Below, piece after piece: positions 1 to 64,000 of a stretch of DNA of 64,000 nucleotides. Numbering within the stretch: position 1 is the stretch's first letter; every line of letters starts with the position of its first letter. The stretch is taken from IMG/VR virus record IMGVR_UViG_3300044765_000092, positions 158,679 through 222,678 of that record; one strand, 5' to 3'. A program made the translations under genes and the position numbers. The notes below the pieces were generated by a model, which had not been told where the DNA came from, did not search any database, and was given only the letters and a program-made list of their open reading frames with translations. The stretch comes from a virus. Taxonomy: Duplodnaviria > Heunggongvirae > Uroviricota > Caudoviricetes.

Positions 1-155
1 GAGCCGCCCGACCGTGAGACGGTGATTATGGCGAGCGTGGAGCCAAAATCAAACTTCGGGGGCTTGATGCCGTTCGCGACCAGGAAGGCGGTGGCCAGGG
101 TATGACCGTGCTCGACCAGTTGGTCGCGGTCCATAGAGTAGGCGTCGATGGTCAT
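1..155 (-). CDS. hypothetical protein; only the N-terminal ~51 codons are in the window and the gene continues beyond the window start
   Basis: ATG at 153-155 on the minus strand. The frame is open to position 1 (MTIDAYSMDRDQLVEHGHTLATAF...). Confidence 0.3.
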   Translation of the reverse strand, partial: MTIDAYSMDRDQLVEHGHTLATAFLVANGIKPPKFDFGSTLAIITVSRSGG

Positions 156-180
156 GGCTAATGTGCGTGTGGCTGAGTTG

Positions 181-215
181 GGTCGTGAAACGACCGAAGG
201 GGGCACGAGGCCCCC
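181..215 (-). terminator. two tandem GC hairpins downstream of CDS 248..934; weak intrinsic terminator candidate
   Basis: GGTCGTgaaACGACC at 181-195 and GGGGGCacgagGCCCCC at 199-215. In minus sense the hairpins are followed by TTCGGTCGTTTC. Confidence 0.3.
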
Positions 216-247
216 GGATCTGATGGTGATGATACCGGTCGCGGGTC

Positions 248-934
248 TTACTTCCCGCGCTTCCGGACGATGTAGTTGTTCTCGCTCAGGATGCGCGCCA
301 TGTCCTGGAGCTCGGCAGTTGTGTAGGTCTGGTTTTCGACTTCAGCCTCGGACACGATGTCGGTGAACATCTCGTCCTGCACGAACTCGATGCACTGCCG
401 TTCCAAGAACTCGAACAGCTTGTGGTAGCCGTCCTGCGACGAGACGAACTCGACGTCCATGGGACACTCGCCCTGGATATGGCCGAACGCCATTTCGAGC
501 GTTTGCTCGACATCGATGGTCTTGCCGTCGGCCTCGTACTCGAGGGTGGTCTTGAGCGGCAGAAAGCCGGTGTCCACCCAGAAGGCACGATGGTCGTCGT
601 CGGACCAGAACTCGAACATCAGCGCGTAGAGCGCACCGGGCACGTTGAGGACGCGCCACAGATTCGGGCAGCTCTTCTCGACGGTGGTGAGCGTCTCGAG
701 CACGCGCGCTTCGCCTGAGGTCTGGGCACGGCGTCGCGCCGGCTTTGCCTTGCCTTCGCCGTCCGGGGTCCTGTGCTTCGTGTAGAAGGCGAGGGTCGAG
801 CCGGTCAGGTCGTCGCAGAAATCTTCGCTCAGCGAGCGAAGGTTGGCGACCGACGTCATCGCCGTCATCGCCGGGATATTGATCAGGGGGATGTTGAGTT
901 CGTCGCGTTGGGTCTTGGCCATGAGGCACTCCAA
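248..934 (-). CDS. hypothetical protein
   Basis: 228-aa ORF with protein-like composition. The competing -2 frame ORF 342..971 is Arg-rich GC-frame noise. The start is probably the internal MAKTQ. Confidence 0.55.
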   Translation of the reverse strand: MECLMAKTQRDELNIPLINIPAMTAMTSVANLRSLSEDFCDDLTGSTLAFYTKHRTPDGEGKAKPARRRAQTSGEARVLETLTTVEKSCPNLWRVLNVPGALYALMFEFWSDDDHRAFWVDTGFLPLKTTLEYEADGKTIDVEQTLEMAFGHIQGECPMDVEFVSSQDGYHKLFEFLERQCIEFVQDEMFTDIVSEAEVENQTYTTAELQDMARILSENNYIVRKRGK

Positions 935-980
935 TGGTTGAGTTGGGACACAGGCGCATGAGTACAGCCACGGTCAGCCA

Positions 981-1000
981 AATGTAACAGAATGTAACAG
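981..1000 (-). promoter_or_regulatory. tandem direct repeat AATGTAACAG x2 (TGTAACA boxes 10 bp apart) upstream of CDS 248..934
   Basis: Exact 10-mer repeated twice. The same TGTAACA-N3-TGTAACA arrangement recurs at 31470-31486. Confidence 0.35.
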
Positions 1001-1061
1001 ATGGCGGGGCTGGCGCCTACCCCATTGTACCACACCCGGCCAGCCCTAGCACCCCCTAGTC

Positions 1062-1757
1062 TTAGGGGTGCGGCCACAGGGCAGGGGCTTGGTCCTCTGG
1101 ATGGATGCGTGGATCGTATCCATGACTGAGTAGCTTTGCCGCATGGAGGAACGAGCGGCATCTGATCACACCGGAAGCTAGCTCGGCGTCCGCGTTCCAA
1201 GGCGAAGAAATCAGGTAGCCTGCGTATCCAGCACGAGCCGCAGCATTGACCTGCTTCACGTTATCGTCCACGATGCCAAAGGTACCGGGTGAAAACACCG
1301 TATGCTTGTCGTAGCCCTGGTCTACTACCTTGAGGCTGTCGATCGATAGACCCCAACGTGAGAACCAGGCCCATGAGGTATCCCACGGACTGTGGTCGAC
1401 AACGCAGCCTAGTCGAGCAGTCACCACCTGAATCCGGTCGAACTTGTCGGCCACACTGGCGAGCGCTGCTCTGGTGGCCGGTACGCTGTGAAGCGGCAGT
1501 AGCCCCATGTAGAAGTCTCGGCAAAAGATTTGCCGGCGTATCAAGACCAGATCCTGTTCCGAGTAGACGCATGGCTCGTTGAGCCATCGCATATTCACCT
1601 CAGCGTCCGTGAGGCGATACCCGGTTATGCGATGAGCTACGTCTCGTGCTGCGTTCATGAAGTCGCACAGCGTATCGTCCAGGTCGAGGACAATAGTGCG
1701 GCTTGGGCTTGGCTGTGCGACAGGTGGTGGGGCGGCTGTGTTGTTAGTCGAGTCCAT
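1062..1757 (-). CDS. HAD-superfamily hydrolase / phosphatase
   Basis: N-terminal IVLDLDDTLCDF is the DxDxT motif I of HAD phosphatases. Confidence 0.6.
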   Translation of the reverse strand: MDSTNNTAAPPPVAQPSPSRTIVLDLDDTLCDFMNAARDVAHRITGYRLTDAEVNMRWLNEPCVYSEQDLVLIRRQIFCRDFYMGLLPLHSVPATRAALASVADKFDRIQVVTARLGCVVDHSPWDTSWAWFSRWGLSIDSLKVVDQGYDKHTVFSPGTFGIVDDNVKQVNAAARAGYAGYLISSPWNADAELASGVIRCRSFLHAAKLLSHGYDPRIHPEDQAPALWPHP

Positions 1758-1781
1758 GGAGAATGTACACGCGCGTTGTGT

Positions 1782-2192
1782 CTAGTGGTCTAGTGGAGTA
1801 AGCGTCCAGTCGGTCCATTGACCCTGTTCGTCGTGGATGCGGATCGAGTGGTAGCCGAATAACGTGTGGAATACCCGCTTGGTCACCGGAACTGGAAACG
1901 AATTGTCGAGCACGTACTGGTTGCAGATTACAAGGACGCCGTGTTTGTGCCTACTATCGACCACGACGCTGGCTAACGTGAGTGATGAGGGTGGAAAGCC
2001 GCGGTCGACCAGAGCAGCATACTTGCGAACCGCACAATTGCTGGTCTGTTCGGTGGCCAGCAACTGGAACCACGGCTGGTCCTCATAGTGAAGTGCAGTG
2101 GATGGCAGGTGCTCCGAATTCACCTGTTCGTGGATCTGGTACATGAGGTCCTTCCATGCAACAGGAAGGTCTGTCTGAACTGGCTGCAACAT
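1782..2192 (-). CDS. hypothetical protein
   Basis: ORF 1782..2216. The internal ATG at 2190-2192 (MLQPVQ) is preceded by AGGAGG. Confidence 0.5.
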   Translation of the reverse strand: MLQPVQTDLPVAWKDLMYQIHEQVNSEHLPSTALHYEDQPWFQLLATEQTSNCAVRKYAALVDRGFPPSSLTLASVVVDSRHKHGVLVICNQYVLDNSFPVPVTKRVFHTLFGYHSIRIHDEQGQWTDWTLTPLDH

Positions 2193-2255
2193 ACCGATAC
2201 CTCCTTGGTCCGTCAAGCCTGCTGATACACGATGTACGTGTGACGTGGTCTAAAA

Positions 2256-2561
2256 TTAGCGCCCTCGTGCTATCAGCCGCTGTAACCTGTAGTGAGACTT
2301 CAGTAGGCGCGACCTGAGCTTGGTCAGCTCCTCTCGATTCTGTGTAGTTCTTGGTAGTATGGCCCACACGTCACGAGCCAGTACCTGTTGCTTCAATGTA
2401 GACATGTCCTTGACCGAACCAAGATCAAATGCCTTGGCTGGCTTGATCACGATCTCTCGGTCGTTGACTCTGATCAGGCGCCCGCTAATCACCTGAAAGA
2501 CGACCCCGAACGCGTAACGCTTGCACAACAGATAGACTGGGTCACCTTTCTTGAGCTTCAT
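2256..2561 (-). CDS. hypothetical protein
   Basis: ORF 2256..2588 whose first codon is TTG. The first ATG (MKLKKGDPVY) is at 2559-2561. Confidence 0.45.
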   Translation of the reverse strand: MKLKKGDPVYLLCKRYAFGVVFQVISGRLIRVNDREIVIKPAKAFDLGSVKDMSTLKQQVLARDVWAILPRTTQNREELTKLRSRLLKSHYRLQRLIARGR

Positions 2562-2596
2562 GGTAGTCGCAGGCAAAACAGTTTCCAATAGTGGAA

Positions 2597-2836
2597 TCAG
2601 GAATTCAGATTAGACCAATCTCGTACTTCGCCTGTGACTGGGTTGAACCAACGTCCATCACCTCGAAGGAAGAAAAGCCCACCGTACTCTTTATCGGGTT
2701 CCGATGACGGCACCACTGCCAGTTTTTGGTCTGGCACCCAGACCTGTTTAACCGGCATCAAGATGCCGGAACGCGCGACGGCCGGTGCTGTGGCCGCCGC
2801 GAGGATCGCGCCTAGAAATCCACGTCTGCTCACCAT
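2597..2836 (-). CDS. small exported protein with a twin-arginine (Tat) signal peptide
   Basis: N-terminus MVSRRGFLGAILAAATAPAVA matches the S-R-R-x-F-L Tat consensus plus an AxA cleavage site. Confidence 0.5.
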   Translation of the reverse strand: MVSRRGFLGAILAAATAPAVARSGILMPVKQVWVPDQKLAVVPSSEPDKEYGGLFFLRGDGRWFNPVTGEVRDWSNLNS

Positions 2837-3099
2837 GATTCGTTCAGCTTCCCGATTTCTTTCAAGTAGCCACGTACCAGGGCTCCGAGTTCCGCGAGCC
2901 CGTCTTGATTGTCACGAAACCCCTGCACGACCATTCGTCGACGAACAAGAGCGTTTAGCGCGGTTGCTTCGTCTTGAGTCAGTGGGTCAGACTGCCATTG
3001 CTCAACGTCCACGTGAGCATAGCTAGCCCGCTTAGGTTCTGTGAGAATGCCGTAGTCCAGATCCACGTAGTATGTGCGATTACTGGATTTGATGCTCAT
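2830..3099 (-). CDS. hypothetical protein
   Basis: ORF 2830..3195. The internal ATG at 3097-3099 (MSIKSS) is preceded by GAGGA. Confidence 0.45.
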   Translation of the reverse strand: MSIKSSNRTYYVDLDYGILTEPKRASYAHVDVEQWQSDPLTQDEATALNALVRRRMVVQGFRDNQDGLAELGALVRGYLKEIGKLNESW

Positions 3100-3106
3100 A
3101 CGGTCC

Positions 3107-3304
3107 TCAGTAGAGAGTGCAACGATGCCTGGATTTCGGGAACAGCACGAGCTGCGTGACTGGAAAGTCCACCTCGGCTGCGTGGTTCTGCACAATCTGC
3201 CCGTTGATCAGAACGGCACCCTGCTTGAACCACTGCCGCAGTTCACCGTTCGAGCTTTCGTTGCATTTACCGGTCTTGGCGTCCTTAGGATTGCTCTTGC
3301 TCAT
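3107..3304 (-). CDS. hypothetical small protein
   Basis: ORF 3107..3331 with the MSKSNPKD start at 3302-3304. It fills the gap between the neighbouring genes. Confidence 0.35.
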   Translation of the reverse strand: MSKSNPKDAKTGKCNESSNGELRQWFKQGAVLINGQIVQNHAAEVDFPVTQLVLFPKSRHRCTLY

Positions 3305-3998
3305 AGGCAGAGCCGGACGTAGGCTGATCAAAAACTCCAGTGCTGTGATTCCCGTTTTCAGTTGTTTCTCCGGGTAGTTGAGGTAGTTGAGGTAGTTGAG
3401 GTAGTTGTGGCAGTTGGGGCAATTCAGGGTTGCTGTTCATTGCTCTTGTTTCTCCTGGTAGTTGTGTCAGGTTCTGTGTCTGGGCCGCGATGGCTGAGTT
3501 CAGTAGGTCGCACAGCCATTGAGAGTAGGCCAGTCTCTGTCCTTCACCAAAGTCACCAGAAACCCGTAGTCCAGCATCGTAGATGAAATCGTCGTCATCA
3601 ATGATTCCACCATCGGCAGACGGTTCAAACCTCAGAGGTCTGCTCCGCTGGTTGCTGGTATGAATGAGCGTGGCCTGCGCAATACTATCGGGCTGCGGAT
3701 ACGCATCCATACGAATGCGGTCGATGTGAGGACCCAAGATAGCAGCGATCTGCTTTTCGGTAGCTTGTGAGTGGATCCGGCCGCTCCTATCAACGCAGAC
3801 GACTAGCACGTCTGACTTCAGTCTGGGCACAGTCCGTAGCTTCTGCACGATGCGACGCGCTGTCCACCCTTCCCAATGTTCTTCTTTGTTGGGTGGTGGT
3901 TCGTCGTTGCACAGGATCTCGTACACCGCCTGAACTTGAGGATCTCGCCACGGAGGTAGAGGAAGCGACTGGTCGTTGTTGCTGTTGCTACTGCTCAT
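3285..3998 (-). CDS. hypothetical protein with an internal (PQL)n repeat
   Basis: 237-aa ORF. Its start overlaps the upstream stop (ATGA). It contains PQLPQLPQLPQLPQLP encoded by a 9-bp tandem repeat. Confidence 0.55.
   Translation of the reverse strand: MSSSNSNNDQSLPLPPWRDPQVQAVYEILCNDEPPPNKEEHWEGWTARRIVQKLRTVPRLKSDVLVVCVDRSGRIHSQATEKQIAAILGPHIDRIRMDAYPQPDSIAQATLIHTSNQRSRPLRFEPSADGGIIDDDDFIYDAGLRVSGDFGEGQRLAYSQWLCDLLNSAIAAQTQNLTQLPGETRAMNSNPELPQLPQLPQLPQLPQLPGETTENGNHSTGVFDQPTSGSAYEQEQS
3374..3418 (-). repeat. about five tandem copies of a 9-bp unit (GTAGTTGAG on plus), in-frame within CDS 3285..3998
   Basis: ggtagttgag gtagttgag gtagttgag gtagttgtg gcagttggg. Confidence 0.6.
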
Positions 3999-4462
3999 TG
4001 CTCTTGTTCCACCTTGATGTTGATCTCGGCCGTGACTTGCACTGGATTGATGGCCAGCACTTTGTATGGGTTGCGGCCACTTGTTGGTCCAACGATCATC
4101 CTGCGCACGCCTTCCTTGAGGCTATCTTCGGTGCGATATACACGCATGACCGCGTGCGAGCAGTAATCACCTTCAGCGTTTCGAAAATCGGCAAAGGTGA
4201 CGATCACAAAGCACTTTTCGTTTGGGATATCCTCCAAACGATCGATAGCATAGCCGTCTGAGGGAAGCAGGTTGGGCATTGTCGGTTCCTCAGCCTTTGG
4301 CTGAGTCTCAGTCTTGGTCTTGGTCGTGACCTTGGGCGTTGGCTTTGTGTTCGCACACGTTCTGCACAATTGGGGCAATGGGTACAGAGCTTCGTGGGCA
4401 AACGAAGAGTGCATGTATCGACCACATACGCCACAGTGGTAGTCGGGATTTCGATTGGTCAT
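3995..4462 (-). CDS. hypothetical protein with a Cys4 zinc-ribbon-like motif
   Basis: ORF 3995..4570. The probable start MTNRNPDYHCGVCG...CRTC is at 4460-4462. Confidence 0.45.
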   Translation of the reverse strand: MTNRNPDYHCGVCGRYMHSSFAHEALYPLPQLCRTCANTKPTPKVTTKTKTETQPKAEEPTMPNLLPSDGYAIDRLEDIPNEKCFVIVTFADFRNAEGDYCSHAVMRVYRTEDSLKEGVRRMIVGPTSGRNPYKVLAINPVQVTAEINIKVEQEQ

Positions 4463-4464
4463 TT

Positions 4465-4935
4465 CTACACTACTGATGACAATGTGAACGGAACAGGCTT
4501 GATCGGAACTATGGCGTCCACACGCCCGTTGTTCCCAAACACAATAGCCCACTTGCTGTTGGCCGGGCATGGGTGCTGTGGATCAGGCATAAATATCGCT
4601 GTGTAGTCACGGCACAGGTCGCGGAACTTATGAGCTCGAACCATATTGAGCTCGAACTTACGGGTCACGAGTTCCAGACCGCCTGACCGTAGTTCAACAA
4701 GAGTTAGGCGTGCGACCCCGGAACTATCGATCACCACATATCCACCTTTATAGGTGTTGTTTTCCTTGTTCAGCTCGCGGGTCTGCACGTTACTTTCGAC
4801 ATACTGCAAAACAGTCCCGCTCGCGTTAGGTTTGAGTTTGTAGTCGACGTTGTAGACCAGACGTCGGCCCGGTAGGAAGACTACTCGGGGTTCGATCTCG
4901 GTTGTACTGCTGCAGATGCTGGCTTCGGAAGTCAT
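4465..4935 (-). CDS. hypothetical protein
   Basis: ORF 4465..5205. The N-terminal 90 aa of that ORF are S/T/R-rich junk that overlaps CDS 4946..5233. The start MTSEASI is at 4933-4935. Confidence 0.45.
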   Translation of the reverse strand: MTSEASICSSTTEIEPRVVFLPGRRLVYNVDYKLKPNASGTVLQYVESNVQTRELNKENNTYKGGYVVIDSSGVARLTLVELRSGGLELVTRKFELNMVRAHKFRDLCRDYTAIFMPDPQHPCPANSKWAIVFGNNGRVDAIVPIKPVPFTLSSVV

Positions 4936-4945
4936 GTTGAGATTC

Positions 4946-5233
4946 TCAAGTCGAGGCACAGTTGCCGTGATCGATGTTCTGGGCGCAGAGCATACATGGG
5001 CTCTGCGCGTGTTCGTCCACGTACCCGTTCTCCACGTACTCGGCGTAGATGCGTTGCCGCGCCAGATGCACGTTGGTCTGGTAGAAAAGGTCGGGGTCGA
5101 TGATGGTTGGGAAGTGAGTGTTGAGAAAAGCTTGACCAAGACGCTGGTTCGGCCATTTACGAGCGTCGTAATACTGACGCTCAAATTCGACGTAGGTCTC
5201 GGCACTGATACGTGGATGGATCGTGCTTGCCAT
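4946..5233 (-). CDS. hypothetical protein
   Basis: 95-aa ORF that fits between its neighbours. Confidence 0.4.
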   Translation of the reverse strand: MASTIHPRISAETYVEFERQYYDARKWPNQRLGQAFLNTHFPTIIDPDLFYQTNVHLARQRIYAEYVENGYVDEHAQSPCMLCAQNIDHGNCAST

Positions 5234-5238
5234 GATTG

Positions 5239-5508
5239 CTATTCGCTTAGTTCACCTGGAGGCCGTGGCCTCAAGTAGCCACGTCGGCGCTCCTCGTCTT
5301 TGTCACGAACAGGCATTGCGCACCATGCGATAATGCCCTTGTCTTTCTCCGGTCGGCCAGACAGCATGCCGAAGACGGCCACCCCACCCTCCTGTAAGAG
5401 GATCATCTTCTGGCCGATGGGTGCGTCTGCCAGATTATAGTTGAAGGGAATGCGGCGATCAGTAACTACGTCTTTACTGTTTGGCCGTGGCAGATTGGGG
5501 TGTTCCAT
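5239..5508 (-). CDS. hypothetical protein
   Basis: 89-aa ORF. Confidence 0.45.
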   Translation of the reverse strand: MEHPNLPRPNSKDVVTDRRIPFNYNLADAPIGQKMILLQEGGVAVFGMLSGRPEKDKGIIAWCAMPVRDKDEERRRGYLRPRPPGELSE

Positions 5509-5515
5509 TCAATTG

Positions 5516-5743
5516 TCAGTCGTGATGGTCGTGGTGGTTGGACAGCGCACCGATGATGTCGGTGATATCAGCGCCATCCAGGATTTCACCGGAGTAAGCC
5601 AGGATGTTGATGATAAGAACACACCCTAGCCCTATCCATAGGCCGGGTGTCGCACTGCTGTCGACGGTGTACTGAATAGCGGCTCCACCAAAGCCGCCAA
5701 CCGCATAGAGAAGCGCCCAGACAAAAAGCATGCTCGTCTTCAT
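5516..5743 (-). CDS. small membrane protein
   Basis: 75 aa with two hydrophobic helices and a C-terminal HHDHHD tail. Confidence 0.5.
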   Translation of the reverse strand: MKTSMLFVWALLYAVGGFGGAAIQYTVDSSATPGLWIGLGCVLIINILAYSGEILDGADITDIIGALSNHHDHHD

Positions 5744-5770
5744 GTTCGTTCCTTTTGGTCGCCAATGGAC

Positions 5771-5791
5771 AACAAGGGGCGCGAGGCCCCT
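5771..5791 (-). other. perfect 8-bp GC hairpin (CAAGGGGC gcgag GCCCCTTG) immediately 3' of motif copy 1
   Basis: Seen directly in the sequence. There is no U-tract after it. Confidence 0.5.
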
Positions 5792-5798
5792 TGTGCTA

Positions 5799-5808
5799 CT
5801 TCATTTAC
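5799..5808 (-). promoter_or_regulatory. conserved intergenic motif TCATTTACAG (gene-sense CTGTAAATGA), copy 1
   Basis: Overlaps the TGA stop of the AAA+ ATPase gene. It lies 55 nt upstream of the next start. Confidence 0.45.
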
Positions 5809-7093
5809 AGTTGTCGTCTACCGCAACACGAAAGCCGCGTCCGATCCGGACGCTGGACACCCCTGCAACCTTGGGCTTTGGCTTGTCGCTGGACGCTGTG
5901 TCGTCCCCAACACTGACCAAGGGCTTGGTATCGTACTCGATACTGTCGCCGCTTCGGAGCCCGTCATCCAGAATTCGCATACGAGCAACCGCATCTTCGA
6001 GTGATTCTTCGTCTTCTTCAGCCGATTGCGTATGGTCTGCTCCAGATTCTGGCTTGATCTGGATCATCTCGTCGTTCGAGCTTGACCGCGTTTGCAAAAA
6101 GCCTGGGCCACCGGCGTCGAAGTCGGCTGAAGATTTCTCTCGGGCGATCCAGTTGATGCGCTGGATTGCGGTGTCCAAGTCTTGCCCGAAGCATGACAGG
6201 AGCACAACCAATTCGCGCAAGTGAGCGATGGAGTACCCTTTGGTCTTGGCGATAGCAGTATCAAGATCGGCCCCTTGAAGTGAGGGAAGCTTCCACCGGA
6301 GATACTGTCGACGAGCGCCATCGCTGGGCATGCCGACACGTTGAATTGTGTCGAAGCGAGAAGGACGATTGGTAAATCGCTTGTCCAGCTTCTCGATGTA
6401 ATTGGTTGTGGCCAGAAACACGACCTTGTCAACTTGCGTCTCGCCGTCGAGTAGCGCAAGATACGCTGATTCGTCGTACCGATTGACCAGTGCATCGAAG
6501 TCTTCCATCAGCACCAGAATCAGTCGATGCGGCTCGATACGTCGGATCATGCGCAAGCACTCGGCACCCAGATTCGGATGCTCCAAGAACAATACGATGC
6601 CACCTCGGGCAATCACGTCTTGGACCAGAAGGTTGAGAGTACTGGTCTTGCCTGACCCCGGAGGCCCGTACAGAAGGATTCCACGTTTGTGCAAGAACCC
6701 ATGCTCTCGGAACTTGTTCTCCAGAGCCAGAAAGCGATCGACTTCGTTGAGCACCCAGCTCGACACGCAGTCTTCTAGCAGAAGAAGCGAATCGCTCTTG
6801 ATATCTACCTTTACCAAGTAGGTACCTAGAGCATCACTGTGACCGCACTTGTACAGAGCTGGTGGCAGTTCCTTGTAGGTCTCTTTGCTCGGCCAGTACA
6901 AACCGTTTGTCGAGCTCCACATCGAAGTGTGGTCCAGCGATCGCCCCCTGTTTGACGCCAGCTCGCTTAACTCAGCATGCGACGACGGAATAAGGGTGCT
7001 ATCTGATTCATGTCTTGCCATTTGTTTAACCCGTTCAGCTATGTCTGGAGGTGGAGGATCGCCGTTGATCAGGCTACCGATGTATCCTGGCAT
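5801..7093 (-). CDS. AAA+ ATPase (classical AAA clade)
   Basis: Walker A GPPGSGKTS, Walker B LVLMEDFD and second region of homology ...NRPSRFD. Confidence 0.8.
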   Translation of the reverse strand: MPGYIGSLINGDPPPPDIAERVKQMARHESDSTLIPSSHAELSELASNRGRSLDHTSMWSSTNGLYWPSKETYKELPPALYKCGHSDALGTYLVKVDIKSDSLLLLEDCVSSWVLNEVDRFLALENKFREHGFLHKRGILLYGPPGSGKTSTLNLLVQDVIARGGIVLFLEHPNLGAECLRMIRRIEPHRLILVLMEDFDALVNRYDESAYLALLDGETQVDKVVFLATTNYIEKLDKRFTNRPSRFDTIQRVGMPSDGARRQYLRWKLPSLQGADLDTAIAKTKGYSIAHLRELVVLLSCFGQDLDTAIQRINWIAREKSSADFDAGGPGFLQTRSSSNDEMIQIKPESGADHTQSAEEDEESLEDAVARMRILDDGLRSGDSIEYDTKPLVSVGDDTASSDKPKPKVAGVSSVRIGRGFRVAVDDNCK

Positions 7094-7366
7094 TCAAAAT
7101 CCGACTATAAGAGCACCGAACATCACGCCAACAAAATACCCGATGAAGTCCGTGAGGTTGTCGATGAACTTCTGCTTCGGTACTTCGTAAGTGGCATCAA
7201 ACCAGAACTCCTTGACCGCAAAGGTAACCAGCAACAGGCAGATGATCAGGAAATTGGAGTGGAACAGCATACCCATGCTGAACGCAAACCAGAAGTGCGC
7301 CATCGCCGCAACGAACGTCAAGTTCGTGCCGGCCTTGGCTACCAGATTGATCAAGGATTGCATCAT
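7094..7366 (-). CDS. small membrane protein
   Basis: 90 aa and hydrophobic. Its stop abuts the downstream start. Confidence 0.5.
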   Translation of the reverse strand: MMQSLINLVAKAGTNLTFVAAMAHFWFAFSMGMLFHSNFLIICLLLVTFAVKEFWFDATYEVPKQKFIDNLTDFIGYFVGVMFGALIVGF

Positions 7367-7390
7367 GACCCGATGGTTCTAACTGTGATG

Positions 7391-7466
7391 TGGTGGAAAG
7401 TAGTGGGATCGAACCACTGACCACCTCCTTATGAAGGAGGCGCTCTACCGACTGAGCTAACTTTCC
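7391..7466 (-). tRNA. tRNA with CAT anticodon (Met or lysidine-Ile)
   Basis: Hand-folded cloverleaf: GGAAAGT/ACTTTCC acceptor, D-arm GCTC-AGTCGGTA-GAGC, loop TTCATAA, T-arm TTCGATC, CCA encoded. Confidence 0.85.
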
Positions 7467-7470
7467 ACTG

Positions 7471-7546
7471 TGGTGGATCGTGACGGGCTCGAACCGCCGA
7501 CCTACGCCTTGTAAGGGCGCCGCTCTACCAACTGAGCTAACAATCC
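7471..7546 (-). tRNA. tRNA-Val (TAC)
   Basis: Acceptor GGATTGT/ACGATCC, anticodon loop CTTACAA, T-loop TTCGAGC, CCA encoded. Confidence 0.85.
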
Positions 7547-7549
7547 AAA

Positions 7550-7627
7550 TGGTCCGGGTGACAGGGATCGAACCTGCGACCTCATGCTCCCAAAGCACGC
7601 GCGCTACCAGACTGCGCTACACCCGGA
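7550..7627 (-). tRNA. tRNA-Pro (TGG)
   Basis: Acceptor CCGGGTG/CACCCGG, anticodon loop TTTGGGA, T-loop TTCGATC, CCA encoded. Confidence 0.8.
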
Positions 7628-7638
7628 TATGTCGAAGA

Positions 7639-8109
7639 TTAGGCGTCGCCTTGAACACGCCACTGGCTGAGGCCAGCGACCCACTTGCGACGAACACCGG
7701 TCACTGGTTCACGACCAGTCCGGGTATACGCGCCAAACTGGTCTTGCAACGGGTGCTTATGCTGCTTATGCTTGCGAAACGGGCCGAGCTTGACACCGTG
7801 ATGGCCGAAAGTCGAATGGACCGGCATGTGCTTACCCAACCCGTTGATTCGTTCACCCATCACGTACTTTTTGAACTGTCGATGCGAAACAATCGCGCCG
7901 TGTTCGCGAAGCTGTCGGATGAACAGCTTGATCTTGTTCTTTTTCTCGCTAGTCTTGTGCAAAACAAATCGAGCCGGCGCCTTTGGCCCCTCGGGGTCCG
8001 ACAGCAGCTTTGCGTAAGCATTGCTACGAGCGCGGCGCGCCTTGTAGTCTTCTTGTGATTCGCCGTCCAGTCGGGCAGGCCAGTGGAGAGTTTCGATCGA
8101 AGTGGTCAT
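7639..8109 (-). CDS. hypothetical basic protein
   Basis: 156-aa ORF. Confidence 0.5.
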   Translation of the reverse strand: MTTSIETLHWPARLDGESQEDYKARRARSNAYAKLLSDPEGPKAPARFVLHKTSEKKNKIKLFIRQLREHGAIVSHRQFKKYVMGERINGLGKHMPVHSTFGHHGVKLGPFRKHKQHKHPLQDQFGAYTRTGREPVTGVRRKWVAGLSQWRVQGDA

Positions 8110-8486
8110 GGTTCGGTTTTTTCCTCGTATTCGGAGTACCAGTCGATTTCACGGTCTTTCCCGTGCTCGTCGAGTTCAAAGATGGCAATAGTGTTCGACA
8201 GTGCCTTGGCCTTGCCATCGAAGCTCAGGTCGGTACGTTCCCAACCGTAATGCGCTAGATACACGCAATTGATATCTTTGAACGCCTGGAGGATCAGATC
8301 TTCTGTCTTCTCTTGCAGTTGCCGTATTGCAGCTTCATCCAGGCCAGTAATCTCCACTTCTATGTCTTGTAGTTCGGGTTCGATGACCCTAGGTTTTCCG
8401 GTTTTGCTGTCACGCCCGAGCTTCCATTCAGGATTCTCGTGCTCCTTCAGCAGCCAGTAGTTACCGGCCTGGACAAAGGTCTTCAT
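8106..8486 (-). CDS. hypothetical protein
   Basis: ORF 8106..8600. The ATG at 8484-8486 (MKTFVQAG) is preceded by AAGAGG. Confidence 0.5.
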   Translation of the reverse strand: MKTFVQAGNYWLLKEHENPEWKLGRDSKTGKPRVIEPELQDIEVEITGLDEAAIRQLQEKTEDLILQAFKDINCVYLAHYGWERTDLSFDGKAKALSNTIAIFELDEHGKDREIDWYSEYEEKTEP

Positions 8487-8499
8487 GGTGATAGCCTCT

Positions 8500-9345
8500 T
8501 TAGGCAGGGTCGGCTTTTGCCGCCGAGACGGAGATGCCGCTAACTGAAGGGGCGTCCGCTGCTTTCGGGAAATGTTCAGCCAGTTTCTGGACCGGAACAC
8601 CGAGGTAGCTGGCGATCATCTGCTGCATTTGCTGTATCAACTGACCGACCGTGCCTGAACAGACGGTCCCTGAGCCGGTACCGTATACCGTTCGTGTTGC
8701 GGATGCATCGTCCATCGTGTTTGCAACTAGCAGCGATGACGAACCGAAGCCGAGGCTACTACGGCCGATGTGGGTCTCCTCGGGTGTAGGCACTGAATCG
8801 CGACCTTTGATGACTACAACATCGACCGATTTTGGCTTACCAGCACCAGCTGTATAGTAGAATGACCGTATCCCGCTGTTGAACTTTTCGGTTTGTGGAT
8901 CTTGGTCCGTAGCAAGAGGCGCCCGAACCTGAACCTGGGTCTGGGTCGGTGTCTGGGTCTCAGCACTTGCTGCTCGAGACTTCTCGGCCATGTCCGACAG
9001 TTCGCTCAAAGAGTAGCGGAAGCTCAGCTTGCCGGTCGCACGATCTTTCGTGAGGCCACTACTGTTCGTGGAGTAGGCGGCCTTGTTGATGGAGCGGTCT
9101 CTCGTGTTGAAGAGGCCAACTTCGTCTTGGTGTTTGGATTCGCTGAACGCTTTAGTCAAGCGTTCAATTTGTTTTCTGACAGAGGTCTCCGGCTTAAACA
9201 CCGGCAGCGGATCGAATGCGTTGAGTGCGTCGTTCTTGTGATACACGTGGATTCTCCATGATGCTTTGGTGACTACTGTTCTACACGTTAGCCGCGAATT
9301 GCAAAGCCCAAGACCAACCTCGGGTACTAGGCTCGAAACGGGCAA
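8500..9345 (-). CDS. hypothetical protein (Ser/Thr/Gly-rich)
   Basis: 281-aa ORF. Confidence 0.5.
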   Translation of the reverse strand: MPVSSLVPEVGLGLCNSRLTCRTVVTKASWRIHVYHKNDALNAFDPLPVFKPETSVRKQIERLTKAFSESKHQDEVGLFNTRDRSINKAAYSTNSSGLTKDRATGKLSFRYSLSELSDMAEKSRAASAETQTPTQTQVQVRAPLATDQDPQTEKFNSGIRSFYYTAGAGKPKSVDVVVIKGRDSVPTPEETHIGRSSLGFGSSSLLVANTMDDASATRTVYGTGSGTVCSGTVGQLIQQMQQMIASYLGVPVQKLAEHFPKAADAPSVSGISVSAAKADPA

Positions 9346-9447
9346 TTGGCGACATGCCAGCCTGTGAGAAATGTGGATCCAGCGTCGTGGTGTTCATGAT
9401 GTCGATGGCAGAAACATCCTTGAACACTAGGATATTTTCTTACCTTC

Positions 9448-9481
9448 GTTGTTCGTGCATCCTGGATAATGCACGAACAAC
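9448..9481. promoter_or_regulatory. perfect 13-bp inverted repeat GTTGTTCGTGCAT-N8-ATGCACGAACAAC inside a 395-bp ORF-free intergenic region
   Basis: Seen directly in the sequence. Candidate operator or RNA hairpin. Confidence 0.4.
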
Positions 9482-9736
9482 ACCATGTTCTTACCTACTT
9501 GCTCCGCTTTCTCGACACGGAACACGCTCGGATTCGGATTAGAGTTCGACGACGCGTATGGGCTCGAACTGCAACTACTCCGATAACTTCCTCGTCCAAC
9601 GCCAACACCCAATTACGACCTCCGTTTGGTTAGAACAGACAGACGAGTAACGAACTCGTGCTCGGGCAGTCCCAACCCACTCACTGTGGTGAATAAATTG
9701 TCCCGAGTTTTGCAACTAAACTACTGTCTGTGTTGC

Positions 9737-9746
9737 TCATTTACAG
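9737..9746 (-). promoter_or_regulatory. TCATTTACAG motif, copy 2
   Basis: Overlaps the TAA stop of CDS 9741..10043. Confidence 0.45.
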
Positions 9747-10043
9747 TTCGTCGTCTTCGATCGGTGGACCAAGAACTTCGGCCAGACCGTCTTTGAGGTC
9801 CTGGATCTGCCGGAGCTCAGGCAGTGTTAGACCTTGTCCAGGATTGGCCCAAAGGTTACGTCGAACATTGCCGCAGCCTTCGCAGCTGCACGCCTTACGG
9901 TTGTTGACCAACGCTCGATTCATGACCTCGGCGTGAGCCGGATCGTCGCGTTGAACCCAACGGGTTGTTAGGTATTCACTGCGCATCCACTTGAGCAGTC
10001 GTGCTCGATGGTGACGACGAAGTGCTCGCTTGGTGTCTTTCAT
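9741..10043 (-). CDS. hypothetical basic protein
   Basis: 100-aa ORF. Confidence 0.5.
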   Translation of the reverse strand: MKDTKRALRRHHRARLLKWMRSEYLTTRWVQRDDPAHAEVMNRALVNNRKACSCEGCGNVRRNLWANPGQGLTLPELRQIQDLKDGLAEVLGPPIEDDEL

Positions 10044-10162
10044 GCTGATCCGGTGGCGGCCCAGATGCCGTCGTCACCGGGATCAGCGAACTGCCAAAGA
10101 TAGCAGCGAATTGGTCGTTCAAACGTTTTGTCACGTTAGTGGACGGGAGGTCGGTCCGGTGG

Positions 10163-10531
10163 TCACCCGTTTTGGTCACTGCGGCGGGTACTGCGTGATC
10201 GTGAGGGTTTAGCCGAATCGGCTCCACCATTTGGAAGTTCATGGGGTTGCTCCTCAACTATGGTCCACACTAGGACCGAAGACTTCAGAACTGCGCTTGG
10301 CAGCACGAATGATCGACCTGTCAACCTGTTTCCGTCGGTTAGTTCCCACACAAGCAGGAACGATGTATGACCGCCAGCAATACCCTGCTGGTTCTGGTCG
10401 ATCACCGTCGATGCCTGTTTTAGTGTCATCGCCATTTGGGCGTTGACATTGGCAGTGCCTACCGTGCCGCGGAACACTCCTACTGGCGTGTGGCACTCTA
10501 CTAGAGGACGAAAGGTTGAATTGTCGGTCAT
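10163..10531 (-). CDS. hypothetical protein
   Basis: 122-aa ORF. The gene structure between 9976 and 10790 is uncertain. Confidence 0.3.
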   Translation of the reverse strand: MTDNSTFRPLVECHTPVGVFRGTVGTANVNAQMAMTLKQASTVIDQNQQGIAGGHTSFLLVWELTDGNRLTGRSFVLPSAVLKSSVLVWTIVEEQPHELPNGGADSAKPSRSRSTRRSDQNG

Positions 10532-10778
10532 ACTACGTTATAAGGGGGCGCACGCTATCACACTACGCTTAGGTCGACTCGGGCAGAACGCGCAAATGGT
10601 CACCTTCCGAATAGAGTCGTTCCCACCTGTCCGTGTACCAGCGAACAGATGCCCACCTTACGATGGGGCACTGAGTCTCGTTCTCAGCCTGTAGGTGCTA
10701 ATGTCGTTTTCCTCGGTACTCCGGAACTCCCGAGGGTTTAACATGCCGACCGGATCGGCTTTTCGGTTCAACACTATC

Positions 10779-10786
10779 CCTTTACA
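10779..10786 (-). promoter_or_regulatory. variant motif CTTTACAG (gene-sense CTGTAAAG) in a 260-bp hairpin-rich leader
   Basis: Matches the motif core. Followed by several short hairpins, for example GCCGA-tccgg-TCGGC and CCTCGG-N13-CCGAGG. Confidence 0.3.
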
Positions 10787-10794
10787 GTAAGGAA

Positions 10795-11649
10795 TTAACC
10801 ACCGTGCAGACCGTGCTTACGCAGGATCTTGCGGCTGGCAGTCAGCTTCTCGCTGTAATAGCGACCGGGCGGACAGGTCTTGCGGTCAAGAAGCCGCCAG
10901 GGCCAGGTGTCAGCCGGGTTGTCGAGCGGTGTGTATCCACGGACCCAGACCGGGTGACCACGCCGCTCGCGCTCCGTCCGGCTGAGAGTCGACCACTCGA
11001 TAGGAGAAATACCGATAGGGCGATGATATTCACGACGAGGTGCCGGAATATCAGCCAGCTTGTAGACGAACCACACGCCGTCAATCAGGTACAGGTGCGT
11101 GTCACGGTCATGGACACGAAATCGGGCATGGCGCTCGGCGTCGCGTTCCTCAGCCTTACGCTTTGCCGAACCAGTGGCGTTGGGCTCGAAGTTCGAACAC
11201 AGAACGCCGGTCACGGGATGCGCGTAGTAGGTAGCCCACTTCTGATTGTCAGTCGGCTTGATAGGCTCCCAGCCATCCCAACGGCTGAACGCGTGGATCT
11301 TCCCATCGATCAGACAGACGTTATTTTCTATGCAGTCGCGTTCGACGTGCTGCATGATATGCTTGTTCGTGAACTTGCGCTGATCGAACGTCTGGCAGAT
11401 TTCAGAGTAAACGTCGTTCCAAGGGCGGCCAACATTCTTGGCCATGAACCGACGCAGAGGGCTGAGGTGATCGCCAAAGCTCTTGCGCTCACCGCGGGCG
11501 ACGCGGCGGCGCTTCATCATCGATTCCTTACCGCCGGAGAATTCGTCGTCGAAGACGGCGTTTTCCTTGGCGTTACGGATCGGGTGGAACGTGGAACGGC
11601 TGAGGCGGCGTGGGTCCTCGGTCAGGACCTTGTGGAAATCCTTTCGCAT
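10795..11649 (-). CDS. hypothetical protein
   Basis: 284-aa ORF. The opposite-strand 612-aa ORF is antisense noise. Confidence 0.6.
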   Translation of the reverse strand: MRKDFHKVLTEDPRRLSRSTFHPIRNAKENAVFDDEFSGGKESMMKRRRVARGERKSFGDHLSPLRRFMAKNVGRPWNDVYSEICQTFDQRKFTNKHIMQHVERDCIENNVCLIDGKIHAFSRWDGWEPIKPTDNQKWATYYAHPVTGVLCSNFEPNATGSAKRKAEERDAERHARFRVHDRDTHLYLIDGVWFVYKLADIPAPRREYHRPIGISPIEWSTLSRTERERRGHPVWVRGYTPLDNPADTWPWRLLDRKTCPPGRYYSEKLTASRKILRKHGLHGG

Positions 11650-11757
11650 GATGCTCCTTTCAGTGAGAGTCTACATCGCGTTCGATATAGATTACTTACT
11701 GATTGGAAGCCCGAGCGACGGACGGCGGTGAAGACAAACATGATGATTCCTTGTGCG

Positions 11758-11982
11758 TCAGGTGTGAGTGAAGAAAACGCCCATCAAGACAGCGATACCA
11801 GCAATCGAGAGGCCACCGGTGACGATATTTTTGGCCTTACGCCTATTGACGGCCGAAGCATCGGCTGGCGTTATGATTCGCAGGAGGATGGAGAGCAACA
11901 ACACCAAGATGGCTACGAAGTAGCACATCCAGCCGAACAGATGGAGCAGCGAGTGGCCGAGCAGAACTGCGGCATGGAGCAT
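11758..11982 (-). CDS. small membrane protein
   Basis: 74 aa with two transmembrane segments. Immediately downstream of rtcB. Confidence 0.5.
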   Translation of the reverse strand: MLHAAVLLGHSLLHLFGWMCYFVAILVLLLSILLRIITPADASAVNRRKAKNIVTGGLSIAGIAVLMGVFFTHT

Positions 11983-13269
11983 TTAGTTTCCCTTGACGCA
12001 GAGCACGGCCTTGAGCGTGTGGACCACTTCGACCAGATCTGCCTGATTGGCCATCACCTGATCGATGTCCTTGTACGCCGATGGGATTTCGTCGAGCACC
12101 GATTCATCCTTGCGGCATTCGACACCTTGGGTCTGGGCCACGAGGTCGTCGACAGTGAACAGGCGCTTGGCCTCTTTCCGTCCGTGACGTCGGCCAGCTC
12201 CATGCGAACAACTGCAATACGACTCCGTATTGCCTTTGCCACGCACGATGTAAGACCGCTGGCCCATGGAACCCGGAATGATCCCCAGGTCGCCGGTGCG
12301 AGCACGGATCGCACCCTTGCGCGTCACCCACACGTTCTGGCCGAAGTGGCTCTCCTGCTCCACGTAGTTGTGGTGGCAGTTGATGGCTTCTTCGGTAGTC
12401 TGGAGATCTGGAAATGTACGCTTGAGCGCCGACAGCACGCGACGCATCATAAGATGCCGGTTGATCCAAGCGTAGTTTTGTGCCCAGGTCACGGCCGTCG
12501 TGTATTCCTTGAATTCCGGCGTGCCTTCCGGAAAGTACGCGAGGTCCTTGTCCGGCAGGTTGATGAACCATTTGGCAGCCAACGTCCGTGCCCGATCGAT
12601 GAACGACGTGCCGATCTTGTTGCCGATGCCACGCGAACCTGAGTGGAGCATCACCCATACGTTATGATTTTCGTCCAGGCACAGCTCGATGAAATGGTTG
12701 CCAGAACCCAGAGTCCCGAGTTGAGCCCAGGCATTGTCCACAGTCGTGTCTCCGACCACTGTCCCGATAAAGCCAAGATCGTCGGTCAGAATACGATTAA
12801 ACTCTCGCCGGGCGTCGACGACAGCTTCCTTGTTCTCGACGATCTCCTGTTCGCGCCGATGTGCACCACCAGGACCCAACGGTATGTCACGCTCGATCTG
12901 GTGGCGAATCGCGGTCAAGCTGTCCGGCAGCTGATCGGCCCGTAGATTGGTGCGAACCGCGTTCATCCCGCAGCCGATATCGACACCGACGGCCGCCGGT
13001 ATGATGGCCTTGACCGTGGGCACAACCGATCCGACGGTTGCACCGATCCCCAGGTGGACGTCAGGCATGAGCGCTACACCATTCGGATGAATGAACGGAA
13101 GCCGGGCGATGTTCTTGGCCTGTTGAAGAGCAGCGTCTTCGATGTCGAGGCCTTTGACCACGCGCTCGATCTCCGCGTCGAGTTCGTGGTTGATGTCCGT
13201 GACCACTTTGGTCGTTTCATTGACCCACGCCTTGATCGGCCGCGCGCCATGTTCGTGAATCACCTTCAT
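11983..13269 (-). CDS. rtcB: RtcB RNA 3'-phosphate/2',3'-cyclic-phosphate ligase
   Basis: MPDVHLGIGATVGSVVPT...AIIPAAVGVDIGCGMNAVRT...GTGNHFIE...HSGSRGIGN...INCHHNY...SCSHGAGR are near-identical to the E. coli RtcB motifs. Confidence 0.9.
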   Translation of the reverse strand: MKVIHEHGARPIKAWVNETTKVVTDINHELDAEIERVVKGLDIEDAALQQAKNIARLPFIHPNGVALMPDVHLGIGATVGSVVPTVKAIIPAAVGVDIGCGMNAVRTNLRADQLPDSLTAIRHQIERDIPLGPGGAHRREQEIVENKEAVVDARREFNRILTDDLGFIGTVVGDTTVDNAWAQLGTLGSGNHFIELCLDENHNVWVMLHSGSRGIGNKIGTSFIDRARTLAAKWFINLPDKDLAYFPEGTPEFKEYTTAVTWAQNYAWINRHLMMRRVLSALKRTFPDLQTTEEAINCHHNYVEQESHFGQNVWVTRKGAIRARTGDLGIIPGSMGQRSYIVRGKGNTESYCSCSHGAGRRHGRKEAKRLFTVDDLVAQTQGVECRKDESVLDEIPSAYKDIDQVMANQADLVEVVHTLKAVLCVKGN

Positions 13270-13400
13270 TTCTGTTCTCCAATTCGTGTTCTTCGAACTT
13301 CAGCATCAATTGCGTTCCCTGCAACCATACTGAATAACGGTAGGACGACAGGAATGGTTGACAATTCATCACCATTCCATGCGCCCGAAAGAAAGCCGAG

Positions 13401-13811
13401 TCAGGTGCCTTGATCCTGATCCTTTGCCACTGCGAAAAGCTCGGACTCGCTGTTGGGAGGTTGTTTGTCGGCCGGTTGGTGCTCATTTGCAGATGGCTCC
13501 AAATCAACGTCGATGTTCGCCTGCCAGAAATCGAGGAGGTCCTTGCCATTCAAAATACAGCATGCAGTGGCGTCGTCCCAACCCTCGAATGCACTCTTGA
13601 ACTTCGGGATTGAGATATCAGAGGTCTTGAGCCCATACGCCTGCATGAACCAGCCTTCGCTGGCATAAGCGCGGGCTGCCGCTGACGACGAAAAGCCGTG
13701 GTTCACGTACGAACTGCCGGAATCGGACAGCAAGTACCACTTGTCGATGTCCATGCGAAGGCCGGAGCCTTGTTCGACGAACGAACGGATAGTCTTGGGG
13801 TCAAGTGTCAT
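13401..13811 (-). CDS. hypothetical protein
   Basis: 136-aa ORF. Confidence 0.5.
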   Translation of the reverse strand: MTLDPKTIRSFVEQGSGLRMDIDKWYLLSDSGSSYVNHGFSSSAAARAYASEGWFMQAYGLKTSDISIPKFKSAFEGWDDATACCILNGKDLLDFWQANIDVDLEPSANEHQPADKQPPNSESELFAVAKDQDQGT

Positions 13812-13812
13812 G

Positions 13813-14637
13813 TCAGCGGTCTCTCGATTTGAGGGTCACGGGACGGCGAAGCTTCATCAGCTTGGTGCCACCGATCAGAGTACACAGACCGGCGAGAAGC
13901 AGTAGAGGTGACGGCAGCTCAGGCACTGGTGACGGTGGCGGAACCACGATCGGCGGCGGCTCTGGCTGCTTGTCACAGCAAGGACACGGCTCAGGAATGT
14001 AGATCGGTGGCAGATAACTCATCAGCGGAGGCCAATTGATGGGTGGCACGCCATACACCGGCCGATCAGGTGGTACTGAGGACAACGTGTCGGGTGGCAG
14101 CGGACCAGCGTCAAACACTACGGCTGTCGGTGTCACTGGCTGAGGAGTAAAGTCAATGGTACCACCGCCGCCGCCACCATCAGTGGCAGGCGGCACTTGT
14201 CTCACATGTTCGTACACACGGGTAACGCGGGCCACGTTATCGCACACCGTAGGAACGATCACGCAGTTTTCAGCGCCAGAAGCACCAACGGCCGAGCAGA
14301 ACACCAGTCCACGCTCAGCCATTGAATCTGTCCACTTTGCTCTGGACACAGAGTGACACACAGGACCATGCCCGCTGTGCATGTCCCGAAAGTCGGTGTA
14401 TTCGTATCGACCTGAGATGCGCGTGGCCGTGATGTCTGCCACGTCGTCATAGGCGTGAACCCGAATCTTTGTTTTGAGATCAGCCCGTTGTTCGGGCGGG
14501 ATATCCTTGTAGTCGTCGACGGCAGCCGCGATGTCAGAGTGGTTGTCGCGGTACGGATTGGCCCCCGGATGGTCCCAGGAACACGATGCAGACGCCATGT
14601 TGGAGCTGAGCACCAGAGCCGAAAGTAGCATTGTCAT
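13813..14637 (-). CDS. secreted protein: signal peptide, unknown globular domain, Pro-rich linker and a PEP-CTERM-like C-terminal anchor
   Basis: N-terminal MTMLLSALVLSSNMASASC. C-terminal ...VPELPSPLLLLAGLCTLIGGTKLMKLRRP resembles the VPEP + TM + basic-tail sorting signal. Confidence 0.5.
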   Translation of the reverse strand: MTMLLSALVLSSNMASASCSWDHPGANPYRDNHSDIAAAVDDYKDIPPEQRADLKTKIRVHAYDDVADITATRISGRYEYTDFRDMHSGHGPVCHSVSRAKWTDSMAERGLVFCSAVGASGAENCVIVPTVCDNVARVTRVYEHVRQVPPATDGGGGGGTIDFTPQPVTPTAVVFDAGPLPPDTLSSVPPDRPVYGVPPINWPPLMSYLPPIYIPEPCPCCDKQPEPPPIVVPPPSPVPELPSPLLLLAGLCTLIGGTKLMKLRRPVTLKSRDR

Positions 14638-14662
14638 GGCTATTCCTCCTGTTGTTGAACGC

Positions 14663-14671
14663 CATTTACAG
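14663..14671 (-). promoter_or_regulatory. CATTTACAG motif, copy 3 (gene-sense CTGTAAATGG)
   Basis: Overlaps the TAA stop of CDS 14666..15112. It lies 25 nt upstream of the next ATG, with AGGAGG between. Confidence 0.45.
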
Positions 14672-15112
14672 TTGCGAGGTCGCGGGGACTACTGAGTGAG
14701 CGTGAACCCGCCTAGCTTCTAACCAAGCGTATTCGAGAGAATCGTCCAGTTGGTCCAACATATGCTCAGTACGAGCCAGTTCCAACTTGTCGAGCCTGCG
14801 TTGTTCGCGCCATTCCTCGAGAAGCGTGCGCGCTCTGTGTTGCGATTCCTCGTCTCGAGGCATTTCACGAAATTCGTCGCAAGCACTACGAACGAGGTTC
14901 GCCCTGTAGCGTCGATTGTCGATCGACTCTGGATCAATGATGTAGCTGAACTCAGGCACGTATTCTTCGACGACTTCTGGCTCCTCGTCCTCGACATCAT
15001 CGTCATTATTGACATTATCGATGTGGTCAGAAATCAACGCGTACCCAAACACGACTAATACGACTAACCACCACGGTACGTTGGTCAGGAGACTGCCTAT
15101 TGAGTCAATCAT
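14666..15112 (-). CDS. membrane-anchored acidic protein
   Basis: N-terminal transmembrane helix followed by a D/E-rich region. Confidence 0.5.
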   Translation of the reverse strand: MIDSIGSLLTNVPWWLVVLVVFGYALISDHIDNVNNDDDVEDEEPEVVEEYVPEFSYIIDPESIDNRRYRANLVRSACDEFREMPRDEESQHRARTLLEEWREQRRLDKLELARTEHMLDQLDDSLEYAWLEARRVHAHSVVPATSQL

Positions 15113-15296
15113 GATGATCCTCCATTAGTTCGGGGTTAAGGACACAGTTATCGAGGTAAGCATCGAGACGATCGTCCCGGAGAATGACAACTAGACCCGG
15201 CCAGCGGGTTTCGTAGTCGGCAGGCATACAGCCTGATTGCCTGAGTTTGAGATATCGCTGAGCGTAAAGCTCAAGTTGTGCTTGTGTGAGCTTCAT
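15105..15296 (-). CDS. hypothetical small protein
   Basis: 63-aa ORF. Confidence 0.4.
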   Translation of the reverse strand: MKLTQAQLELYAQRYLKLRQSGCMPADYETRWPGLVVILRDDRLDAYLDNCVLNPELMEDHHD

Positions 15297-15300
15297 GATA

Positions 15301-15390
15301 TTTGGCGGAGAGACTGGGAGTCGAACCCAGTGACCACGTTACCGCAGTCTACGGATTAGCAATCCGCTGCCTTACCATCCAGCCCTCTCT
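15301..15390 (-). tRNA. tRNA-Ser (GCT), long variable arm
   Basis: Acceptor GGAGAGA/TCTCTCC, anticodon loop TTGCTAA, 19-nt variable arm, T-loop TTCGACT, CCA encoded. Confidence 0.8.
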
Positions 15391-15396
15391 CCGTTG

Positions 15397-15472
15397 AGTG
15401 GTGCCGCCACGAGGAATCGAACCCCGGACCTACTGCTTACAAGGCAGTTGCTCTACCGACTGAGCTATGACG
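15397..15472 (-). tRNA. tRNA-Thr (TGT)
   Basis: Acceptor GCCGTCA/TGGCGGC, D-arm GCTC-AGTCGGTA-GAGC, anticodon loop CTTGTAA, CCA encoded. Confidence 0.85.
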
Positions 15473-15482
15473 GCGAATTGGT

Positions 15483-15584
15483 TGTTGACAGTGCCTTCAC
15501 GTTCAAAGCGTACGAAGACCCCGTGTGTTGTGAGGACAAAGCCTGCGCGCGCACAATCTCAGAACAAGCCTGACACTGTCAACA
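15483..15584. repeat. 11-bp perfect inverted repeat TGTTGACAGTG / CACTGTCAACA flanking an 80-nt spacer
   Basis: 15483-15493 and 15574-15584. Located between the tRNA pair and CDS 15619..16206. Confidence 0.4.
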
Positions 15585-15618
15585 TGGAAGCACAGGCTCG
15601 CTGCGCTTCGATGTTGAG

Positions 15619-16206
15619 TCACTCACCGTGACTTTGAAGTGGCGGTGGATCATAATCCGAATCAGCCCATCCGTCTTCGACGTCCTTGACTTCATCGTCT
15701 GATGGCATCGGCTTTGGACACGGCTGCGAGGCCGCACGTAGAGCCTTGACTTCCTGAGCCAGGATATACATGGCGATGGTACCAAGCGAGAAGCAGTCAC
15801 GCACACCTTGGGTGTTGCTCGTCCACTCAGCTATCCTCTCCAGCGCCCAATCCACTGTGTATTCGTTTTCCGGTGCAGATGGGTGTTTCTTCTGTTGCAG
15901 TTGCGCCAGCGAAATGACACTCAGCTGATCGAAGAGCCGTGTGTTCTTACGCGAAAGCTCTTCTAGCTGACCCTGAAGGGTTCTGATCGTACATGCTGCG
16001 CATGGTTGCCCTTGCATCACAGCCTTGTGGTCCTTGCACAAGTTGTTTGCCAGGGAATTGGCCATCAATTGGCTTAGATACTGCAAATGAATCCGGTCAT
16101 CGGCATGAGTGTTCATCAGGTCGTTGATGAACTTATCAACCGCATCCGCGTCGTATACTCTAGCCCCATCTACGAACGATTGCTGAAAACGTCTACTCAG
16201 GTCCAT
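15619..16206 (-). CDS. hypothetical protein
   Basis: 195-aa ORF. Confidence 0.55.
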   Translation of the reverse strand: MDLSRRFQQSFVDGARVYDADAVDKFINDLMNTHADDRIHLQYLSQLMANSLANNLCKDHKAVMQGQPCAACTIRTLQGQLEELSRKNTRLFDQLSVISLAQLQQKKHPSAPENEYTVDWALERIAEWTSNTQGVRDCFSLGTIAMYILAQEVKALRAASQPCPKPMPSDDEVKDVEDGWADSDYDPPPLQSHGE

Positions 16207-16829
16207 TGGTTTGCTAAATATTTGCGGAGCTGGCTCTTGGCCTTGAGATCTGCACGGAGCATGCGTCGTGCCTCGGCTACTACAGCGAGGTTGAACTTGG
16301 CGTCAGCGACGGCCGTGTGCTGTTGTCCTGGGTGTTTGACATCCACACCCAGGAACTTTCTTAGAGTAGACACATCTCGTACGATCTTGTAATTCCAAGG
16401 TGCTTCTAGTCCACAGGACTCAAACAACGAGCCAAGTCGGGCCAGATCGAAGTCAGGATGATTACACCACAGTTCTTCAGCTTTGCTGAAGGCCTGAACG
16501 AGCGAATAATGGAGTTCTTCGACAGTTGAGGTGCCAGACGCGTAACCTAAGAATCGTTTGTTCCCGTGAGTACGTATCTGGAAGTCCAGCGTATTCTTGG
16601 TGTAAGAGCGGCCGAGCGCCAACTGCTCGGCTACCGACATGTAGTGCGTTTCCTCAAAGTCGATGCCGACGCTGAAGTCATCCGGGCTGATGTACTGACC
16701 GTATACACCCACTTCGTGGATAATGCAGTCGTACCTAAGAGAAAGGGTCTCGATATCGAGACCCACGATCTTGATTTCTTCCATGTTCTTGGACGTTGAG
16801 TGGAGCGGGAGTGCCGAGTCAAACGGCAC
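16197..16829 (-). CDS. DEDDh-family 3'-5' exonuclease (RNase T / DnaQ-like)
   Basis: Exo I IVGLDIET, Exo II NHPDFDLARL, Exo III HTAVADA. The start may be the internal MEEIKIV at 16784. Confidence 0.65.
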   Translation of the reverse strand: MPFDSALPLHSTSKNMEEIKIVGLDIETLSLRYDCIIHEVGVYGQYISPDDFSVGIDFEETHYMSVAEQLALGRSYTKNTLDFQIRTHGNKRFLGYASGTSTVEELHYSLVQAFSKAEELWCNHPDFDLARLGSLFESCGLEAPWNYKIVRDVSTLRKFLGVDVKHPGQQHTAVADAKFNLAVVAEARRMLRADLKAKSQLRKYLANQWT

Positions 16830-16902
16830 GCTTAGAGTGGCCGGATGTTAACCCGGGGCCATCCGGTCTCCTATAGGGTTCACACCCTCCCGCGTGAATA
16901 GT

Positions 16903-16990
16903 GGCCACGGCCGGGACTTGAACCCGGATTTTCGTCCCAAGGCTGTGCCCGGGGTCGACGTCCTATCCCTTAGACGACCACGACCTTTGT
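16903..16990 (-). ncRNA. tRNA-like elements that do not fold into one cloverleaf: a 5'-half-like piece and a T-arm piece
   Basis: 5'-half-like piece (gene sense): GGTCGTG-GT-CGTC-TAAGGGATAG-GACG. T-arm piece: CCGGG-TTCAAGT-CCCGG-CCGTGGC. The acceptor strands do not pair with each other. Confidence 0.3.
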
Positions 16991-17121
16991 TGATGCCATC
17001 GGCTTGCTTGAACACACAGGCTATGCGCTCAAGAAAGCCCCCGAGTTGGTCGTATCCAGTCCTCGTCGGGAGCATCTGCTCTAAATCTACACTGCCGTTT
17101 TAACAACGATCACGAATAAAA

Positions 17122-17214
17122 TGGCGCGCTCTACCGCTGAGCTACCCGCCCTTAGAATGCACAACGAAATGCACTGTGGAGGGCGGGACAGGATTTGAAC
17201 CTGTGGCCTAGCCA
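17122..17214 (-). tRNA. candidate circularly permuted tRNA gene
   Basis: Gene sense 17214->17177: TGGCT-AGGCC-ACAGG-TTCAAAT-CCTGT-CCCGCCC-T-CCA. Gene sense 17151->17122: GGGCGGG-TA-GCTC-AGCGGTA-GAGC-G-CGCCA. Acceptor strands pair 7/7 and anticodon-stem strands pair 4/5. The two halves are joined 3'-to-5' by a 25-nt linker. Confidence 0.45.
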
Positions 17215-17304
17215 TTTAGAGTATGGGTCGGAACTGTCAGAATTGAGAGCAGTCTTTGACAACGTATATCGGCAAAACTACAAGGAGCAACATCAGAGCT
17301 TTCA

Positions 17305-17398
17305 TCGGAATCGCTTCCGAGGCCATATCCAATTTGGCTTCCGTCGTGTGCATAACTCGTGCAGAACTATGCACACGACGGGCAGGACTCGAACCTGC
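17305..17398 (-). ncRNA. second permuted-tRNA-like element: T-arm and 3' acceptor strand, then a 26-nt TGCA-repeat linker, then the 5' acceptor strand and a D-arm-like hairpin
   Basis: GCAGG-TTCGAGT-CCTGC then CCGTCGT-G; linker TGCAtagttcTGCAcgagttaTGCA; then C-ACGACGG-AA-GCC-AAATTGGATAT-GGC. Acceptor pairs 7/7 and extends to an 11-bp helix. The anticodon region is non-canonical. Confidence 0.3.
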
Positions 17399-17448
17399 AA
17401 GCTCATATCACTACAACGATCACGGATAGCCGATAACTTTGTCGATGA

Positions 17449-17468
17449 GGCTGAGTCCTAGCTCAGCC
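17449..17468 (-). other. 7-bp hairpin GGCTGAG-ctagga-CTCAGCC immediately 3' of motif copy 4, at the head of the tRNA-like cluster
   Basis: Seen directly in the sequence. Confidence 0.4.
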
Positions 17469-17478
17469 CCTATGGGTG

Positions 17479-17488
17479 TCATTTACAG
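17479..17488 (-). promoter_or_regulatory. TCATTTACAG motif, copy 4
   Basis: 23 nt downstream of the stop of CDS 17511..18296. Directly upstream of the tRNA-like cluster. Confidence 0.45.
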
Positions 17489-17510
17489 TACGAGGCGCTG
17501 CGCGCTAGGC

Positions 17511-18296
17511 TCAGCCTCGCACATTGGTCACGGTGCCGAACTGTTCCATGATCAGGTCGGCGATAGCGTTGCCGATCTTGGAGTCGATGGCCTCGATGTC
17601 GTTGGCGCGATTGCGTGCCTGATGGCAGGCCACGATCATCTCGTCCAGCAGCTCCAGAACCTTGGCCTTCTCGGCGGCCGAAACGGCGCCAGACCAGATC
17701 TTCGTGGTGAAGGTGCCGACCACCACATCCTTGCTGGCTTCCTTGACCTGCGCCGGATGCTTGTCGGTCGCCGGAGCCAAGACCACCGGAGTCATGACCT
17801 TCTCGGTCTTGCTCACATGGGTCTCGTCGGTGACCCACGCACCTTCGATGTTGTTGGAGTCCGGTTGCCACGACCTGGAGGCATCGAGCGTCGGCATAGT
17901 GGACAGCAACGCCCTGAGCTTGCCAAGGCGATTCTCCAGGCCCATCAGCTCGTCGACCGGGACACTGGTCGCCACAGTGTTGCCGCGTACCACCAGATCG
18001 GCCTTGGCGTTCTGGTTGCTGGCGTTCTTGCTGGCCATCACGTTCTCGGCCTTGGCCCAGAACTGCAGAAAGTAGTCGACGGTCAGCGGCACAGTGGTGC
18101 TCAGCTCTTTCTTGACCATCGCAGCCTTTTCCAGAGAATCGTTCTCCGGGCTCTCGGCCAGCATCTTGAGCGTCTTGGTCTCACCGCGGAAGTAGCTCTC
18201 CGCTTTGGAGAACTTGGTCCGGGTGTCGTCGGCCATCTGATTGGCGGTAGCAACCGCAGTCTTTTCAGCGGCCAGGAGTTCGTAGAGCTTTCCCAT
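17511..18296 (-). CDS. hypothetical protein
   Basis: ORF 17511..18443. The N-terminal 49 aa are Arg-rich junk. The probable start MGKLYELL is at 18294-18296. Confidence 0.55.
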   Translation of the reverse strand: MGKLYELLAAEKTAVATANQMADDTRTKFSKAESYFRGETKTLKMLAESPENDSLEKAAMVKKELSTTVPLTVDYFLQFWAKAENVMASKNASNQNAKADLVVRGNTVATSVPVDELMGLENRLGKLRALLSTMPTLDASRSWQPDSNNIEGAWVTDETHVSKTEKVMTPVVLAPATDKHPAQVKEASKDVVVGTFTTKIWSGAVSAAEKAKVLELLDEMIVACHQARNRANDIEAIDSKIGNAIADLIMEQFGTVTNVRG

Positions 18297-19078
18297 GGTG
18301 ATTCTTTCTTGACGTTGATGATCACAGCAATAGCGGATCCAACCTCTGCCGCGTTTGGCTGGATCCTGGTCACAAAACCCTCGCTCCGGGCTGCGATGAG
18401 CGTTACGTAGAGTAGCTCCTGGGCGGACTCGGTGCCTATCCACCTGTCAAAACCTGGGTCTCGAATCCGAGTGTAGGCCACGGATCGTCAAAGCGGGAGT
18501 GTGAGACTGGCTGAGAGGCAAATTCATCTCACTACTACAGGCGACGGACTTCAAGGCGAGCTTACCCACGCTATCGCTCGCACCGGCACCGACGATCAAC
18601 CGTAGCAGTCGTCAGTGGTTTCTTGGGTGGGGCGATGGCCGGAGTCACGATCCCTACTAACCGAATTGCCGCTATCACGCGTATCGCGTGCAATCCAGAT
18701 TCGGCACCCCACAGATGGCGAGACCGCACGGCACTCGGCAACAGGAGCGACCTATCACCAAATGACAGTCCTCTAGGCGACCGTGATTTGCACTGACATC
18801 GCTTCTCTTGCGGTCGAGGATGGAACCCGCGCTAAGTCTCATTGAAGAAAGCTCTACAGCCGTATTAAGCGAGTGCGCTGCGGTAGCAACGCACCCGAAG
18901 GGAGGAGGATGAGAGATCAACAAGCCTCTTGGCAGGGACTTGGTCAAAAGAGCAATGGCTGTAGAGCGTAAAGGTGTAAGGTGCGACCCTTCGCAGGTAG
19001 GTCGCACGCCCCTCGGTTAACTGCGTGTCACGAACCCCTCTTGCGCAGGGCCGTAGGACAGATCAGGGGAATTCAGCG

Positions 19079-19498
19079 TTAGCCGATTACTGACAGGTCC
19101 ATGCCGCAGGCGCGGACCTTACTCACGGTTTCTAGATTGATCGTGCGATAACCAGCAGCCTGAACATCGAAGATCGTCATATAAGGGCGATCGATCGCAA
19201 CTGTTTTGTTGTCGCCTCCCTTCAGATGCTTGCGCACCTGGAAGCGACCAGTCAGCTTGCGGTATGAACCGTCCTGTTTAACGAACTCCACCGTCAGAAA
19301 ACGATCCGCTTGTGCCCGCAGGAATTCCTTCAGGTTCACTCGGTGGATCTGGATCTGGGTCTCTGCTTTCGCAGCTGTGACCGCAGAAGCTGCTTTTTCG
19401 GCTGGAACAGTTTGGGCCACAGGTTGAAGCGTGAGGGAGGGCACACTCAGGTCTGAGGCAGAAGACTGCGCAGTCTCGATGGTGGTTTGTTGGCACAT
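19079..19498 (-). CDS. hypothetical protein
   Basis: ORF 19079..19549. The ATG at 19496-19498 (MCQQTTIE) is preceded by AAGGA. Confidence 0.5.
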   Translation of the reverse strand: MCQQTTIETAQSSASDLSVPSLTLQPVAQTVPAEKAASAVTAAKAETQIQIHRVNLKEFLRAQADRFLTVEFVKQDGSYRKLTGRFQVRKHLKGGDNKTVAIDRPYMTIFDVQAAGYRTINLETVSKVRACGMDLSVIG

Positions 19499-19640
19499 GA
19501 TGTCGTCCTTTCTACTAAACCGCATCCACATTGATGCGCGCTCGAACATCGCAGTGGATTATGTGCAACGTAGCAGAACGGAACAGACTCAACCTAGTAC
19601 GCTGCCGAAGCCCTAGTGCGTGCCTCGGTTTGCATACTGC

Positions 19641-19650
19641 TCATTTACAG
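19641..19650 (-). promoter_or_regulatory. TCATTTACAG motif, copy 5
   Basis: 8 nt downstream of the TAA stop of CDS 19659..21446. Confidence 0.45.
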
Positions 19651-19658
19651 TTCGACTT

Positions 19659-21446
19659 TTAGTCCCAACGGTCGATCTTGATGCGGCGCTTGACCATCGA
19701 GCCGTCGTCGATGATAACGACCATCGGATGCGGCGATGGACCGTCGGAGAACATAAAGCCGCAGGCTGTGGCTTCAGCTGCACCGGTCGGAGACTTGGAG
19801 TTCGAGTGCGCCTCGATGGTCGAGCGTACTTCGTGCAACTCGGCGTGGAGGAAGTCCGGGAACAGTCCGAGACCCGTCTGACCACGTTCGGCCTGACGAT
19901 CGTACATACCGTCGAGGAAGAACGTCACCGACTTCTGATGTTGTGGGTACTCGTTCAGGTCGTCCCACATGTGAGGCGCGTAGGCAACGCCTGTCACATC
20001 GACCCAGCCTGGGCGGAGGTTCCAGATGTCAGGGGTTGACCCCTCGACATACACGTACCAAGACACCGGATTGCGGCACTCCGGCCGATCCCATTGGATA
20101 ATCGGTGGTGCGTCAGGATACACGGCAGTCATGAACGCAGTAAACGGCTGCCGGTTGTACGTGATTTCGACAGCGATTCGCTTGGCCTGCGGCAGAACCT
20201 GCGCCTGGAACCGCGCCCAGGTCATGTTCACCGTAGGCAAAAGCTCGGCAGTCTTTGGCTCGTTCTTCTGCTTGGACTTCAGGTGGCCGAACACACCGCC
20301 TTGGTACTCCGATTCCGGTTCCGGAATCGTAGGTGACCACAACATCTGTTGGATGTCTTCCAGACGTGCGAACCGCCGTTCGAGCGACGGTGCAAGGCCG
20401 AGCTTGGCGATCAACTCCTCAGCTCGCTTGATGTTGCCGTCAGTAGGCGCAGCCTGCGGCCGCTTGTACTTATCGGGAGCCACCTTTTGTTCGAATGACG
20501 CCTTGACCTGTGCGATTGGCACCCCGCTTTCCAGATCGGCGAGCAGTGAGCCAACGAGCGACGCTCGTGGATGGCAGAAACCTTCCGGGGCCGATGCCAC
20601 GGCTCGCCACAGGATGTTCCGGCGTTCACGCTGGGACTTCACTTGGTCCAACGTATACCGCAGGTCTGCCAGGAAGTTGATCGGGCCCGTCACCTTCTCG
20701 TTGCCACGGAGCACATCGCTTTCGATGATCGTCTTAGCCTTTTGGAGAAGTCCGGCGTCGAACTCAGACAGAGCCCGGCTCATCGTCTGGTAGCGGTGCT
20801 TGATGTTGGCGGCGGCCTGGAACGGCGTCTTGGTTTTCGACGAGAACACGAACCGATAGTGTGGCTTGACCGCAAAGTGCGTCCACACACCGGTCTTCGC
20901 CGTACCCCACATCTTGTGGTCGGTCTTGAACACGTCGCTGATTTCGCACTTCGGGATCAGGCGTTCGAACGCTGCGGCCACCGGCTTGTAGTGATCAGGC
21001 GCGTCGTACTCAGACCACAGAGCCGACTTCAGCTGACCGTTTGGCAACACGATCGCCAGTGATCCATAGCTGTTGATGAACTTGCGGCACTCGCTGCACG
21101 TATGGTACTGACGCCACTCGATCGGAAACGTCGACAGGTAGTAGTCGTAGAGAGTAGGCGCACCCTGCACACCGTCGGCGGTCAATCCGCGGGGGTCGGT
21201 CATACCTCCGGGCCGAACACCCATCTGATGGAGGATGGGGCCGACGTTGGCGACAAACAGATTGTCCTGCGTTGCGGTCGTCGTGTCGAATCGGCGTTGG
21301 AGCCGGAGCATGTACTCGTTGAATTCGGCTTGACGCTCGGCATTTGGTGCCGAGGTATGGACGTGAGCAGCCGTAACTGATGCTGCTGCTGCGGCGGCAG
21401 AGATGGTCGAAGCCTTGGTGTTTGTACTGCTAGCAGTTCTGGACAT
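19659..21446 (-). CDS. hypothetical protein (595 aa)
   Basis: Long ORF. The internal 255-aa and 163-aa plus-strand ORFs are antisense artefacts. Confidence 0.6.
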   Translation of the reverse strand: MSRTASSTNTKASTISAAAAAASVTAAHVHTSAPNAERQAEFNEYMLRLQRRFDTTTATQDNLFVANVGPILHQMGVRPGGMTDPRGLTADGVQGAPTLYDYYLSTFPIEWRQYHTCSECRKFINSYGSLAIVLPNGQLKSALWSEYDAPDHYKPVAAAFERLIPKCEISDVFKTDHKMWGTAKTGVWTHFAVKPHYRFVFSSKTKTPFQAAANIKHRYQTMSRALSEFDAGLLQKAKTIIESDVLRGNEKVTGPINFLADLRYTLDQVKSQRERRNILWRAVASAPEGFCHPRASLVGSLLADLESGVPIAQVKASFEQKVAPDKYKRPQAAPTDGNIKRAEELIAKLGLAPSLERRFARLEDIQQMLWSPTIPEPESEYQGGVFGHLKSKQKNEPKTAELLPTVNMTWARFQAQVLPQAKRIAVEITYNRQPFTAFMTAVYPDAPPIIQWDRPECRNPVSWYVYVEGSTPDIWNLRPGWVDVTGVAYAPHMWDDLNEYPQHQKSVTFFLDGMYDRQAERGQTGLGLFPDFLHAELHEVRSTIEAHSNSKSPTGAAEATACGFMFSDGPSPHPMVVIIDDGSMVKRRIKIDRWD

Positions 21447-21525
21447 GGTTGTTGTTCCTTCGCGTAAGGGGTAGCGCGCGCACGCACGGGCTGTGGTTTT
21501 GGTTTACCTTTCGCGCCGCTACCCT

Positions 21526-21535
21526 TCATTTACAG
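21526..21535 (-). promoter_or_regulatory. TCATTTACAG motif, copy 6
   Basis: 47 nt downstream of the stop of CDS 21582..22466. Followed in gene sense by AGGGTAGCG...CGCTACCCCT, an 8-bp inverted repeat. Confidence 0.45.
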
Positions 21536-21581
21536 TTTGGTTTAAGTGCGCGCGCGTGAGCGCGTCTTCTTCTGCCAGTAA

Positions 21582-22466
21582 TCACGTGCCCGGAAAGAAC
21601 GAGTTCACACGACTGGTGAGTCTGCGCAGTTCGGCGTCGGCATCACGTAGCGCCTCACGCATTTCACGGGCGTCGGTCACCGGGTCGGTGCCGAATTCCT
21701 TGACGTAGGCACTGACACGCGACAGGATGTCGTGGATTTGTTGAAGTTCAGTGTCGGTGAACAGGCCGTCTGTCTGTTCCACTTTGGTGGCCGTTGTTAC
21801 GAACTTCGGGGACGGCCACTTCGGCCCATCGGTCGCCTGGGTAGCTTGGCGATGCAAGTGAATCTCCCACATGGCATTGGCCAATTCATCGACCGTGAAT
21901 TCGGACTCGCGGTCCATACGGTGGAGGTAGGTCCTGAACAGTTTCCAGCTGAGCCGCTTGGGTTTTCCGGCCTCAATTCGCCGATCTGTGTAGTCGTCCA
22001 GGTAATACTCGGCTTCATAGCGAAGCTTGGACGACATGTCCTCGACGTCCCGCCACTGGTCGTCCTTGTGTGCCGTCACCTCGTTGTATTCCGGGTTGAG
22101 CGACTCGGGCTTTACCTTGGACTTGCCTTTCTTGGCCTTCTGTTTGGGCTTGCTGGCGTTGAATCGCTCCTCGATCAGCTTGGTGACTTCCTGGGACAGA
22201 TGCTTGATCTCGGTACCCGAGAACGAAGTCCGGGTACGTTGATTGGCAATCGTTTTGGTGTATCTGAGGTACTTGAACGCCGCACGTTGGGCCTCGGGAA
22301 GGGACTTCCTGACGTCGCTGTTTGAGGGGCTTCCAAACTCCTCGCCTTCAGCCCATTCGGTTTCATACAAAGCAAAGAGTGATTGGAAGAGTTGATCGGC
22401 CAGCGCGTTGACGACAGCGTCGCGCTCTTCTTGCGTCCAGCGAATGGGGGTGGGGTGGTTTGCCAT
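21582..22466 (-). CDS. hypothetical protein
   Basis: 294-aa ORF. Confidence 0.6.
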   Translation of the reverse strand: MANHPTPIRWTQEERDAVVNALADQLFQSLFALYETEWAEGEEFGSPSNSDVRKSLPEAQRAAFKYLRYTKTIANQRTRTSFSGTEIKHLSQEVTKLIEERFNASKPKQKAKKGKSKVKPESLNPEYNEVTAHKDDQWRDVEDMSSKLRYEAEYYLDDYTDRRIEAGKPKRLSWKLFRTYLHRMDRESEFTVDELANAMWEIHLHRQATQATDGPKWPSPKFVTTATKVEQTDGLFTDTELQQIHDILSRVSAYVKEFGTDPVTDAREMREALRDADAELRRLTSRVNSFFPGT

Positions 22467-22527
22467 GATGAGTTCCTTTGGTTGAGTACTGCAGATTGAG
22501 CAATGGTTGCGCGCGCGACCGGCTAGG

Positions 22528-23133
22528 TCAGTCGAGAAACGAGACTGGCTCGCGCTTTGGACTAACCTTAGCCTTTGGAGGTTGAGTTGTAGCCACGGAC
22601 GGTGGCGGTGGTTGAGTTTGGTCGGTCTGTGGCTGAATCGGGTCCTGTGCCGGTGTTGTAGGTGGCGACGACGGCAGTTGATCGGAGATACGCCGATTCT
22701 TGGTGGTCACCACATCTTGCTTGACGCGTTCCACTGGAGGGAACACCAGATCGCGATGCGAGTCAAGGAAGATGGTGTCGTAGCCATCCGCGTAACGCCG
22801 GATCTCAAGGCGCAAGAACAAACCCTGTTCAGGGTTCTCACGGTAGTAGACCCCACGACCTTGGTAGTGCGGAGGATTTTTCCGGTCGGACTTGCGACGT
22901 TCGAACGGTGCGAACCGAACGTGCGCCTCCAACCCCTTGAGCAGTTTGCTTGCCTCCTCACCCGTCAGGCGTTCGACTCGGAGTTCGACACTCTGAACGA
23001 GCTGGACGTGGCGTACTTCGTCGTTCGACACGCGGCGCAACACATGGATCGGCCGTTTGGGTGACAGCCGTTTGAGCACAGTCTCTAAGGCTTTGCTGAG
23101 CATAGCTCGGGCTCCTTCTTGTTCACCAAGCAA
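22528..23133 (-). CDS. hypothetical protein with a Pro/Thr/Gln-rich C-terminus
   Basis: 201-aa ORF. Confidence 0.5.
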   Translation of the reverse strand: MLGEQEGARAMLSKALETVLKRLSPKRPIHVLRRVSNDEVRHVQLVQSVELRVERLTGEEASKLLKGLEAHVRFAPFERRKSDRKNPPHYQGRGVYYRENPEQGLFLRLEIRRYADGYDTIFLDSHRDLVFPPVERVKQDVVTTKNRRISDQLPSSPPTTPAQDPIQPQTDQTQPPPPSVATTQPPKAKVSPKREPVSFLD

Positions 23134-23165
23134 CGAAAGGTCGTGCGAATCACGTTCGCACGACC
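23126..23165 (-). terminator. intrinsic terminator: 11-bp perfect stem GGTCGTGCGAA-tcacg-TTCGCACGACC followed by TTTCGTTGCTT in gene sense
   Basis: 33 nt downstream of the stop of CDS 23198..23566. Confidence 0.55.
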
Positions 23166-23197
23166 TTGCCCTTACGCGCGTGGGCGCGCGCGCCTTC

Positions 23198-23566
23198 TTA
23201 GTAGGTGTTGATGTGGAGCCGGCGCTGGAGCATCACCTTCTCAATGGCCTTGCGTTTCAGGTAGTCCTTGTACTCAGCCATCCGCTGGCTGCGGACCTCG
23301 TCGTCGTGGTCCTTGGTGAAGACCGGTGCCGACTTGACCGAGAAACGTTCGAGCGCTCGTTGGCGGCGTGCCTGCCGACGCTGTGTCGAGCACGGCGACT
23401 TTGCGGCCTTACCCGCCGACTGGACGAACTCCTTGTCCATGTGGCCGACCACGCTGTTGAAGTCCAGGTGGGCGCCAGGGCCAGCGATCGTCTGCGACTT
23501 CTGGTCCTTGGACTCGATGCGATTGTGGCGTTGCTTTTGCTGCTTCTTACCTTCGTTGATCGACAT
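23198..23566 (-). CDS. hypothetical basic protein
   Basis: ORF 23198..23638. The N-terminal extension of that ORF overlaps the tRNA. The ATG at 23564-23566 (MSINEGKK) is preceded by GGAG. Confidence 0.5.
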   Translation of the reverse strand: MSINEGKKQQKQRHNRIESKDQKSQTIAGPGAHLDFNSVVGHMDKEFVQSAGKAAKSPCSTQRRQARRQRALERFSVKSAPVFTKDHDDEVRSQRMAEYKDYLKRKAIEKVMLQRRLHINTY

Positions 23567-23604
23567 GGTGATCTCCAGTAGAGAATGAACGTGGAACAGG
23601 AATG

Positions 23605-23681
23605 TGGTAGGCCGGGTTGGGTTCGAACCAACGACCAAAGGATTATGAGTCCTCTGCTCTGACCAACTGAGCTACCGGCCC
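23605..23681 (-). tRNA. tRNA with CAT anticodon (second copy; Met or Ile2)
   Basis: Acceptor GGGCCGG/CCGGCCT, D-arm GCTC-AGTTGGTCA-GAGC, anticodon loop CTCATAA, T-loop TTCGAAC, CCA encoded. Confidence 0.8.
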
Positions 23682-23700
23682 GGGCTGCTGCTGCTACTGC

Positions 23701-24474
23701 TTATTCGGCAGCCGACTCCAGGCGCTTGTACAGAGCCTTGATCTCAGCTGCCGACGGGAACGGCAGAACCTTGGTGAACGCGGCAGGCATGAACTTCAGG
23801 GCCTTGCGCAGAGTCCGCCATTCGACCGTGGGCTTGCCCGTCTTCTTGTCCTTCTTGATGTCGATGGCCTTGCCATCCTTGCCGACCTTCATCCGGGCTT
23901 CGCGCAGCGCCACCATCAGGCTGTCGTCGGCCTTGCGGGCACCGACGCGCATCAGCATGTCGAACTTGGCGTTGCCGGGCAGGCGCTTGCTGTCGTTGCG
24001 AATGAACGTGGGACCGGCGAAGCGCGTGGCCATCCGGCGTTCGGTGTCCGGATCATAGACCGACAGGTCCAGCGTCTTGGCGTTCTCGTTCGTGGGGCTG
24101 CCCTTGATGCGAGTGGCCTTGACATCGGTGATGATGCCGTCCTTGGCAGTCAGCATGGTCACGCGCATGAAGAAGGGCTTGAATTCAGCCGGAGCCTTGA
24201 ACGTCGGGATGGGCTTGCGTGCCGGACGCTTCCGGGCTGCAGCACCGGTCTTCTTGGCAGGGAATCCCTTCTTGACCGGGGGCGGCACTGGCTTGGCGTC
24301 GACGGCCTTGGCATTGAGCTTGCCTTTCGCACCGGCGACGGGCTTGGTCTTGCCGGCCGGAGCAGCGGCCACCTTCTTATTGGGAGCGGCCTTCTTGCCG
24401 GCGTCCTTGACTGCGTTCGTACGATTGGCTTTCTTGGCAGTTGCCATGATGTTCTTCCTTGAAATTGAGCTCAA
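23701..24474 (-). CDS. DNA-binding-like protein with a histone-H1-like Lys/Ala/Pro-rich N-terminal tail
   Basis: Residues 10-90 are KKAxPxKK-type low-complexity sequence, followed by a globular C-terminal domain. Confidence 0.5.
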   Translation of the reverse strand: MSSISRKNIMATAKKANRTNAVKDAGKKAAPNKKVAAAPAGKTKPVAGAKGKLNAKAVDAKPVPPPVKKGFPAKKTGAAARKRPARKPIPTFKAPAEFKPFFMRVTMLTAKDGIITDVKATRIKGSPTNENAKTLDLSVYDPDTERRMATRFAGPTFIRNDSKRLPGNAKFDMLMRVGARKADDSLMVALREARMKVGKDGKAIDIKKDKKTGKPTVEWRTLRKALKFMPAAFTKVLPFPSAAEIKALYKRLESAAE

Positions 24475-24520
24475 AACGAGCAGGATTCAATTAGTGGCGG
24501 AGGTTTGGACCCCTCTACCC

Positions 24521-24530
24521 TCATTTACAG
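24521..24530 (-). promoter_or_regulatory. TCATTTACAG motif, copy 7
   Basis: 20 nt downstream of the stop of CDS 24550..24966. Followed in gene sense by GGGTAG, as in copy 6. Confidence 0.45.
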
Positions 24531-24549
24531 CACGAAATGTAGAGTTTGA

Positions 24550-24966
24550 TCAGCCTTCTCCTCTCGCTTCCATGTTGTTGAACTTCTGCTCCAATGCCTG
24601 AGACCTCTTGACGAACTCTTCGACCCGTTCACCGACCAACGATGACGTGAAGTCGCCACCATCGATCTCCTGCAGTGCCAGGACGTAACCGTCCAATCGT
24701 CCGTAGGCTTGCTTGAAGTTGCGAACGCTTGGTTCGTCCTTGTGTTTCTCCAACTCGCTGCACCAGAACTCCGCCGAGGTCACGAGATTGAAAAACCGCG
24801 AAGTGAGGCGGGCTCGCATCATTTCCAACGAAGCTTGGGCAGTGCGAGCCCGATCGCCACCGTCGTGCTCGACCACCGTCTGGATAGCGGTCTCACCGTT
24901 GGACTTCCGTTTGAAGATGTTGTTCCCGTAGAACGTCAGGGACTCCAGGATTTTGGACAGGTTCAT
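24550..24966 (-). CDS. hypothetical protein
   Basis: 138-aa ORF. Confidence 0.5.
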   Translation of the reverse strand: MNLSKILESLTFYGNNIFKRKSNGETAIQTVVEHDGGDRARTAQASLEMMRARLTSRFFNLVTSAEFWCSELEKHKDEPSVRNFKQAYGRLDGYVLALQEIDGGDFTSSLVGERVEEFVKRSQALEQKFNNMEARGEG

Positions 24967-24976
24967 GGCGTTTCTC

Positions 24977-26185
24977 CTATGCGTTGAGCGCGAAGCTGGT
25001 ATCCCCGGCAGCCCCTTCAGGTTCCTTGGGAGGTGCCAGATTCACCATCTGGCGGAACCACTCCGGCATCTGTTGGTAGCGAGACCACGCCAGCTCGTCC
25101 CACGCGTGATACTTGCCTGGACCACGGCCATCGTTCTTGGTGTCAGCCCACGACAGAAACATGAAAGTACGCTGGTCGCCATGGTTGGCAGGCCACGGGT
25201 TAAGGAACTTGCCACCTTCCTTCATACGGTGAAGGCGAGCACGGAAGCCGGAACGGGTATCGTGGTACCCGAAGAGATACAGATCGTCCGGTTCCGGTTC
25301 ATCGCGACTCCATCCACGCCCATTCGACTCGGAAAGCCAGCAGCCAGAAGACATCCAGTGACCGCGGTGCCTGAACTCCATGTTGTTCGGCCGGAAGGCA
25401 TAGTACATCTTCATCGAGTTGATACCTTCCTGGCCTGCTTCCGGCAGATTGCCGTCGTCATCACGATAGCGATAGGTGTCGAAGTGGACGACGACGCCAA
25501 GCTCTCGGTTGGCGTGCACTTCCATCAGGTCAGTAAAGTCCTGCGGCACGTCATTGGTGTCCAGGTGAGCAAACTCGTGATAGTGGACACGCTCGAAGCC
25601 TTCGAGTTCGAGGAACCGACGGATGTCGGTGACCTTCAGGCTCAGGTACTTGCGTTCCCACCGGTCGGTACAGGCGTATCCGGTGTCGGTGGGTTCGACA
25701 GGCCCCTCGTCCTCGGGTTCGTCGTAACCATCGTCATAGTCATCGAGGCCACGCATCGCGGCGCTGAACTCGGCGTCCTCGATGGCCGCTTCGACAACCC
25801 TGGGATGCAAACCTGCGTAGACTTCACGCACAAAGCGCTCGGCCTGACGACAGGTCGAAAACGATTGGGCTCGTCCGTAGCTGTGCGCCTCCGACAGATA
25901 GCCGGCAATGTGGTAGTAGTCTACTGGCGTCCGACTCGTGGTGATGTCGACCCTGCCGTCGTTCATGTACTTGCCGTCACGCTTCTTCCAGAAGAAATAT
26001 GGGTTGCGCGACAGAACCTTTGTCGGATCCATGAACGACGTGTGCTTTTGCATCACCTTCTTGCCCAGCACCTGCTGTTGGCGAATCCGGTGGGACAGCA
26101 CACCGTCGGTCGTGGCAGTGATCAGTACTCGCCAGAATGTGTGACCGGCGCGGAGCTTGTGGGAATTGCTTTGAGTGTAGCGCAT
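24977..26185 (-). CDS. hypothetical protein (about 400 aa)
   Basis: ORF 24977..26278. The ATG at 26183-26185 (MRYTQSN) is preceded by GAGGG. Confidence 0.55.
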   Translation of the reverse strand: MRYTQSNSHKLRAGHTFWRVLITATTDGVLSHRIRQQQVLGKKVMQKHTSFMDPTKVLSRNPYFFWKKRDGKYMNDGRVDITTSRTPVDYYHIAGYLSEAHSYGRAQSFSTCRQAERFVREVYAGLHPRVVEAAIEDAEFSAAMRGLDDYDDGYDEPEDEGPVEPTDTGYACTDRWERKYLSLKVTDIRRFLELEGFERVHYHEFAHLDTNDVPQDFTDLMEVHANRELGVVVHFDTYRYRDDDGNLPEAGQEGINSMKMYYAFRPNNMEFRHRGHWMSSGCWLSESNGRGWSRDEPEPDDLYLFGYHDTRSGFRARLHRMKEGGKFLNPWPANHGDQRTFMFLSWADTKNDGRGPGKYHAWDELAWSRYQQMPEWFRQMVNLAPPKEPEGAAGDTSFALNA

Positions 26186-26195
26186 GATGGGGCCC

Positions 26196-26630
26196 TCAGT
26201 TCGATTGAGTGGATTGGGGAGGTTGAATGGTTTTGACCCGGTCTTCAGCCACGAGCTTCTCCAGTGAATGAAGAGCACACGCCTCGTTGATGGCGGCTGC
26301 CGCGATCTTGGCTGCGAGGTATTCCAGGTCTTGGACCGACACGCGTGGCATCTGCAGCGTATCGTCCGAACCCCAGGTCACGTATTCGCCGTTGCGACAC
26401 TTGCATTTGATCCATTCGCGGACAACGCCGAGCCATTGACCGCCTGTTTTCTGGAGCAGCTCCGTAGAATTGACTGGTGCCGACAAGTCGTCCAGTTGGC
26501 GCTGCACATGATGGATGTCCAGCCGTGCGTTGACGTATTCGTCACCAGACCCCGGCTGGACCTTCGCCAGCTGATCGTGATAGAAGTGCAACGCACAGCG
26601 GATCAGCGATTGGTTGATAAGTCTGAGCAT
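26196..26630 (-). CDS. hypothetical protein
   Basis: ORF 26196..26768. The ATG at 26628-26630 (MLRLINQ) is preceded by GGAGG. Confidence 0.5.
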   Translation of the reverse strand: MLRLINQSLIRCALHFYHDQLAKVQPGSGDEYVNARLDIHHVQRQLDDLSAPVNSTELLQKTGGQWLGVVREWIKCKCRNGEYVTWGSDDTLQMPRVSVQDLEYLAAKIAAAAINEACALHSLEKLVAEDRVKTIQPPQSTQSN

Positions 26631-26725
26631 GCTCAACCTCCAGTGTGGAACAGATAGACGATGCCGCGGTAGAACTCGTAGTCGAGGTACACGGCAAGAG
26701 ACAACACCACCCATGAAAGGATGGG

Positions 26726-27895
26726 TCAGGGCAGGATCACCGGCGTCTTGTACTCGCCCTGCATGCACTGGAGGCAGAGCCAGAACGTCGGGTTCTTGGT
26801 CTGGTCAAAGCGTGTGAAGTACACGATCGGTCCGGAATTGGTGAACACAATCTCCGGGTCAGCACGCGCGACATCAGGTTGGTCGGGCGTGAGCTTGCGC
26901 ATGAATGGGTTGGCTGGATCGAAGCTGATGACCCAGATGGACGACGGGTAGTTCTGCCCAGGTTTGGTGTACTGCGCCAGGACGTAGCTCTTGCCCTGGT
27001 AAACAAACGGTTCGGTCGAGAACCATGTTCCACCATCAGGTGCAGTGGCCGCTTGAGCTTGCACCCAGGAGCCGTTCTGCTGTGTGTAGATGGCAACAAC
27101 ATTCGAGTTGATGACCGTGAGCATCGCCATCTGATTGCCGTAGTCCGGTGCCGTCCACACCCACGGCTGATTCTTGCTACCAGCATCGTAGGTCAATTGA
27201 GTCAGCGCGTGAGCATCGAGATCGTAAGTGAACACCTGTGGAATGCCGGTCGCGGGGTCAACAGCCGGATACACGACAATGTTCTGCGTGTCGGAGAACC
27301 GAACGCCGGGCGTCAGGCCAGTGCCCGTCAGCATCGGGAGCGCCGTTTCGGTCGCCGGATTGGCGACGTCACGCACGTAGTGATTGCCGTAGGCATCGTT
27401 GTACGACATTTTCGGCACACTGTTGTGTGACCGACTCCCATACGGAGCGTTTCGTTGCAACGGTGTCGTCACGTGAGTGGTCCACGTGCCATCGGCGTTG
27501 GGCGTTGCCGCCGCGATTTCACCGGTGGTCGTCGACGGCTGAACGCCTTGCGGGTATCGCGTGTAGACAATGTAGTCCTGTGTCGACGACGTGCCCATCG
27601 CCCACTCGGGTCCGTTGAGCGTGACCCAGAAACTGGAGAACGGCTCGGCCTTGGCTTCGATCAGAAAGCCCTGACCGTTGGCCGGGATCAGATTGCCGGT
27701 CACAGGGTCGAGGCCACAGACCCAGATGTTGCCGTTGCTCATGTCGATCCACGTCACCTGATTGGTGCGGAAATTGAACTCCGGGTCCAGGAGCCAACGG
27801 TATGGAGTGGCCGGCGCCTCGGCCGGGACATAGGTCTGGGCCGAGCACAGGCTGGACAGAACGAGAGCACAGAGGCCCATGATGATGCGTTTCAT
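26726..27895 (-). CDS. secreted protein, possibly beta-propeller-like
   Basis: Signal peptide MKRIIMGLCALVLSSLCSA, with GAGGAG upstream. Confidence 0.55.
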   Translation of the reverse strand: MKRIIMGLCALVLSSLCSAQTYVPAEAPATPYRWLLDPEFNFRTNQVTWIDMSNGNIWVCGLDPVTGNLIPANGQGFLIEAKAEPFSSFWVTLNGPEWAMGTSSTQDYIVYTRYPQGVQPSTTTGEIAAATPNADGTWTTHVTTPLQRNAPYGSRSHNSVPKMSYNDAYGNHYVRDVANPATETALPMLTGTGLTPGVRFSDTQNIVVYPAVDPATGIPQVFTYDLDAHALTQLTYDAGSKNQPWVWTAPDYGNQMAMLTVINSNVVAIYTQQNGSWVQAQAATAPDGGTWFSTEPFVYQGKSYVLAQYTKPGQNYPSSIWVISFDPANPFMRKLTPDQPDVARADPEIVFTNSGPIVYFTRFDQTKNPTFWLCLQCMQGEYKTPVILP

Positions 27896-27934
27896 GAGAA
27901 AACTCCTCAGAGGTTGGTGGTTGTACTGCGGATA

Positions 27935-28090
27935 GTCAGAAGATGTAGGTGAGACCACGGCTGATCAGGGCACCGAGCTGGTAACCCAAGAAGCCGATGG
28001 CAACGATTAGCACCACGAAGAAAAACAGCAGACCGCGCGGGGACCAGCGAAGGCCAAGCTCGATGGCCTTGGTGATGAGTGTGTCGAACA
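27935..28090 (-). CDS. small membrane protein (51 aa), below the ORF-track size cutoff
   Basis: MFDTLITKAIELGLRWSPRGLLFFFVVLIVAIGFLGYQLGALISRGLTYIF, with GAGGG upstream. Fills a 200-nt gap. Confidence 0.35.
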
Positions 28091-28102
28091 TACGTGGGAC
28101 CC

Positions 28103-28429
28103 TCACTTGAGTTGAGGTGTCGCGCCACTGGCCGCCATTTCGATAGCGTCAGCAGACACGAACGGTTGATGGGTTGACTCGGCGGTCAGAGCCACCGATG
28201 CCTTTACGCGATCGAGCTCGATAAGCGTCTCGATCAAAATACCTGTGGCGATGAGCGCCAGCATGACGAGCAGGGCGAGTACGTAGACTTCGCAGTGCCT
28301 CCAAGCCAGTGGCCTACGTTGGCGTTCGCTCTGCCGTTGGCGTTTTTGTGCCGTCGCCAGTGCGTTCTTGCCGATGGCCGTGAGCGTTGAATCGCTGAAC
28401 GGCCAGTGATCAGTTGCCTTGGGGTTCAC
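28103..28429 (-). CDS. membrane protein
   Basis: 108 aa with a transmembrane helix. Confidence 0.45.
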   Translation of the reverse strand: MNPKATDHWPFSDSTLTAIGKNALATAQKRQRQSERQRRPLAWRHCEVYVLALLVMLALIATGILIETLIELDRVKASVALTAESTHQPFVSADAIEMAASGATPQLK

Positions 28430-28460
28430 GATTCCTCCTCCAGTAGTCGAGGTATTTGGG

Positions 28461-28733
28461 TCACGCGGCCCTGACGTCGGTCAAGCAGGAATTGGCGATG
28501 GTCCAGAACTCGACCTCGCGGATGCCCAGCTTATCAGCTGCGTCCCGAACTTCGGCCTGGATCAGCCCCATGATCTCCTGTCGACGGCCAGTCAAGCCAC
28601 CAGCATAGGGCCAACTCTTGGCGATGGACGCCGTGGCGTCCGCCAGATAGAGAGCATCACGCAGGGTCGCGTATGCTTGGCGCGGTGGGACTGCTTGGTC
28701 TTGGGGTTGGCGGTCAGTTGTATTGGCGTTCAT
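28461..28733 (-). CDS. hypothetical protein
   Basis: 90-aa ORF. Confidence 0.45.
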   Translation of the reverse strand: MNANTTDRQPQDQAVPPRQAYATLRDALYLADATASIAKSWPYAGGLTGRRQEIMGLIQAEVRDAADKLGIREVEFWTIANSCLTDVRAA

Positions 28734-28779
28734 GGTTGTCTCATGTGGTTGAGTGTTCTGGGCTGGGACGGCGCGCGCT

Positions 28780-29028
28780 TCAGCGGGAGGTAACCCGGAT
28801 CAGGCCGTTTTCGCCGTGGGCGGCGATCTCGCCGATCAGGAACATGATGTCCTGCGCGGGGCCAGTCGCCCGGGTCAGTGGCACGAGTGAAGAGGTCTCG
28901 CTTTCGTCCGTGATGGTGACGATGGTAGTGTCACCGGTGCGCTTGTCCATCTCGGACAGGGCGTGCTGCACGACCTTGATGTCGGTGTTAAAAACGGCAG
29001 AGAGGCTACGGGTGGTGTGATCGACCAT
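28780..29028 (-). CDS. hypothetical protein
   Basis: 82-aa ORF. Confidence 0.45.
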   Translation of the reverse strand: MVDHTTRSLSAVFNTDIKVVQHALSEMDKRTGDTTIVTITDESETSSLVPLTRATGPAQDIMFLIGEIAAHGENGLIRVTSR

Positions 29029-29089
29029 GATGCGGTCTCCGTGTTGAGTTGAGGCTTGGTTGAGAACTCGTGGCGTATGTGCGCATTGG

Positions 29090-29281
29090 TCAGCGCTTCA
29101 CCACGTAGTAGGGTTGAGCAGCGATGTCGGCCCGAAGTTGTTCGAGCAGCGCACAAATCGCCGGATCGGTCACTCGCCAGCCAGAAGGCGTGAACGTGGC
29201 AAAGCACTGTTCAAGGTCATCGACCTGTTCGGCCTTCATCTGGCCGAGCACTCCCGTGGTTGTTAGTGTCTTGAGGGTCAT
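29090..29281 (-). CDS. hypothetical small protein
   Basis: 63-aa ORF. Confidence 0.35.
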   Translation of the reverse strand: MTLKTLTTTGVLGQMKAEQVDDLEQCFATFTPSGWRVTDPAICALLEQLRADIAAQPYYVVKR

Positions 29282-29296
29282 GATCAGACGCGCCTT

Positions 29297-29587
29297 CTAC
29301 ACCATCAGGTGTTGTTTGTGTGGTTTGACACTGGCTGGAACCACTGACGACTCTGGGGTAGGTGCCGGAGCTGGAGCCGGCGCACGTTGTACCGAAGGTG
29401 GAGTGACACTCGGCACGCAGTTGTGTTGAAACGCGCGAGCATCGAGATACGACGTGATGGCCGAAGCCACGATCCCAGACAGCAGGGCCATCACGAAGTG
29501 AGAAACGTTGGTCATGTTGAACGCCTCCATGAGGGCTGAATTAGAGTTTCCAGTCGCCAACGCCGCGCCAGTAAGCATCACCCTCAC
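29297..29587 (-). CDS. hypothetical membrane protein
   Basis: 96-aa ORF. The start may be the internal MEAFNM. Confidence 0.4.
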   Translation of the reverse strand: MRVMLTGAALATGNSNSALMEAFNMTNVSHFVMALLSGIVASAITSYLDARAFQHNCVPSVTPPSVQRAPAPAPAPTPESSVVPASVKPHKQHLMV

Positions 29588-29897
29588 CGCGAGCTTCTGT
29601 GTCGAAGCACATGTCGGGCAGTGCCTCGACCACCAGACGGACGAGTAGCCAGACTGAAGCGATGGCTTGGCCGCGCTTCACGTGCTGACGCCACGCGCCG
29701 ACGACCGTGCGGTCGGTGCTGGTCATACGAAGGCGCCATCTCTGATAGCTGATAGCGCGAGCAAGCAACACAATCAGCTCAGCAAAGAACCCGGCTAGGC
29801 GCCACAGCGGAATCGCAATCGCGAGGCCAACTGCGAGCCCAAGCCAGAAGCCAACTTGGACGTTGGTGACACAGGTGTCCATCGAAACCATAATCAT
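29541..29897 (-). CDS. membrane protein
   Basis: ORF 29541..30083. The probable start MIMVSMD is at 29895-29897. Confidence 0.4.
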   Translation of the reverse strand: MIMVSMDTCVTNVQVGFWLGLAVGLAIAIPLWRLAGFFAELIVLLARAISYQRWRLRMTSTDRTVVGAWRQHVKRGQAIASVWLLVRLVVEALPDMCFDTEARGEGDAYWRGVGDWKL

Positions 29898-29901
29898 CTC
29901 C

Positions 29902-30246
29902 TCAGTACAGAGTGTGGTGGAAACTCCAGCCACAGCGAAGGCAGTGACCGGCCACGCAACCGCTCTCGGGACCGCCGTAGCTGTCGTCCACCATCTTTGG
30001 ATGTTTGCACTTCTTAGCCCGACGCTTCGACAGAATCGCGTAGGGTTTGGAACGCTTCGGCACTGGACCGTTCGAATCGCCATACCAGTGAGTCGCGACG
30101 TAACGAGCGTGGTCTCTCATCTGCCTGTGAGACCAGTCGAAGCGGCTCGTCATCTTGGTGCCGGGCACCTTGTAGTTGTTCGAGCTGGTGTGATTCTGCA
30201 GCAGCATCATGATCGCCTCCTCAGTAGACCGAGTACCGAACACCAA
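29902..30246 (-). CDS. hypothetical basic protein
   Basis: 114-aa ORF. Confidence 0.4.
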   Translation of the reverse strand: MVFGTRSTEEAIMMLLQNHTSSNNYKVPGTKMTSRFDWSHRQMRDHARYVATHWYGDSNGPVPKRSKPYAILSKRRAKKCKHPKMVDDSYGGPESGCVAGHCLRCGWSFHHTLY

Positions 30247-30520
30247 GGGAGGCCAGGAACTCGCACCGGTCCATGAACGCCGAACCCCACACGTTGTGAT
30301 CGCAGGACAACTCGATCACACCGTCGTGGGCCCAAACCTCGAACGACATCGAGCGGGTGCGGTCCAGCCGAACGATCTGGACATCGGCCAGTGCCAGATA
30401 TTTGTCCGGCTCGTTCGGGTTTTCATCGTCGAGACGATCCAGCTTTTCGCTGTAGAACTTGACCTGGACGTTCGGGTTACCGATCAGGTCGGCGGCGTTG
30501 AAGGAAAGACGTTGGCCCAT
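30221..30520 (-). CDS. hypothetical protein
   Basis: 99-aa ORF. Confidence 0.45.
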   Translation of the reverse strand: MGQRLSFNAADLIGNPNVQVKFYSEKLDRLDDENPNEPDKYLALADVQIVRLDRTRSMSFEVWAHDGVIELSCDHNVWGSAFMDRCEFLASLGVRYSVY

Positions 30521-30561
30521 GATTGGCTCCTGTTGGGTTGTGTGAACGATGGTTGAGTTGG

Positions 30562-30768
30562 TCAGACGACCGCGGCTTCGATATCGAGATCGAGAAGCCG
30601 AGTCGGCAAGAAGACGACGTGGTTGGCGTTCGGCCGTTCGAGAGCCGTTCGCCCGACGATCGAAGCCACTTCGTGCTTCAACGTGTAGACCAGGACGTCG
30701 CGCAGCTTCACTGCGTCGTCAGCAGTCATCGCCGGGTGATCGATGTTGAGTACGAGGTTGATTGCCAT
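30562..30768 (-). CDS. hypothetical small protein
   Basis: 68-aa ORF. Confidence 0.4.
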   Translation of the reverse strand: MAINLVLNIDHPAMTADDAVKLRDVLVYTLKHEVASIVGRTALERPNANHVVFLPTRLLDLDIEAAVV

Positions 30769-30851
30769 TACGGTCTTCTTGGTGGTGGATGTTGAGTACG
30801 AGTCTAGGCCACAAAGGGCCTAAACAATTGGGACTGCATGGATCCGACCGG

Positions 30852-31334
30852 TCAGTGCGTCGTGGCAGGGCGCAAGCTCTTGCGGTCGTAGAGAAAGAGG
30901 CTGCGCTTGCCGACCTTGGCGTGATAACCGAACTTGCCGCTCTGTTCGTCACGAACGAGATCGCTGGTGATCTTGGCTTCGTCGCGCTCGCCGTCAGGCC
31001 CGACGAAGCTCACGCGGTCACCACGCGTGAAGCGCCCCTGGCGGGTCGCCGCCGCTTCGGTGCCGAGCCAGAACTGCTTGACCGCACGAACGAACGCGCG
31101 GTCGGCGGTCGGCGCCTTGACATCGCCGATCACGTGGCGACGCTCGCTGGCTTCGGCGACGAACTTGCCGATTTCGTCGTCCATCTCGATATGCAGCGTC
31201 GGCAGTCCCGCGCTCTTGACGCGATACGCGTCGACGCCGATCTTGCGGAAGCCGACCTTCACGTCGTCGCCGATGCGGACCATCAGGCGGACGGGCTTGT
31301 TCTTCGCGGTGTTGCGGGTGCGGGTTGCATTCAT
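30852..31334 (-). CDS. hypothetical protein
   Basis: ORF 30852..31439. The ATG at 31332-31334 (MNATRTRN) is preceded by AAGGAG. Confidence 0.5.
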   Translation of the reverse strand: MNATRTRNTAKNKPVRLMVRIGDDVKVGFRKIGVDAYRVKSAGLPTLHIEMDDEIGKFVAEASERRHVIGDVKAPTADRAFVRAVKQFWLGTEAAATRQGRFTRGDRVSFVGPDGERDEAKITSDLVRDEQSGKFGYHAKVGKRSLFLYDRKSLRPATTH

Positions 31335-31419
31335 GGTGTAGCTCCTTGGCTGGGTTTGGGGTAAGGGGGCTGGGTTAGGGTTTGCGCCGCCCGTGGTTCG
31401 GACAGTCCTCCCCACAGCC

Positions 31420-31487
31420 ACATGATACCATAAATCCACGACTTTTTACCGCAAAATCGCGAAGAAAAGTGTAACAATTTGTAACAG
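31420..31487 (-). promoter_or_regulatory. candidate host-type promoter: TGTAACA-N3-TGTAACA direct repeat, then TTTTGCGG, then a 17-nt spacer and TATGGT
   Basis: Gene sense: CTGTTACAAATTGTTACAC...GATTTTGCGGtaaaaagtcgtggatttATGGTATCAT. Located between a terminator and the first gene of the next block. Confidence 0.3.
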
Positions 31488-31491
31488 AAAA

Positions 31492-31521
31492 ACGGCCCTG
31501 CGAAGAGGGCCGTTTGGGTCA
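31492..31521 (-). terminator. intrinsic terminator (GGCCCT-gcgaag-AGGGCC followed by GTTTTTCTGTT in gene sense)
   Basis: 18 nt downstream of the stop of the SPFH gene. Confidence 0.6.
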
Positions 31522-31538
31522 CACGTGGTCAACGGTGG

Positions 31539-32456
31539 TTACTGTCGCGGAGTCGGACTGCCGTATTGCTTGCCCACGTCGAGAAACGGGACTGGAGCAC
31601 CTGCGTAGATGGCAGTCGGAAGCTGACCGTTCCAGTTCTTGGCTTTCTGCATCTCGACCTCGATGCGGCGCAGTTCCAGCACATCGCGATTCTGCGCCAG
31701 TGCCGCGTTCTGGATCTTGAGTGCTTCTGCCTCGGCTTCTGCCTTCTTGGTGATGGCGTATGCAGCACCGTCGGCTTGAGCTTTGGTGGCGTTGGCTTCG
31801 GCCTCTGCGGTCACGACCTTGGCACGCTGCTGAGCCTCAACGGTCTTGACCTGGTTTTCGGCCGCGAGTCGCAACTGCTCTTGCGTGACCTTCTGGTTGA
31901 TGGCCTGCATGTAGCTGTCGCTGAAGCTAAAGTTGCGCATGTCGATGTTGATGACATGCGCGCCGTAGATGCCGAGCTTGGTCTGCAGTGCTGAATTGAT
32001 GTCGCTCGACACCCGCGCTCGTTGGGCAATCAGGTCAGGTGCTGTGTACTTGGCGGTCACTGCCTTGAACACTTCCTGAGTAGCGGTCTGCACGTAGCTC
32101 GAGAGGTCACCGTTGTGCGTGTACTTTTCGTAGACCTCGGCCACGCGGTCAGGCGAGATGTTGTAGCGGACGGTCATGCTCACCTTCACGGGTTGCTGGT
32201 CTGAGGTCGAGCCCTCCGCGTCGTTGATATCGGCCTGTTCGGACCGAATGCTAAACAGCGTCAGGTTCTTCCACGGAGGCAGAACCACAAGGCCCTCGGG
32301 TTCGATCCCTTTGATGGCCCCGAATTGGGTGATCACGCCACGCGCGCCAGTGGGCACCGATCGGAACGGCCACAGAGACACGATGGTCACCAGCAAGATG
32401 ATGCCGGCGATCACCGCGCCGACAGCCATCCCAAACATCTTTTCTTTACGATCCAT
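31539..32456 (-). CDS. SPFH/band-7 (prohibitin/HflC-like) membrane protein
   Basis: N-terminal transmembrane helix, band-7 core (...VITQFGAI...), then a long Ala/Glu/Gln coiled coil. Confidence 0.7.
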   Translation of the reverse strand: MDRKEKMFGMAVGAVIAGIILLVTIVSLWPFRSVPTGARGVITQFGAIKGIEPEGLVVLPPWKNLTLFSIRSEQADINDAEGSTSDQQPVKVSMTVRYNISPDRVAEVYEKYTHNGDLSSYVQTATQEVFKAVTAKYTAPDLIAQRARVSSDINSALQTKLGIYGAHVINIDMRNFSFSDSYMQAINQKVTQEQLRLAAENQVKTVEAQQRAKVVTAEAEANATKAQADGAAYAITKKAEAEAEALKIQNAALAQNRDVLELRRIEVEMQKAKNWNGQLPTAIYAGAPVPFLDVGKQYGSPTPRQ

Positions 32457-32489
32457 AGTTCATTCTCTCAGTTGGTTGGAGATCGACGA

Positions 32490-32840
32490 TCACTCGTCGT
32501 CCCATGCTTTAGCACCTTTGGGTGCGGGTTTGGCTCGGATTGTGTTCTTGGATTTCTTCTTGGCAGACTCCTCATCTTTAGACTTGGACTTGCCCTTGTT
32601 GTCACGCGGTTCGAGCGTGCGTGCCTCTTCGTCGACGTTGGCAAGCGCCAGCCTCAGAGCTTTGATCAGTCTCGGTGCGTTGTCCACGTGAACCGACATG
32701 CCCTGTCGGGTGGGGATCCAATCAGCGTTCTCGTCCTTCTTCCAGAACTTGCGAACGTTCAGAAACTTCTCGCCTTCGTCGTTGCGGAACGAATCCACAA
32801 CGATCTTGTTGCTGTCGTCGATCTTGATGGCACGACCCAT
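32490..32840 (-). CDS. hypothetical protein with a Lys-rich tail
   Basis: 116-aa ORF. Confidence 0.45.
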   Translation of the reverse strand: MGRAIKIDDSNKIVVDSFRNDEGEKFLNVRKFWKKDENADWIPTRQGMSVHVDNAPRLIKALRLALANVDEEARTLEPRDNKGKSKSKDEESAKKKSKNTIRAKPAPKGAKAWDDE

Positions 32841-32857
32841 GTCAGGCTCTCCGGTAG

Positions 32858-33490
32858 TCAGAAGCTGTTGTAGCTGCCGTATTTGTACGGCGGCGCGAAC
32901 TTGAAGCTGTAGAACGGAAGCTGTGGAATGCAGAACTTCGAGCTATGAGGAGAAGAAGGACAGCCGTTTTGGTTGAAGTCTTGAACGTTGACCGTTGTAT
33001 TGTTCAGATAGCCGATGGTTCCAGACATGGCGACACCCACCACGTTTTGGAACATCGCAGTCACGAAGTTTTCGGTGTTTTCACGGATGGTCTTGGCGAT
33101 CACGTTGTCGATCGACTGAACGTGTGGCATGATCTGCTCTGTGTAGTTGAGATGCTGAATGTAGTCTGCAGCTACCTTCTTAAACTGCGTGACCACTTCG
33201 GTTTTGATCATGCCGGGCAACGTGTTGGGGTCGTCCTCTGGGCGATACGTGCATTCCGGAATTGGTACCTCGACCTCTACGTACTTGCCGCCGACATACT
33301 CCTGACCCTTCTTGAACCGTTTGTGTCGCGGCCCATTCAGGAATTCTTCCAGTTGCTTGTTGACCATCGCGTCGAACACGTCCTTGGGAATCAAGTCCAT
33401 GAACTGCTTCTTCAGCGTGTCCATCACGCGATCGCGAAAGATCTGGGCGAGATCGACGGTGCCACCACCAGTGGAGAGATCGGATGACAT
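32858..33490 (-). CDS. hypothetical protein
   Basis: 210-aa ORF. Confidence 0.5.
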   Translation of the reverse strand: MSSDLSTGGGTVDLAQIFRDRVMDTLKKQFMDLIPKDVFDAMVNKQLEEFLNGPRHKRFKKGQEYVGGKYVEVEVPIPECTYRPEDDPNTLPGMIKTEVVTQFKKVAADYIQHLNYTEQIMPHVQSIDNVIAKTIRENTENFVTAMFQNVVGVAMSGTIGYLNNTTVNVQDFNQNGCPSSPHSSKFCIPQLPFYSFKFAPPYKYGSYNSF

Positions 33491-33505
33491 ATTATCGTTT
33501 GCTTT

Positions 33506-33913
33506 TCAAGGAAGTTGGAGGAGTTTGTGACCAGTTGGGTCAACAGCTAGGCCACACCACACGATCGGTGGTGCGATGTGGGATTCACAGGAAGCGTGCT
33601 CTGCGGCTTCAGCGGTCACGAACGACTGTGACCAGTAACCTGTCTCGGCGTCGTATTTACGATAGTATCGTAGCTCCGAATACGTGGCTTGTGCATCAGC
33701 CAAGTCAGACAGCAGATGGACCGAATAGACGCCAGTCATTGTCGGAACCTGAACTTCGAGCAGGAACCACTTGGTGAGACGGAGGCGAAGCGCAGCGACA
33801 GGTCGCGACGATTGTGACGGTCTGGCTGTAGTACCGCCACTGCCGCCGCCCCCGGCCTTACTAGATCGAGTAGTCGCCATGATAGGCTCCCGTTTGATTG
33901 TATAGGTAGTCAC
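33506..33913 (-). CDS. hypothetical protein
   Basis: 135-aa ORF. Confidence 0.45.
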   Translation of the reverse strand: MTTYTIKREPIMATTRSSKAGGGGSGGTTARPSQSSRPVAALRLRLTKWFLLEVQVPTMTGVYSVHLLSDLADAQATYSELRYYRKYDAETGYWSQSFVTAEAAEHASCESHIAPPIVWCGLAVDPTGHKLLQLP

Positions 33914-34206
33914 AGCAGGCCCGGTCCATGTCCAGTAAACAACAGGGTGCCGCAGTCAGGATATCGCGTACATTCTGCGAGCAGAATCACGCTCTTGAGC
34001 GCACGCTCAGCCGGATAGCCAAGATCTGCCTTGTCACAGAACTCGCGCACCATGTTATAGGCCGTTGTCGGATCTGGTGCTACTACGTAGGACGTACCGT
34101 AACGGGGTCCTGTGACCGATATTTGCATGCCCTGCAACTCGACTCGATAGAGGTTGAGTTGTTGGACGCCCCACGCGCTCTGTTGTTGGTGATGATCGAC
34201 ACTCAT
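33910..34206 (-). CDS. hypothetical protein
   Basis: 98-aa ORF with 4-nt overlaps to both neighbours. Confidence 0.45.
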   Translation of the reverse strand: MSVDHHQQQSAWGVQQLNLYRVELQGMQISVTGPRYGTSYVVAPDPTTAYNMVREFCDKADLGYPAERALKSVILLAECTRYPDCGTLLFTGHGPGLL

Positions 34207-35285
34207 TTGCGTTTCCTTAGTTTCTGCACCACGATCGATGCGTGCTCAGACAGTGCGTCGTTCGACAACCGTGACAGCGCCGAGCAGTAGGTATTACGCA
34301 CAACATTTACAGCCTTCTTTAGCTGCCCAACTCCAGCCCCTAGTTGCTGGACTTTTAGTTCACGCCACAGGACTTCGATGCCTACCTGGAGCAACTCGTT
34401 GGTAGAGAACTTGAGTGGGTGTTTAGAGTGTTCCCGGATCACGTGGCCGTTCTTGGTGTAGACCACGACCTCGTCAGGTTTGCGAGTCTCCAACTGGTGG
34501 ACTACAGCATACGCCACAAACGACATGGTCTCCAGATTAAATGGCTTGACCGTGCCGCTCAGGACTGGGAGGTTCTCAATGTCCACCTCCTCATGCGAGC
34601 GCACCCACTGGTAGAGGCCACCGACTCCGGTCTCACACACAAAGTTCTGGCGCTGATCGGCTTGCACCAGCGACTTGAACATATAGAGCGGACCATACTG
34701 CGCGACGCCTGCCTGGACATTGCGCCCGTTGACCTGAACGTTCTTCACGTGATACACGACTTCAGCTACATCGTCCTCGTAGTCAAGGACCCGCCGTTCG
34801 TACGATCTGAACCATCGACTAGTCAGCTGACCTGAGTGGGTACTGCGCATCAACGCGATTGCAGTGTTGAGCCGATCGATGTATGTAGTGGCTGCCACCA
34901 ATGGCAGCGCCTGTGGCACTGACGTAGTAGTGTCGATCACACCTGCGTGGACATGAGGACCCGATGCAGCGTGTTCCATCACGGCGACTACTCGCCAGTT
35001 CGGGTTCATGCGTTTCGCCACCAGCGGTAACAACCGCATCTCGGCTTCAGTCACACGTTTGGCACCCAAAACGGTCATGGTCTTGCTGCGCTGAAACTGT
35101 GAGAAGTACCGGACGATCCGGTTCACAAACCCGGCGTACTGTCCATTGCCTGATCCACGCCGTGCCCGAGTTTTGGTTCCTTTGGTTCTCGGCTTTGTCT
35201 TAGCCGTGGTGACCGACCGTTGGCCCATACTTCGAGTTGTTCGGGCCGATATTTGTAGAGAGTTACTCTGCTGTGCCATACTCAC
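34203..35285 (-). CDS. hypothetical protein (360 aa) with a basic N-terminus
   Basis: Long ORF. The GPHVHAGVI sequence gives it an HxH motif, but that is not enough to call a function. Confidence 0.55.
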   Translation of the reverse strand: MSMAQQSNSLQISARTTRSMGQRSVTTAKTKPRTKGTKTRARRGSGNGQYAGFVNRIVRYFSQFQRSKTMTVLGAKRVTEAEMRLLPLVAKRMNPNWRVVAVMEHAASGPHVHAGVIDTTTSVPQALPLVAATTYIDRLNTAIALMRSTHSGQLTSRWFRSYERRVLDYEDDVAEVVYHVKNVQVNGRNVQAGVAQYGPLYMFKSLVQADQRQNFVCETGVGGLYQWVRSHEEVDIENLPVLSGTVKPFNLETMSFVAYAVVHQLETRKPDEVVVYTKNGHVIREHSKHPLKFSTNELLQVGIEVLWRELKVQQLGAGVGQLKKAVNVVRNTYCSALSRLSNDALSEHASIVVQKLRKRK

Positions 35286-35309
35286 ACGACTCTTCTTGTA
35301 GTTAAGTGA

Positions 35310-35432
35310 TCACGCGTAGTGTAGGGCCAGATGAACGAGCGGTACTACGACGAGCATGAACACAAGAATGGCCCCAACGGCCAGGACTGCTAGTGCGACT
35401 GGTGGGCTCAGATACTGCACGAGCAAAGTCAT
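35310..35432 (-). CDS. possible 40-aa hydrophobic peptide
   Basis: MTLLVQYLSPPVALAVLAVGAILVFMLVVVPLVHLALHYA. No clear SD. Below the ORF-track size cutoff. Confidence 0.25.
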   Translation of the reverse strand: MTLLVQYLSPPVALAVLAVGAILVFMLVVVPLVHLALHYA

Positions 35433-35449
35433 CAACCAGTCCAGCAGTT

Positions 35450-35872
35450 TCACGGTAGAAGTCCTTTCATTCGTACGAGGGCCTCCATCCAGTCCTTGAG
35501 GCCTGCCTTGGTGATCCAGACAAGCGCTGAAACCGGGGACATCTGCTGGTGCTCGGTCACGTAGTTCATCAGCTCGATGCGATGCTTGTCATAGATCGGG
35601 CCACCTTGCCCCCAATCAGTTGAGGGTGACCATGGAATGCTCCTGCTGCCTTGGTCGAGCCACAGTCGGCCCATCAAGTCAACAACTACAACCGGCTGTA
35701 GTTTGTTGCCGCAAGTCAGCTCTGTCGTTGCACCGTTCCCAGGCCAATTGACTCGCATGTCAAACGTTGGGTATTCCGCAACGATAGCGACAAGGAAGTC
35801 AACACGACTTACGGTATCGGCTTCGGTCCACCACTTCTGGGTCTTGATCTGAGCAAGAACTTCTGGAGTCAT
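35450..35872 (-). CDS. hypothetical protein
   Basis: 140-aa ORF. Confidence 0.45.
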   Translation of the reverse strand: MTPEVLAQIKTQKWWTEADTVSRVDFLVAIVAEYPTFDMRVNWPGNGATTELTCGNKLQPVVVVDLMGRLWLDQGSRSIPWSPSTDWGQGGPIYDKHRIELMNYVTEHQQMSPVSALVWITKAGLKDWMEALVRMKGLLP

Positions 35873-36078
35873 CGGGGATCTCCGTATGGATTTGAGGGTG
35901 GCGTTGGCTCGTCGAGTGGGTGACTCCGATCAGGATCGAATCGCTCGCGTTGCGCGCCGTAGATCTGCCCCGCTTGGAATCCGTATTCCCATGCCTGTGC
36001 CTTCTCGCGGCGCATTTTCTCGGCCAGGACAGCTTCGATGGGGTCTGTGTTCATGGTTTGAACGCAGCTTTCTTGCAC
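35869..36078 (-). CDS. hypothetical small protein
   Basis: 69-aa ORF. Confidence 0.4.
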   Translation of the reverse strand: MQESCVQTMNTDPIEAVLAEKMRREKAQAWEYGFQAGQIYGAQRERFDPDRSHPLDEPTPPSNPYGDPR

Positions 36079-36275
36079 GTCGAGCTGAAGGTGATGTTGC
36101 CCTGTGAATCTGGGTTCGAGTTAGTCTGCCAGAGGATGGTACCCGGCACACACGATTGCCAAATCGTATAGGCAGCGGTAGACGCACGATCACGCTCATC
36201 CATGGCTGGACCGTCACAGGCAGACACTAAAAACAGCAGCACGACGGCCAGCAAACTAAGCAGGAGAAGTTTCAT
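36051..36275 (-). CDS. small lipoprotein
   Basis: MKLLLLSLLAVVLLFLVSAC with the lipobox LVSAC. Preceded by GAGGA. Confidence 0.5.
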   Translation of the reverse strand: MKLLLLSLLAVVLLFLVSACDGPAMDERDRASTAAYTIWQSCVPGTILWQTNSNPDSQGNITFSSTCKKAAFKP

Positions 36276-37179
36276 TCGAGTCCTCGTCGGTTGTATGTGG
36301 ATCGAGCATCGTGGGCGACAGCAAAGTCTCACGGCACTGGAGCTCGACGGTCAACCCGTTCCTCAGATTGGCGAACATGCACCAGACGGTCCGCATCTGT
36401 CCCTGGAACGGCGAGTCAATGGGCTTGAGGTTATGGACTGCAAGCCGCTCGGCCAGCGCCTCGAACCGAGCACCGTGGTTCTTTGGAAAAGCCACGAGCT
36501 GAACCCGTTCACTTGGCTGATTCCACATAGCGGGGCCGCGAATCGACAGGTGATAGCCAACGCGCTCAGCTTCTGGCTCGAGGACGGCCAGCGTCGACAG
36601 ACAATCATCGAGAGTGACGGGCCGGGGTCCACCGTCCTTCATTTGCGCGAGCATCACACGCTCGTGCGCCGTCATGTACGTCGATTGCAGATTGTTGATT
36701 GGCTTGGCCGGCGTCGACTCTGGGGTTGGATTCGAAGCCTGAGCGGGGTCTGGAACAGGGACGGGTTCAGGTTCGGGTTCTACGTGCTCGACAATAGCAA
36801 ACCCGGAGATCAGGTTCACCGGATCGCCAAAGTCCATGAGCTGAGCAAAGCCTCGAACGCTTTCGATCAAGGCCGCGCGCACAACCATCGGGTCCTTGAT
36901 GCTGCGTTCGCGTAGTTCCTTGGCGTTGATTAGCACAAGGCGCCGAGGTTGGATCCGGATCATGTGTAGCGGCTTGGTCAACAGATCGGACATGGTGTGC
37001 GTCTCGATCCTGTACGTTCCAGCCTGTCCACACTGTTTCGTACACCAAAGCTTCAGTACTTCGGCCGATGTTGGGTCGTCGGTGACGATCAGTACGCCGG
37101 CGAACATCATGCCCGTAGGACGGCAGCGAAGGACCGACAAAATGTGGTCCTCGTCTTCAAAATTGGGTACTAGAGTCAT
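36256..37179 (-). CDS. hypothetical protein
   Basis: 307-aa ORF. Confidence 0.55.
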   Translation of the reverse strand: MTLVPNFEDEDHILSVLRCRPTGMMFAGVLIVTDDPTSAEVLKLWCTKQCGQAGTYRIETHTMSDLLTKPLHMIRIQPRRLVLINAKELRERSIKDPMVVRAALIESVRGFAQLMDFGDPVNLISGFAIVEHVEPEPEPVPVPDPAQASNPTPESTPAKPINNLQSTYMTAHERVMLAQMKDGGPRPVTLDDCLSTLAVLEPEAERVGYHLSIRGPAMWNQPSERVQLVAFPKNHGARFEALAERLAVHNLKPIDSPFQGQMRTVWCMFANLRNGLTVELQCRETLLSPTMLDPHTTDEDSNETSPA

Positions 37180-37787
37180 ACGTATGGTCTGTCAATGATA
37201 AAATCAGCAGCGATGCTGACTGCCAGATCACGCTCACCGATTAGCGCCAGAATCTGCAGAGCTGTGAACACGCCTTCGAACTGTAGGACGTGGTGGTCGA
37301 TCTGATTGTCGATCAGCATCTCGTAGATCTCGTAGTCAAGCTCCAGGCTTTCCTTGGCCGTCTGATTACGGCCCTTGGGGTTGTACGGGCGACTGGGATC
37401 GCGTGTGAGGAACACGTTGACCGACCGATGCTTGTGATGTGCTTCCAGGATCGTGTGGCGTAGACTCTGCAATTGCTGCTCGTGTGGGTAGTGGTGCATA
37501 TACACCAGACCCAGAAGGATCGGGCCGTCGGTCACCACGTAGTCCACTTCGTCGGCCACACGATTGATGCGGAAGTTCTGCTTGCCGAAGATATAGTCCT
37601 GGGCAGCAAAGACCTTATGACCGCGCTTCTCCCAAGCGGCGTCCTTGGCGAACTCAGTCACCAGCTCAGCATTGATGTTGAGCTTGAGCATGCCGGCCAG
37701 CAGATAGGCGGTCGTGCTCTTGCCGGTCCCCGGTCCTCCAAAAAGATTGATGATCGTGCCGTGTCCGTGTCTCTTGACGGTGGTCAT
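37176..37787 (-). CDS. P-loop NTPase, kinase-like (possibly nucleoside/nucleotide kinase)
   Basis: Walker A GGPGTGKST near the N-terminus. About 200 aa. Confidence 0.55.
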   Translation of the reverse strand: MTTVKRHGHGTIINLFGGPGTGKSTTAYLLAGMLKLNINAELVTEFAKDAAWEKRGHKVFAAQDYIFGKQNFRINRVADEVDYVVTDGPILLGLVYMHHYPHEQQLQSLRHTILEAHHKHRSVNVFLTRDPSRPYNPKGRNQTAKESLELDYEIYEMLIDNQIDHHVLQFEGVFTALQILALIGERDLAVSIAADFIIDRPYV

Positions 37788-38335
37788 ACAGCAACGGCTC
37801 CCGAACTGCGCACCAGTTTCTGGAGTTCGATTCGAGTCTGTTCAGGGCTGACGTGGTGAATGGCCTGACCACCACGGGCTCGCCACTGCTCGATGTTGCG
37901 AATCCGGTCGTCGATCAGCACGTCGGTCGAGTACTCGCAGTGGAACTGCTTATCCTCAGCGTAGGGACCAAACCGAACTTGCGAGTGATGAACCCCAAAT
38001 GTCTTCTTCATCCACTCGCGCTTGTGGGCTGTCACGTTGGGCCACGACCAACGCCGTGGAACGGCAGTCAGCACGATGACCATGCCAAACAGTTGAGAAT
38101 ACTGCCACGGACTACGAATGCCCGGCACTTCTTTGCCATCGAGGTAGATGTTCGGACATTTGGCGTGCAGTTCTTGCCACGTCCAAGCCGAATCGTCTTC
38201 CATGTCGATGCCCGGCATGTGTTGTGCGAACAGCGACCCGAAGTCATAGAGTACACCGTCCATGTCCCAGAAGAAACGCAGGCACGCGCCGAACGGCAGT
38301 GAGGTGGTCACAGCAGTAGATTGAGTGGTAGTCAT
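37784..38335 (-). CDS. 5'(3')-deoxyribonucleotidase-like HAD hydrolase (NT5C family)
   Basis: N-terminal FFWDMDGVLYDF matches the DMDGVLxDF motif of NT5C-type nucleotidases. Confidence 0.65.
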   Translation of the reverse strand: MTTTQSTAVTTSLPFGACLRFFWDMDGVLYDFGSLFAQHMPGIDMEDDSAWTWQELHAKCPNIYLDGKEVPGIRSPWQYSQLFGMVIVLTAVPRRWSWPNVTAHKREWMKKTFGVHHSQVRFGPYAEDKQFHCEYSTDVLIDDRIRNIEQWRARGGQAIHHVSPEQTRIELQKLVRSSGAVAV

Positions 38336-38583
38336 TGTGTTTGGGTGTCGAACACACGGATGTTCGAACTCAGGGTTTTGAACGCGGCTTCCAGCCTCTC
38401 ACTATAAGTGAAAACGATGTCCACTCGGTTAGGGGCATCGACCTGCGGCGTCGCTGACACGAACTGCGACCCTATACCGTTCGTGGCAAACAAGGTGTTG
38501 AGATCTGCGACGATTCGATCGATCGTAGCTTGGTCGACGGGCTTGCCATCTCTACTACCGAGAGTTGCTCCGATGCACTTCAT
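38332..38583 (-). CDS. hypothetical small protein
   Basis: 83-aa ORF. Confidence 0.4.
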   Translation of the reverse strand: MKCIGATLGSRDGKPVDQATIDRIVADLNTLFATNGIGSQFVSATPQVDAPNRVDIVFTYSERLEAAFKTLSSNIRVFDTQTQ

Positions 38584-38948
38584 TGCATGTCCTTGATGAG
38601 TGGGGCTTGGCGCACGTACTCACCGTAAAAGGTAGCGTATCGAGATTGAAAGGCCGCCGCACGTGGAAGCTCACTGATCTCGCGATTGGTCAATACCTTA
38701 GTAAGCGTCTGGGGTGTCGGTCGCTGCAACGTCGACCGCAAGACGAAGGTGTCGACCATAGCGTCGCGGAACGAAAGGGCAAACTCAGAATGAGATGAAC
38801 CGCGAAGGGATGAAAGCGCCTCATGTTGAAACGTCAGGGTCGAGGCGCCGAGCTTTAGAGCGGCTCTCCACTCCTCGCAATCGGCTGGCAGGCTGGCTGC
38901 CATGTCACCAAGCAACTTGGTCAAGCGATCGATCTGTGCTCTGTCCAT
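38580..38948 (-). CDS. hypothetical protein
   Basis: 122-aa ORF. Its start is preceded by GGAGAG. Confidence 0.45.
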   Translation of the reverse strand: MDRAQIDRLTKLLGDMAASLPADCEEWRAALKLGASTLTFQHEALSSLRGSSHSEFALSFRDAMVDTFVLRSTLQRPTPQTLTKVLTNREISELPRAAAFQSRYATFYGEYVRQAPLIKDMQ

Positions 38949-38983
38949 TCGACTCTCCTTCTGGCTGACTGATAAACGTGTGT

Positions 38984-39005
38984 GCTAGCGCGCACGCGCG
39001 CTAGC
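38984..39005 (-). other. perfect 10-bp GC hairpin GCTAGCGCGC-acg-GCGCGCTAGC, 4 nt 3' of motif copy 8 and 40 nt upstream of the next start
   Basis: Seen directly in the sequence. Confidence 0.5.
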
Positions 39006-39009
39006 AACA

Positions 39010-39019
39010 TCATTTACAG
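39010..39019 (-). promoter_or_regulatory. TCATTTACAG motif, copy 8
   Basis: Directly 3' of the stop of CDS 39014..40084. Confidence 0.45.
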
Positions 39020-40084
39020 TATGAACTTGTCGGCAGGCAGCACAGGCGGGCCGCCGAGTTTGCGTGTCCACAGCTGAAGCGCGATCTCAAGCATTGTCGA
39101 TCGGCTTTGATCAATACCCTTCTCGATTTCGTCGTCCTTAAGTTCAATGGAGAAGGCCTCTTCGTAGGCCATTACCAATTCGACGGTATCAAGTGAATCT
39201 GCCCCAAGGTCGCGAACTGTCTTGTTCCAGCCTTGGGCTACAAAGTCAGCCTGTTGAAGACCGAGTTGATCGCAGGTCGTTCGAATAAACTTTTCTTTGA
39301 AGGCGCTGAGACTGATGGTCCAGACCTGGTCCCCAACCTTGTAGCTGGCAGTTTGCAACCAGAAGGCTAATCCCTCGTTGGGGACCACTTTAATCTCGGT
39401 TGTCTTTGCTGTTTTTGCCGCCTTTGGCTTATAGACCGTGTCCTCATCGTCATCATCGTCATCATCGGGATCAGCTGACTTCTTGGGCGGCGTCGACCGC
39501 GGCGCAACACCCCGAGGCGGTCTGTACTTGTTGGTTGGCGCTTCGGTTCGTTCGATAAAAGGATTGTCGTGTACCAGTGGTTCGCCGCCCCACACCCGTT
39601 CGATCTGCTTGTTGATCCAGCGAATTGCCTCTTGTGGATGCCAGTTGCCAAGAACGTGGTTGCAGATGCCGAGAACGTACCATTTGTAGTACGAGCTCGG
39701 AACAAAGCCGACTAGGCTAGGACCGGCGGTGTGCAAGATCCCGTAACCGTCGAGTGCGCAATAGGATCGGCCCTGAACACCGATCCTGAGGTCCAAACCG
39801 CCCTGACCAGCCAACGGCCCCTGAACGACTTGACCCAAGTGAGTGACGATCGGCACTTCGGTCCTCGACCTAGGCCACTGCCGGTCGGCCGGTCGCCCAT
39901 GATCGTAGGCGATGAGGGCAACCATGTCATCGTATCGAAGAGACAGGGGGTTGGCATCCGTCGGTGGTTCGAGCAGCAGGAACATTGGGTTCTTTGCCGC
40001 CTGGTCATAGACACTAGTCCCGGTCCCTACCCTCGTCCGGTCTTGGATGGGCAACAGGTATTGGAAGTTGTTCATTTCTTTCAC
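39014..40084 (-). CDS. fusion protein: unknown N-terminal domain, poly-Asp linker and a C-terminal acyl carrier protein (phosphopantetheine-binding) domain
   Basis: C-terminal [30 protein letters not shown] is nearly identical to E. coli ACP helix II ([30 protein letters not shown]), including the DSL serine. Confidence 0.7.
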   Translation of the reverse strand: [356 protein letters not shown]

Positions 40085-40115
40085 TCCGTTTGTTGGTGTG
40101 GTAAGCGAGTAACAC

Positions 40116-40319
40116 CTAGATAGATCTGTCGGTTTGTCGCTCCAGTTCGAGCACCCGTTTCAACGCCTGTACCTCTCGGCTTCGAAAGAAGTCTTGAACC
40201 AGGACGCCGGTCATAAATCCAAGGACAAGGGCCAGCCACGGTGCATCCCCGTAGGCTTGGCCCAGGGCCATGATGGCGCATGCCACTATCCACAGCAACT
40301 CTCGGTTAGTTCTGTCCAT
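40116..40319 (-). CDS. small membrane protein
   Basis: ORF 40116..40382 with the ATG (MDRTNREL) at 40317-40319. Confidence 0.4.
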   Translation of the reverse strand: MDRTNRELLWIVACAIMALGQAYGDAPWLALVLGFMTGVLVQDFFRSREVQALKRVLELERQTDRSI

Positions 40320-40632
40320 CGGTGTTCTCCTGTTCGTCGGTCTGGGTCTCGGCCCAACGTTTGTGGGCTTTGATGGTGGCAACGCCTATAAATGGAGTGA
40401 TGGCCGTCACTACAACCTGAATGGTTACCCATCCCCATTTGCCATCGACAAGCAGTACAAGCCACCATACAACCAATGCACAGGCGGCTAGCCCACCTAG
40501 CATCACTACTGTGATAAGGCCTCCGTCTGAGGCCCAGAATTTCTGTACTACGTTACACAGCTCTTCGAGCCATACTCTAGTGAATGACATCTTCTCGTTC
40601 GTTGGTTCACCTGTGGCTGGTTGTTTGTTCAT
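40306..40632 (-). CDS. membrane protein
   Basis: 108 aa with two transmembrane segments. Confidence 0.45.
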   Translation of the reverse strand: MNKQPATGEPTNEKMSFTRVWLEELCNVVQKFWASDGGLITVVMLGGLAACALVVWWLVLLVDGKWGWVTIQVVVTAITPFIGVATIKAHKRWAETQTDEQENTDGQN

Positions 40633-40653
40633 TGTCGGTCCTTTTCTTTGTCG

Positions 40654-41007
40654 TCAATCATGCTGGTCATCTTTCGCCCGTTCGTCTTTCCATTGATTGA
40701 TCGCTCTACTGGTTATTGGCCATAGAATCGGTGTCAGTACCACTATCATCATTTCTGTTACAGCCCATCCGTAGGCTTTGACCGATACCAGGAACGTGCC
40801 TAAGAATAGCAGGCCAGTGAACGCACATGCGCCTGCTATCATGCAGAGCAGTTCACCAAATTCTGACCACCATTCTCTAATGGCCTTTAGGCAGACCGAC
40901 CACCAGATTTGAACAAAGGTACGGTCGCTGTTCGGCCGCCGCTCTTTTCCTTTATGTTCTACCCTGTCTGAATCCGAATCCGGATCTGTTATCGTTTGTT
41001 CGTTCAT
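40654..41007 (-). CDS. membrane protein
   Basis: ORF 40654..41055. The ATG at 41005-41007 (MNEQTITD) is preceded by AGGAAAGG. First gene of the leftward arm. Confidence 0.5.
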   Translation of the reverse strand: MNEQTITDPDSDSDRVEHKGKERRPNSDRTFVQIWWSVCLKAIREWWSEFGELLCMIAGACAFTGLLFLGTFLVSVKAYGWAVTEMMIVVLTPILWPITSRAINQWKDERAKDDQHD

Positions 41008-41058
41008 TGTCTGGCCTTTCCTTTGTGTGTGCAGAGCACTCGTGTCTAACAACACCTG

Positions 41059-41068
41059 TCATTTACAG
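41059..41068 (-). promoter_or_regulatory. TCATTTACAG motif, copy 9
   Basis: 52 nt upstream of the first leftward gene, at the edge of the divergent switch region. Confidence 0.45.
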
Positions 41069-41530
41069 GTTAAAACCTGTCTGTGTGGTTCACCGTTTTG
41101 ACCCTCTATCCAATGACTCCCCTGGATCTAGCTGATCCACTGGATAGAGGGTTTTTGTGGTCAACCTTCTTTTGGCTCCCATTTGCCCACCCAATTCGCC
41201 ATCTCGTGTATTTGATCTATTTTCGGAGACCCCCTGTTTTTCTCTGTGTCGAATGTTGATGGTGTTTGTCGCGGTCGAGTGTAGTGCGTGTGTGGAACAC
41301 ATTTGTGCTCGTTTTGACGGGTTCATCGTATTTCGTCTGTTTTTCTAGATGGGGCTGTGGTTTTGCCCTGTTTTGATGATCAATTCTGCTTGTTTCTTTA
41401 TTTTTGAGGGTTTGACCAATTTTGATCTAGTTGGGTATCATACCCTAGCTGCCATCGTGTCGTTTTGCTACCCCTCTACTGTACATCTATTACTATTAAG
41501 TGATAACGTGATGCTGCAAAAAGAGGCAAC
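41069..41530. promoter_or_regulatory. divergent intergenic switch region between the leftward and rightward arms; AT-richer; candidate divergent promoters and/or replication origin
   Basis: No ORF. A 12-bp inverted repeat ACCCTCTATCCA...TGGATAGAGGGT at 41101-41152 is followed by TTTTTGTGG. CTGTTTTTCT occurs twice (41238 and 41339), with related CTGTTTTG copies. Confidence 0.45.
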
Positions 41531-41863
41531 TTGACGGATTACACGACATTCACCAGTCAAACTGGAAGATCGGGTTCAACCCCGCAAAACAGGGTTCAGG
41601 TTGTAAATGCGCGGGTCATTAACTTTGGCTCAGAGCATCCTATGTCCAATCTTGCTGCTGTCGCTACCGATATTGCTGGTTGTATCATGGTCGTCAGTGT
41701 GGGTATCTCCTTACTGACGTTTTTGGCTGCAATGGTGATCTGCCAACCCGAACCGTATTCCACTTACGAAAAGGTGGTGGACGTGATACTGCGTATCGTC
41801 ACCTGCACAGGTGTTCTGAGCGCAACCTTTTTCTACTTGATGCTCGGTACTTCTGGAGGCTGA
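41531..41863 (+). CDS. membrane protein
   Basis: 110-aa ORF with hydrophobic segments. The start may be the internal MSNLAAV. Confidence 0.4.
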   Translation: MTDYTTFTSQTGRSGSTPQNRVQVVNARVINFGSEHPMSNLAAVATDIAGCIMVVSVGISLLTFLAAMVICQPEPYSTYEKVVDVILRIVTCTGVLSATFFYLMLGTSGG

Positions 41864-41864
41864 A

Positions 41865-42953
41865 ATGGAACAGTACAAACGACACGATCGGTTGGATGTG
41901 GTGTGTGCTATCCAACACGGATCTCACCTGTACGGAACAGCAAACGAACATTCGGACTACGACTTCAAATGCGTGTATCTGCCGTCGTTGCGGCAAACCA
42001 CGTTCAGCGTACGATCTCCGGGAGTGCGCCGCATCCGCTACGACAAAGACGGAAACACTGTTGGCGACCGCGAGGCGTTGAACGCAGGTGGTTCGGAGAG
42101 CGAGCATTTCACTGTCACTGATTTCGTAGCCGGCTTCTGCGCCGGACAGGCATGGGCGTTCGAGTTCTTGTTTGCAGTTCTGCAGAACAGGATGATCGAT
42201 CTACGGCACGACAGTATCGGGACTAACAGTCGCCGCGAGACTTGCAGTCAACTGTTCTACGAACTGTGTCATGTCCTGGCTGACAATCCGCATCGCAATG
42301 TGCAACCGATGCTCGGGTTTGCGGTTAAGCAAACGATGGACTACGTGCATCGTGGTGAACGGCTTGCGGTCGCACGTCGAGTTGCCGATGCGGTATACGG
42401 AGCGTGGGTTATTTGTGGGCTGGAGCCGAAATTACGGCTCGACTCAATGCTACCCGACCAGCAACTGACTGTCTTGGACCACATTGCGAATACGGCTCGC
42501 GTGGAAATCGGGCGCTCAACCAATGGTGGTCGCGAATTTCGCACACTGATTGTCAATGGTCGGGAGTATTTGGAAACTATGCCGTTGCGCGAGTTCCATC
42601 GGTCGATCAGCGCGTTGATCGAATCATACGGTGCTCGATCCATACGGGCTGAACAGGACGGTGTTGACTGGAAGTCGTTGAGTCACGCTGTTCGTGTGTA
42701 TGATCAGATTGTGGAGTACCTGGACCGCGGAACAATGGTGTTCCCACGCCCGAATCCGGTTCATTTGCTTGCCATCAAGAACGGGGAGCTGCCACTGGAG
42801 TTCGTCAAGCAGCGGATCACGTCCCTGGAACTTTGTGTCAATTCAATGCTCATGGACTCCAAGTTGCCAGACCCCACACCTGAGTGGATCCAGCATGTGT
42901 TTGATCAGTGCTGGCCTCTGGTCCGCACCATGTATCAGGTGACCGACCAATGA
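41865..42953 (+). CDS. Pol-beta-superfamily nucleotidyltransferase-fold protein
   Basis: N-terminal HGSHLYGTANEHSDYDF matches the GS-x9-SDxD NTase signature. Strong GGAGG RBS. 362 aa. Confidence 0.5.
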   Translation: MEQYKRHDRLDVVCAIQHGSHLYGTANEHSDYDFKCVYLPSLRQTTFSVRSPGVRRIRYDKDGNTVGDREALNAGGSESEHFTVTDFVAGFCAGQAWAFEFLFAVLQNRMIDLRHDSIGTNSRRETCSQLFYELCHVLADNPHRNVQPMLGFAVKQTMDYVHRGERLAVARRVADAVYGAWVICGLEPKLRLDSMLPDQQLTVLDHIANTARVEIGRSTNGGREFRTLIVNGREYLETMPLREFHRSISALIESYGARSIRAEQDGVDWKSLSHAVRVYDQIVEYLDRGTMVFPRPNPVHLLAIKNGELPLEFVKQRITSLELCVNSMLMDSKLPDPTPEWIQHVFDQCWPLVRTMYQVTDQ

Positions 42954-43366
42954 TAGTCACTAACGCTAAGGGTGTTGAACTGCCCACAGGAACTCGTATT
43001 ATGTACGAGGTCTGGCTCAACGAACATGGTGGCAACTACGCGACACGACAACTGGTCGCCATGTTCCAACAACGACCTACGGCAGAGCAGCTCGCGTCCC
43101 TCGCCGAGGACCAACGTGTGCGACCTGAGTGGCTGCGCGTTGGTCGAGTCTATGTGATCGCCAACACGATCGGTAAACTGTTCCGCGTGTACGCCACACC
43201 GATCGACACTCGCGCCATTCATGCTGCGGCCGTGGCAGTAGAACAAACTAGGCCCCAGATACGCCGTACAGCAGATCGGCCGCTCACTGACCTAGGTATT
43301 GTTGCGGTGTCGCACAGTGGTCAACACACGTCATCAACTGAGGACGACTATGACGAACCCTACTGA
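42950..43366 (+). CDS. hypothetical protein
   Basis: ORF 42908..43366. The ATG at 42950 overlaps the upstream stop (ATGA). Confidence 0.4.
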   Translation: MIVTNAKGVELPTGTRIMYEVWLNEHGGNYATRQLVAMFQQRPTAEQLASLAEDQRVRPEWLRVGRVYVIANTIGKLFRVYATPIDTRAIHAAAVAVEQTRPQIRRTADRPLTDLGIVAVSHSGQHTSSTEDDYDEPY

Positions 43367-43907
43367 GCAGCGAGCAGCTCTGCTAGCCCAGATTGATAAA
43401 GCGTTAGGCGAATTAGAAGTCAGTGCCTGTATCGCGGGCATGCACAAGAACAAGACCATCGATCACGACATGCAACGCCGACAGTTCATGGAACTGATCA
43501 GCCAGTCGATCAATCCTGAAGAGAAGTCTACGGGTCAGGTATACGGAATCATCGATCCCGACTATGGTCGTGTCTACACGATGGTACGCAAGCTCGCGTG
43601 GGAAGAAGGCTATGCCGTTGGTCTGCATGGTTCGTTCACGCGTGACCTCGATCTGATGATCGTTCCGTGGGCCGACCACAAGGTATGCGAACCTGAACAC
43701 CTGATTCGGCGGATAGTCAATGCAACAGGTCTTCACCGGCGAGGCGGTCCGCCGACACAGAAGCCGCATGGTCGCCTGTCATGGACTTTGCTGTTCCCAG
43801 AGTTCGGAGATCCACGATTCGTCGACATCTCGATCTTTCCTATGCCACCAGAACAACCTATCACAGCTAGAGAGGCACCCAAAGATGGACAACAAGCAAC
43901 TACTTGA
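43350..43907 (+). CDS. second nucleotidyltransferase-like protein
   Basis: VGLHGSFTRDLDLMIVPW is a compressed GS...DLDL NTase-like motif. ORF 43299..43907. Confidence 0.4.
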   Translation: MTNPTEQRAALLAQIDKALGELEVSACIAGMHKNKTIDHDMQRRQFMELISQSINPEEKSTGQVYGIIDPDYGRVYTMVRKLAWEEGYAVGLHGSFTRDLDLMIVPWADHKVCEPEHLIRRIVNATGLHRRGGPPTQKPHGRLSWTLLFPEFGDPRFVDISIFPMPPEQPITAREAPKDGQQATT

Positions 43908-44259
43908 ACTAGCTGCACGAGCAGCTGGAATCCAAGGTGCTGTCGAGGAAGTTCAAGGTACCGTGGTTATCTATCTTCCGGACTGTCGGATGTGGAATCC
44001 CTTGAATGATAACCGAGACGCACTCGATCTGGCAATTAAGCTGAAGATCACGGTGATTCCGGGCACGACCAGAGCTGCTACTCACTACGGTCTCAATCCT
44101 CAAAACGACGGACAGAGTAATGGTTGGGGATGTTACGTAGATCACAACGGTGACCCAGCCGCTGCTGTCAGATTAGCAATCGTTCGTGCGGCGGCCGGTA
44201 CGGCAAAAGTGATGGCGGAGCACGCGAATGGCATGGCAGATACTCCAGTGGGTAAATGA
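43885..44259 (+). CDS. hypothetical protein
   Basis: ORF 43720..44259 with the ATG (MDNKQLLE) at 43885. Confidence 0.45.
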   Translation: MDNKQLLELAARAAGIQGAVEEVQGTVVIYLPDCRMWNPLNDNRDALDLAIKLKITVIPGTTRAATHYGLNPQNDGQSNGWGCYVDHNGDPAAAVRLAIVRAAAGTAKVMAEHANGMADTPVGK

Positions 44260-44266
44260 TCGCAAC

Positions 44267-44443
44267 ATGGCAACCTTGCTGGTTGACCACAAGTGTGGTC
44301 ACCGCGGTGCCTACCATATTGTCGGCGGTCATGCTGCTGCCTACGCCGACGCTCCAATGTATGCCGAGCGCCTTTGCGCCGTGTGTCGCGAAAAGATTCT
44401 GGCACGCATCGATCACATACTGAAGACAGGACCTTTGAAATGA
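44267..44443 (+). CDS. hypothetical small Cys/His-rich protein
   Basis: ORF 44228..44443 with the internal MATLLVDHKCGHRG start. Confidence 0.35.
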   Translation: MATLLVDHKCGHRGAYHIVGGHAAAYADAPMYAERLCAVCREKILARIDHILKTGPLK

Positions 44444-45111
44444 GCGAACAACGAATCAAGGTACTTCAGTGGCCGCCGCTGGCAGGCCCCGGACCCGAAC
44501 CCACTGAATGGTTCACCTCCGATCTCCACTTCGGCCACAAGTCGATTGCTACACGCAGAGGGTTTGGAACCGTCGAGGCAATGGACTACCAGTTACTGGA
44601 AAACATCAACCGAGTGGTCAAGCCCACTGACCATCTCTACATCACGGGCGATTTCAGTTTCCGCAACCGGACACCCACTCTCGAGTATTTGCAGTCGTTC
44701 AAGTGCCGTCACATAGTGATTGTGCTCGGCAATCACGACAACAAGAGCGTGTTTCAACAGGCGTTAGATGACGGTCTGATCTACGCCCTGCACATGGATC
44801 GCACACAGATCCGCATCAAGGACGACGATGGCTTGAACGGCAAGCAACGGATCGTGCTTGACCATTTCCCGTTGCTCGTCTGGGACAACATCCATCGAGG
44901 AGCATGGATGCTCCACGGTCACAGCCACGGCGGGCTCAAGTATCCGCTACGGCAACGCATCATGGACATCGGGATCGACACGCATCCTGGCCTGATGCCC
45001 TGGTCGTATGGGGAGATCAAGGATCGACTTGGCACGTTGAAGGACGAAGAGCTTGACTTCCCTGACCATCACGTACCAAAGGAGCCTGACGAATGCAGCA
45101 CACCGGAATAG
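44440..45111 (+). CDS. calcineurin-like metallophosphoesterase
   Basis: Motifs DLHFGH (I), ITGDFSF (II), VLGNHDN (III) and later GHSHGG. The start overlaps the upstream stop. Confidence 0.7.
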   Translation: MSEQRIKVLQWPPLAGPGPEPTEWFTSDLHFGHKSIATRRGFGTVEAMDYQLLENINRVVKPTDHLYITGDFSFRNRTPTLEYLQSFKCRHIVIVLGNHDNKSVFQQALDDGLIYALHMDRTQIRIKDDDGLNGKQRIVLDHFPLLVWDNIHRGAWMLHGHSHGGLKYPLRQRIMDIGIDTHPGLMPWSYGEIKDRLGTLKDEELDFPDHHVPKEPDECSTPE

Positions 45112-45123
45112 TGGAGATTCCAA

Positions 45124-45315
45124 ATGACTGACGCAGCTCGAACAGTCCTCCTCGCCTTTGCTATATCCTCGGCCGTGACTCTCGTAGCCATGTGCGCCAA
45201 TGTGTCGAGCCAGCAAAACGAGCATGCGCGCGATCAGTGCGAGCACGCTGGCGGTACGTGGACGTGGGTGCGCACGCCCGGACGCATGGTTTGCATTCCA
45301 CCTTTCCATCGGTGA
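45124..45315 (+). CDS. small membrane protein
   Basis: 63-aa ORF. Confidence 0.35.
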   Translation: MTDAARTVLLAFAISSAVTLVAMCANVSSQQNEHARDQCEHAGGTWTWVRTPGRMVCIPPFHR

Positions 45316-45319
45316 CTAT

Positions 45320-45499
45320 ATGACTCTCTCACTCACATTGACTACAGGACCATGGATGGCTATTCCAATCGCATGGACGGTCTTTTCGGTCGTGCGCCTA
45401 GTCGTTGCGCTCGTCAATGAAGGATTCGACGAACTCGGTCCAATCCTTAGCGTGTGGCTCTTCTGGACGGTCGTCATCCTTGCGACACGTGGCCTCTAA
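45320..45499 (+). CDS. small membrane protein (59 aa)
   Basis: ATG at 45320 within ORF 45200..45499. Two hydrophobic helices. Confidence 0.35.
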   Translation: MTLSLTLTTGPWMAIPIAWTVFSVVRLVVALVNEGFDELGPILSVWLFWTVVILATRGL

Positions 45500-45503
45500 C
45501 ATC

Positions 45504-45992
45504 ATGGAGACTCCTACTACGAAAGTTGATCCTGACAGTATGGGACGCCAGCAGATTCTGACACTGACTGCTGAAGCAATGGGATACACTGACATTCTCT
45601 GGATCGAAGCTCTGGGCATAGTCGGTGCCGTGACCAACAGTGAGTTCGGTACCACGGCGCGCAAGCTCTGGGATCCGTTGGATGAAAACAAAGACTCGTT
45701 CCAACTGATGATCGGGTGTAAGGTCAGTGTCGTTCAGAACGAAGCGATCGAGCCACAGGGCAGCAATCCAGACGATGGGTATGTCATGGGTGTAAGCGCC
45801 TGGATGCAGTATGTTCATCCGCCTACAATCCGGCCAGATGGCTCGCGCGTTACTGAGATCGAAACGTTGGAGTGTCAAGTCGAGTATTACACGCTTGATG
45901 AAGCAGGTCGAGGCGCAGCCACTCGACAGGCCATTGCATCAGTTGTGGCTGAACACCAAAGGCGAAAGAATGAGTGTGCTTCCACCGAGTGA
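45504..45992 (+). CDS. hypothetical protein
   Basis: ORF 45405..45992 with the ATG (METPTTKV) at 45504. Confidence 0.5.
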   Translation: METPTTKVDPDSMGRQQILTLTAEAMGYTDILWIEALGIVGAVTNSEFGTTARKLWDPLDENKDSFQLMIGCKVSVVQNEAIEPQGSNPDDGYVMGVSAWMQYVHPPTIRPDGSRVTEIETLECQVEYYTLDEAGRGAATRQAIASVVAEHQRRKNECASTE

Positions 45993-46272
45993 TCCAGTGT
46001 GGCCTTTTCCGTCACCGTCAAGTCCAGTTGACGGTAAACTGCCTCCGGCGTATGCCGACTGTACCTGTCACTGTCATCGAATACCAAACGTCTTTCACTG
46101 CGTTCCGTGTTGCTACCCGGGCAAGACCTCAATATGGAAGAAACAGTGTACTCACCCTGAGCACGAACCGCCGACACATCTGTACATTGAACCGGGTGAA
46201 AGGAAGGTTCACACGTGTCCGGGCTGCGGGAACGAAGTGTTAATGGGTGGTGGGCCACAGGTGACGCTATGA
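45970..46272 (+). CDS. Cys-rich small protein
   Basis: ORF 45811..46272 with the ATG (MSVLPPSD) at 45970. Contains CxCHCH and CPGCG motifs. Confidence 0.4.
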   Translation: MSVLPPSDPVWPFPSPSSPVDGKLPPAYADCTCHCHRIPNVFHCVPCCYPGKTSIWKKQCTHPEHEPPTHLYIEPGERKVHTCPGCGNEVLMGGGPQVTL

Positions 46273-46904
46273 CTGACGAACAGACCAAGAAGCCAGGAAC
46301 CTACTGGAAGTGCTGCGCGTGTGGCAAGCGTTCCAACGACCAGTATGGGAACGACCCGATCGACGGTGGGTGGGATGAGAGTTGTATGCTCAATGCCATC
46401 GAGCTGGATGCGATCACCAATCAGGTTGTCACTCCGTTGCCACAACGGCGACCAATGCAAACCTTTAACGACATCCTTGACAAGCCTCTCGACACGGAAT
46501 TGTTGGCCGAGGCCCGGAAGGCTCTTGAACGTTTGGAACGACCAAAGCAACTTGACCCAGAAGTCGCTGAAGTGTTGGGTAAGTCTGGCTGGAGTTTGTA
46601 CGACGAGGATCCACCACAGACGAGCACTAACCCACTGAAGATTGGTCCAGACGTTGACTCGGTGCCTACGTGGTTCACATTCGAAGAAGTCGCCCACTTC
46701 AATCGTTGTCTGTTTCCGGAGGGACTCAAGCGTGACCTGATGGAACATGGATTGTCAGAGGCAGACGCTGATGAGTGTGCGCGTATCGTCGCAAAGAAAC
46801 GCAACATCGTAGATCTATATCAGGAGTGTATTTCCTGCAAGGACATTACTCGGGCCATCAATGCGGTGATGCGCAGTCACATCGCCAAATTTCCTAATCG
46901 CTGA
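46269..46904 (+). CDS. hypothetical protein with an N-terminal Zn-ribbon
   Basis: ORF 46215..46904 with the ATG (MTDEQTKK) at 46269. Contains WKCCACGK. Confidence 0.5.
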   Translation: MTDEQTKKPGTYWKCCACGKRSNDQYGNDPIDGGWDESCMLNAIELDAITNQVVTPLPQRRPMQTFNDILDKPLDTELLAEARKALERLERPKQLDPEVAEVLGKSGWSLYDEDPPQTSTNPLKIGPDVDSVPTWFTFEEVAHFNRCLFPEGLKRDLMEHGLSEADADECARIVAKKRNIVDLYQECISCKDITRAINAVMRSHIAKFPNR

Positions 46905-46926
46905 AACAACACAAGGAACCACGACC

Positions 46927-47337
46927 ATGATGAACATTCGCCAACGCTCTGTCAACGTCAGCCGTCTTCAGCTGCTCGAGAAGCTCAAGACCAATCTCGA
47001 GATCCATCGCCGAGAATACAAAGAAGCTGTGTCCGACTTTCGTACTAGGCTGATGACCGATCTGGAGAACGCTGTCCAGAAGGTGGGGACAATGTCGATC
47101 CCGGAGCTGCGCAAACTCCGTATCGACATCCAGCCGCCAGCCAATCACGAACGCGATTACACCGAAGTGATCGAGATGTTGGAAATGTCGGTGGACGACA
47201 ACATCAACCTTGACTCGGATTCGTTCCGAGCCTACATCAAGAACGAATGGCATTGGCAGAGCCGGTTCTCGACCCTCAAGGCAATGTACAAGAGCGGCAC
47301 GTTCCTGACAGGGGCGCAGGACGACGAAGATGAGTGA
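46927..47337 (+). CDS. hypothetical protein
   Basis: 136-aa ORF. Confidence 0.5.
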   Translation: MMNIRQRSVNVSRLQLLEKLKTNLEIHRREYKEAVSDFRTRLMTDLENAVQKVGTMSIPELRKLRIDIQPPANHERDYTEVIEMLEMSVDDNINLDSDSFRAYIKNEWHWQSRFSTLKAMYKSGTFLTGAQDDEDE

Positions 47338-47656
47338 GTGCGTGGCCGTCAATCCTATTAGAAACCGCGAACTGGTCTTGTCGGCATTGTCTGCGAATTT
47401 TGCAAAGTACGTAGACATACAGATTTCAGCCAAGCTTCGGATAGACCGCATCTCGCTGGACCCGTTTGATTCGGACATCGGTTCGCTGGTGACGCAAATC
47501 TCGGCTGAGGAGGACCGACAATTTCTTGAGGATGTCAATCATTATATCTCGACGATCTACATTCCGTCAGCGACTTTAAGGCACATTGTAGTCATGCACG
47601 GCGGTGATGGCGAAAAACGTGTTTGGGATTCCCCAAGATTCTTCACCTACATCTAG
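47330..47656 (+). CDS. hypothetical protein
   Basis: 108-aa ORF. Confidence 0.45.
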   Translation: MSECVAVNPIRNRELVLSALSANFAKYVDIQISAKLRIDRISLDPFDSDIGSLVTQISAEEDRQFLEDVNHYISTIYIPSATLRHIVVMHGGDGEKRVWDSPRFFTYI

Positions 47657-47683
47657 ATCTAGCGCGTACGAGGCCAATTCGCT

Positions 47684-47977
47684 ATGACAACTTCTTTTAT
47701 CGGTATGCCGTCAAAAGATCCAGCGCCACCCGCAATTTCAGCTGGGTCGGCGCTTTCGCCGCTCAAGAACCGTGATCTAGTGCTGGCCCAATTGAACGAA
47801 CACCGAACGCAGTGGTGGGACTCGAAACTCGGATCCGTTACTGTCAACATTCCAAAAGGATTGCCGCCCGGTACTGTGCTGTCGATTGTCGCAGCGTGGG
47901 ACTGCGAGGGTAATGTCGTAAGCACGCGCGTGTACGACGAGCGTGGTAAGCTGCTCTTGAGCAATACAACAAAATGA
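47684..47977 (+). CDS. hypothetical protein
   Basis: 97-aa ORF. Confidence 0.45.
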   Translation: MTTSFIGMPSKDPAPPAISAGSALSPLKNRDLVLAQLNEHRTQWWDSKLGSVTVNIPKGLPPGTVLSIVAAWDCEGNVVSTRVYDERGKLLLSNTTK

Positions 47978-48591
47978 ACAACAGCATTCAGAACAACCGA
48001 CAGACTGTGCTGTCGGCCTTGGCTCAAGTATCAGACAACCCATTGATCGGTGGTGAGTCAGTGCGTCGTGAATGTGCTTCACTACTTCCGCACAGAAGTT
48101 CACTACCTCCGTTCTTCTACACAGAACACGAGCTCGTTCGGTGGTGCATTGGTCGTACTCCAACCGCAATTCGGGACGGTATCAAGGTGGGTATGCAACT
48201 CAACGTGATTCCGAATACGCGCACACGTTTGAACCGACTGTGGGCTAGTCAGCAACTAGCTGCCTTTAGACCAAACGACATTGTGACGATCATGACTTTG
48301 GATGGTACCTGTGTACTGGCCGCGGTGCAGAATTCGTTTGCCACGTTGGGTTGGATGCCAGTGTCGAACAATCCTGCACTCGACTACCCGGATTTGCAGT
48401 TCGCTACCATTCATCACACGAATCTGCTGCACTACGATTTAGCGCGGTCCACTGACCACGACATGTGCAGCACATTTGGTGAGGATGGATACGACTTGAA
48501 CAAGTACCTATTGTTGTATTCCAACCGCTTTGACCACACAGTCGCCAAGCTCTCGAGCTTGAGTTCTGGTTTTCCGAGGTTTGACACATGA
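47974..48591 (+). CDS. hypothetical protein
   Basis: 205-aa ORF. Confidence 0.5.
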   Translation: MNNSIQNNRQTVLSALAQVSDNPLIGGESVRRECASLLPHRSSLPPFFYTEHELVRWCIGRTPTAIRDGIKVGMQLNVIPNTRTRLNRLWASQQLAAFRPNDIVTIMTLDGTCVLAAVQNSFATLGWMPVSNNPALDYPDLQFATIHHTNLLHYDLARSTDHDMCSTFGEDGYDLNKYLLLYSNRFDHTVAKLSSLSSGFPRFDT

Positions 48592-48995
48592 TCGAAATCA
48601 AAGACGACAAGCACGTTCTTTGCATTAAGTGCAGAGCCACGTTCACCGAAGCTGGATACCAGAATGCGAGTGGGTGTCCTTCGTGTGGAGACAAAGGGGT
48701 GCCAGCCACACTGCAGCGCCAGACTACGCTAGACATCACACATCACGAGCTGCGTGTTCTGTGTATCTGGGCCAGCAACTACGCAGACGGCATCAAAGAT
48801 CCAAAGATGCGTGATCCGATGAAGGCTGCGCTTCGCGGCATCTTCTCGGGCCTGCGTTCTCAAGACCCGAACCTGCCGGCCTTGTCGCTGTTCGACGAGA
48901 TTCAAGAAGTGGCTGACACGTTCAACACAAAGGCCAAGCTGCTCTCCAGTGACGGAGAGGTAGCGACGACCTTCGAACCAAGCACGAGACACTAA
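48588..48995 (+). CDS. Zn-ribbon protein
   Basis: 135 aa. Contains CIKC...CPSCGDKG. Confidence 0.5.
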   Translation: MIEIKDDKHVLCIKCRATFTEAGYQNASGCPSCGDKGVPATLQRQTTLDITHHELRVLCIWASNYADGIKDPKMRDPMKAALRGIFSGLRSQDPNLPALSLFDEIQEVADTFNTKAKLLSSDGEVATTFEPSTRH

Positions 48996-48997
48996 TC

Positions 48998-49246
48998 ATG
49001 TTGGGTATGCTAAAAACAGTGAGTGGTCAGCCACTCAGAATCAACGATGGTGAGCGTGCCTACCCTGTAGCAACAGAATCCAGTGTTCATCAGCGAGGAA
49101 TGTCGCTACGGGATCACTTTGCTGGCCTAGCAGTCCAAGGACTGTGTTCGGCGTCAGACGGCAGGGCTACTAGAGTTCCGTCGATTATTGCTGACGAAGC
49201 ATACAGAATTGCCGATGCAATGTTAGCACGGAGAGAGCTGCCATGA
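48998..49246 (+). CDS. hypothetical small protein
   Basis: 82-aa ORF. Confidence 0.4.
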   Translation: MLGMLKTVSGQPLRINDGERAYPVATESSVHQRGMSLRDHFAGLAVQGLCSASDGRATRVPSIIADEAYRIADAMLARRELP

Positions 49247-49767
49247 CCAAACTGCTTTTCTGTGGTGAGTGTGGTGACCTAGTCAGCCCCGGATTCAAGA
49301 ACAACGATCCTCGGTGGTGTTACTGCCATCGTCACGCTGTCTGGTGGCGTGATGCGAACAAGGGCCTGATCTCCGTGCACGACTCGTGGATGCCACAACG
49401 AAACGGTGGTGATGGTGGTCAAGCCTGGATCGTCGGGCTACACAACGAGGTGCTCCGGGGTCGTGGGCTAATAGCTAATGGTCCGCGAGCACTGCACGAG
49501 AATCCCGCAGATCCAATGGCAATCACTGGATGGACCAAGGGCAATCTCGTGACCGACAAAGAGTTCGTTGAGAACGTATTGGCTGTCACTCCTGATACCT
49601 ATCTGTTCAAGCGAGCAAACAGTCTGGTGATCAGATTCGCTCCCGGATCAACGTCCGACAGCCAGTGGGACGCCACGGTCCCGGTTCCTGGACAAGCCAA
49701 CAACGAAAAGCCCAATAACACGACGGGCTCAGCTGCTGATGCCGATGGACAATCCGCCGGTGTTTAG
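49243..49767 (+). CDS. hypothetical protein with an N-terminal Cys cluster
   Basis: 174-aa ORF. Confidence 0.5.
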   Translation: MTKLLFCGECGDLVSPGFKNNDPRWCYCHRHAVWWRDANKGLISVHDSWMPQRNGGDGGQAWIVGLHNEVLRGRGLIANGPRALHENPADPMAITGWTKGNLVTDKEFVENVLAVTPDTYLFKRANSLVIRFAPGSTSDSQWDATVPVPGQANNEKPNNTTGSAADADGQSAGV

Positions 49768-49875
49768 CAATTTTGTATTGGTACTGTTGTCAATCAACGT
49801 GACGTTCGTGTTGTTTGTGCTCTACACGTTGATCAAGGCGGTTGCCAAGTTCATCTCTAATCTGATTGATCGACC

Positions 49876-50034
49876 ATGAAGCGAATCCTCTTTGTCCTGG
49901 CCCTGGCCGTTGTGTCTATCACTTCGTTTGCCACTCCGGTCCAACAATTCAACACCAAGCCCGTCGATGTCACAATCGACATTCGCTGCTGCACGGAAGA
50001 CAGCCTGAACTGTTGCGGTCCCCGCCTTCCGTAA
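49876..50034 (+). CDS. 52-aa secreted cysteine-rich peptide, below the ORF-track cutoff
   Basis: MKRILFVLALAVVSITSFA signal peptide, then ...IRCCTEDSLNCCGPRLP. The ATG overlaps the stop of a preceding roughly 30-aa hydrophobic ORF (ATGA). Confidence 0.4.
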   Translation: MKRILFVLALAVVSITSFATPVQQFNTKPVDVTIDIRCCTEDSLNCCGPRLP

Positions 50035-50041
50035 TGGAACT

Positions 50042-50284
50042 ATGACTACCACCATTAGTGCGCTGCCGTTCCACGTAACGATCAATGATCCAGTTGGCGC
50101 GTCGTACTATGATGGTACGCCACATCAACTTTCGTATCGATTGATGTTCACCACGGCTGAAGTTCACGGAATTCATATTCTGCACAGACTCGTGCCGGAT
50201 GAGAGTGCGCGCAACGCTCTGATCCACCGACTGCTCACTGAACCGAATGGTACGCACGGTCGATTGTCGTGGCAACGAGATTGA
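50042..50284 (+). CDS. hypothetical protein
   Basis: 80-aa ORF. Last gene before the terminator. Confidence 0.45.
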   Translation: MTTTISALPFHVTINDPVGASYYDGTPHQLSYRLMFTTAEVHGIHILHRLVPDESARNALIHRLLTEPNGTHGRLSWQRD

Positions 50285-50317
50285 CAGTTCTAATTTGATT
50301 CTCCCGCGCGCGCCCAA

Positions 50318-50358
50318 GGGGCCAGTTCCGGTATGGAACTGGCCCCTTTTCTTTTGTG
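50318..50358 (+). terminator. intrinsic terminator (12-bp stem GGGGCCAGTTCC-ggtat-GGAACTGGCCCC followed by TTTTCTTTTGTG)
   Basis: Textbook rho-independent terminator, read directly. Confidence 0.75.
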
Positions 50359-50368
50359 CTTTCACTTT

Positions 50369-50402
50369 TCGTTTTGCGGGTTTTTGCTGCAAGTGCTAGT
50401 TT
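50369..50402 (+). promoter_or_regulatory. candidate promoter of the structural operon: CGTTTTGCGG, a 17-nt spacer, then TAGTTT
   Basis: Shares the TTTTGCGG box with the minus-strand element at 31449-31460. Both lie just downstream of terminators. Confidence 0.3.
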
Positions 50403-50458
50403 GATCATGCCGCGAAAGCGGAATCAACTGCAACACCACTGTGAAGGAGTTTGCGCAC

Positions 50459-52141
50459 ATGAGCAAACCTAACACCGAACGCAAAGCTAAGTTCGCAGAA
50501 CTGTCGGCTGCTTCGGGTGGGGTGTTTGTCTTCGCGTCTCGCGACCCGAACCTTCCGTCCTTGAAAGATCCGCGCACTGAAATCGCGTCGTATGCGTTCG
50601 CCGCCTACAACTGCGCTTCGTGCTCTACGGTCTTTCAAGGCATCAAGGCTGACGGTCTGAAACCACACTGCGTCTCTTGCGGCTCTAGCGAGCAAGTCAA
50701 GGCCAGTGTCGAGTCCGTGAAACAGCCAAACATTCCAGCCAACGAGCAGCTCGCCTATCTCGCGTGCCGTGGTTGCGGTTCTTTCAACGTTCTGGCGTCG
50801 GAAACTGCATCTGCGGTAAAGGGCGTTCACTGCGTTGTGTGTGGAACCGAAAACCCGTTCAAAACCACTGCTTCTGGTGATCTGGTGATGACGTCCGATA
50901 TGGACTTCGACACCGACATCTCCGACCTGCCGTCCGACGATACGCAAGATCTCGACGACATGGAACTGGTTGATGTTGACTCTGAACAGAGTGATGACCT
51001 GCCAGTCGCGCCGGAGACCGACATGCCGATGGCCAATACAACTGCTTCTGATACCGAAGCGCCGGACAATCCGCCGTCCGTGGAAGATCGCCCAGCGCCG
51101 CCTCCAAACTCGACGGATACCGACGTCCACGACGCGGAACCAAAGCCAGCCACCACTCCAGGTGTTGCTGACGATTCGACGCAACTGCCAGCCGGTGAAT
51201 CTCCGTCCAACGGAGGCACGAACTTCGCTCCTGGCTCTGACGCTGAGACGATGGCTAACGCCGACGAGATGCCGAATAACGACTACGGCTATGACGCCGA
51301 TTCGGATTCGGTTGACGTCGACATGATGGACGTGACGGACGCGAGCGCTGAACAGCTTGCTTTCGTGTACAGCGGCAAGAACGTGTCGATCGCCGCCGGC
51401 AACAAGATTGTCGCGACGCTGACACCCGAAACCGCCGGTGCTAACACCGACATTCTGCAAACCGAACATTTCCGCAAGGCCGTCGGTCATTCGATTGCCA
51501 CTCTTGGTCTGAAGAAGGCACTTGCCAACTACGGATTCCAGACGGCTAAGGTTCGTGTTCCAGTTGCTCAGGTGATCAAGACTCGCGTTGAGTCGGCTGT
51601 GCAAGAACGCACTGCTGAACTGAGCGCCAAGCTCGCTGAAGTCACTGCTGACTTCCAGCAAGCGCTTGACATCGCGGCTGCTGGCTATATCGCCAATTTC
51701 TGGCGCAACCGACAAGATCCAGTGCGTGCTGCTCTGGTTCAGGAACTCGAAACTGCTGGTCTGAAGTCTGCTTCGGCTCGTAGGCTCGTTGATCGAGTGT
51801 ACGCCGCTCATGGCGTTGCTCAACAACGTGAGATCCTAGCGCTGGCACGTGAACTGGCTGGCAAATCTGTTGAGACTCGTAACGAACTGGCTGCGTCTAT
51901 CGATCTGGCCAAGTATCAACCGACGTCCGTTCAACAGATGCAACAAATCGCGAGTGACGTCGAAGACGAAGACGATGACTCGGATGACGACGGCGAACCC
52001 GAAGAGGCGAGCCGAGTTTCGATCGCGACGGCGCTGCCCTCTTTTGAGCAGACGGCGTCGGGTCCAGTGGCGTCAACTGGCTATAAAAGCCCGCTGCTGC
52101 AACGCATTCTTGGCGACAAACCGCTTTTCAACACTCCCTAA
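50459..52141 (+). CDS. large acidic protein, scaffold-like (N-terminal Cys4 pairs, Asp/Glu-rich middle, Ala-rich helical C-terminus)
   Basis: ORF 50441..52141 with the ATG (MSKPNTER) at 50459. First gene after the terminator. Confidence 0.45.
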   Translation: MSKPNTERKAKFAELSAASGGVFVFASRDPNLPSLKDPRTEIASYAFAAYNCASCSTVFQGIKADGLKPHCVSCGSSEQVKASVESVKQPNIPANEQLAYLACRGCGSFNVLASETASAVKGVHCVVCGTENPFKTTASGDLVMTSDMDFDTDISDLPSDDTQDLDDMELVDVDSEQSDDLPVAPETDMPMANTTASDTEAPDNPPSVEDRPAPPPNSTDTDVHDAEPKPATTPGVADDSTQLPAGESPSNGGTNFAPGSDAETMANADEMPNNDYGYDADSDSVDVDMMDVTDASAEQLAFVYSGKNVSIAAGNKIVATLTPETAGANTDILQTEHFRKAVGHSIATLGLKKALANYGFQTAKVRVPVAQVIKTRVESAVQERTAELSAKLAEVTADFQQALDIAAAGYIANFWRNRQDPVRAALVQELETAGLKSASARRLVDRVYAAHGVAQQREILALARELAGKSVETRNELAASIDLAKYQPTSVQQMQQIASDVEDEDDDSDDDGEPEEASRVSIATALPSFEQTASGPVASTGYKSPLLQRILGDKPLFNTP

Positions 52142-52150
52142 GGAGCACAC

Positions 52151-52831
52151 ATGCTTTACTTCCCGCTGACCCGTGCCAATGTCTCGGGTGAATTCGCTGT
52201 CGATCCTTCCAACCTGGTGACCTCGGAAGGTCAAGCGCTGGTTTCGCAACTCGTGAATGGTGTTGTCGCCGTCAAGCCTTCGACTGGCGCGGCCAACACC
52301 GAACAGTTCATGGGTATTGCTGTCAGCCAGCAAATGACCATCACGTCGATGACCAAGGTTGAAGACATCGTCCAGCCTTCGTCCAATACCGTGACCCTCG
52401 ACTTCACGCCCAGCTCGGGTACCCTGTCGGTCTACGACCAGACTGCTGGTGCTGTCATCGCCTCTGGTGCTGGTGGCTGGACCCTGAGCGGCAACGTCGT
52501 GACACTGCAAGCCGGTACCGCCGGTCACAGCCTGACCTTCTACTACCGCTATGCTCCGACCTCGCTCCAGTCGGAACAGATTCAAGGCGACATCTATCCG
52601 GGCGGCCCGGCCGGCAACGTGGTGAACCAAGTCGGTATCATGCGTAACGGCGTGGTCTACACCAGCGAGTACGACACGACTGTCAACTGGAACGTTGCGC
52701 TGCCGGTCGTGAGCCTCGGTGCCAACGGTCGTTTCACGATCGGTGGTTCGGGTGCTGTCCTTAACGGCGCTCGTGTGATCGCTGTGCCGACCTCGACCTC
52801 GGCCTTCCTGGGCCTGCTGCTCACCCTCTAA
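52151..52831 (+). CDS. virion structural protein candidate (Gly/Ser/Thr-rich beta-type sequence)
   Basis: 226-aa ORF with a strong AAGGAG RBS. Confidence 0.5.
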   Translation: MLYFPLTRANVSGEFAVDPSNLVTSEGQALVSQLVNGVVAVKPSTGAANTEQFMGIAVSQQMTITSMTKVEDIVQPSSNTVTLDFTPSSGTLSVYDQTAGAVIASGAGGWTLSGNVVTLQAGTAGHSLTFYYRYAPTSLQSEQIQGDIYPGGPAGNVVNQVGIMRNGVVYTSEYDTTVNWNVALPVVSLGANGRFTIGGSGAVLNGARVIAVPTSTSAFLGLLLTL

Positions 52832-52871
52832 TCGGTCGCAGTCGTCTGAAAACACATTTGGAGATTGATTC

Positions 52872-53930
52872 ATGAAATCCAAGACCCCTGTGCTCGCGAC
52901 CGAGTATCGCGTCCCTGGCTCGATCGAAAACCTGGTCGGCCGCAACGGCGAAGTCAACGCCAGCAACAAGAAGGATCTGCTCCAGCAGCAGCTCAAGCTT
53001 CTGTCGGCTACTTCGCGTGGCGAAGTGACCCTGGCAGCCGCCCAAGACTCGCGCACGAGTGCTCAGCGCAACCGTGAACTGGTGCAAGCCATGTTCCAGT
53101 CGAGCGAAGCTCACGCCGAGATCGGCCAAGTGATGGCCACGAACCTGTACCAGACGGCCAACCGCCGTGGTTTTGCTCGTAAGTTCCTGGGTCGCCAAGA
53201 ACTGGTGCAAGGCCAATTCCCGGTTGCAAAGCTGCGTCGCAAGGACGTGTCCGTGGTGTACTCGACTTCGCCTACCAAGGTTGAGTCGCAGATCATCCGT
53301 GACAAGACCTTCACCCCGCCGGAAATCATGCTGGAAGCTCGCCCGTTCGTCGAACAGCGCGAAATCAACACCAGCTCTGGCGACGTGCTGGAAGAGAAGT
53401 ACACGGAAGCCATGGAATCCATCATGGTCGGTGAAGACCGTCTGTGGTATCAAGCTGCCAACGCCACCATCGGTGTGGACAACGACCTGACCATCGTGTC
53501 GGGTACGCTGACCCCGCTGACTCTGGCCGAAGTTCGCACCCAAGTGGCTCGTTGGAACCTGTCGGTGACCAACATGCTGATGGCTGCTGACCTGTGGCAA
53601 GACATCATCGGTGACTCGGACTTCATCCAGGCTATCGAGCCGGTGTCGCGTCACGAGCTGATCATGACCGGTGAACTGGCTGTTCTGTACGGCATGGCTC
53701 TGACGAGCGATGCGTACCGTCACCCGGAACACAAGGTCCTGAACCAGGGTGAGTTCTTCGCCATCGCGGCGCCGGAAACCCACGGTCAGTACACCGACCG
53801 TGGCGGCATCGAGACCGAAACGCTGACCGCTGCTACCGAGAAGGTGCCGGGCCGTGGCTGGCTGATGTACGAAGCGTTCTCGCTCGTGATCGCCAACACT
53901 CGTTCCGTGGCCAAGGGCATTCGCCGTTGA
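52872..53930 (+). CDS. putative major capsid protein
   Basis: 352 aa, inside the head module. Confidence 0.4.
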   Translation: MKSKTPVLATEYRVPGSIENLVGRNGEVNASNKKDLLQQQLKLLSATSRGEVTLAAAQDSRTSAQRNRELVQAMFQSSEAHAEIGQVMATNLYQTANRRGFARKFLGRQELVQGQFPVAKLRRKDVSVVYSTSPTKVESQIIRDKTFTPPEIMLEARPFVEQREINTSSGDVLEEKYTEAMESIMVGEDRLWYQAANATIGVDNDLTIVSGTLTPLTLAEVRTQVARWNLSVTNMLMAADLWQDIIGDSDFIQAIEPVSRHELIMTGELAVLYGMALTSDAYRHPEHKVLNQGEFFAIAAPETHGQYTDRGGIETETLTAATEKVPGRGWLMYEAFSLVIANTRSVAKGIRR

Positions 53931-53993
53931 TAGTTGGCACGGGAGCAGGGGATAACTCTGCTCCCTTCCACTAACGAATCCACGGAGAACCCC

Positions 53994-54770
53994 ATGAAAT
54001 ACCTGAAATCACTCGATTACATTCTGGCGGCTCTTCAGGCTTCGCAGGATGGCAAGCATAAGACGGCAGCGTCTCTGCTTGTCAAGGCTGGCAAGGAAAC
54101 TGACTTCGAAACTGCGGTTGCCGCGCTCGAACGTCATCAGGTGAAGGCTCACGCAGAAGCTGCTTCGACAAAGCGTATGGCTCTTTCGGCCTTCTTGGCA
54201 GAAGTTGCTGCTGCCAAGAAGAAGGCCAAGAAGAAAAAGCCAGTCGTCAAGAAGAAGGTCAAGGCTGATGCCAATGACGATGACTTCCAAGACATTCTCG
54301 ACGGTATGACCGAAGGGGACGAAACGGAAGTGTCTGATCTGGAAGACATTGATCTGGATATGGACGACGACACTGAAGGTGTTGACGAACTGCCAGAAGC
54401 CAATGTTGCTGGTGACGACGTCAATGACGTTGACTCGGATGATGACGACGACGTCGAACTGGATTTCGACGACGATCAAGCCGAAGCTACAGCTGACGCT
54501 GCTGACGGTGATCCAACTCCTGGTGAAGAGGACGACGAAGACGAGTCTGGTGAAGACGAAGACGCGTCGCTCGCTGCTCCAGTGGCTGTGCCTGTCCAAG
54601 CTAAGGCAAAGGCTGCAAATCATAACAAGCCTTCCTTGGCCAAGACTGTTCCAGTCGCCAAACCTGCGACGACCGCTGCGGTCGTCCCGGCTAAGAAGCC
54701 GTCTCTCGCTATCGCTAGTGCGAACCTCAAGGCCCTTGATCAGCTTGTGAAACGCAAGCCGTCTAAGTAA
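53994..54770 (+). CDS. highly acidic protein with a Lys-rich segment
   Basis: ORF 53934..54770 with the ATG (MKYLKSLD) at 53994. Contains long D/E runs. Confidence 0.5.
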   Translation: MKYLKSLDYILAALQASQDGKHKTAASLLVKAGKETDFETAVAALERHQVKAHAEAASTKRMALSAFLAEVAAAKKKAKKKKPVVKKKVKADANDDDFQDILDGMTEGDETEVSDLEDIDLDMDDDTEGVDELPEANVAGDDVNDVDSDDDDDVELDFDDDQAEATADAADGDPTPGEEDDEDESGEDEDASLAAPVAVPVQAKAKAANHNKPSLAKTVPVAKPATTAAVVPAKKPSLAIASANLKALDQLVKRKPSK

Positions 54771-54778
54771 AGAGCCGA

Positions 54779-54811
54779 AAAGTGGGCCTTCGGGCCCACT
54801 TTGTCTTTTGG
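54779..54811 (+). terminator. intrinsic terminator (10-bp stem AAAGTGGGCC-TTCG-GGCCCACTTT followed by GTCTTTTGG)
   Basis: UUCG tetraloop hairpin plus U-tract, 9 nt after the upstream stop. Confidence 0.7.
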
Positions 54812-54833
54812 CGACCAAAATGGAGATCTGCGC

Positions 54834-55640
54834 GTGTCCACGCCACCAGCCCCTTCGCCGTCACCTGCTCCGGCTCCGGTTCCAGTTCCACAAGCATCGA
54901 CCGAAACTCGGCTTGACAACAAGGTCAAACCCATAGAGGAATTCATCCATCAGGGTTTGGTTCAACGGTTCTACCAAGTGTTTGGTTGTCCACTGCAGAT
55001 CACCAATTCACCGAACAAAAAAGAGCAGTACGTCAAGGCACAAGGTGGAAAGGTCAAGTATCCGTTTGCGTTTGCGTCCATCTCGTCGTTTGCGTTGTCC
55101 GAAACCAGCGGATACAAGGCTCTGAGCATGGTTCGTCGCGGGATCTACAGTGGATCTAGTTCCGACAACCTCAAGACCTATCAGCTGCGTCAAATTCCAG
55201 TTGCTACCACGTTTGAGATCGAGTTCTACACTGCCGACTATCGGTCGACCCTCAATTTTGCTAAGAGCTGGTTGTTCTCAGCCGTGCAGGGTACGATGAA
55301 GTTCAGTGTCACGTATGGTGTGGCGTCCGTCGACATCCACATCGACATGGACAAGAATGTGAACGTGCCACCACCTGATGGCGATGGATTCAGTGCGCCC
55401 AAGGAATACAAGACAGCTGTGAACATGATCGTTCATGGATACATGAGCGACAATGGATTGAACGATGCGCAGGCAGTCACCTCCATCGAGGTCACAGGGT
55501 TGATGGCCGGTCCTGGTGCAGATGTACAAGCTCTGCTCAATAACGGGACAGCGCCTCAAGTCTTCTACTTCAAGAGCAAGTGGCCTGACGTTAACGGTCC
55601 AGACGGTAGTGCTGGCGACACCTACTCACCAGAGGATTGA
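54834..55640 (+). CDS. hypothetical structural protein
   Basis: ORF 54801..55640. The TTG at 54801 lies inside the terminator. The GTG at 54834 is preceded by TGGAGA. Confidence 0.4.
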   Translation: MSTPPAPSPSPAPAPVPVPQASTETRLDNKVKPIEEFIHQGLVQRFYQVFGCPLQITNSPNKKEQYVKAQGGKVKYPFAFASISSFALSETSGYKALSMVRRGIYSGSSSDNLKTYQLRQIPVATTFEIEFYTADYRSTLNFAKSWLFSAVQGTMKFSVTYGVASVDIHIDMDKNVNVPPPDGDGFSAPKEYKTAVNMIVHGYMSDNGLNDAQAVTSIEVTGLMAGPGADVQALLNNGTAPQVFYFKSKWPDVNGPDGSAGDTYSPED

Positions 55641-55645
55641 TATAC

Positions 55646-56011
55646 ATGCCGAGCATCAATAATCGTGCGTTGTTGTTGGACCTGACTGCATTCATCGCAG
55701 AAAACAACATTCGCCGAGGCGTCCTGACCGTGGCAACAAACACGCTGTCCACTGGCGAGGGTATTCTTGAACGGTCCATGATCTTGGACCCGACGGCAAC
55801 TACAACGTTGCAAGGTCTTACTGGAAATCAAGCAACCGTGATCAAGACAAATGTGCCCCTCAATGTGACCTTGTGGTTGGCACAAGGCGAGGGCGAAAAC
55901 GTACAGTTTGTGATCAACACGTTGTTTGTGTGGACGGATGCAATCGACCACATCGACATGACCAATTCGTCGTTAACCGATCAAGCGTCGGTGCGCATTC
56001 TGCACCTCTGA
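55646..56011 (+). CDS. hypothetical protein
   Basis: ATG at 55646 within ORF 55637..56011. Confidence 0.45.
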   Translation: MPSINNRALLLDLTAFIAENNIRRGVLTVATNTLSTGEGILERSMILDPTATTTLQGLTGNQATVIKTNVPLNVTLWLAQGEGENVQFVINTLFVWTDAIDHIDMTNSSLTDQASVRILHL

Positions 56012-56047
56012 CTTTCATCAGACTAGATCTAGACTCAGGAGCTTTCC

Positions 56048-56323
56048 ATGTCTCTTATCGTGAGCCGCGTTAATCATCCGGTGGTGCTGCAAGTTGTTGC
56101 ACCGGACGGTACCCTCGATTCCGTGAACCTGCAACCCGGTGGTCGTATCGAACTGCCGCAGGGTTACGCACTCGATCCGCGGATGGCTACCTACTATCGG
56201 AACAACTTTCTCAAGACCGATTCAATCGGTATGATGTCGATTCCTGCTCCAGCCACTGCCTCGCCAGTCGCGTCAAGTGATAGCGCGTCCCAAAAAACCA
56301 GTTCTGCTACGAAAGGCAGCTAA
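56048..56323 (+). CDS. hypothetical protein
   Basis: 91-aa ORF preceded by CAGGAG. Confidence 0.45.
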   Translation: MSLIVSRVNHPVVLQVVAPDGTLDSVNLQPGGRIELPQGYALDPRMATYYRNNFLKTDSIGMMSIPAPATASPVASSDSASQKTSSATKGS

Positions 56324-56386
56324 TTTTACCAAGTAGCGCGCGCAGCCTCGTGGTCTGCGCATCTCGTCACTTTGTGAGGGACCGTT

Positions 56387-58321
56387 ATGGCCTTGTATCA
56401 ACAATCAGCTGACGTTCGGATCCGCGAGATTGACCTCTCGTCTTCGCTCGTTAGCGCCAGCAGCTCTGAAGCTGCGATCATCCTCATCTCGAAGAAAGGC
56501 CGCACGTCGGTTTATCAGATCACCAACGCTCAGGACTTCATTACTGAGTACGGTACCCCTGATGCCAGTGTCTCGTTCGGCCACTACGCTGCGCTGGACT
56601 TCCTGAAGGAAGGTACGAGTCTGCGCGTGCTTCGCGTTGTCAACACCGACGCTCTGTATAGTGCGGCTCTGCTCAAGGACAACGGCACGGGGACCACGAG
56701 TATCGCGGCTATCAGCGGCGGTATCTCCAATCCATCGAGCATCAATTGGGCCTCCTATGTATCGGGTGCTGAAATCCCGATGCTGATGTTTGTGCCAAAA
56801 TCTGGCCCTGGCAGTTATGGCAATAGCATTGCCATCCAGGTGACGAGCCAGAACTTGACGACGCCAGCCGCTCCGTCGCTATCGAGTACGAGCACTGGTG
56901 GTCATTTGGCAAACGGCACCTATCAGTATCGCGTGTCGGCTATCAGCGCAGTGGGCGACACGTTGGCCTCGTCGCTGACGACCATCACCATCGGTGGTGT
57001 TACCAGCGCAGGTACCGTGACCATCACGCTCACTCCAGTGACTGGAGCGCGCGGCTACAAGATCTGGGGTCGCACCAGCGGCGGTGAGGGTCTGGTGGCC
57101 ACCGTGGGGGCAACCACTACTGTGTACGTGGACGACGGTTCGATCGCCCCCGATACGACCAAGGCACCGATCACTAGTCAAGCCAATTTGCCAACACCGG
57201 ATCCGACGTTCAACGTCGCGATCTACGACATGTCGGTCAACACAAGCACGCCGCAAGAGCAGTTCACTTGCACGTTGCTCGATTCGGTTGACAGCAACGG
57301 TGTCCAGCAGGAAGCGACTCAGCGGATCAACGGCTTTAGTGCCTACGTCAACGTCTATTCGTACGCGAAGCAGATCGTTGGTACAGTGCCGACATTGCGC
57401 AATACCTCGCAAGTTAGTCTGGCAGGTGGTTCGTCGGGCACCGCTCCGCTCAACAGTCAGATTGCACTTGCCTGGACCAATACGTTTGGCGACCCCGAAC
57501 TGTATCCCAGCAATCTGCTGATCAACGGTGGTTACACCGATCCGAACGTGCAAGCCTCGATGATTTCGGTGGCTGAGACACGCGGTGATGCGGTGGCTCT
57601 CCTCGACGTTCCGTACGCGAGCCAAGCCAGTCAGGACTTCATCACCTATCGCCAGCTGACGCTCAACGCCAACAGCTCGTATGGTGCTCTGTATGGTCCG
57701 TGGGTGTTGACAGCCGACAACTACAACGGGAAGCAGTTGTATACGCCGCCCTCGGGCTGGGCTGCTGCGATCTGTGCTCGTACCGATCGTCTGGTTGGTC
57801 CTCAAGGTGCGCCGGCCGGCCTGAATCGAGGCATCATCAACGTCAGTGGCCTGTTCCAGAAGTACAACCAGCAACAACGTACTGACCTGTTTAACGCGCA
57901 GTGCAACTACATTCGCCAGTTCCTGAGTGAAGGCATCTCGGTCTTCGAACAGGTGACGTTGCAGGCCAAGCAATCCGCGCTGTCGTGGGTGAACGTCCGC
58001 CGCATGATCAATGTGATCAAGGTGGCAGTACGTCAGTTCCTGTACTACAGCCTGCAAGAACCGAACGATGATTTTCTGCGTCGGCAGATCGTCAGCAGTG
58101 TTACCGATTACCTGAATGCGTGGGTTGCTGCGCGCGGCATCTCGGCCTTCACCGTGATCTCCGACGACTCGAACAACCCGCCTGCTCAGTACAACCTTGG
58201 TATCCTGAAGGTCACGATCATCGTTACTCCGGTGATTGCTGTTCACGAAATTCAGGTTGACATGGTGATCAGCAAGGCCGGTGTGTCGTTCTCGGAAATC
58301 AATATCACCAACCTGTCGTAA
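56387..58321 (+). CDS. contractile tail sheath protein
   Basis: 644 aa. The N-terminal ...YGTPDASVSFGHYAALDFLKEGTSLRVLRVV and C-terminal ...PPSGWAAAICARTDRLVGPQGAPAGLNRGIINV match the conserved tail-sheath termini. An internal FN3/Ig-like segment is present. Confidence 0.75.
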   Translation: MALYQQSADVRIREIDLSSSLVSASSSEAAIILISKKGRTSVYQITNAQDFITEYGTPDASVSFGHYAALDFLKEGTSLRVLRVVNTDALYSAALLKDNGTGTTSIAAISGGISNPSSINWASYVSGAEIPMLMFVPKSGPGSYGNSIAIQVTSQNLTTPAAPSLSSTSTGGHLANGTYQYRVSAISAVGDTLASSLTTITIGGVTSAGTVTITLTPVTGARGYKIWGRTSGGEGLVATVGATTTVYVDDGSIAPDTTKAPITSQANLPTPDPTFNVAIYDMSVNTSTPQEQFTCTLLDSVDSNGVQQEATQRINGFSAYVNVYSYAKQIVGTVPTLRNTSQVSLAGGSSGTAPLNSQIALAWTNTFGDPELYPSNLLINGGYTDPNVQASMISVAETRGDAVALLDVPYASQASQDFITYRQLTLNANSSYGALYGPWVLTADNYNGKQLYTPPSGWAAAICARTDRLVGPQGAPAGLNRGIINVSGLFQKYNQQQRTDLFNAQCNYIRQFLSEGISVFEQVTLQAKQSALSWVNVRRMINVIKVAVRQFLYYSLQEPNDDFLRRQIVSSVTDYLNAWVAARGISAFTVISDDSNNPPAQYNLGILKVTIIVTPVIAVHEIQVDMVISKAGVSFSEINITNLS

Positions 58322-58337
58322 TCGGAGGAGACGTCGT

Positions 58338-58916
58338 ATGAAAAGCAAAGCAAGTGCACGTCTCCGGTTTCAGCTGGAGACTGCTGGTCCTGACGACATC
58401 GTTCGTACACCTGAAGACGATAAGAAACTTCTTGCGGCATGTGACGCCGTGTTCAAGCTTCTAGGTACTCGTGTCCACTACAAGTGGGTTACTGAACCAG
58501 GTCTCGCTAGTGCCAACGGAGAGATCGCATGCAAAAATGATCTTGAAGTCGCTCAGCACCGACTCAAGATGCATGATCTGCTCGTCGGTAAGGGTATGAA
58601 ATACCGATACAGTTCAGACACTATCGGTGGGTGGTCTTACATCAGCCTAAACGCCGAAATCACGTTTAGGGCAGAGACGGGTGCGCTCGTAGTGAACGTC
58701 CTGGTATGGACGCCGGAATACAACAAACGATTCGGTGTGCGTTCTGCGTTGGCAAACCACCCTATAGTCAAGCTGGTCGAGCAGGGCGGCTGGTGGGACG
58801 AGCTGACGCCAGAGCAGCGCAAGACCTATCTGGAAGCGCATCCGGACTCGCGGTTCAATCATCCCGGCAACCGTCCGGACAACGCGTTGGCCGTCAAAGC
58901 AAAGGCAAAGACGTGA
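58338..58916 (+). CDS. hypothetical tail-module protein
   Basis: ORF 58281..58916 with the ATG (MKSKASAR) at 58338 and a GGAGGAG RBS. Confidence 0.5.
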   Translation: MKSKASARLRFQLETAGPDDIVRTPEDDKKLLAACDAVFKLLGTRVHYKWVTEPGLASANGEIACKNDLEVAQHRLKMHDLLVGKGMKYRYSSDTIGGWSYISLNAEITFRAETGALVVNVLVWTPEYNKRFGVRSALANHPIVKLVEQGGWWDELTPEQRKTYLEAHPDSRFNHPGNRPDNALAVKAKAKT

Positions 58917-59467
58917 TGAAAACACAAGCCATTGCACGCCTGCTTGCTCATGAAGAAGTCAGCTCGCCCGTAATGGTACACGGTCTTGATTGGATCGAGG
59001 ACCAGGAGACGCGACAGCACTTTGAATCGCTCTGCACGATGGTGACCGACCAGAAGGAAGACCCCATCTGTGCAGACGCAGCTAAGCGACTGCTAGATGC
59101 TAAGTACAGCTCGATCGAGGACCTGACGTCAGATACCAAGACCGTTATCACCTACCTGATCGAAGAACTGGTTGCCGAGATCACACAAACAACGTCTGAA
59201 GTGGTCGACGCACTGCACGGTCTGGTTGAGGATCAACGTGATGGCCTGTCAGACGAAAGTGAGGCTCTCGAAGACCTAGACAACGCTGAGCAGACTATTG
59301 ACGACATTCCGACGGCCGAAGGTGAAGACTCGGGTGACGACAACGTTGGCGACGATGGTGACTTCGACGAGGACGATAGCGAACCTGATGAAACCACTGA
59401 CGATCTCGAAGACAAGTCGGTGGACGAGTCGGACGAGGACGGGCCTTCCACTGACCAAAGCCAGTGA
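58916..59467 (+). CDS. acidic protein (D/E-rich C-terminal half)
   Basis: ORF 58706..59467. The ATG at 58916 overlaps the upstream TGA (GTGATGA). Confidence 0.45.
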   Translation: MKTQAIARLLAHEEVSSPVMVHGLDWIEDQETRQHFESLCTMVTDQKEDPICADAAKRLLDAKYSSIEDLTSDTKTVITYLIEELVAEITQTTSEVVDALHGLVEDQRDGLSDESEALEDLDNAEQTIDDIPTAEGEDSGDDNVGDDGDFDEDDSEPDETTDDLEDKSVDESDEDGPSTDQSQ

Positions 59468-59494
59468 CCCTATAGATAGCTAAGGAGTTCCCTC

Positions 59495-59998
59495 ATGGGA
59501 CGCACTTCACTTCAAGATGTTCGATCGCTGCCTGATGCACTGCAACAGTGGAACTGGGACCTGATCATTCCAGCTATGCCCGGTACGGCCAACAGTCGGG
59601 CGTTTACGATCAAGGCCATGACTACCAGCATTCCTGGTGCTCAGCTTGAACCAACGACCATCGATCTGCACGGCGTGACGATCAAGCAAGCAGGCCGTGT
59701 CAAGTACACGAATACACTGCCTGTCACCCTGCTGGAAACGCGCGACATGTCGACGCGGCTGATGATCCGCAATTGGCAGAAGATGGCACGTGATCTGGCG
59801 ACCAACAGCGGTTCGTACAAGTCGGTGTACGCCACCACCATCGAAATGGTGCTCTACGACGATGTGCCTCAAGTGGTTCAGCGTCTCCGCCTTGTAGGCG
59901 CATGGCCTGAATCGCTAGATGACACAAGTGTCGACAGCGGTCAAGCTGGTGCCGTCCAGTTCAACGTGACCTTCAGCTACGACTACGTCGACGAATAA
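59495..59998 (+). CDS. tail tube protein candidate
   Basis: 167 aa, positioned after the sheath. Sequence pattern ...SRAFTIKAMTTSIPGAQLEPTTIDLHGV... resembles a myophage tube protein. Confidence 0.5.
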   Translation: MGRTSLQDVRSLPDALQQWNWDLIIPAMPGTANSRAFTIKAMTTSIPGAQLEPTTIDLHGVTIKQAGRVKYTNTLPVTLLETRDMSTRLMIRNWQKMARDLATNSGSYKSVYATTIEMVLYDDVPQVVQRLRLVGAWPESLDDTSVDSGQAGAVQFNVTFSYDYVDE

Positions 59999-60003
59999 GC
60001 ATC

Positions 60004-60798
60004 ATGGCCGGACCTGATCTCAGTCAGGTAGCAGACTCTGTTGCTGGACTAGCCGGCTCTCGACTCACTGGCTCTGCGGCCAATGCAGTTGAGGCCGGCT
60101 ACTCATTGTTCAAGCAGTATCAAAACACTGCTGGTAACAGTGGGTTCCAACAAGCTAATCCGAGCGGAGCGCGCGACGCTCTGATGGCCGCGCTTAGTCG
60201 ACCTGATGCACTCACTTCCATCTACTGGTACGCAGACCTGCCAGTAATCAACACTGTATCACTCGGTTGGGAATACGTTGAAGAAGCGTCACTTCCAATG
60301 ATCGAGTTTGAAGTCGTGTCGAACTTCCGTGCCGGGAAGATGTTTCATTTCCCGACCAAGTACAACTTGAGCAACATGACACTCAAGTTTTTCGAGGATG
60401 TTCGAGGCAGCACCACCGCCTATTTCCAAGAGTGGTATAAGCTGATTCGTGACCCGGACACCGGATTGTTTCAACCGTCGTCCCTGTTCAAAAAGCCAAT
60501 ACGCATTACTGTCCTGGACATCGCACAGTACACTGTCATGTTCATGGAATATACGGGATGCTGGCCCACACGAATCGATACCTACAACATGCAGAGCGCG
60601 ACGGCCGAACGCATCACCCCAAGTGTTGAATTCGCAGTCGATGATCTACTTGTCAAGGTAGGCAAGTTCCAATCGAGCCAGATACCCTCTGTAGTGGATA
60701 CGATTGGAAATAACTTTCCCCAGACAGCTTCGCGTTTGCCTAGCGTATTTCCGCAAGCATTCACGTCGTCCGATCTAGGTAGTCTGCCAATCGGCTGA
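60004..60798 (+). CDS. second tube-like / tail structural protein
   Basis: 264 aa. The FEVVSNF...HFPTKYNLSNMTLKFFED...ITVLD...GCWPTRI pattern resembles the tube family. Confidence 0.4.
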   Translation: MAGPDLSQVADSVAGLAGSRLTGSAANAVEAGYSLFKQYQNTAGNSGFQQANPSGARDALMAALSRPDALTSIYWYADLPVINTVSLGWEYVEEASLPMIEFEVVSNFRAGKMFHFPTKYNLSNMTLKFFEDVRGSTTAYFQEWYKLIRDPDTGLFQPSSLFKKPIRITVLDIAQYTVMFMEYTGCWPTRIDTYNMQSATAERITPSVEFAVDDLLVKVGKFQSSQIPSVVDTIGNNFPQTASRLPSVFPQAFTSSDLGSLPIG

Positions 60799-60834
60799 CC
60801 ACCGACCATACTAGCCCACAACGAGGCCTTCTAA

Positions 60835-61899
60835 ATGAGCGAGCACAACGCCGATTCCATGCGCCAGCACCCAGTCGATCCTCGACGTTCAGTCAGAGTA
60901 GAGGAGGTTCGACAGGAATTCCATCCGTTCCCCGGTCGGGGCACTTCTCCAGCTATGGCCCAAGCAGCGCATCAACAAGCGCAATTCCAGGGCATCCCAC
61001 CGAATCCACCATCTAGTGGCGTTGCGTCTACACAAGCCGGCCACCACTACACACACATACACGGGCCTGACATTTCCCCCAGAGCAACACAGACGACCAT
61101 GACTTCAACCGGCGGACCATGGACCCAAGTGAAGTCGTTCGCTGAACAGAATCCCGAGTTCTACTCGTTTGAGTTGCCTTCGCGGTTTGCGTTCTATCCG
61201 TTCAAGACCATTAGTGCCAAGTATCTGACTGGCCTGCATATCAGCAAGATCAATCGGGCAAATACTGAAGGACGTATCCAGCATCTGGTTGAGGCGTTGA
61301 GCTCGACACTGGAGCCCGGGATCAGCGCGTTTGATCTGACGCCTGCTGACTTTTACTACTTCATGTACTGGCACAGGGTGAACTCGTACCCAAAGAGCCC
61401 GATGAAGATCACGGCTCAGTGCCAGAATCCCAAGCACATTCAAGACGTGCTCGCGCAGAAGTTGCCGGAGAAGAGCCTGGACATCGTCGACATTCTGAAC
61501 AAGACGACGCTGGATGTCAAAGACTTCAACGGCCTGCCTGAAGGCATGCAGCAATTGGCCGAGCACCTTGATCTCGATGTCGAGCGCATGCGCGATACGA
61601 TTGAGCTATCGGATCACGTGTTAGACTCTGAGGACGGGGACCCTGAGTTTGTTTATCTGGCGCAGTACGCGGCGTTTTTGCGTCGTAAGCCAGAGTGCGA
61701 AACCCTGCTACAACGAGTGGAAGTAGTCAGGTCCATGAGCCCCGATACCATTAGCGAACTCGATGAGTACATTCATGCTGTGTCGACCGACGCTTATGGG
61801 GTTAAGGAGTATGCAAACGTTCGATGCACGGAGTGTGGCGCTTCTACGCGAGTTCAAGTCTCGCTAGAAGCGCACCATTTTCTTCCGCAGCGTAACTGA
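60835..61899 (+). CDS. hypothetical tail-module protein (position of a tail assembly chaperone)
   Basis: 354 aa with a C-terminal CxxC. Lies between the tube-like genes and the tape-measure gene. Confidence 0.45.
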   Translation: MSEHNADSMRQHPVDPRRSVRVEEVRQEFHPFPGRGTSPAMAQAAHQQAQFQGIPPNPPSSGVASTQAGHHYTHIHGPDISPRATQTTMTSTGGPWTQVKSFAEQNPEFYSFELPSRFAFYPFKTISAKYLTGLHISKINRANTEGRIQHLVEALSSTLEPGISAFDLTPADFYYFMYWHRVNSYPKSPMKITAQCQNPKHIQDVLAQKLPEKSLDIVDILNKTTLDVKDFNGLPEGMQQLAEHLDLDVERMRDTIELSDHVLDSEDGDPEFVYLAQYAAFLRRKPECETLLQRVEVVRSMSPDTISELDEYIHAVSTDAYGVKEYANVRCTECGASTRVQVSLEAHHFLPQRN

Positions 61900-62074
61900 G
61901 GATGTGTTTCTGCACAAACTCGATGTGCTTGTGCGCGAAGCAGGTGTAATTCCTCCGATGTCGCTCGACGTTCGTACCCTAGTGTATTTGGCTGAGAAAG
62001 CTGAGCTGCGCGAAAAGCAACGACGAGAAGCAATGACCGCCCAACCCCGCTCTCAATTCTGATAGGAGAGCCGC

Positions 62075-64000
62075 ATGGCTGACAAGAAACCTGTCCCAAA
62101 GCCAAAGAAGGAACCACAACCTGGGAAGTTTGTAGACCCACTGAAGGAATGGGAAGGCGAAGAAAAGGAAGACGCTGCCGAGTCTCGAAATAGGTTGCGC
62201 AAGGCCCAGGACAAGATTACGTCTTCGTCCGACGAACTTGCGCGACTGATGCGTGAAGTCAACAAGCCAGGCATTTCACACAGCGAGCGTATGCTCTATC
62301 TGAAGTGGATTGCCGAGGCTAAGTCGAAGAAACGCGATTCGGAAGCCGAGGTCAAGAAGACCGTCGCTGAGCTGGCTAGTGGTCAACACCTGCAACAACA
62401 GGCAAAACTGCGAGCCGTTGCACTCACTGAGTTCCTGAAACAACAAGACAAGAAGCTGGGGGCTGCTCAAAAGCAATCGCTGAAGGAACTGCAGAGCAAG
62501 CTCGATCAAATGATGTCGGCAAAACTGACATCTAAGAACCATCGGCAAGTATCGGATCTTGTCGATGAGATCGAGACTCTGGTACAGATCCTGCCAGACA
62601 AGCTGCAGAAGACGTTTGCCGAACGTGATCGTCGATTGGATGAACTGCTGGAACACCAGGAAGCAGCTCGCAAGCTGCTTCTTGAACAACGGCAGGCAAT
62701 GGTTGACTTCACCAAGCGAGTGGGCATTGGCCTATTCAAGAACACGATTGGTCGTGTTGGGGTCGGTGAATTCAACATCAACAATCTGGTTCGGCTCGGA
62801 GTTGGCGGCTACAGGGCGGGTAAAGCCGCGTATTCAGCTGTCAAGCAGGCCAGGGACGCGCTGATACAGCGGCGTGACGCCAAGCGCGTATTGGCCGCTG
62901 TATCTCGTGGTCAGGCTTCGGTGGGCCAAGCCTCACCGTTGATAAAACAGAACGCAGTTGTCACTGATGAGGCTGTGCCAAAGAACCTTGTTGGTTCAGC
63001 CCAGATTCTTCAGTTTCCTGGTCAACATCGTGGTGGCGCTGCCAACGACGACAAGACGCCGAGCCGCTCGATCAAGACTTACGTGGCAGAGACCCACAAT
63101 TTCCGCATCCGGTTGCTGCGCAGTATCGAAGACCAGACCAAGAAGATCAAGGAAGGTGCGGCTGATGCCGGCGCTGGTCTGTTAGCTGGACTAAGTGGAC
63201 TGCTCGAAAGTCTGAGCACCAAGGTACTTGGCGGTTTCAAGTCCGTAGTCAAGGACTTGCTGATTGGTTCGCTGCCTACTCTGTTGCGTACCGTAATCGG
63301 TGGACTGCTGTCTCCACTAGGTGTAGTGGTCGAAGGTGGGGCTGCTGCCTCGTATTTGGCAGCACAGCAGTTGAAAGACAACCCACAATTGCGTGAGCAA
63401 TACGCGAAGAACGATCCGACTGGAATGCTCAGTGCTCTGAGTGGTGATCAGGGCATTGCCTCATCAATCATTGATCAAGCGCAGGGCAATGCTAGTGTCT
63501 TCAGCCGTAAGACGTGGTCTGATTCGTGGGATAAACTCTCGAATCTGTGGAACGGCCAAGAGTCAATGTCCGACAATATGAAGCGTATCTACGCTCCAGA
63601 GTCGTACGCTAGACTGCAGGCTCAACGCAAGGCCAATGCCCCTGTGCCACTGAGTAAGAGCCAGTCGAAGATGGCTGCTCTGTCGATGGAGTACTTTGCC
63701 AAGACGGGTAAGCAACTGAACCTGGGTGATCAGCTACCGCAAGCCAAGTCTGTTTCGCTGCCCGGTGCATCTCTGGGTGACGTAGGATCGAACAACGTAT
63801 CACAGGCAGATCAAGTCACTGAGCTCAAGCGACTGGGTCTGCTCGACAAGTACGGAATGGACGCTTCGGTCAGTGGCGGTAAACTCTCGTTGCGTGATCG
63901 CTCAGACTATCCGTCGGCACAACCTGTAGCCACCTCGACCGTTCCAGTGGCGAATGCTACGACCCTACCTGTCGATACGACAGACAAGGCTCCGTCAGCT
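62075..64000 (+). CDS. tail tape-measure protein, C-terminally truncated by the window end
   Basis: ATG at 62075 after TAGGAGAG. The frame stays open to 64000. It has a long coiled-coil N-terminus, a Gly/Ala-rich hydrophobic segment (GAADAGAGLLAGLSGLLESL...) and Q/A/S-rich repeats typical of tape-measure proteins. Confidence 0.6.
   Translation, partial: MADKKPVPKPKKEPQPGKFVDPLKEWEGEEKEDAAESRNRLRKAQDKITSSSDELARLMREVNKPGISHSERMLYLKWIAEAKSKKRDSEAEVKKTVAELASGQHLQQQAKLRAVALTEFLKQQDKKLGAAQKQSLKELQSKLDQMMSAKLTSKNHRQVSDLVDEIETLVQILPDKLQKTFAERDRRLDELLEHQEAARKLLLEQRQAMVDFTKRVGIGLFKNTIGRVGVGEFNINNLVRLGVGGYRAGKAAYSAVKQARDALIQRRDAKRVLAAVSRGQASVGQASPLIKQNAVVTDEAVPKNLVGSAQILQFPGQHRGGAANDDKTPSRSIKTYVAETHNFRIRLLRSIEDQTKKIKEGAADAGAGLLAGLSGLLESLSTKVLGGFKSVVKDLLIGSLPTLLRTVIGGLLSPLGVVVEGGAAASYLAAQQLKDNPQLREQYAKNDPTGMLSALSGDQGIASSIIDQAQGNASVFSRKTWSDSWDKLSNLWNGQESMSDNMKRIYAPESYARLQAQRKANAPVPLSKSQSKMAALSMEYFAKTGKQLNLGDQLPQAKSVSLPGASLGDVGSNNVSQADQVTELKRLGLLDKYGMDASVSGGKLSLRDRSDYPSAQPVATSTVPVANATTLPVDTTDKAPSA

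What the first reader, a model, noticed from the sequence alone, without database searches (positions are those of the whole stretch)
17122..17214. Apparent circularly permuted tRNA gene: its 3' half is encoded upstream of its own 5' half
Reading the minus strand 5'->3', coordinates 17214->17177 spell the anticodon-stem 3' strand TGGCT, variable loop AGGCC, T-arm ACAGG-TTCAAAT-CCTGT, acceptor 3' strand CCCGCCC, discriminator T and an encoded CCA.

A 25-nt linker follows (17176->17152), carrying a small AGTGCA...TGCATT hairpin.

Coordinates 17151->17122 then spell the acceptor 5' strand GGGCGGG, TA, a canonical D-arm GCTC-AGCGGTA-GAGC, G, and the anticodon-stem 5' strand CGCCA.

The two acceptor strands are perfectly complementary (7/7). 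The anticodon-stem strands pair 4/5. Every arm has a canonical length and T/D-loop signature. Yet the halves are in the reverse order of a normal gene and are joined 3'-end to 5'-end. This is the arrangement known from the permuted tRNA genes of the red alga Cyanidioschyzon merolae. There the primary transcript is processed through a circular intermediate. I am not aware of it in phages.

The six neighbouring canonical tRNAs in this window fold normally, so the odd order is not a strand mistake.

Extra observations:
- The CTCTAAA immediately 5' of the 3' half is complementary to a TTTAGAG about 35 nt 3' of the 5' half. A leader/trailer helix could therefore bring the anticodon-loop ends together.
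- An anticodon loop assembled from ...TT(TT) + (CT)CTAAA would carry CUA or UUA, which are nonsense-suppressor anticodons. This depends entirely on the unknown junction and is speculation.

Alternative: these could be decayed remnants of two tandem identical tRNA genes that each lost their outer half.
Basis: partly seen in the sequence, partly recalled or inferred. Interest (0 to 1): 0.85.

Follow-up and report, generated by a model that had tools for sequence, protein, structure and literature searches.

The report
Permuted tRNA-mimic RNA, not a tRNA
The apparent "inside-out" tRNA gene is real and conserved, but it is most likely a Y-RNA-like tRNA mimic with no anticodon, one of two tandem RNAs that accompany a protein of unknown function (DUF7873) in hundreds of phage and bacterial genomes that show no Ro protein nearby.

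Summary
On the minus strand, 17217-17119 encodes stem strand, variable loop, T-arm, acceptor 3' strand, U-CCA, a 25-nt linker, acceptor 5' strand, U8, D-arm and the complementary stem strand. A second permuted unit lies just upstream (17412-17286).

This is neither chance nor tRNA debris. DUF7873, the gene directly upstream, is followed on the same strand by one or two such units in 75 of 80 viral loci and 77 of 80 bacterial loci. The acceptor, T, D and outer stems covary strongly. The tertiary tRNA signature (U8, A14, G18G19, 15:48 Levitt pair) is conserved.

A model built only from bacterial units finds the window unit at E = 6.5e-20. The layout is that of YrlA, the bacterial Y RNA that "resembles a circularly permuted tRNA" and is already known in Ro-encoding mycobacteriophages.

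It differs in three ways. No Ro60 gene is found in the window, in the related loci or in phage phiRSL1. No Ro-binding motif is seen. DUF7873 is the only constant partner.

Nothing supports maturation into a decoding tRNA. U33 and R37 are not conserved, and the stem runs on for 6-9 bp.

Verdict: a new, Ro-independent variant of YrlA-type tRNA mimics. Its function is unknown, and an RNA-protein complex with DUF7873 is inferred.

The parts
17119..17217 (-). Unit A (the finding): the core of a permuted tRNA-mimic RNA. In 5'->3' order it reads: outer-stem strand AAATGGC (17217-17211); variable loop (17210-17205); T-arm (17204-17188); acceptor 3' strand (17187-17181); U73-CCA (17180-17177); 25-nt linker with a small hairpin (17176-17152); acceptor 5' strand (17151-17145); U8 A9 (17144-17143); D-arm (17142-17128); G26 and C (17127-17126); outer-stem strand GCCATTT (17125-17119).
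   Evidence: Sequence. Rfam YrlA full-length match at 17103-17231, 35.3 bits, E = 6e-6. Model R1 91 bits, though this unit is in its seed. Bacteria-only model R2 64 bits, E = 6.5e-20.
17286..17412 (-). Unit B: a second permuted tRNA-mimic RNA in tandem. It reads: outer-stem strand (17412-17399); T-arm GCAGG-TTCGAGT-CCTGC (17398-17382); acceptor 3' strand CCGTCGT (17381-17375); capping hairpin that extends the acceptor helix to 18 bp (17374-17348); acceptor 5' strand ACGACGG (17347-17341); class-II-type D-arm (17338-17322); short hairpin in the anticodon-arm position (17320-17305); outer-stem strand (17301-17286).
   Evidence: Sequence. MFE fold with z = -3.9 and 0 of 200 shuffles as stable. 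Rfam YrlA full-length match at 17289-17427, 33.6 bits, E = 1.9e-5. R1 30.3 bits, E = 8e-8. The same two-unit order occurs in phiRSL1 and most related loci.
17511..18296 (-). DUF7873 gene (261 aa), directly upstream of the two RNAs on the same strand. It is the only constant genomic partner of the RNAs.
   Evidence: Pfam PF25283, E = 1e-66. Identical 261-aa protein P0001. Gene call in L084. The RNA units follow this gene in 75 of 80 viral and 77 of 80 bacterial loci. No other neighbour is conserved.
17079..17086 (-). ATTTAGAG, complementary to CTCTAAAT at 17221-17214. It overlaps the 7-bp outer stem by 4 nt on the 5' side.
   Evidence: Sequence. It is used in the MFE fold. phiRSL1 has a similar CUCUAA...UUAGA. 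There is no covariation, so the status is uncertain.
17103..17114 (-). CGTGATCGTTGT, a 12-mer 3' of unit A that is repeated exactly 5' of unit B (17424-17413). Related (A/T)TCGT motifs flank the units in many related phage loci.
   Evidence: The motif is not enriched window-wide (27 matches against 19 expected), but two of the four exact copies flank the units. Function unknown.
16904..16984 (-). A possible third tRNA-like element, in normal order. It has acceptor GTCGTGG/CCGTGGC (three G.U pairs), a Glu-type D-arm GTCT-AAGGGATA-GGAC, an oversized irregular 'anticodon' arm, and T-arm CCGGG-TTCAAGT-CCCGG.
   Evidence: Sequence. Only a weak mascRNA-like match at 24 bits, E = 0.02. ARAGORN and Rfam tRNA do not call it. 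Tentative.

Best explanation
Unit A and its upstream twin, unit B, are small structured non-coding RNAs that mimic the tRNA L-shape but carry no anticodon.

Layout: the strand order is that of a circularly permuted tRNA. The RNA's ends emerge where the anticodon arm would be and pair into a closing stem. The acceptor helix is capped by a linker. This is the architecture of YrlA-type bacterial Y RNAs.

Family: the two RNAs belong to a widespread, unannotated module made of the DUF7873 gene followed by one or two such RNAs. The module occurs in phiRSL1-like jumbo phages, many other viral contigs, and chromosomes of Actinomycetes, Cyanobacteria, Myxobacteria and Planctomycetes. It occurs without a Ro60/Rsr gene nearby.

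Shown:
- The anatomy of both units.
- Covariation of all four helices and of the 15:48 tertiary pair.
- Linkage to DUF7873.
- Absence of Ro60.
- Absence of an anticodon-loop signature.

Inferred:
(i) The RNAs are probably co-transcribed with, or made just downstream of, DUF7873, and act with it as a ribonucleoprotein, analogous to Ro60 with Y RNA. The tRNA-like head would recruit a tRNA-binding factor.
(ii) Unit A has a 7-bp acceptor stem, G+1, U8 and an encoded U73-CCA followed by a linker. It is therefore likely cut by RNase P at 17152/17151 and trimmed to CCA. That would give a two-piece tRNA-like RNA with a free acceptor end, as shown experimentally for Mycobacterium smegmatis YrlA.
For: Anatomy and Rfam:
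- Anatomy at exact coordinates.
- Two tandem full-length YrlA matches at E = 6e-6 and 2e-5. These score the same as the bona fide Ro-linked YrlA of phage Rizal on that model (36.1 bits).

Linkage to DUF7873:
- phiRSL1 and a metagenomic phage show the same DUF7873-then-RNA synteny.
- A strict pattern scan finds units downstream of DUF7873 on the same strand in 75 of 80 viral loci and 77 of 80 bacterial loci.
- Covariance models find them with E down to 1e-32.
- A bacteria-only model hits the window unit at E = 6.5e-20.
- DUF7873 is the only conserved neighbour. The next most frequent family is in 8 of 79 viral loci, and none stands out in bacteria.

Covariation:
- In 84 non-seed units the acceptor is 97% paired, the T stem 99.5%, the D stem 93% and the outer stem 85%, with 5-6 pair types per position.
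- The covariation score is 0.95 against 0.21 for shuffles, with 0 of 500 shuffles as high, and 0.12-0.16 for slid controls.
- An outer stem of at least 5 bp at canonical geometry is found in 67% of units against 8% of mismatched-flank controls.

Tertiary signature, using positions not in any filter:
- The 15:48 pair is G:C or A:U in 55 of 61 and 23 of 27 viral units, and in 72 of 74 and 51 of 55 bacterial units.
- U8, A14, GG and A58 are each at 92-98%.

Precedent: YrlA is described as a permuted-tRNA-like RNA, and the M. smegmatis YrlA is cleaved by RNase P and carries CCA (PMC4201824; bioRxiv 10.1101/312249).

No Ro60:
- None in the window or in any of the 165 loci.
- No Ralstonia phage appears among 358 Ro-positive phage records.
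Against: - There is no expression data, so ends, processing and stability are unknown.
- Nothing ties DUF7873 physically to the RNA. Its predicted fold matches nothing informative. Adjacency could instead reflect a cis role for the RNA in the DUF7873 mRNA.
- Rfam's YrlA gathering score (69 bits) is not reached.
- The outer stem of unit A has competing registers (7-bp stem against the 8-bp CTCTAAAT/ATTTAGAG helix), and its MFE z-score is only -1.8.
- Encoded CCA is present in only 54 of 85 viral and 36 of 129 bacterial units. RNase P/CCA processing therefore cannot be a general feature of the family.
Confidence: 0.75

Rival explanations
1. A true circularly permuted tRNA gene. The flanks would be cut, the ends ligated (for example by the phage RtcB) to create an anticodon loop, and the acceptor linker removed by RNase P and 3' trimming. 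The product would be a functional, possibly suppressor, tRNA.
For: - The half order is permuted, the arms have canonical lengths, and there is a 7-bp acceptor stem with an encoded U73-CCA.
- An RtcB ligase gene lies about 4 kb downstream on the same strand.
- Many phage units keep N73-CCA and a U at position -1.
Against: - Positions that would become the anticodon loop are not conserved. Would-be U33 is U in 24 of 54 units and would-be position 37 is a purine in about half. The stem commonly runs 6-9 bp and the flanks pair further out.
- RtcB is not linked to the module anywhere else. In phiRSL1 it is about 150 kb away, and it is absent within 3 kb in all viral and bacterial loci.
- Bacterial homologues cap the acceptor with 6-9 nt loops, mostly without CCA.
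- No splicing-endonuclease-like gene or conserved bulge-helix-bulge was seen.
- Unit B and its relatives carry a tetraloop hairpin where the anticodon arm would be.
Confidence: 0.05
2. A cis-acting 3' element of the DUF7873 mRNA. The tRNA-like fold would serve as a processing or stabilising signal, as mascRNA does at the MALAT1 3' end, rather than as a trans-acting RNA or RNP partner.
For: - The units always sit immediately 3' of DUF7873 on the same strand, with short gaps of about 40-100 nt.
- No sigma-70-like promoter is found in the gap in the window.
- tRNA-like 3' elements processed by RNase P are an established mechanism (cited in bioRxiv 10.1101/312249).
Against: - Two different, separately conserved tRNA-like RNAs, each with full tertiary signatures, are more than a processing signal needs.
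- In the permuted layout RNase P would cut inside the element, not upstream of it.
- This rival is not exclusive of the best explanation.
Confidence: 0.15
3. Decayed remnants of tandem tRNA genes, or a false 'dimeric tRNA' match made of the T-arm of one tRNA and the D-arm of the next.
For: Junctions of ordinary tandem tRNAs do score with the same models, for example window 7429-7514 at 52 and 48 bits. Chen et al. warned of this artefact.
Against: - In the units the acceptor strands flanking the linker pair with each other 7/7 and covary: 97% paired against 76% in junction hits.
- The outer flanks also pair.
- The units are conserved at one genomic position from phages to Streptomyces and Nostoc.
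Confidence: 0.01
4. A two-piece (permuted) tmRNA-like gene.
For: A partial match to the betaproteobacterial two-piece tmRNA model covers T-arm, acceptor, CCA, loop and acceptor (26.9 bits, model positions 86-150 of 331).
Against: - ARAGORN, which detects permuted tmRNAs, finds none.
- The match covers only the tRNA-like junction.
- The unit has a canonical 4-bp D-arm, which tmRNA lacks.
- No tag reading frame or pseudoknots were detected.
Confidence: 0.02

Closest known systems
YrlA (Y RNA-like A; Rfam RF02553), the tRNA-mimicking Y RNA bound by bacterial Ro60/Rsr, including the YrlAs of Ro-encoding mycobacteriophages
   Same: - The strand order is the same: closing stem, variable loop, T-arm, capped acceptor-like stem, U-A, D-arm, closing stem.
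- The conserved tertiary positions are the same, and so is the G15:C48 / A15:U48 covariation (PMC4201824).
- Tandem pairs of RNAs occur in both (YrlA/YrlB).
- Units with a 7-bp acceptor stem and CCA parallel the M. smegmatis YrlA, which is cleaved by RNase P.
- Rfam scores are equal to that of a genuine phage YrlA.
- My models cross-detect the Rizal YrlA.
   Different: - No Ro60/TROVE gene within the 64-kb window, in any of 165 related loci, or in phiRSL1.
- The GNCGAA(N)G motif is not enriched and is absent from both window units.
- The constant neighbour is DUF7873, not rsr.
- The first unit of the pair has a class-II-type D-arm.
Circularly permuted tRNA genes of Cyanidioschyzon merolae and some other algae
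   Same: The 3' half is encoded upstream of the 5' half, and the acceptor ends are joined by a short intervening sequence that RNase P and 3' processing could open.
   Different: Those genes yield decoding tRNAs through a bulge-helix-bulge cut, ligation and a circular intermediate (my own knowledge of Soma et al. 2007). Here there is no conserved anticodon-loop sequence, no BHB, no splicing endonuclease, and the 'anticodon stem' simply continues as a closing helix.
Two-piece (permuted) tmRNA of alpha- and betaproteobacteria and cyanobacteria
   Same: The gene order is permuted, with T-arm, acceptor 3' strand and CCA upstream of the acceptor 5' strand. Maturation into two base-paired pieces is the expected outcome for the units that encode CCA.
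   Different: There is no tag ORF and there are no pseudoknots. A full D-arm is present. ARAGORN is negative.
mascRNA / MALAT1-type tRNA-like 3' elements and viral 3' tRNA-like structures
   Same: These are tRNA mimics without decoding function, recognised by tRNA-processing enzymes and located at the 3' end of a longer transcript.
   Different: Those are in normal strand order and are eukaryotic or from RNA viruses. Here the layout is permuted, the RNAs are tandem, and they are linked to one specific protein family.

Membership tests
YrlA / bacterial Y RNA | tRNA-like module in the order T-arm, capped acceptor-like stem, D-arm, with the RNA ends in a closing stem | tested here: met
   Conserved with covariation in more than 200 related units.
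YrlA / bacterial Y RNA | Conserved tRNA tertiary positions, including 15:48 Levitt-pair covariation | tested here: met
   G:C or A:U in 201 of 217 units. U8, A14, GG and A58 each at 92-98%.
YrlA / bacterial Y RNA | Encoded within about 4 kb of a Ro60/Rsr (TROVE) gene on the same strand | tested here: not met
   No TROVE domain in the window's large ORFs. tblastn with a Pfam-validated Ro60 finds nothing in the window or in 165 loci. No Ralstonia phage appears among 358 Ro-positive phage records. The rest of this phage's roughly 238-kb genome was not available.
YrlA / bacterial Y RNA | Ro60-binding helix with a GNCGAA(N)G motif on the 5' strand | tested here: inconclusive
   The motif is absent from both window units and not enriched in the family (3.4% against 5.3% background in viral units, 12.4% against 7.1% in bacterial units). 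The strict motif is also missing from the Rizal positive control, which has GCCGAG, so the test is weak.
YrlA / bacterial Y RNA | Reaches the Rfam RF02553 gathering score (69 bits) | tested here: not met
   35.3 and 33.6 bits. The genuine Ro-linked Rizal YrlA scores only 36.1 bits, so this criterion does not discriminate phage YrlAs.
YrlA / bacterial Y RNA | Physically bound by Ro60 | not testable with these tools
   Needs immunoprecipitation.
Circularly permuted tRNA gene (decoding tRNA) | 3' half upstream of 5' half, with acceptor termini linked by an intervening sequence | tested here: met
Circularly permuted tRNA gene (decoding tRNA) | Flanks can be joined into a 7-nt anticodon loop with conserved U33 and purine 37 | tested here: not met
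   Would-be U33 is U in 24 of 54 units, would-be position 37 is a purine in about half, and stems are often 6-9 bp.
Circularly permuted tRNA gene (decoding tRNA) | Bulge-helix-bulge at the leader/trailer junction, plus a splicing endonuclease and a ligase | tested here: inconclusive
   No conserved BHB was seen among the flanks. No endonuclease was recognised among neighbouring genes. RtcB is present in the window but not linked to the module elsewhere. No dedicated BHB search tool was run.
Circularly permuted tRNA gene (decoding tRNA) | Circular intermediate and a mature tRNA of about 76 nt | not testable with these tools
   Needs circular RT-PCR or small-RNA-seq.
Two-piece tmRNA | Tag reading frame, pseudoknots and a reduced D-arm | tested here: not met
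   ARAGORN finds none. The Rfam match is limited to 65 of 331 model positions. A canonical D-arm is present.

The most novel reading that the evidence does not exclude
DUF7873 and its one or two downstream tRNA-mimic RNAs form a previously unrecognised ribonucleoprotein system. It would be a Ro-independent counterpart of Ro60 with Y RNA, spread across jumbo phages and several bacterial phyla. In the phage versions the RNA would be opened by RNase P into a two-piece, CCA-ended and possibly aminoacylatable tRNA-like molecule used outside ribosomal decoding.
Probability: 0.35. Interest if true: 0.85.

Novelty: new variant of a known kind. Interest (0 to 1): 0.7.

Why it matters
- Y-RNA-type tRNA mimics have been understood only as partners of Ro60. 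Here the same RNA architecture is under strong selection in hundreds of phage and bacterial genomes, with a different and completely uncharacterised protein as its only constant neighbour.
- This gives DUF7873 (PF25283) its first functional lead.
- It adds two unannotated RNA genes to the model jumbo phage phiRSL1, a cultivable system in which they can be tested.
- It suggests that tRNA-shaped RNAs are a more general adaptor module than the Ro system alone implies.
- There is also a practical point. tRNA finders miss these RNAs, and Rfam's YrlA threshold excludes them, as it excludes bona fide phage YrlAs.

Tried and rejected
- A DNA-level search of GenBank phages with the 721-nt gap found no match.
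- A search for Ro60/TROVE found none in the window, the loci or phiRSL1.
- The idea that the GATCGTTGT motif is a phage promoter is rejected, because it is not enriched window-wide. No sigma-70-like promoter is found in the gap. The terminator-like hairpin at 16764-16745 lies inside the exonuclease gene.
- RtcB as a conserved partner is rejected: it is linked only in this phage.
- The 595-aa DUF8224 protein as a Ro analogue is rejected: it is not conserved next to the module.
- Supplementary tables of Chen et al. 2014 and the 2020 Annual Review were not available.
- Literature searches for permuted tRNAs in phages, DUF7873 and tRNA-like decoys found no prior description.
Full report
**1. The observation**

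In order:

- a stem strand;
- a 5-6 nt variable loop;
- the T-arm ACAGG-TTCAAAT-CCTGT;
- the acceptor 3' strand CCCGCCC;
- U and CCA;
- a 25-nt linker with a small hairpin;
- the acceptor 5' strand GGGCGGG;
- UA;
- the D-arm GCTC-AGCGGTA-GAGC;
- G;
- the complementary stem strand.

The acceptor pairs 7/7. The 'anticodon-stem' pairing is in fact 7 bp, AAATGGC with GCCATTT, after one C.U mismatch. ARAGORN finds the six ordinary tRNAs and nothing at this site. Rfam at gathering thresholds finds only those six tRNAs.

**2. A second unit and a first identification**

About 100 nt upstream there is a second unit with the same permuted order. It has T-arm GCAGG-TTCGAGT-CCTGC and acceptor strands CCGTCGT and ACGACGG. 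The acceptor helix is extended to 18 bp by a capping hairpin. A class-II-type D-arm follows. The unit folds cleanly, with z = -3.9.

A permissive Rfam scan of the 721-nt gap gives two end-to-end matches to YrlA ('Y RNA-like'). They score 35.3 and 33.6 bits, with E = 6e-6 and 2e-5. Both are below the 69-bit gathering score.

YrlA is the bacterial Y RNA whose effector module mimics tRNA. Its published description is T-arm, closed 'acceptor' stem-loop and D-arm, with the RNA ends in a long stem. [quoted passage not shown] The M. smegmatis YrlA has a 7-bp acceptor stem. It is cut by RNase P and receives CCA in vivo. YrlAs were reported in 22 Ro-encoding phages (PMC4201824; bioRxiv 10.1101/312249).

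**3. Genomic context**

The window comes from a myovirus related to Ralstonia jumbo phage phiRSL1 (tail sheath gene; RtcB relatives). The two RNAs lie in a 726-nt non-coding gap. On one side is a DUF7873 gene (17511-18296, 261 aa). On the other is an Rv2179c-like 3'-5' exoribonuclease gene (16197-16784). An RtcB ligase gene lies about 4 kb further on the same strand.

No Ro60/TROVE gene is present:

- None is found among the window's large ORFs.
With tblastn it finds nothing in the window or in the related loci.
- Among 358 Ro-positive phage records there is no Ralstonia phage, although phiRSL1 is in that collection twice.

**4. Related loci**

DUF7873 homologues were used to fetch loci. In phiRSL1, ORF270 is followed by two unannotated permuted units in the same order.

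A strict pattern scan was run over the loci. It required:

- a 5-bp T-stem;
- a TTCRANN loop;
- a 7-nt strand;
- a linker;
- a perfectly pairing 7-nt strand;
- 2 nt;
- a D-arm.

It finds one or two units just downstream of DUF7873, on the same strand, in 75 of 80 viral loci.

DUF7873 is also widespread in bacterial chromosomes, with at least 579 hits. They include Streptomyces, Actinomadura, Actinoplanes, Nocardia, Nostoc/Anabaena, Sorangium, Planctomycetes and Chloroflexi. There, 77 of 80 loci carry units, and 43 carry two. The order is constant: first a unit whose D-arm has a 3-bp stem and an 11-nt loop, then one with a canonical D-arm.

No other protein family is conserved nearby. The best is found in 8 of 79 viral loci, and none stands out in bacteria. 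RtcB is linked only in this phage. The module is therefore DUF7873 plus the RNAs.

**5. Structure support**

A covariance model built from 14 class-I-type units (R1) was used to realign all hits. In 84 non-seed units downstream of DUF7873, with 5-6 pair types at every position:

| Helix | Cells paired |
|---|---|
| Acceptor | 97% |
| T stem | 99.5% |
| D stem | 93% |
| Outer stem | 85% |

Junctions of ordinary tandem tRNAs that the model also hits show 76% for the acceptor and 72% for the outer stem.

On a MAFFT alignment not fitted to any structure, all 12 T-stem and acceptor pairs show changes on both sides. The covariation score is 0.95, against 0.21 for shuffles (0 of 500 as high) and 0.12-0.16 for slid controls. 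Pairing was part of my selection filter here. The weight of this result therefore lies in the diversity of pair types and in the locus-based sampling.

The outer stem was not part of any filter. It is at least 5 bp at canonical geometry in 67% of units, against 8% of mismatched-flank controls.

The tertiary positions were also not part of any filter, and they are conserved:

- The 15:48 pair is G:C or A:U in 201 of 217 units, and the two forms covary.
- U8, A14, G18G19 and A58 are each at 92-98%.

A second model built only from 25 bacterial units (R2) gives these scores:

| Target | Score |
|---|---|
| Window unit A | 64 bits (E = 6.5e-20) |
| phiRSL1 unit 2 | 54 bits |
| Genuine Ro-linked YrlA of Mycobacterium phage Rizal | 48 bits |

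**6. Is it a real permuted tRNA gene?**

Several points argue against it:

- Taking the first 5 bp of the outer stem as the anticodon stem, the next positions show no tRNA signature. Would-be U33 is U in 24 of 54 units, and would-be position 37 is a purine in about half.
- The stem is 6-9 bp in most units, and the flanks pair further out. The mean is 26.7 flank-to-flank pairs, against 16.0 in controls.
- Unit B and its closest relatives carry a short capped hairpin in the anticodon-arm position. The window's has a GCGA tetraloop and one relative's has UUCG.
- Bacterial units cap the acceptor with a 6-9 nt loop, and most have no CCA.
- RtcB is not a conserved partner.

I therefore rate maturation into a decoding or suppressor tRNA as unlikely. 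Sequence alone cannot exclude it.

**7. Is it a YrlA?**

It works like one and looks like one. On Rfam's own model it scores the same as the accepted phage YrlA of Rizal (36.1 bits, and a partial match). Missing the gathering score is therefore not informative.

It fails the feature that defines a Y RNA, which is linkage to Ro60. The putative Ro-binding motif GNCGAA(N)G is absent from both window units and is not enriched in the family. That test is weak, because the strict motif is also absent from the Rizal control.

I file it as a new, Ro-independent variant of the YrlA-type tRNA mimic.

**8. Mechanism**

Shown:
- A conserved L-shaped tRNA mimic without an anticodon.
- Tandem organisation of the two units.
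- Linkage to DUF7873.

Inferred:
- The RNAs are made from, or just behind, the DUF7873 transcript.
- They act with that protein as an RNP. The tRNA-like head would offer a docking surface for tRNA-binding enzymes, as proposed for YrlA.
- Unit A has a 7-bp stem, G+1, U8 and U73-CCA followed by a linker. It is a plausible RNase P substrate, with the predicted cut at 17152/17151. Trimming to CCA would leave a two-piece RNA with a free acceptor end.

Encoded N-CCA occurs in 54 of 85 phage units but only 36 of 129 bacterial units. This processing, if real, would be a phage-enriched elaboration.

DUF7873 itself gave no functional clue. The AF2 model has pLDDT 84 and shows a helical bundle plus a long beta-hairpin. 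There is no significant PDB or BFVD match, no defence-system match, and only a sub-threshold HK97-capsid hit.

**9. Literature**

I found no description of DUF7873, of Ro-less YrlA-like RNAs, or of permuted tRNA genes in bacteriophages. The jumbo-phage survey by Iyer et al. mentions a tRNA-like partner RNA only together with ROT/TROVE proteins (PMC7824862). The phiRSL1 record does not annotate the units.

**10. Verdict**

The element is a genuine, strongly conserved tRNA mimic with a permuted layout. It belongs to a widespread, unannotated DUF7873-linked module. Novelty: new variant of a known kind. Interest: 0.7.

Noticed in passing
window 16904-16984 (-): A third tRNA-like element, in normal strand order. 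It has a weak acceptor with three G.U pairs, a Glu-type D-arm, a good T-arm, and an oversized irregular arm in place of the anticodon arm. tRNA finders do not call it; the only match is mascRNA-like at 24 bits.
   Followed up: partly
L001 5608-5731 (phiRSL1, NC_010811 about 188,801-188,924): An unannotated tRNA-like gene with a 62-nt insertion in the anticodon loop (Rfam tRNA 41 bits). It lies between ORF269 and ORF268, just downstream of the two permuted units. It may be a counterpart of the window's third element.
   Followed up: no
window 17413-17424 and 17103-17114 (-); flanks of units in L004-L042: The exact 12-mer CGTGATCGTTGT sits 5' of unit B and 3' of unit A. Related (T)TATCGT(T/A) and CGTATTAYC motifs recur on the 3' side of units in many related phage loci. 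They could be a protein-binding site, a processing site or a promoter-like signal.
   Followed up: partly
L085 3685-3777 (Mycobacterium phage Rizal): The genuine Ro-linked phage YrlA scores only 36.1 bits, as a partial match, against Rfam RF02553, whose gathering score is 69. The curated threshold therefore misses phage YrlAs.
   Followed up: yes
window 7429-7514, 15372-15442 (-): Junctions between adjacent ordinary tRNA genes (Val/Met and Thr/Ser) score up to 52 bits with the permuted-unit models. This is the 'dimeric tRNA' false positive. It can be told apart by mismatches in the acceptor helix.
   Followed up: yes
window 19659-21446 (-): A 595-aa protein of family DUF8224 (phrog_1735, unknown function) lies two genes upstream of DUF7873. 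It is not conserved next to the module elsewhere.
   Followed up: partly
window 16197-16784 and 11983-13269 (-): An Rv2179c-like 3'-5' exoribonuclease gene lies directly downstream of the RNAs, and an RtcB RNA ligase gene lies 4 kb further on the same strand, among tRNA genes. This RNA-repair-like neighbourhood is specific to this phage.
   Followed up: partly
L001 8072-8143: ARAGORN reports a 'tRNA-???' with a two-base anticodon between tRNA-Pro and tRNA-Gly in phiRSL1.
   Followed up: no
[not shown]
   Followed up: partly

Follow-up and report, generated by a model that had tools for sequence, protein, structure and literature searches.

GOLLD and ROOL, both of which are Rfam families, are large ornate RNAs that occur in phages and prophages and, in phages, often lie near tRNA genes. 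The polycistronic mRNAs of phages also contain stem-loops at which RNase III acts in processing or stability, such as the R-sites of T7. Besides, trans-acting small RNAs such as RsaE/RoxS carry C-rich or anti-Shine-Dalgarno seed loops. The present work is centred on a gap of 782 bp (18297-19078, minus strand), which the ORF list leaves between a DUF7873 gene and a gene of 139 codons within the 64-kb stretch of viral DNA that was analysed (the window). The genes around the gap are all on the minus strand. In an earlier note on this DNA, the gap had been proposed to encode a structured non-coding RNA of 600-780 nt. One thermodynamically exceptional RNA-type fold is predicted at 18845-18972, but a structure over the full length is not supported, and about 550 nt lie at background level.

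The locus can be compared with each of the systems mentioned above. The domain at 18845-18972 would resemble the T7 R-sites in being a discrete and stable multi-helix element between co-oriented genes, devoid of a promoter or terminator signature of its own, and stacking of its 11-bp and 12-bp helices would be possible. However, there is no sequence or family relationship between the two, and the domain lies in an unusually long spacer of 782 nt instead of a short intercistronic gap. As in RsaE/RoxS, an unpaired CCUCCUCCC may be presented between stable hairpins, although neither an Rfam match, nor a promoter or terminator of its own, nor conservation was detected for the domain. The likeness to GOLLD and ROOL is that of a large ORF-free phage interval near tRNA or tRNA-like genes; in contrast to these RNAs, the gap gives no match at E ≤ 10, is mostly without structure above background and has no homologues. 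With YrlA and the bacterial Y RNAs (RF02553) the domain shares only the general arrangement of a terminal stem that encloses a pyrimidine-rich loop. On the other hand, the gap contains neither a YrlA or Y_RNA match nor a tRNA-like module and, unlike in YrlA systems, no Ro60/TROVE protein (sought for a Y-RNA reading) was found among the 24 neighbours scanned. Nothing relevant was found in the literature.

The DUF7873 gene shows 65.7% DNA identity with ORF270 of the Ralstonia jumbo phage phiRSL1, which marks the window, as far as gene similarity can place it, as a distant phiRSL1-like jumbo phage. The closest protein relative of this gene among 5.8 billion proteins is 57% identical, and the phage appears to be without a close relative among the sequences searched. 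Upstream of the gap there are the 139-aa gene, hereafter the WYL_2-like gene, and a gene encoding a 595-aa DUF8224 protein. The phage carries an RNA-gene island consisting of tRNAs, YrlA-like RNAs, RtcB and an Rv2179c-like exoribonuclease, the last two being encoded near the gap. The six tRNAs of the window are its only Rfam matches at gathering thresholds, and ARAGORN agrees with them. A tRNA-like cluster had been described about 1 kb away from the gap, and it is there: two sub-threshold YrlA-like matches are located 870-1200 bp from it, directly downstream of the DUF7873 gene, and these YrlA-like RNAs are conserved in relatives, phiRSL1 included. An identical Logan contig of 16 kb (L040) is also available, and the independent gene call made on it leaves the same 782 bp uncalled, together with a further gap of 726 bp that flanks the DUF7873 gene at its opposite end. 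The features of the locus are collected in Table 1.

Table 1. Positions in the window of the genes, reading frames, motifs and predicted RNA elements in and around the gap
Feature	Position	Strand	Remarks
YrlA-like match 1	17103-17231	same as gap	sub-threshold
YrlA-like match 2	17289-17427	same as gap	sub-threshold
CTGTAAATG copy	17488-17480	minus	upstream of YrlA-like RNAs
DUF7873 gene (left neighbour)	17511-18296	minus	complete; Pfam match E 6e-67, positions 1-242 of the 244-position profile
126-aa ORF	18101-18481	minus	GTG start; codon log-odds -23.9; 196-nt overlap with DUF7873 gene
Imperfect 10-bp hairpin	18335-18366	minus	40-70 nt upstream of DUF7873 start codon; z -1.5, 20/200 shuffles as stable; not significant
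110-aa Cys/Arg-rich ORF	18675-19007	minus	GTG start; codon log-odds -17.2
Structured multi-helix domain, 128 nt (predicted)	18845-18972	minus	only significantly structured element of the gap
Segment complementary to DUF7873 codons 2-5	18847-18857	minus	11/11 positions with 18282-18292
Closing stem P1, 3' strand, GGCUGUAGAGC	18851-18861	minus	followed by a UUUCUU tail
Inner hairpin H2	18870-18897	minus	12 bp, UACC tetraloop, two G-U pairs
CU-rich strand UUGAUCUCUCAUCCUCCUCCCUU, 23 nt	18898-18920	minus	mostly unpaired in centroid structure
Inner hairpin H1	18921-18942	minus	6+2 bp, one U-G pair; in MFE and centroid structures
Closing stem P1, 5' strand, GCUCUACAGCC	18957-18967	minus	11-bp perfect inverted repeat with 18851-18861, arms 95 nt apart
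Hairpin, 9-bp core 18981-19007	18978-19011	minus	70-100 nt downstream of WYL_2-like stop codon; z -2.2, 8/200 shuffles as stable
139-aa gene (right neighbour)	19079-19498	minus	sub-threshold WYL_2/Sm-like match
Promoter-like motif CTGTAAATG	19642-19650	minus	upstream of WYL_2-like gene; nearest copy upstream of gap

The gap had been called hairpin-dense in the earlier note, a description that is not sustained when perfect stems are counted, their number being that of the genome average. Stems with 7 bp or more and a loop of 3-14 nt occur once in the gap (mean of 1.09 per 782-nt window of the genome) and stems of at least 6 bp three times (mean of 3.6). The individual stems that had been cited do exist, at 18981-19007 (8-9 bp, loop 9-11) and at 18870-18897 (12 bp, two of them G-U when read on the minus strand). 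When the gap is folded as a whole, the z scores of the minimum free energy (MFE) are -1.65 (minus strand) and -0.52 (plus strand), with 20 shuffles per strand. The 150-nt windows between 18300 and 18800 give z values from +1.2 to -2.1, and for approximately 550 of the 782 nt the folding is not superior to that of shuffled sequence. The window of 150 nt at 18850 is a lone outlier, its z values being -4.8 (minus) and -3.6 (plus). In 195 minus-strand windows from the same genome the mean was -0.68, the standard deviation 1.13 and the minimum -3.7; the value of -4.8 is below this minimum, so that even this unbiased figure sets the element apart as a true outlier.

The 128-nt domain has an MFE of -49.9 kcal/mol on the minus strand, with z -6.6 and none of 200 shuffles as stable, but its boundaries were picked after seeing the fold, so that this z is inflated and the window value of -4.8 is the unbiased one. 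On the plus strand the MFE is -49.4 kcal/mol and z is -4.8. The fold depends for the most part on a single 11-bp inverted repeat. It is nearly equal on both strands; the minus strand has been assigned from the orientation of the genes and not from energetics. Some asymmetry is found in H2, whose G-U pairs would be A-C on the plus strand, where the fold is only an interrupted stem of 5+3 bp. Both the minus strand and a role of the domain at the RNA level, instead of the DNA level, are to be taken as candidate assignments only. The CU-rich strand contains CCUCCUCCC, which is anti-Shine-Dalgarno-like, and UUGAUCUCUCAUCCUCCUCCCUU is the complement of the GGAGGAGGA run pointed out in the earlier note. 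The hairpin that precedes the domain (19007-18981, minus strand) lacks a U-tract, the sequence after it being CUUACACCUUUACG.

As regards transcription, the 9-mer CTGTAAATG is present in 10 exact copies, all of them on the gene strand and at gene ends or in intergenic DNA. When one mismatch is allowed the number rises to 19, which is reached by none of 100 shuffles, and CTGTAAATG is a putative promoter on this basis. Neither CTGTAAATG nor a second leader motif, ACTCAACC, has a copy inside the gap. No sigma-70-like promoter or terminator-like site was found in the scan of its minus strand, and the terminator scan detected no minus-strand intrinsic terminator there. Since CTGTAAATG is found at 19650-19642 and neither CTGTAAATG nor a canonical terminator is found in the gap, a single read-through transcript of the minus strand would cover the WYL_2-like gene, the spacer and the DUF7873 gene.

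The reading that is tentatively favoured, with a probability somewhat short of even, is that the gap is a lineage-specific intercistronic spacer in an RNA-gene island, co-transcribed on the minus strand and containing one candidate structured RNA module. Transcription from CTGTAAATG would read through the spacer into the DUF7873 gene. On thermodynamic grounds, the structured part is only the promoter-proximal fifth of the spacer, that is, the hairpin 19011-18978 followed by the domain 18972-18845. This module would act at the RNA level as an intercistronic stability or processing element, with the stacked 11-bp and 12-bp helices resembling the substrates that RNase III cleaves in the polycistronic mRNAs of phages; another possibility is its release as a small RNA, about 130-170 nt long. 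An RNA-level role of either kind, as a processing/stability element or as a small RNA, for a module of about 130-170 nt is considered nearly as probable as not. The remaining 550 nt or so (18297-18845) would be unconstrained, and they are probably the leftover of the genes or tRNA genes with which relatives fill this position. There is no covariation because the gap is not conserved, and thermodynamic stability on its own would be weak evidence that the module is functional.

The conservation of the gap was analysed in 120 related loci with DUF7873 homologues, which were drawn from IMG/VR, JGI metagenomes, phiRSL1 and Logan. Searches with blastn, nhmmer and tblastn recovered only the identical contig L040 for the gap itself, tblastn matching in these loci only the N-terminus of DUF7873 in the flank of the query. 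Distant blastn against phages and plasmids gave no match in the gap either. A covariance model built from the single sequence of the domain found only itself in approximately 885 kb of related sequence and in the window, which represents 64 kb of the phage's own genome of about 238 kb. The exact inverted-repeat stem pattern has no match in viral contigs and one, in a Brevinema MAG, in 596 Gb of genomes, where about two are expected by chance. This match was rejected as a homologue of the domain because the covariance model does not recognise it. A MITE or repeated palindromic element was also discarded, as there is a single copy within the window and none in the related loci. Judged by these comparisons, the gap is lineage-specific.

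The gene order of the relatives is in line with this result. In most of them an ORF ends no more than 150 nt upstream of the DUF7873 gene, and in phiRSL1 the distance between ORF271 and the DUF7873 homologue is 58 bp. In several relatives with larger gaps the space is filled by tRNA arrays (L008, L010, L014, L052, L069 and L045). Homologues of the WYL_2-like gene and of the 595-aa gene are not located upstream of the DUF7873 gene in relatives, and the gap therefore coincides with a break in the local gene order. In loci that do have WYL_2-like homologues, neither a gap nor an RNA comparable to the present one was seen downstream.

This lineage-specific position, with its lack of a conserved gene order upstream of the DUF7873 gene, is also what would be expected if the 782 bp were a functionless remnant, decayed or rearranged after the loss of a gene or of a tRNA array or at a recombination junction, and if the domain were a quasi-palindromic scar produced, for example, by template switching. 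This explanation, the main rival, is rather unlikely, but it accounts for several observations: i) the 550 nt that cannot be distinguished from random sequence in their folding, ii) the equal stability of the fold on both strands, and iii) the motif GCUCUAC/GUAGAGC, which appears three times, nested in direct and inverted orientation as in a duplication scar, one copy matching the 5' end of the DUF7873 gene itself. It is opposed by the outlying position of the fold with respect to the 195 background windows and by the translated search of the 120 loci, in which no trace of an ancestral gene or tRNA was found. Related to this, ARAGORN detects no tRNA in the gap with default settings or at a threshold of 90%, and at 80% there is one candidate in 1 kb here versus 11 in 3.2 kb of coding control. 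A decayed tRNA array was rejected, since tRNA-like candidates are fewer than in the coding controls and the tRNA covariance model gives no match in the gap at E ≤ 10. Besides, useless DNA is usually purged by phages, although less so by jumbo phages.

Another reading gives the module a regulatory function on the adjacent gene. The module 19011-18845 (minus) could be a new phage riboregulator without family, in which CCUCCUCCC would sequester Shine-Dalgarno sequences and/or the 3' strand of P1 would switch the translation of the DUF7873 gene; this is improbable. The phiRSL1-like jumbo phages conserve this gene throughout their tRNA and Y-RNA-like islands. The core GUAGAGC of the segment 18847-18857 overlaps the 3' strand of P1, and pairing of this strand with DUF7873 codons 2-5 is mutually exclusive with the closing stem. 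A second collinear match is found between 18878-18890 and 18247-18259 (11 of 13 positions). When this chain of matches is compared with shuffled sequences against the first 100 nt of the gene, a target picked after the fact, none of 1000 shuffles reaches it; against both whole flanking genes it is reached by 132 of 1000, and standard local alignment of the gap with the whole flanking genes scores at the shuffle mean. In view of these last two results, an inverted duplication of the 5' end of the DUF7873 gene is no more than suggestive. Ensemble calculations on the full untranslated region give the P1 closing stem a probability of about 0.98, as against about 0.02 for the pairing of 18847-18857 with the gene start, so that a riboswitch-like alternative pairing is disfavoured. 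With RNAduplex, 717 of 1000 shuffles are as good as the untranslated region in pairing with the translation start, and long loopy duplexes are formed. The link of 18847-18857 to the start of the DUF7873 gene is suggestive as a sequence match, and the complementarity could equally be explained as a duplication scar.

The same repeats have been considered at the DNA level. The inverted repeat 18851-61/18957-67 and the match at 18282-92 would be protein-binding or recombination sites, that is, an operator or an invertible switch able to uncouple the DUF7873 gene from its start codon. The perfect 11-bp inverted repeats and the strand-symmetric fold are compatible with such an element, and 18282-92 and 18847-57 bracket 554 bp that include the ATG of the gene, the inversion of which would put an in-frame TGA upstream. 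However, the scan of neighbouring proteins revealed no recombinase or invertase, the two independent assemblies have the same orientation, and the match to the gene loses its significance when the comparison is extended to both flanking genes in full (the 132 of 1000 shuffles given above). A DNA-level element is very improbable. Repeats, iterons or tandem repeats, as in an origin or a CRISPR-like array, were not found.

The proposal of a large structured RNA of 600-780 nt filling the gap, whether intron-like, a ribozyme or an ornate RNA of the GOLLD/ROOL type, comes from the presence of a big ORF-free interval in an RNA-gene island beside tRNA-like RNAs and from the general knowledge that GOLLD and ROOL lie near tRNAs in phages. 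A scan of Rfam that included intron, RNase P and tmRNA models had been put forward as one way to check it, and no family matched in the gap at E ≤ 10. The models covered were those of group I/II introns, RNase P, tmRNA, tRNA, riboswitches, GOLLD, ROOL and Y_RNA/YrlA. With Rfam 15 at gathering thresholds there was no match in 18297-19078; at E ≤ 10 only a chance match to mir-648, outside the gap, was obtained in 18100-19300, and only noise of 8-10 bits in the structured sub-region 18820-19030. The gap fits no known family, and the family-defining features that were tested are absent from it, apart from those of an invertible switch, for which the inverted repeats are present and a recombinase domain was not found in the scanned neighbours. 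Hairpin density is average, the whole gap has z values of only -1.65 and -0.52, the windows 18300-18800 lie at background, and no homologue appeared in the 120 loci, the phages and plasmids or the pattern scans of contigs. As for an intron, both flanking genes are complete (the DUF7873 match covers practically the entire profile) and therefore there are no exons to join. The probability of a large RNA is low indeed.

With respect to coding potential, the earlier note was right in seeing no convincing ORF in 18297-19078, as indicated by the ORF list, codon usage, the gene call on L040 and the protein searches; the two ORFs that it named, 18675-19007 and 18101-18481, are present. With a codon log-odds model trained on the long ORFs of the window, the DUF7873 gene scores +109, whereas both of these ORFs are negative (Table 1). 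In sliding windows of 120 nt, the codon log-odds between 18400 and 19060 does not exceed +0.1 in any of the six frames, while real genes give +0.3 to +0.55; one minus frame is weakly positive at 18280-18400 (+0.14 to +0.24). The six-frame concatenated translation of the gap has no match at E ≤ 0.1 among the 5.8 billion proteins, and neither Pfam nor PHROGs gives anything in the gap. An exhaustive HMMER search of the 110-aa ORF against 1.84e9 proteins returned a single match, a 784-aa Cys-rich repeat protein. It was rejected as an artefact, because multiple repeat units of that protein are all matched by one segment of the ORF and the score sums about 12 weak repeat-unit matches (around 30% over 43 residues). 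The gap is non-coding as far as the present tests can tell.

It is scarcely credible that small protein genes have been missed here (the 110-aa Cys/Arg-rich ORF, a 20-aa plus-strand ORF or the 61-aa gap portion of 18101-18481): the ORFs exist, a strong SD-like run, GGGAGGAGG, precedes the ATG at 18909 of the 20-aa ORF and there is the weakly positive score mentioned above, but the codon scores are negative or in the range of non-coding frames, the SD spacing of 3 nt makes the starts of both the 110-aa and the 20-aa ORFs unconvincing, no homologue other than the repeat-driven artefact was found in either protein collection, and none of these ORFs was called by the gene caller on L040. A gene disrupted in the gap is conceivable; no frame matches the neighbours of the DUF7873 gene in the 120 loci or any of the 5.8 billion proteins, and no continuous gene homologous to the gap, by which the earlier note would have recognised a pseudogene, was found in those loci.

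These results are of value chiefly as a negative finding. The presence of a big ORF-free gap next to tRNA-like genes does not by itself argue for a large structured RNA, and the visual impression of "many hairpins" corresponds here to the genomic background. Better leads in this phage are CTGTAAATG, as a recurrent motif, and the YrlA-like RNAs that are conserved downstream of the DUF7873 gene. Should the module at the promoter-proximal end of the spacer prove functional, the RNA-gene island of phiRSL1-like jumbo phages, which has been little studied, would gain an orphan RNA with a regulatory or processing role.

The DUF7873 gene is followed directly downstream by a second ORF-free gap, which holds two sub-threshold matches to YrlA (bacterial Y-RNA-like) and a match resembling a tRNA T-arm and acceptor (Table), and in which the folding z-scores go down to -4 to -6. 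Relatives including the Ralstonia jumbo phage phiRSL1 keep this sequence on the downstream side of their DUF7873 gene (nhmmer, E down to 5e-14), whereas the target gap on the other side of the gene is not conserved; the related loci listed for this conservation are L001 and L003 (both phiRSL1), L002, L041, L043, L055, L076 and L110. AT skew flips sign in both gaps, from -0.12 to -0.20 in the surrounding minus-strand coding sequence to +0.11 to +0.18 (window 18500-19100 and 17000-17450), which is consistent with non-coding sequence in each of them, the skew not being diagnostic of strand.

The YrlA-like RNAs, together with tRNA-Ser and tRNA-Thr, are flanked by genes for an RtcB RNA ligase and an Rv2179c-like 3'-5' exoribonuclease, and as a group these components resemble an RNA-repair module. 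The neighbour proteins that were scanned yielded no Ro60/TROVE protein.

Two repeated motifs accompany the minus-strand genes. CTGTAAATG is present in 10 exact copies in the window, all of them on the strand that carries the genes of the minus-strand block and placed between genes or at gene ends, and in some copies its TAA doubles as the stop codon of the upstream gene. When one mismatch is allowed there are 19 matches, a number reached by none of 100 shuffles. This motif is a candidate for a phage promoter and is similar to the T4 late TATAAATA box. Besides, ACTCAACC(A) is repeated 13-32 nt upstream of the start codon (ATG) of several genes on the minus strand and is a candidate for a second leader or promoter motif.

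Location of the features in the window and in related loci (L-handles) with DUF7873 homologues
Feature	Location	Strand	Score
RtcB RNA ligase	window 11983-13269	minus	E 3e-131
tRNA-Ser/tRNA-Thr region	window 15303-15474	minus	
Rv2179c-like 3'-5' exoribonuclease	window 16197-16829	minus	
Second ORF-free gap	window 16830-17510	minus	
tRNA T-arm/acceptor-like match	window 16904-16943	minus	
YrlA match, sub-threshold	window 17103-17231	minus	35.3 bits, E 7e-6
YrlA match, sub-threshold	window 17289-17427	minus	33.6 bits, E 2e-5
CTGTAAATG, exact copies	window 5810-5802, 9746-9738, 14671-14663, 17488-17480, 19650-19642, 21535-21527, 24530-24522, 34312-34304, 39019-39011, 41068-41060	minus	
ACTCAACC(A)	window 943, 22487, 28754, 30558 and others	minus	
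Pistol ribozyme match	L083 2480-2540	plus	56.3 bits (gathering score 34.5)
tRNA-model match, 124 nt	L003 7566-7689 (phiRSL1 record ~188801-188924)		41.3 bits
tRNA arrays around DUF7873 gene	L008 3823-4527; L010 5390-5960; L014 5116-5759; L052 4516-4911; L069 4174-4332; L045 4612-4681		

Structured RNAs are also matched in the related loci. The pistol ribozyme match lies about 2.2 kb upstream of the DUF7873 gene of L083, a metagenomic relative. In phiRSL1, the 124-nt tRNA-model match sits between ORF268 and ORF269, and the annotation of the record carries no RNA at that place; the match may represent a tRNA containing an intron or else a tRNA-like RNA.

As for DUF7873 itself, no relative was found in the PDB by sequence. 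Because the gene lies within dense tRNA arrays in several relatives, with tRNAs directly upstream and downstream of it, DUF7873 is a conserved member of the tRNA islands of jumbo phages.

Follow-up and report, generated by a model that had tools for sequence, protein, structure and literature searches.

An acyl carrier protein domain fused to an N-terminal domain without detectable relatives in a jumbo phage

Introduction

Why should a jumbo phage encode a protein that ends in an acyl carrier protein (ACP) domain and begins with a domain for which no relative can be detected? The question is raised by a minus-strand gene of a phiRSL1/BcepSauron/BCSR5-like jumbo myovirus, located in the 64-kb window analyzed here, that is, the whole stretch of DNA under study, which belongs to a genome of 238 kb and leaves 174 kb of it outside. 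ACP genes have been annotated in hundreds of phages, and no demonstrated function for any phage-encoded ACP was found in the literature searched. What appears to be new at this locus is the fusion of a divergent ACP domain to an N-terminal domain that has no detectable relative.

Gene model and layout of the product

The complete coding sequence occupies positions 39014..40075 on the minus strand and comprises an ATG start, 353 codons and a TAA stop at 39014-39016. The listed open reading frame is slightly longer (39014..40084), as an alternative GTG start at position 40084, on the same strand, would give a protein of 356 residues. Translation most likely begins at the ATG (position 40075), yielding the 353-residue product, given that a Shine-Dalgarno-like GGAG read from the sequence (40084..40087, minus strand) lies 8 nt 5' of it and overlaps the GTG, and that the same 353-residue gene was called on a contig of the Logan assembly (run SRR35359593). 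The JGI gene call is shorter, corresponding to a 323-residue version (P0001). The Logan and JGI contigs are identical in sequence over 21 kb, and the second copy of the gene, the sole other one found, is 100% identical.

Regarding the flanks, a stem-loop (38968..39020, minus strand) overlaps and follows the stop codon. Its core is a GC-rich palindrome (38984-39005) that is unique in the window, and its RNA fold has a calculated energy of -29.1 kcal/mol (z = -3.25). This element may be a terminator or an RNA-stabilizing hairpin, and it was not called by a scan for consensus terminators. Upstream of the gene, the ORF map and codon scores delimit a non-coding gap of 230 nt (40076..40305, minus strand), which could be the site of a promoter; the promoter scan found no sigma-70 consensus in it.

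The product is composed of an N-terminal orphan domain (residues 1-175; 39551..40075), which is aromatic-rich and has a pI of 6.3, a charged low-complexity linker (residues 176-222; 39410..39550), a pre-ACP segment (residues 223-255; 39311..39409), the ACP domain itself (residues 256-341; 39053..39310), and a C-terminal tail of 12 residues (342-353; 39017..39052), all encoded on the minus strand. The tail lies beyond helix IV and is covered by no ACP homologue. The linker has Pro/Arg/Lys-rich flanks and a GRAVY of -1.85, stays below a pLDDT of 50 in both AlphaFold2 models (one from the single sequence, one with a multiple sequence alignment), and contains an acidic run of 11 residues (202-212; 39440-39472, minus strand) encoded by low-complexity (GAT/GAC)n DNA. 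The first-pass annotation had described a domain of roughly 190 residues and a poly-Asp linker preceding the ACP domain. The acidic run is indeed present, and the N-terminal domain belongs to no recognizable family by any search run, but this domain is closer to 175 residues in length, with a Pro/Lys/Arg-rich segment after it, while about 45 further residues, with a predicted beta-hairpin, separate the acidic run from the ACP domain. The distance between the N-terminal domain and ACP helix I is 80 residues. The hairpin is predicted at about residues 242-255, just before helix I, in the AlphaFold2 model built with an alignment (strands at model residues 27-32 and 35-40; pLDDT 53-68), and no homologue covers the pre-ACP segment in which it lies.

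An ACP domain with a conserved helix II and a diverged remainder

The presence of an ACP domain at the C-terminus, as first proposed, was borne out by Pfam, where the PP-binding (PF00550) score of 26.9 bits exceeds the gathering score of 20.8 (E 6e-6; residues 267-320 of the 356-residue version), by PHROG 5934, 'acyl carrier protein' (E 1.3e-11), by NCBIfam matches, and by the PDB, in which 99 ACP sequences were matched with E up to 1. The best PDB matches, at about 1e-9, were AcpP chains, and mitochondrial complex I ACP subunits were also among them. On these profile and sequence matches, the domain is assigned to the PP-binding/ACP superfamily, at a level far beyond chance. The AlphaFold2 model obtained with a 49-sequence alignment (mean pLDDT 66) has four predicted helices at the expected positions (pLDDT 70-88), and its top PDB matches in Foldseek were ACPs (7pdi, 2lol and 7auf), all of them weak (E 0.02-1.4; target-normalized TM 0.5-0.6).

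The nearest relatives of the domain are ordinary AcpPs of 77-81 residues, with about 50-55% identity over some 64 residues; AcpP is a stand-alone protein of about 78 residues, whereas the window ACP is the C-terminal domain of a 353-residue protein. The helix II block, onto which AcpS and AcpP-client enzymes dock, comprises 23 residues (289-311, corresponding to 31-53 in E. coli AcpP; 39143..39211, minus strand) and matches the AcpP-family consensus, 22 of its 23 AcpP-conserved columns being identical. Over the stretch equivalent to 31-50 of E. coli AcpP there is virtual identity, which takes in Asp35-Ser36-Leu37 as well as the acidic helix II. The attachment motif DLGADSLD is intact, and Ser294 of its DSL triplet (codon TCA; 39194..39196, minus strand), which aligns with E. 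coli AcpP Ser36, is the predicted site of phosphopantetheine attachment. The early observation that this region follows AcpP almost residue for residue, DSL serine included, is therefore accurate: the 30-residue peptide then singled out is present exactly, 22 of its 30 residues are identical to E. coli AcpP residues 32-61, and the identity is complete over the first 14, which make up helix II.

Outside the helix II block, about 28% of the conserved columns match and about 20 of 26 are substituted, the diverged positions including F28, I54, P55, A59 and Y71. Pocket positions carry bulkier residues (V7F, L46Y and A59I), and compared with AcpP there are insertions of 2 residues in loop I and of 6 residues before helix IV. 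The domain is not an AcpP equivalog: it falls short of the cut-offs of all three NCBIfam models, TIGR00517 (47.2 vs 70.45 bits) as well as NF002149 and NF002151 (51.8 vs 106 and 47.4 vs 92 bits among these two), and the match spans model positions 6-62 of 78, leaving helix IV unmatched. The term 'bona fide', initially applied to this ACP, is thus appropriate at the superfamily level and goes too far beyond it, as every equivalog cut-off was missed and most conserved positions outside helix II differ. Among 79 viral ACPs, a set that was retrieved with helix II peptides and is biased accordingly, only 2 are equally diverged outside the block, both of them with weaker helix II blocks. Since conservation peaks at helix II in every ACP, a mosaic pattern of this kind is partly generic.

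An N-terminal domain without detectable relatives

A word-indexed search of 5.8 billion clusters with the N-terminal domain returned its self-match only, and an exhaustive phmmer search over 1.84 billion representative proteins found no relatives besides itself; three further phmmer matches corresponded to internally repetitive pseudo-proteins, with 4-9 matched stretches, and were discarded as relatives. Against the PDB (phmmer, E<=10), one chance match and nothing meaningful was obtained. When the whole protein was used, Pfam at E<=1 reported PP-binding only, with residues 1-175 unmatched, and a scan of IMG/VR returned no relatives. PHROGs gave nothing for residues 1-222, and PADLOC gave nothing. 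Neither a paralogue of the domain nor a second ACP was found in the 64-kb window, and across 0.5 Mb of other loci no homologue of the domain neighbors an ACP gene. Residues 1-175 contain no signal peptide or transmembrane segment by sequence inspection, and the full-length single-sequence AlphaFold2 model (mean pLDDT 34) is unusable for fold comparison. As to its coding character, codon usage over the N-terminal part scores better in the gene's own frame than in any of the other five, with a value inside the range of the other window genes, on the low side (0.16, against a window-gene mean of 0.31 with sd 0.12).

Several candidate identities for the domain were rejected. Four ordered motifs (LIAYK, CSxGLH, VPxDYN and YxVLG) seemed by eye to be shared with RIIB (Phage_T4_rIIB, PF26926), a likeness that was judged to be pareidolia: RIIB profiles built from 3 and from 120 sequences gave no hmmsearch match to the domain even at E<=1000, Smith-Waterman z scores against shuffles ranged from -0.5 to 0.15, and hhalign reported a probability of 0.5%. 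Motif resemblances to AcpS (GxD ... KEA), to the LRAT 'NCEHF' and to intein blocks were dropped, as no Pfam profile supported them. Likewise, PPTase (ACPS/Sfp), HlyC, LRAT/NlpC-P60, LipB, LuxI and hot-dog assignments had no match in Pfam, PHROG or PDB.

Gene neighborhood

The ORFs of the 64-kb window gave no Pfam match to FAS, PPTase, acyltransferase, synthase or thioesterase families, and neither a fab-type cluster (fabD-fabG-acpP-fabF) nor other acyl-processing genes occur near the gene within the window. The proposal, made in the first-pass annotation, that the phage taps host fatty-acid, lipid A or polyketide acyl transfer consequently finds no support in the gene context, with no acyltransferase, synthase or PPTase in the window. 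The neighbors of the gene are small and uncharacterized; it lies downstream of a divergent-transcription region and outside the structural module, the tail sheath/tube module being about 16 kb away and on the opposite strand. Directly upstream lie the genes of two small proteins, paralogous to each other, that contain hydrophobic stretches resembling transmembrane segments. A scan of IMG/VR with the neighboring AAA_28 kinase returned no relatives. An RlaP-like neighbor is widespread in T4-like phages and uninformative as a synteny anchor. In comparisons with BCSR5 and with one contig of a phage carrying a RIIB-ACP fusion, the ACP domain alone matches, so that the SPFH and Metallophos genes they have in common are no evidence of a conserved module.

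ACPs and ACP fusions in other phages

ACPs were at first considered rare in phages. They are certainly uncommon, as 148 of 50,697 GenBank phage records bear one at E<=1, but neither phage ACPs nor ACP fusions are unique, and precedents exist for both. Fusions account for about 12% of 80 sampled viral ACP loci, recurrent RIIB-ACP fusions included, and their partners are diverse (RIIB, an HTH-containing protein and several uncharacterized domains), with no acyl-processing enzyme among them by Pfam. In addition, ACP has been detected by LC-MS/MS in virions of Erwinia Eneladusvirus jumbo phages (PMC7760394).

Burkholderia phage BCSR5, a member of the same phiRSL1-like jumbo-myovirus group (tail sheath 42% identical), encodes an 'acyl carrier protein' of 162 residues (QRE00220.1) in which, as in the window protein, a C-terminal ACP domain follows an N-terminal extension and a charged linker. 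Both ACPs also lack Pro55, which is otherwise 98%-conserved. However, the BCSR5 extension has only about 85 residues and is unrelated in sequence to the window N-terminal domain, and the BCSR5 ACP passes the AcpP equivalog TIGR00517 (77.1 bits vs 70.45), which the window ACP fails. The two ACP domains are 44% identical, no closer to each other than either is to bacterial AcpPs, and the loci are not syntenic. The RIIB-ACP fusions of uncultured phages (e.g., P0128, L039, L077 and L008) also combine a phage-specific domain, a charged/acidic linker and an AcpP-like domain, and, like the window protein, most often keep the DSL serine intact (7 of 9); their partner is Phage_T4_rIIB (PF26926), whereas the window N-terminal domain is not RIIB-like.

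A different situation is met in the Ackermannviridae, whose ACP-like protein (Escherichia phage CBA120 orf142, with homologues in 271 phage records) is recognizable essentially by its helix II/loop II block alone, the profile covering model positions 33-60 only. The window protein keeps this same block near-perfectly. The Ackermannviridae proteins stand alone, with about 103-113 residues, whereas the window protein is fused to a large domain, and they carry Asp or Glu at the serine site in four genera, which means that they cannot be phosphopantetheinylated, while the window protein retains the serine. The rIIB of Aeromonas phage ZPAH1 has an N-terminal ACP-like domain in which Ser is replaced by Glu. 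The helix II block is kept without the serine in these phages, from which it follows that phosphopantetheine is not required for the action of at least some ACP-like modules of phages. The serine-less proteins lend indirect support to the idea, also put forward in the first-pass annotation, that the domain could be a decoy, although the window protein does keep its serine.

A proposed docking role for helix II

The best explanation that we can offer, and one that we hold tentatively, is that helix II serves as a docking module, bringing an orphan effector to host AcpP-client enzymes. The gene product would then be a two-module host-interaction protein. Its C-terminal module, derived from AcpP, retains exactly what partner proteins recognize, namely helix II with the preceding end of loop I and the attachment serine, while the acyl-sequestering core and helix IV have drifted. 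Host AcpS would recognize this module, with Ser294 being probably phosphopantetheinylated, and so would host helix II-binding enzymes (FabD, and the Fab, Lpx and Pls enzymes). The N-terminal domain, tethered by the disordered charged segment of about 47 residues, may supply a second, phage-specific contact or activity, and the whole protein could bind one host target with high avidity, thereby inhibiting, redirecting or relocalizing it. The phage would in this way take over host lipid/envelope metabolism instead of making fatty acids itself.

Docking to host enzymes is suggested, in the first place, by the retention of 22 of 23 helix II columns against about 28% outside the block, a pattern that is extreme among the 79 viral ACPs, and by the failed equivalog cut-offs and unmatched helix IV. 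It is also consistent with the serine-less helix II modules of the Ackermannviridae and of ZPAH1 rIIB, with the diversity of phage-specific fusion partners, none of them an acyl-processing enzyme by Pfam, and with the location of the gene among small genes, outside the structural module, in a 64-kb window whose ORFs gave no match to acyl-enzyme families. Nevertheless, several points argue against it. The serine and the full DLGADSLD are kept, and these are needed by a true carrier and not by a pure mimic; with a single sequence, selection on any residue is not measurable; and a competitor needs an unusually high affinity, given that few cytoplasmic proteins are as abundant as AcpP. Moreover, the mosaic pattern is in part a generic one and the viral comparison set is biased toward helix II, and the 64 kb inspected belong to a genome of 238 kb, in which partner enzymes may lie elsewhere.

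The intact DSL serine and AcpS-recognition helix would also fit a true carrier working in cis as a swinging arm, an alternative that we regard as somewhat unlikely. Once AcpS had primed Ser294, an acyl or malonyl group would be loaded by FabD, a transacylase or an acyl-ACP synthetase of the host, and the linker would allow the loaded arm to reach the N-terminal domain. This domain would be a novel enzyme (acyltransferase, thioesterase or ligase) acting on a phage or host molecule, for instance a protein, a lipid or part of the envelope. The succession of domain, long disordered linker and carrier domain is typical of type I synthases and multienzyme complexes; swinging-arm multienzymes such as the type I fatty-acid and polyketide synthases have a similar layout, in which a small Ppant carrier is joined to a catalytic or partner domain through a long flexible linker. 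The substitutions V7F, L46Y and A59I would suit a non-sequestering carrier that passes its cargo in cis, and retention of the serine in 7 of 9 RIIB-ACP fusions points in the same direction. However, unlike those synthases, the window protein has no recognizable catalytic domain, and by sequence its ACP belongs with type II (AcpP) and not with type I. Furthermore, the N-terminal domain matched no enzyme family in Pfam, PHROG, PDB or exhaustive phmmer searches, a catalytic motif is not definable from a single sequence, the 64-kb window contains no loading or offloading enzyme, and the ACP domain scores below the AcpP equivalog thresholds.

We consider it improbable that the fusion is incidental, i.e., that a stand-alone phage ACP gene was joined to a fast-evolving upstream ORFan, through loss of a stop codon or of an intergenic region, and that the N-terminal part adds nothing specific. 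Such an origin would be in agreement with a singleton N-terminal domain whose codon-usage score is on the low side, and the unrelated extension of the BCSR5 ACP, together with the diversity of the other viral partners, suggests frequent shuffling. Yet the ACP domain is preceded by 255 codons of uninterrupted coding frame, with the best score of the six frames, the charged linker resembles a designed tether and not translated intergenic DNA, and the recurrence of ACP fusions among the sampled viral loci argues for selection.

A structural or scaffolding use, in which the ACP-like domain would be an interaction module in phage assembly or in a membrane complex, with no direct link to fatty-acid enzymes, seems distinctly improbable. 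The mitochondrial ACP, a subunit of complex I, provides an analogy for it, and complex I ACP subunits are among the PDB matches of the domain. RIIB, to which ACP is fused in other phages, is described as membrane-associated in T4, and one record is annotated 'lysis inhibitor rIIA-rIIB membrane-associated'. The two small transmembrane-like paralogues directly upstream of the gene, and the ACP found in Eneladusvirus virions, would also be compatible with such a role. On the other hand, the gene lies far from the tail sheath/tube module and on the opposite strand, and a near-perfect AcpP helix II is more easily explained with host enzymes as the partners. Finally, a mis-assembly or frameshift in the GAT/GAC-rich repeat joining two genes is scarcely credible. 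The junction does contain a low-complexity stretch, at 39440-39472, but the reading frame continues unchanged across it, codon usage is of the coding type on either side, and the Logan and JGI contigs agree over 21 kb.

Implications for phage ACP modules

The recurrent ACP fusions, including those with RIIB, and the serine-less ACP-like proteins suggest a general phenomenon, linked to the question of rII gene function. The docking explanation can be extended accordingly, although we find this wider version unlikely: the ACP docking helix would be a portable 'address tag' carried by varied phage effectors (the N-terminal orphan domain, RIIB and others), whose serine has been lost in some lineages, and which would deliver the effectors to AcpP-client enzymes or to AcpS. 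If this were true, phages would possess a so far undescribed class of host-takeover proteins acting against lipid/envelope biosynthesis, with the window protein among its members, and the RIIB-ACP fusions would offer the first biochemical handle on the cell contacts of the classical rII proteins. If, instead, the fusion is incidental, the window protein would simply be one more phage ACP without an assigned role.

With the serine and docking helix kept, the rest of the ACP mostly lost, and a unique partner domain, this protein offers a clean test case for distinguishing the carrying of cargo from the imitation of a carrier. In the host, the making of fatty acids, phospholipids, lipid A, lipoate and biotin depends on AcpP. 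Should imitation be the answer, it would give phages a means of disturbing an essential, highly connected host hub, and the N-terminal domain would be a new effector fold.

Gene structure and the orphan N-terminal domain

The acyl carrier protein (ACP) fusion is encoded by a 356-codon open reading frame on the minus strand (39014-40084). A GTG at 40084 overlaps the GGAG motif (40087-40084) that precedes an ATG at 40075 by 8 nt, and since the gene call on the Logan assembly contig starts at this ATG, the protein was taken to be 353 aa long. The ACP peptide quoted in the first-pass annotation matches the translation exactly, and its coordinates and description were correct overall; nevertheless, the N-terminal domain, put there at roughly 190 aa, comprises about 175, and some 45 residues separate the poly-Asp run from the ACP domain, which had been placed directly after it. 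The linker (residues 176-222) is rich in Pro, Lys and Arg, strongly hydrophilic, and surrounds the acidic run. Just past the stop codon lies a near-perfect, GC-rich palindrome of 22 nt, GCTAGCGCGCGTGCGCGCTAGC (38984-39005), which has no second copy within the window and makes up the central part of a hairpin (-29 kcal/mol) 3' of the gene; this hairpin was not called by a consensus terminator scan.

Residues 1-175 code in frame, with a codon-usage log-odds of 0.16, the highest of the six frames (other window genes, 0.31 +/- 0.12; off-frames, -0.44 on average). A search of 5.8 billion clusters with this domain returned the protein alone, and an exhaustive phmmer search over 1.84 billion representatives found no relative beyond the protein itself, three extra matches being rejected as repeat artefacts. 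Moreover, nothing resembling the domain was found in PDB, Pfam, PHROGs or PADLOC, and AlphaFold2 modelling of the protein from its single sequence gave an unusable result (pLDDT 34).

Mosaic conservation of the ACP domain

The C-terminal domain matches the Pfam PP-binding family (26.9 bits; gathering score 20.8), the 'acyl carrier protein' family PHROG 5934 (E 1.3e-11) and, among solved structures, dozens of AcpPs (best E 1e-9), with Ser294 aligned to Ser36 of E. coli AcpP, the residue that bears phosphopantetheine. Its closest database relatives are ordinary bacterial AcpPs of 77-81 aa, approximately 50-55% identical over about 64 residues. The NCBIfam AcpP models, however, cover it only at positions 6-62 of about 78 and give 47-52 bits where their cut-offs lie at 70-106; by profile score the domain thus falls outside the AcpP equivalogs.

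When compared column by column with 48 AcpP homologues, the domain shows a mosaic pattern. In residues 289-311 (AcpP 31-53, from the end of loop I through helix II to the start of loop II), 22 of the 23 conserved columns have the consensus residue of the family, whereas outside this helix II block substitutions occur at approximately 20 of 26 conserved columns (F28T, I54L, P55K, A59I and Y71L among them), and insertions of two residues in loop I and six before helix IV are present. Set against 79 viral ACPs, a sample biased towards intact blocks by its retrieval with helix II peptides, the domain has an identity of 0.96 in the block and 0.28 outside it, the latter compared with a viral median of 0.48 and 0.93 for E. 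coli AcpP. Only two of the 79 fall as low outside the block, both having weaker blocks than the protein described here. AlphaFold2 modelling with a multiple alignment placed four helices at the ACP positions (pLDDT 70-88) and a beta-hairpin immediately ahead of helix I. As Foldseek ranked ACPs first only weakly (E 0.02, TM about 0.5-0.6), the predicted structure agrees with the sequence evidence but offers no independent proof.

Phage identity and genomic setting

The window belongs to a 238 kb contig of a contractile-tailed jumbo phage. Judging from its tail sheath, which shares 42-47% identity with the counterparts in Burkholderia phages BcepSauron, BcepSaruman and BCSR5, Achromobacter phage Motura and Ralstonia phage phiRSL1, the host probably belongs to the Burkholderiales. 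A DUF7873 protein (17511-18443, minus strand, 225 bits), sharing 50% identity with a hypothetical protein of phiRSL1 and 45% with proteins from Klebsiella and Serratia jumbo phages (about 300 kb), represents, from these matches, a conserved jumbo-phage gene.

The fusion gene is about the fourth in a leftward transcription unit that begins near 41.3 kb, at a region of divergent transcription that is richer in AT. At this switch (about 41090-41540; minus-strand genes to the left, plus-strand genes to the right) local GC falls to 0.49, and it contains an imperfect inverted repeat of 26 nt (41101-41152) and the best sigma-70-like site (41412-41441, plus strand). Directly upstream of the fusion gene, ahead of which there is a 230-nt gap, two tandem minus-strand genes (40306-40632 and 40654-41055) encode paralogous small proteins of 108 and about 117-133 aa. 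These have hydrophobic, transmembrane-like stretches and no family match, and share a 31-nt stretch, 87% identical, spanning the ribosome-binding site and start codon (40621-40651 and 40996-41026). Downstream lie genes for two small unknown proteins, a deoxyribonucleotidase-like HAD protein and an AAA_28/thymidylate-kinase-like protein. A Pfam scan of essentially every ORF in the window gave no match to fatty-acid-synthase, phosphopantetheinyl transferase, acyltransferase or thioesterase families.

Elsewhere, the window carries six tRNA genes (two Met, Val, Pro, Ser and Thr; 7391-7626, 15303-15474 and 23605-23681) and an RNA-repair set composed of a full-length RtcB RNA ligase (11983-13269, 439 bits), an Rv2179c-like 3'-5' exoribonuclease (16197-16829) and, on the far side of the divergent region, an RlaP-like nucleotidyltransferase (41865-42953), a toolkit that suggests defence against host tRNA-cleaving systems. 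A minus-strand gene (31539-32456) encodes an SPFH/Band_7 (prohibitin-like) membrane-scaffold protein (94 bits); SPFH proteins, together with an ACP, have been reported from Erwinia jumbo-phage virions, and a Band_7 gene adjoins an RIIB-ACP fusion in another viral locus, L091, but neither of these SPFH loci shows sequence homology to that of the window. In addition, a weak match to BTLCP (Peptidase_C93; bacterial transglutaminase-like cysteine protease) was found at 1782-2216 (minus strand; 25.8 bits, slightly short of the cut-off, 27).

ACP domains in other phages

Phage ACP genes are uncommon but well known: the ACP-domain query matched 148 of 50,697 GenBank phage records (E<=1), and the same helix II peptides occur in at least 383 IMG/VR stretches. 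Phage ACPs have been described as rare and unexplained (PMC7760394; PMC13573597), and one has been reported in Erwinia jumbo-phage virions (PMC7760394). The ACP of the related phage BCSR5 (162 aa) has an N-terminal extension of its own, different from the one described here, with a Lys/Glu linker, and its locus lacks synteny with the fusion gene.

Among 80 sampled viral ACP loci, the serine lies a median of 37 residues from the first ATG, corresponding to the stand-alone form; N-terminal extensions exceed 100 residues in nine and C-terminal ones in five. In eight extended proteins Pfam finds PP-binding alone, plus an HTH in one. Further fusions to partners without a Pfam match (L058 and L059, on IMG/VR contigs of about 250 kb, and L031, L029, L042 and L081), including an N-terminal domain whose EEVGELAE motif recalls MazG by eye, suggest that large phages hold a wide and uncharted range of ACP-domain architectures.

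Three sampled fusions have a common partner, RIIB (PF26926, Phage_T4_rIIB). An ACP domain is present in nine of the best 120 RIIB-family matches (P0127, P0128, P0131, P0149, P0162, P0211, P0225, P0238 and P0239), with the DSL serine kept in seven. Such fusions, for which no description was found in the literature, recur in uncultured phages, with either domain coming first (IMG/VR loci L039, L077 and L008; L091:6001-7236), and P0128 is preceded by a 770-aa gene of rIIA size. In a cultured T4-like phage, Aeromonas phage ZPAH1, the annotated rIIB (L084:2474-3718; MW272540.1, 74624-75868) opens with an ACP-like domain (residues 5-61; E 4e-13 against an ACP profile) that has Glu in place of the attachment serine (GLDELD) and lies ahead of an HTH-like stretch and the RIIB domain.

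In the 'acyl carrier protein' conserved among Ackermannviridae (271 records), the serine is replaced by Asp or Glu in all four genera checked (CBA120 orf142, L083:3842-4153; Dickeya, Klebsiella and Salmonella phages, L085, L086 and L087), and ACP profiles match the protein over helix II and loop II only. Because the serine is replaced and only these elements are recognisable, the protein, judged from its sequence, cannot be a carrier and is probably misnamed. Since other phages keep the helix II block without the serine, at least some phage ACP-like modules would appear to work by protein-protein recognition alone.

Possible roles of the fusion protein

At the sequence level, it is established that the recognition surface of the type used by AcpS and client enzymes is complete, together with the serine, and that the acyl-cradling parts of AcpP have degenerated; in addition, a tether joins the domain to an orphan partner. 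Based on these features, and on the serine-less modules elsewhere, we tentatively favour a docking or adaptor role, in which helix II would engage AcpS or one of the host's AcpP-client enzymes, with specificity or effector activity supplied by the N-terminal domain. A true carrier working in cis, suggested by the presence of the serine and by the swinging-arm-like layout, is in our view possible, if doubtful. That the fusion is incidental seems improbable, and a structural role slightly more so. An artefact is scarcely credible, assembly error being ruled out by identical sequence over 21 kb in a Logan assembly contig of a sequencing run.

Altogether, the protein is not categorically new, as phage ACPs and ACP fusions already exist; what is new is a singleton, unprecedented fusion partner of a phage ACP and a 'helix II only' pattern of conservation that is unusually sharp. 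The protein represents a good experimental handle on phage ACP function. The more general and surprising observations, namely the RIIB-ACP fusions and the serine-less ACP mimics, come from outside the window, and the former may offer a lead on what the rII genes do biochemically.
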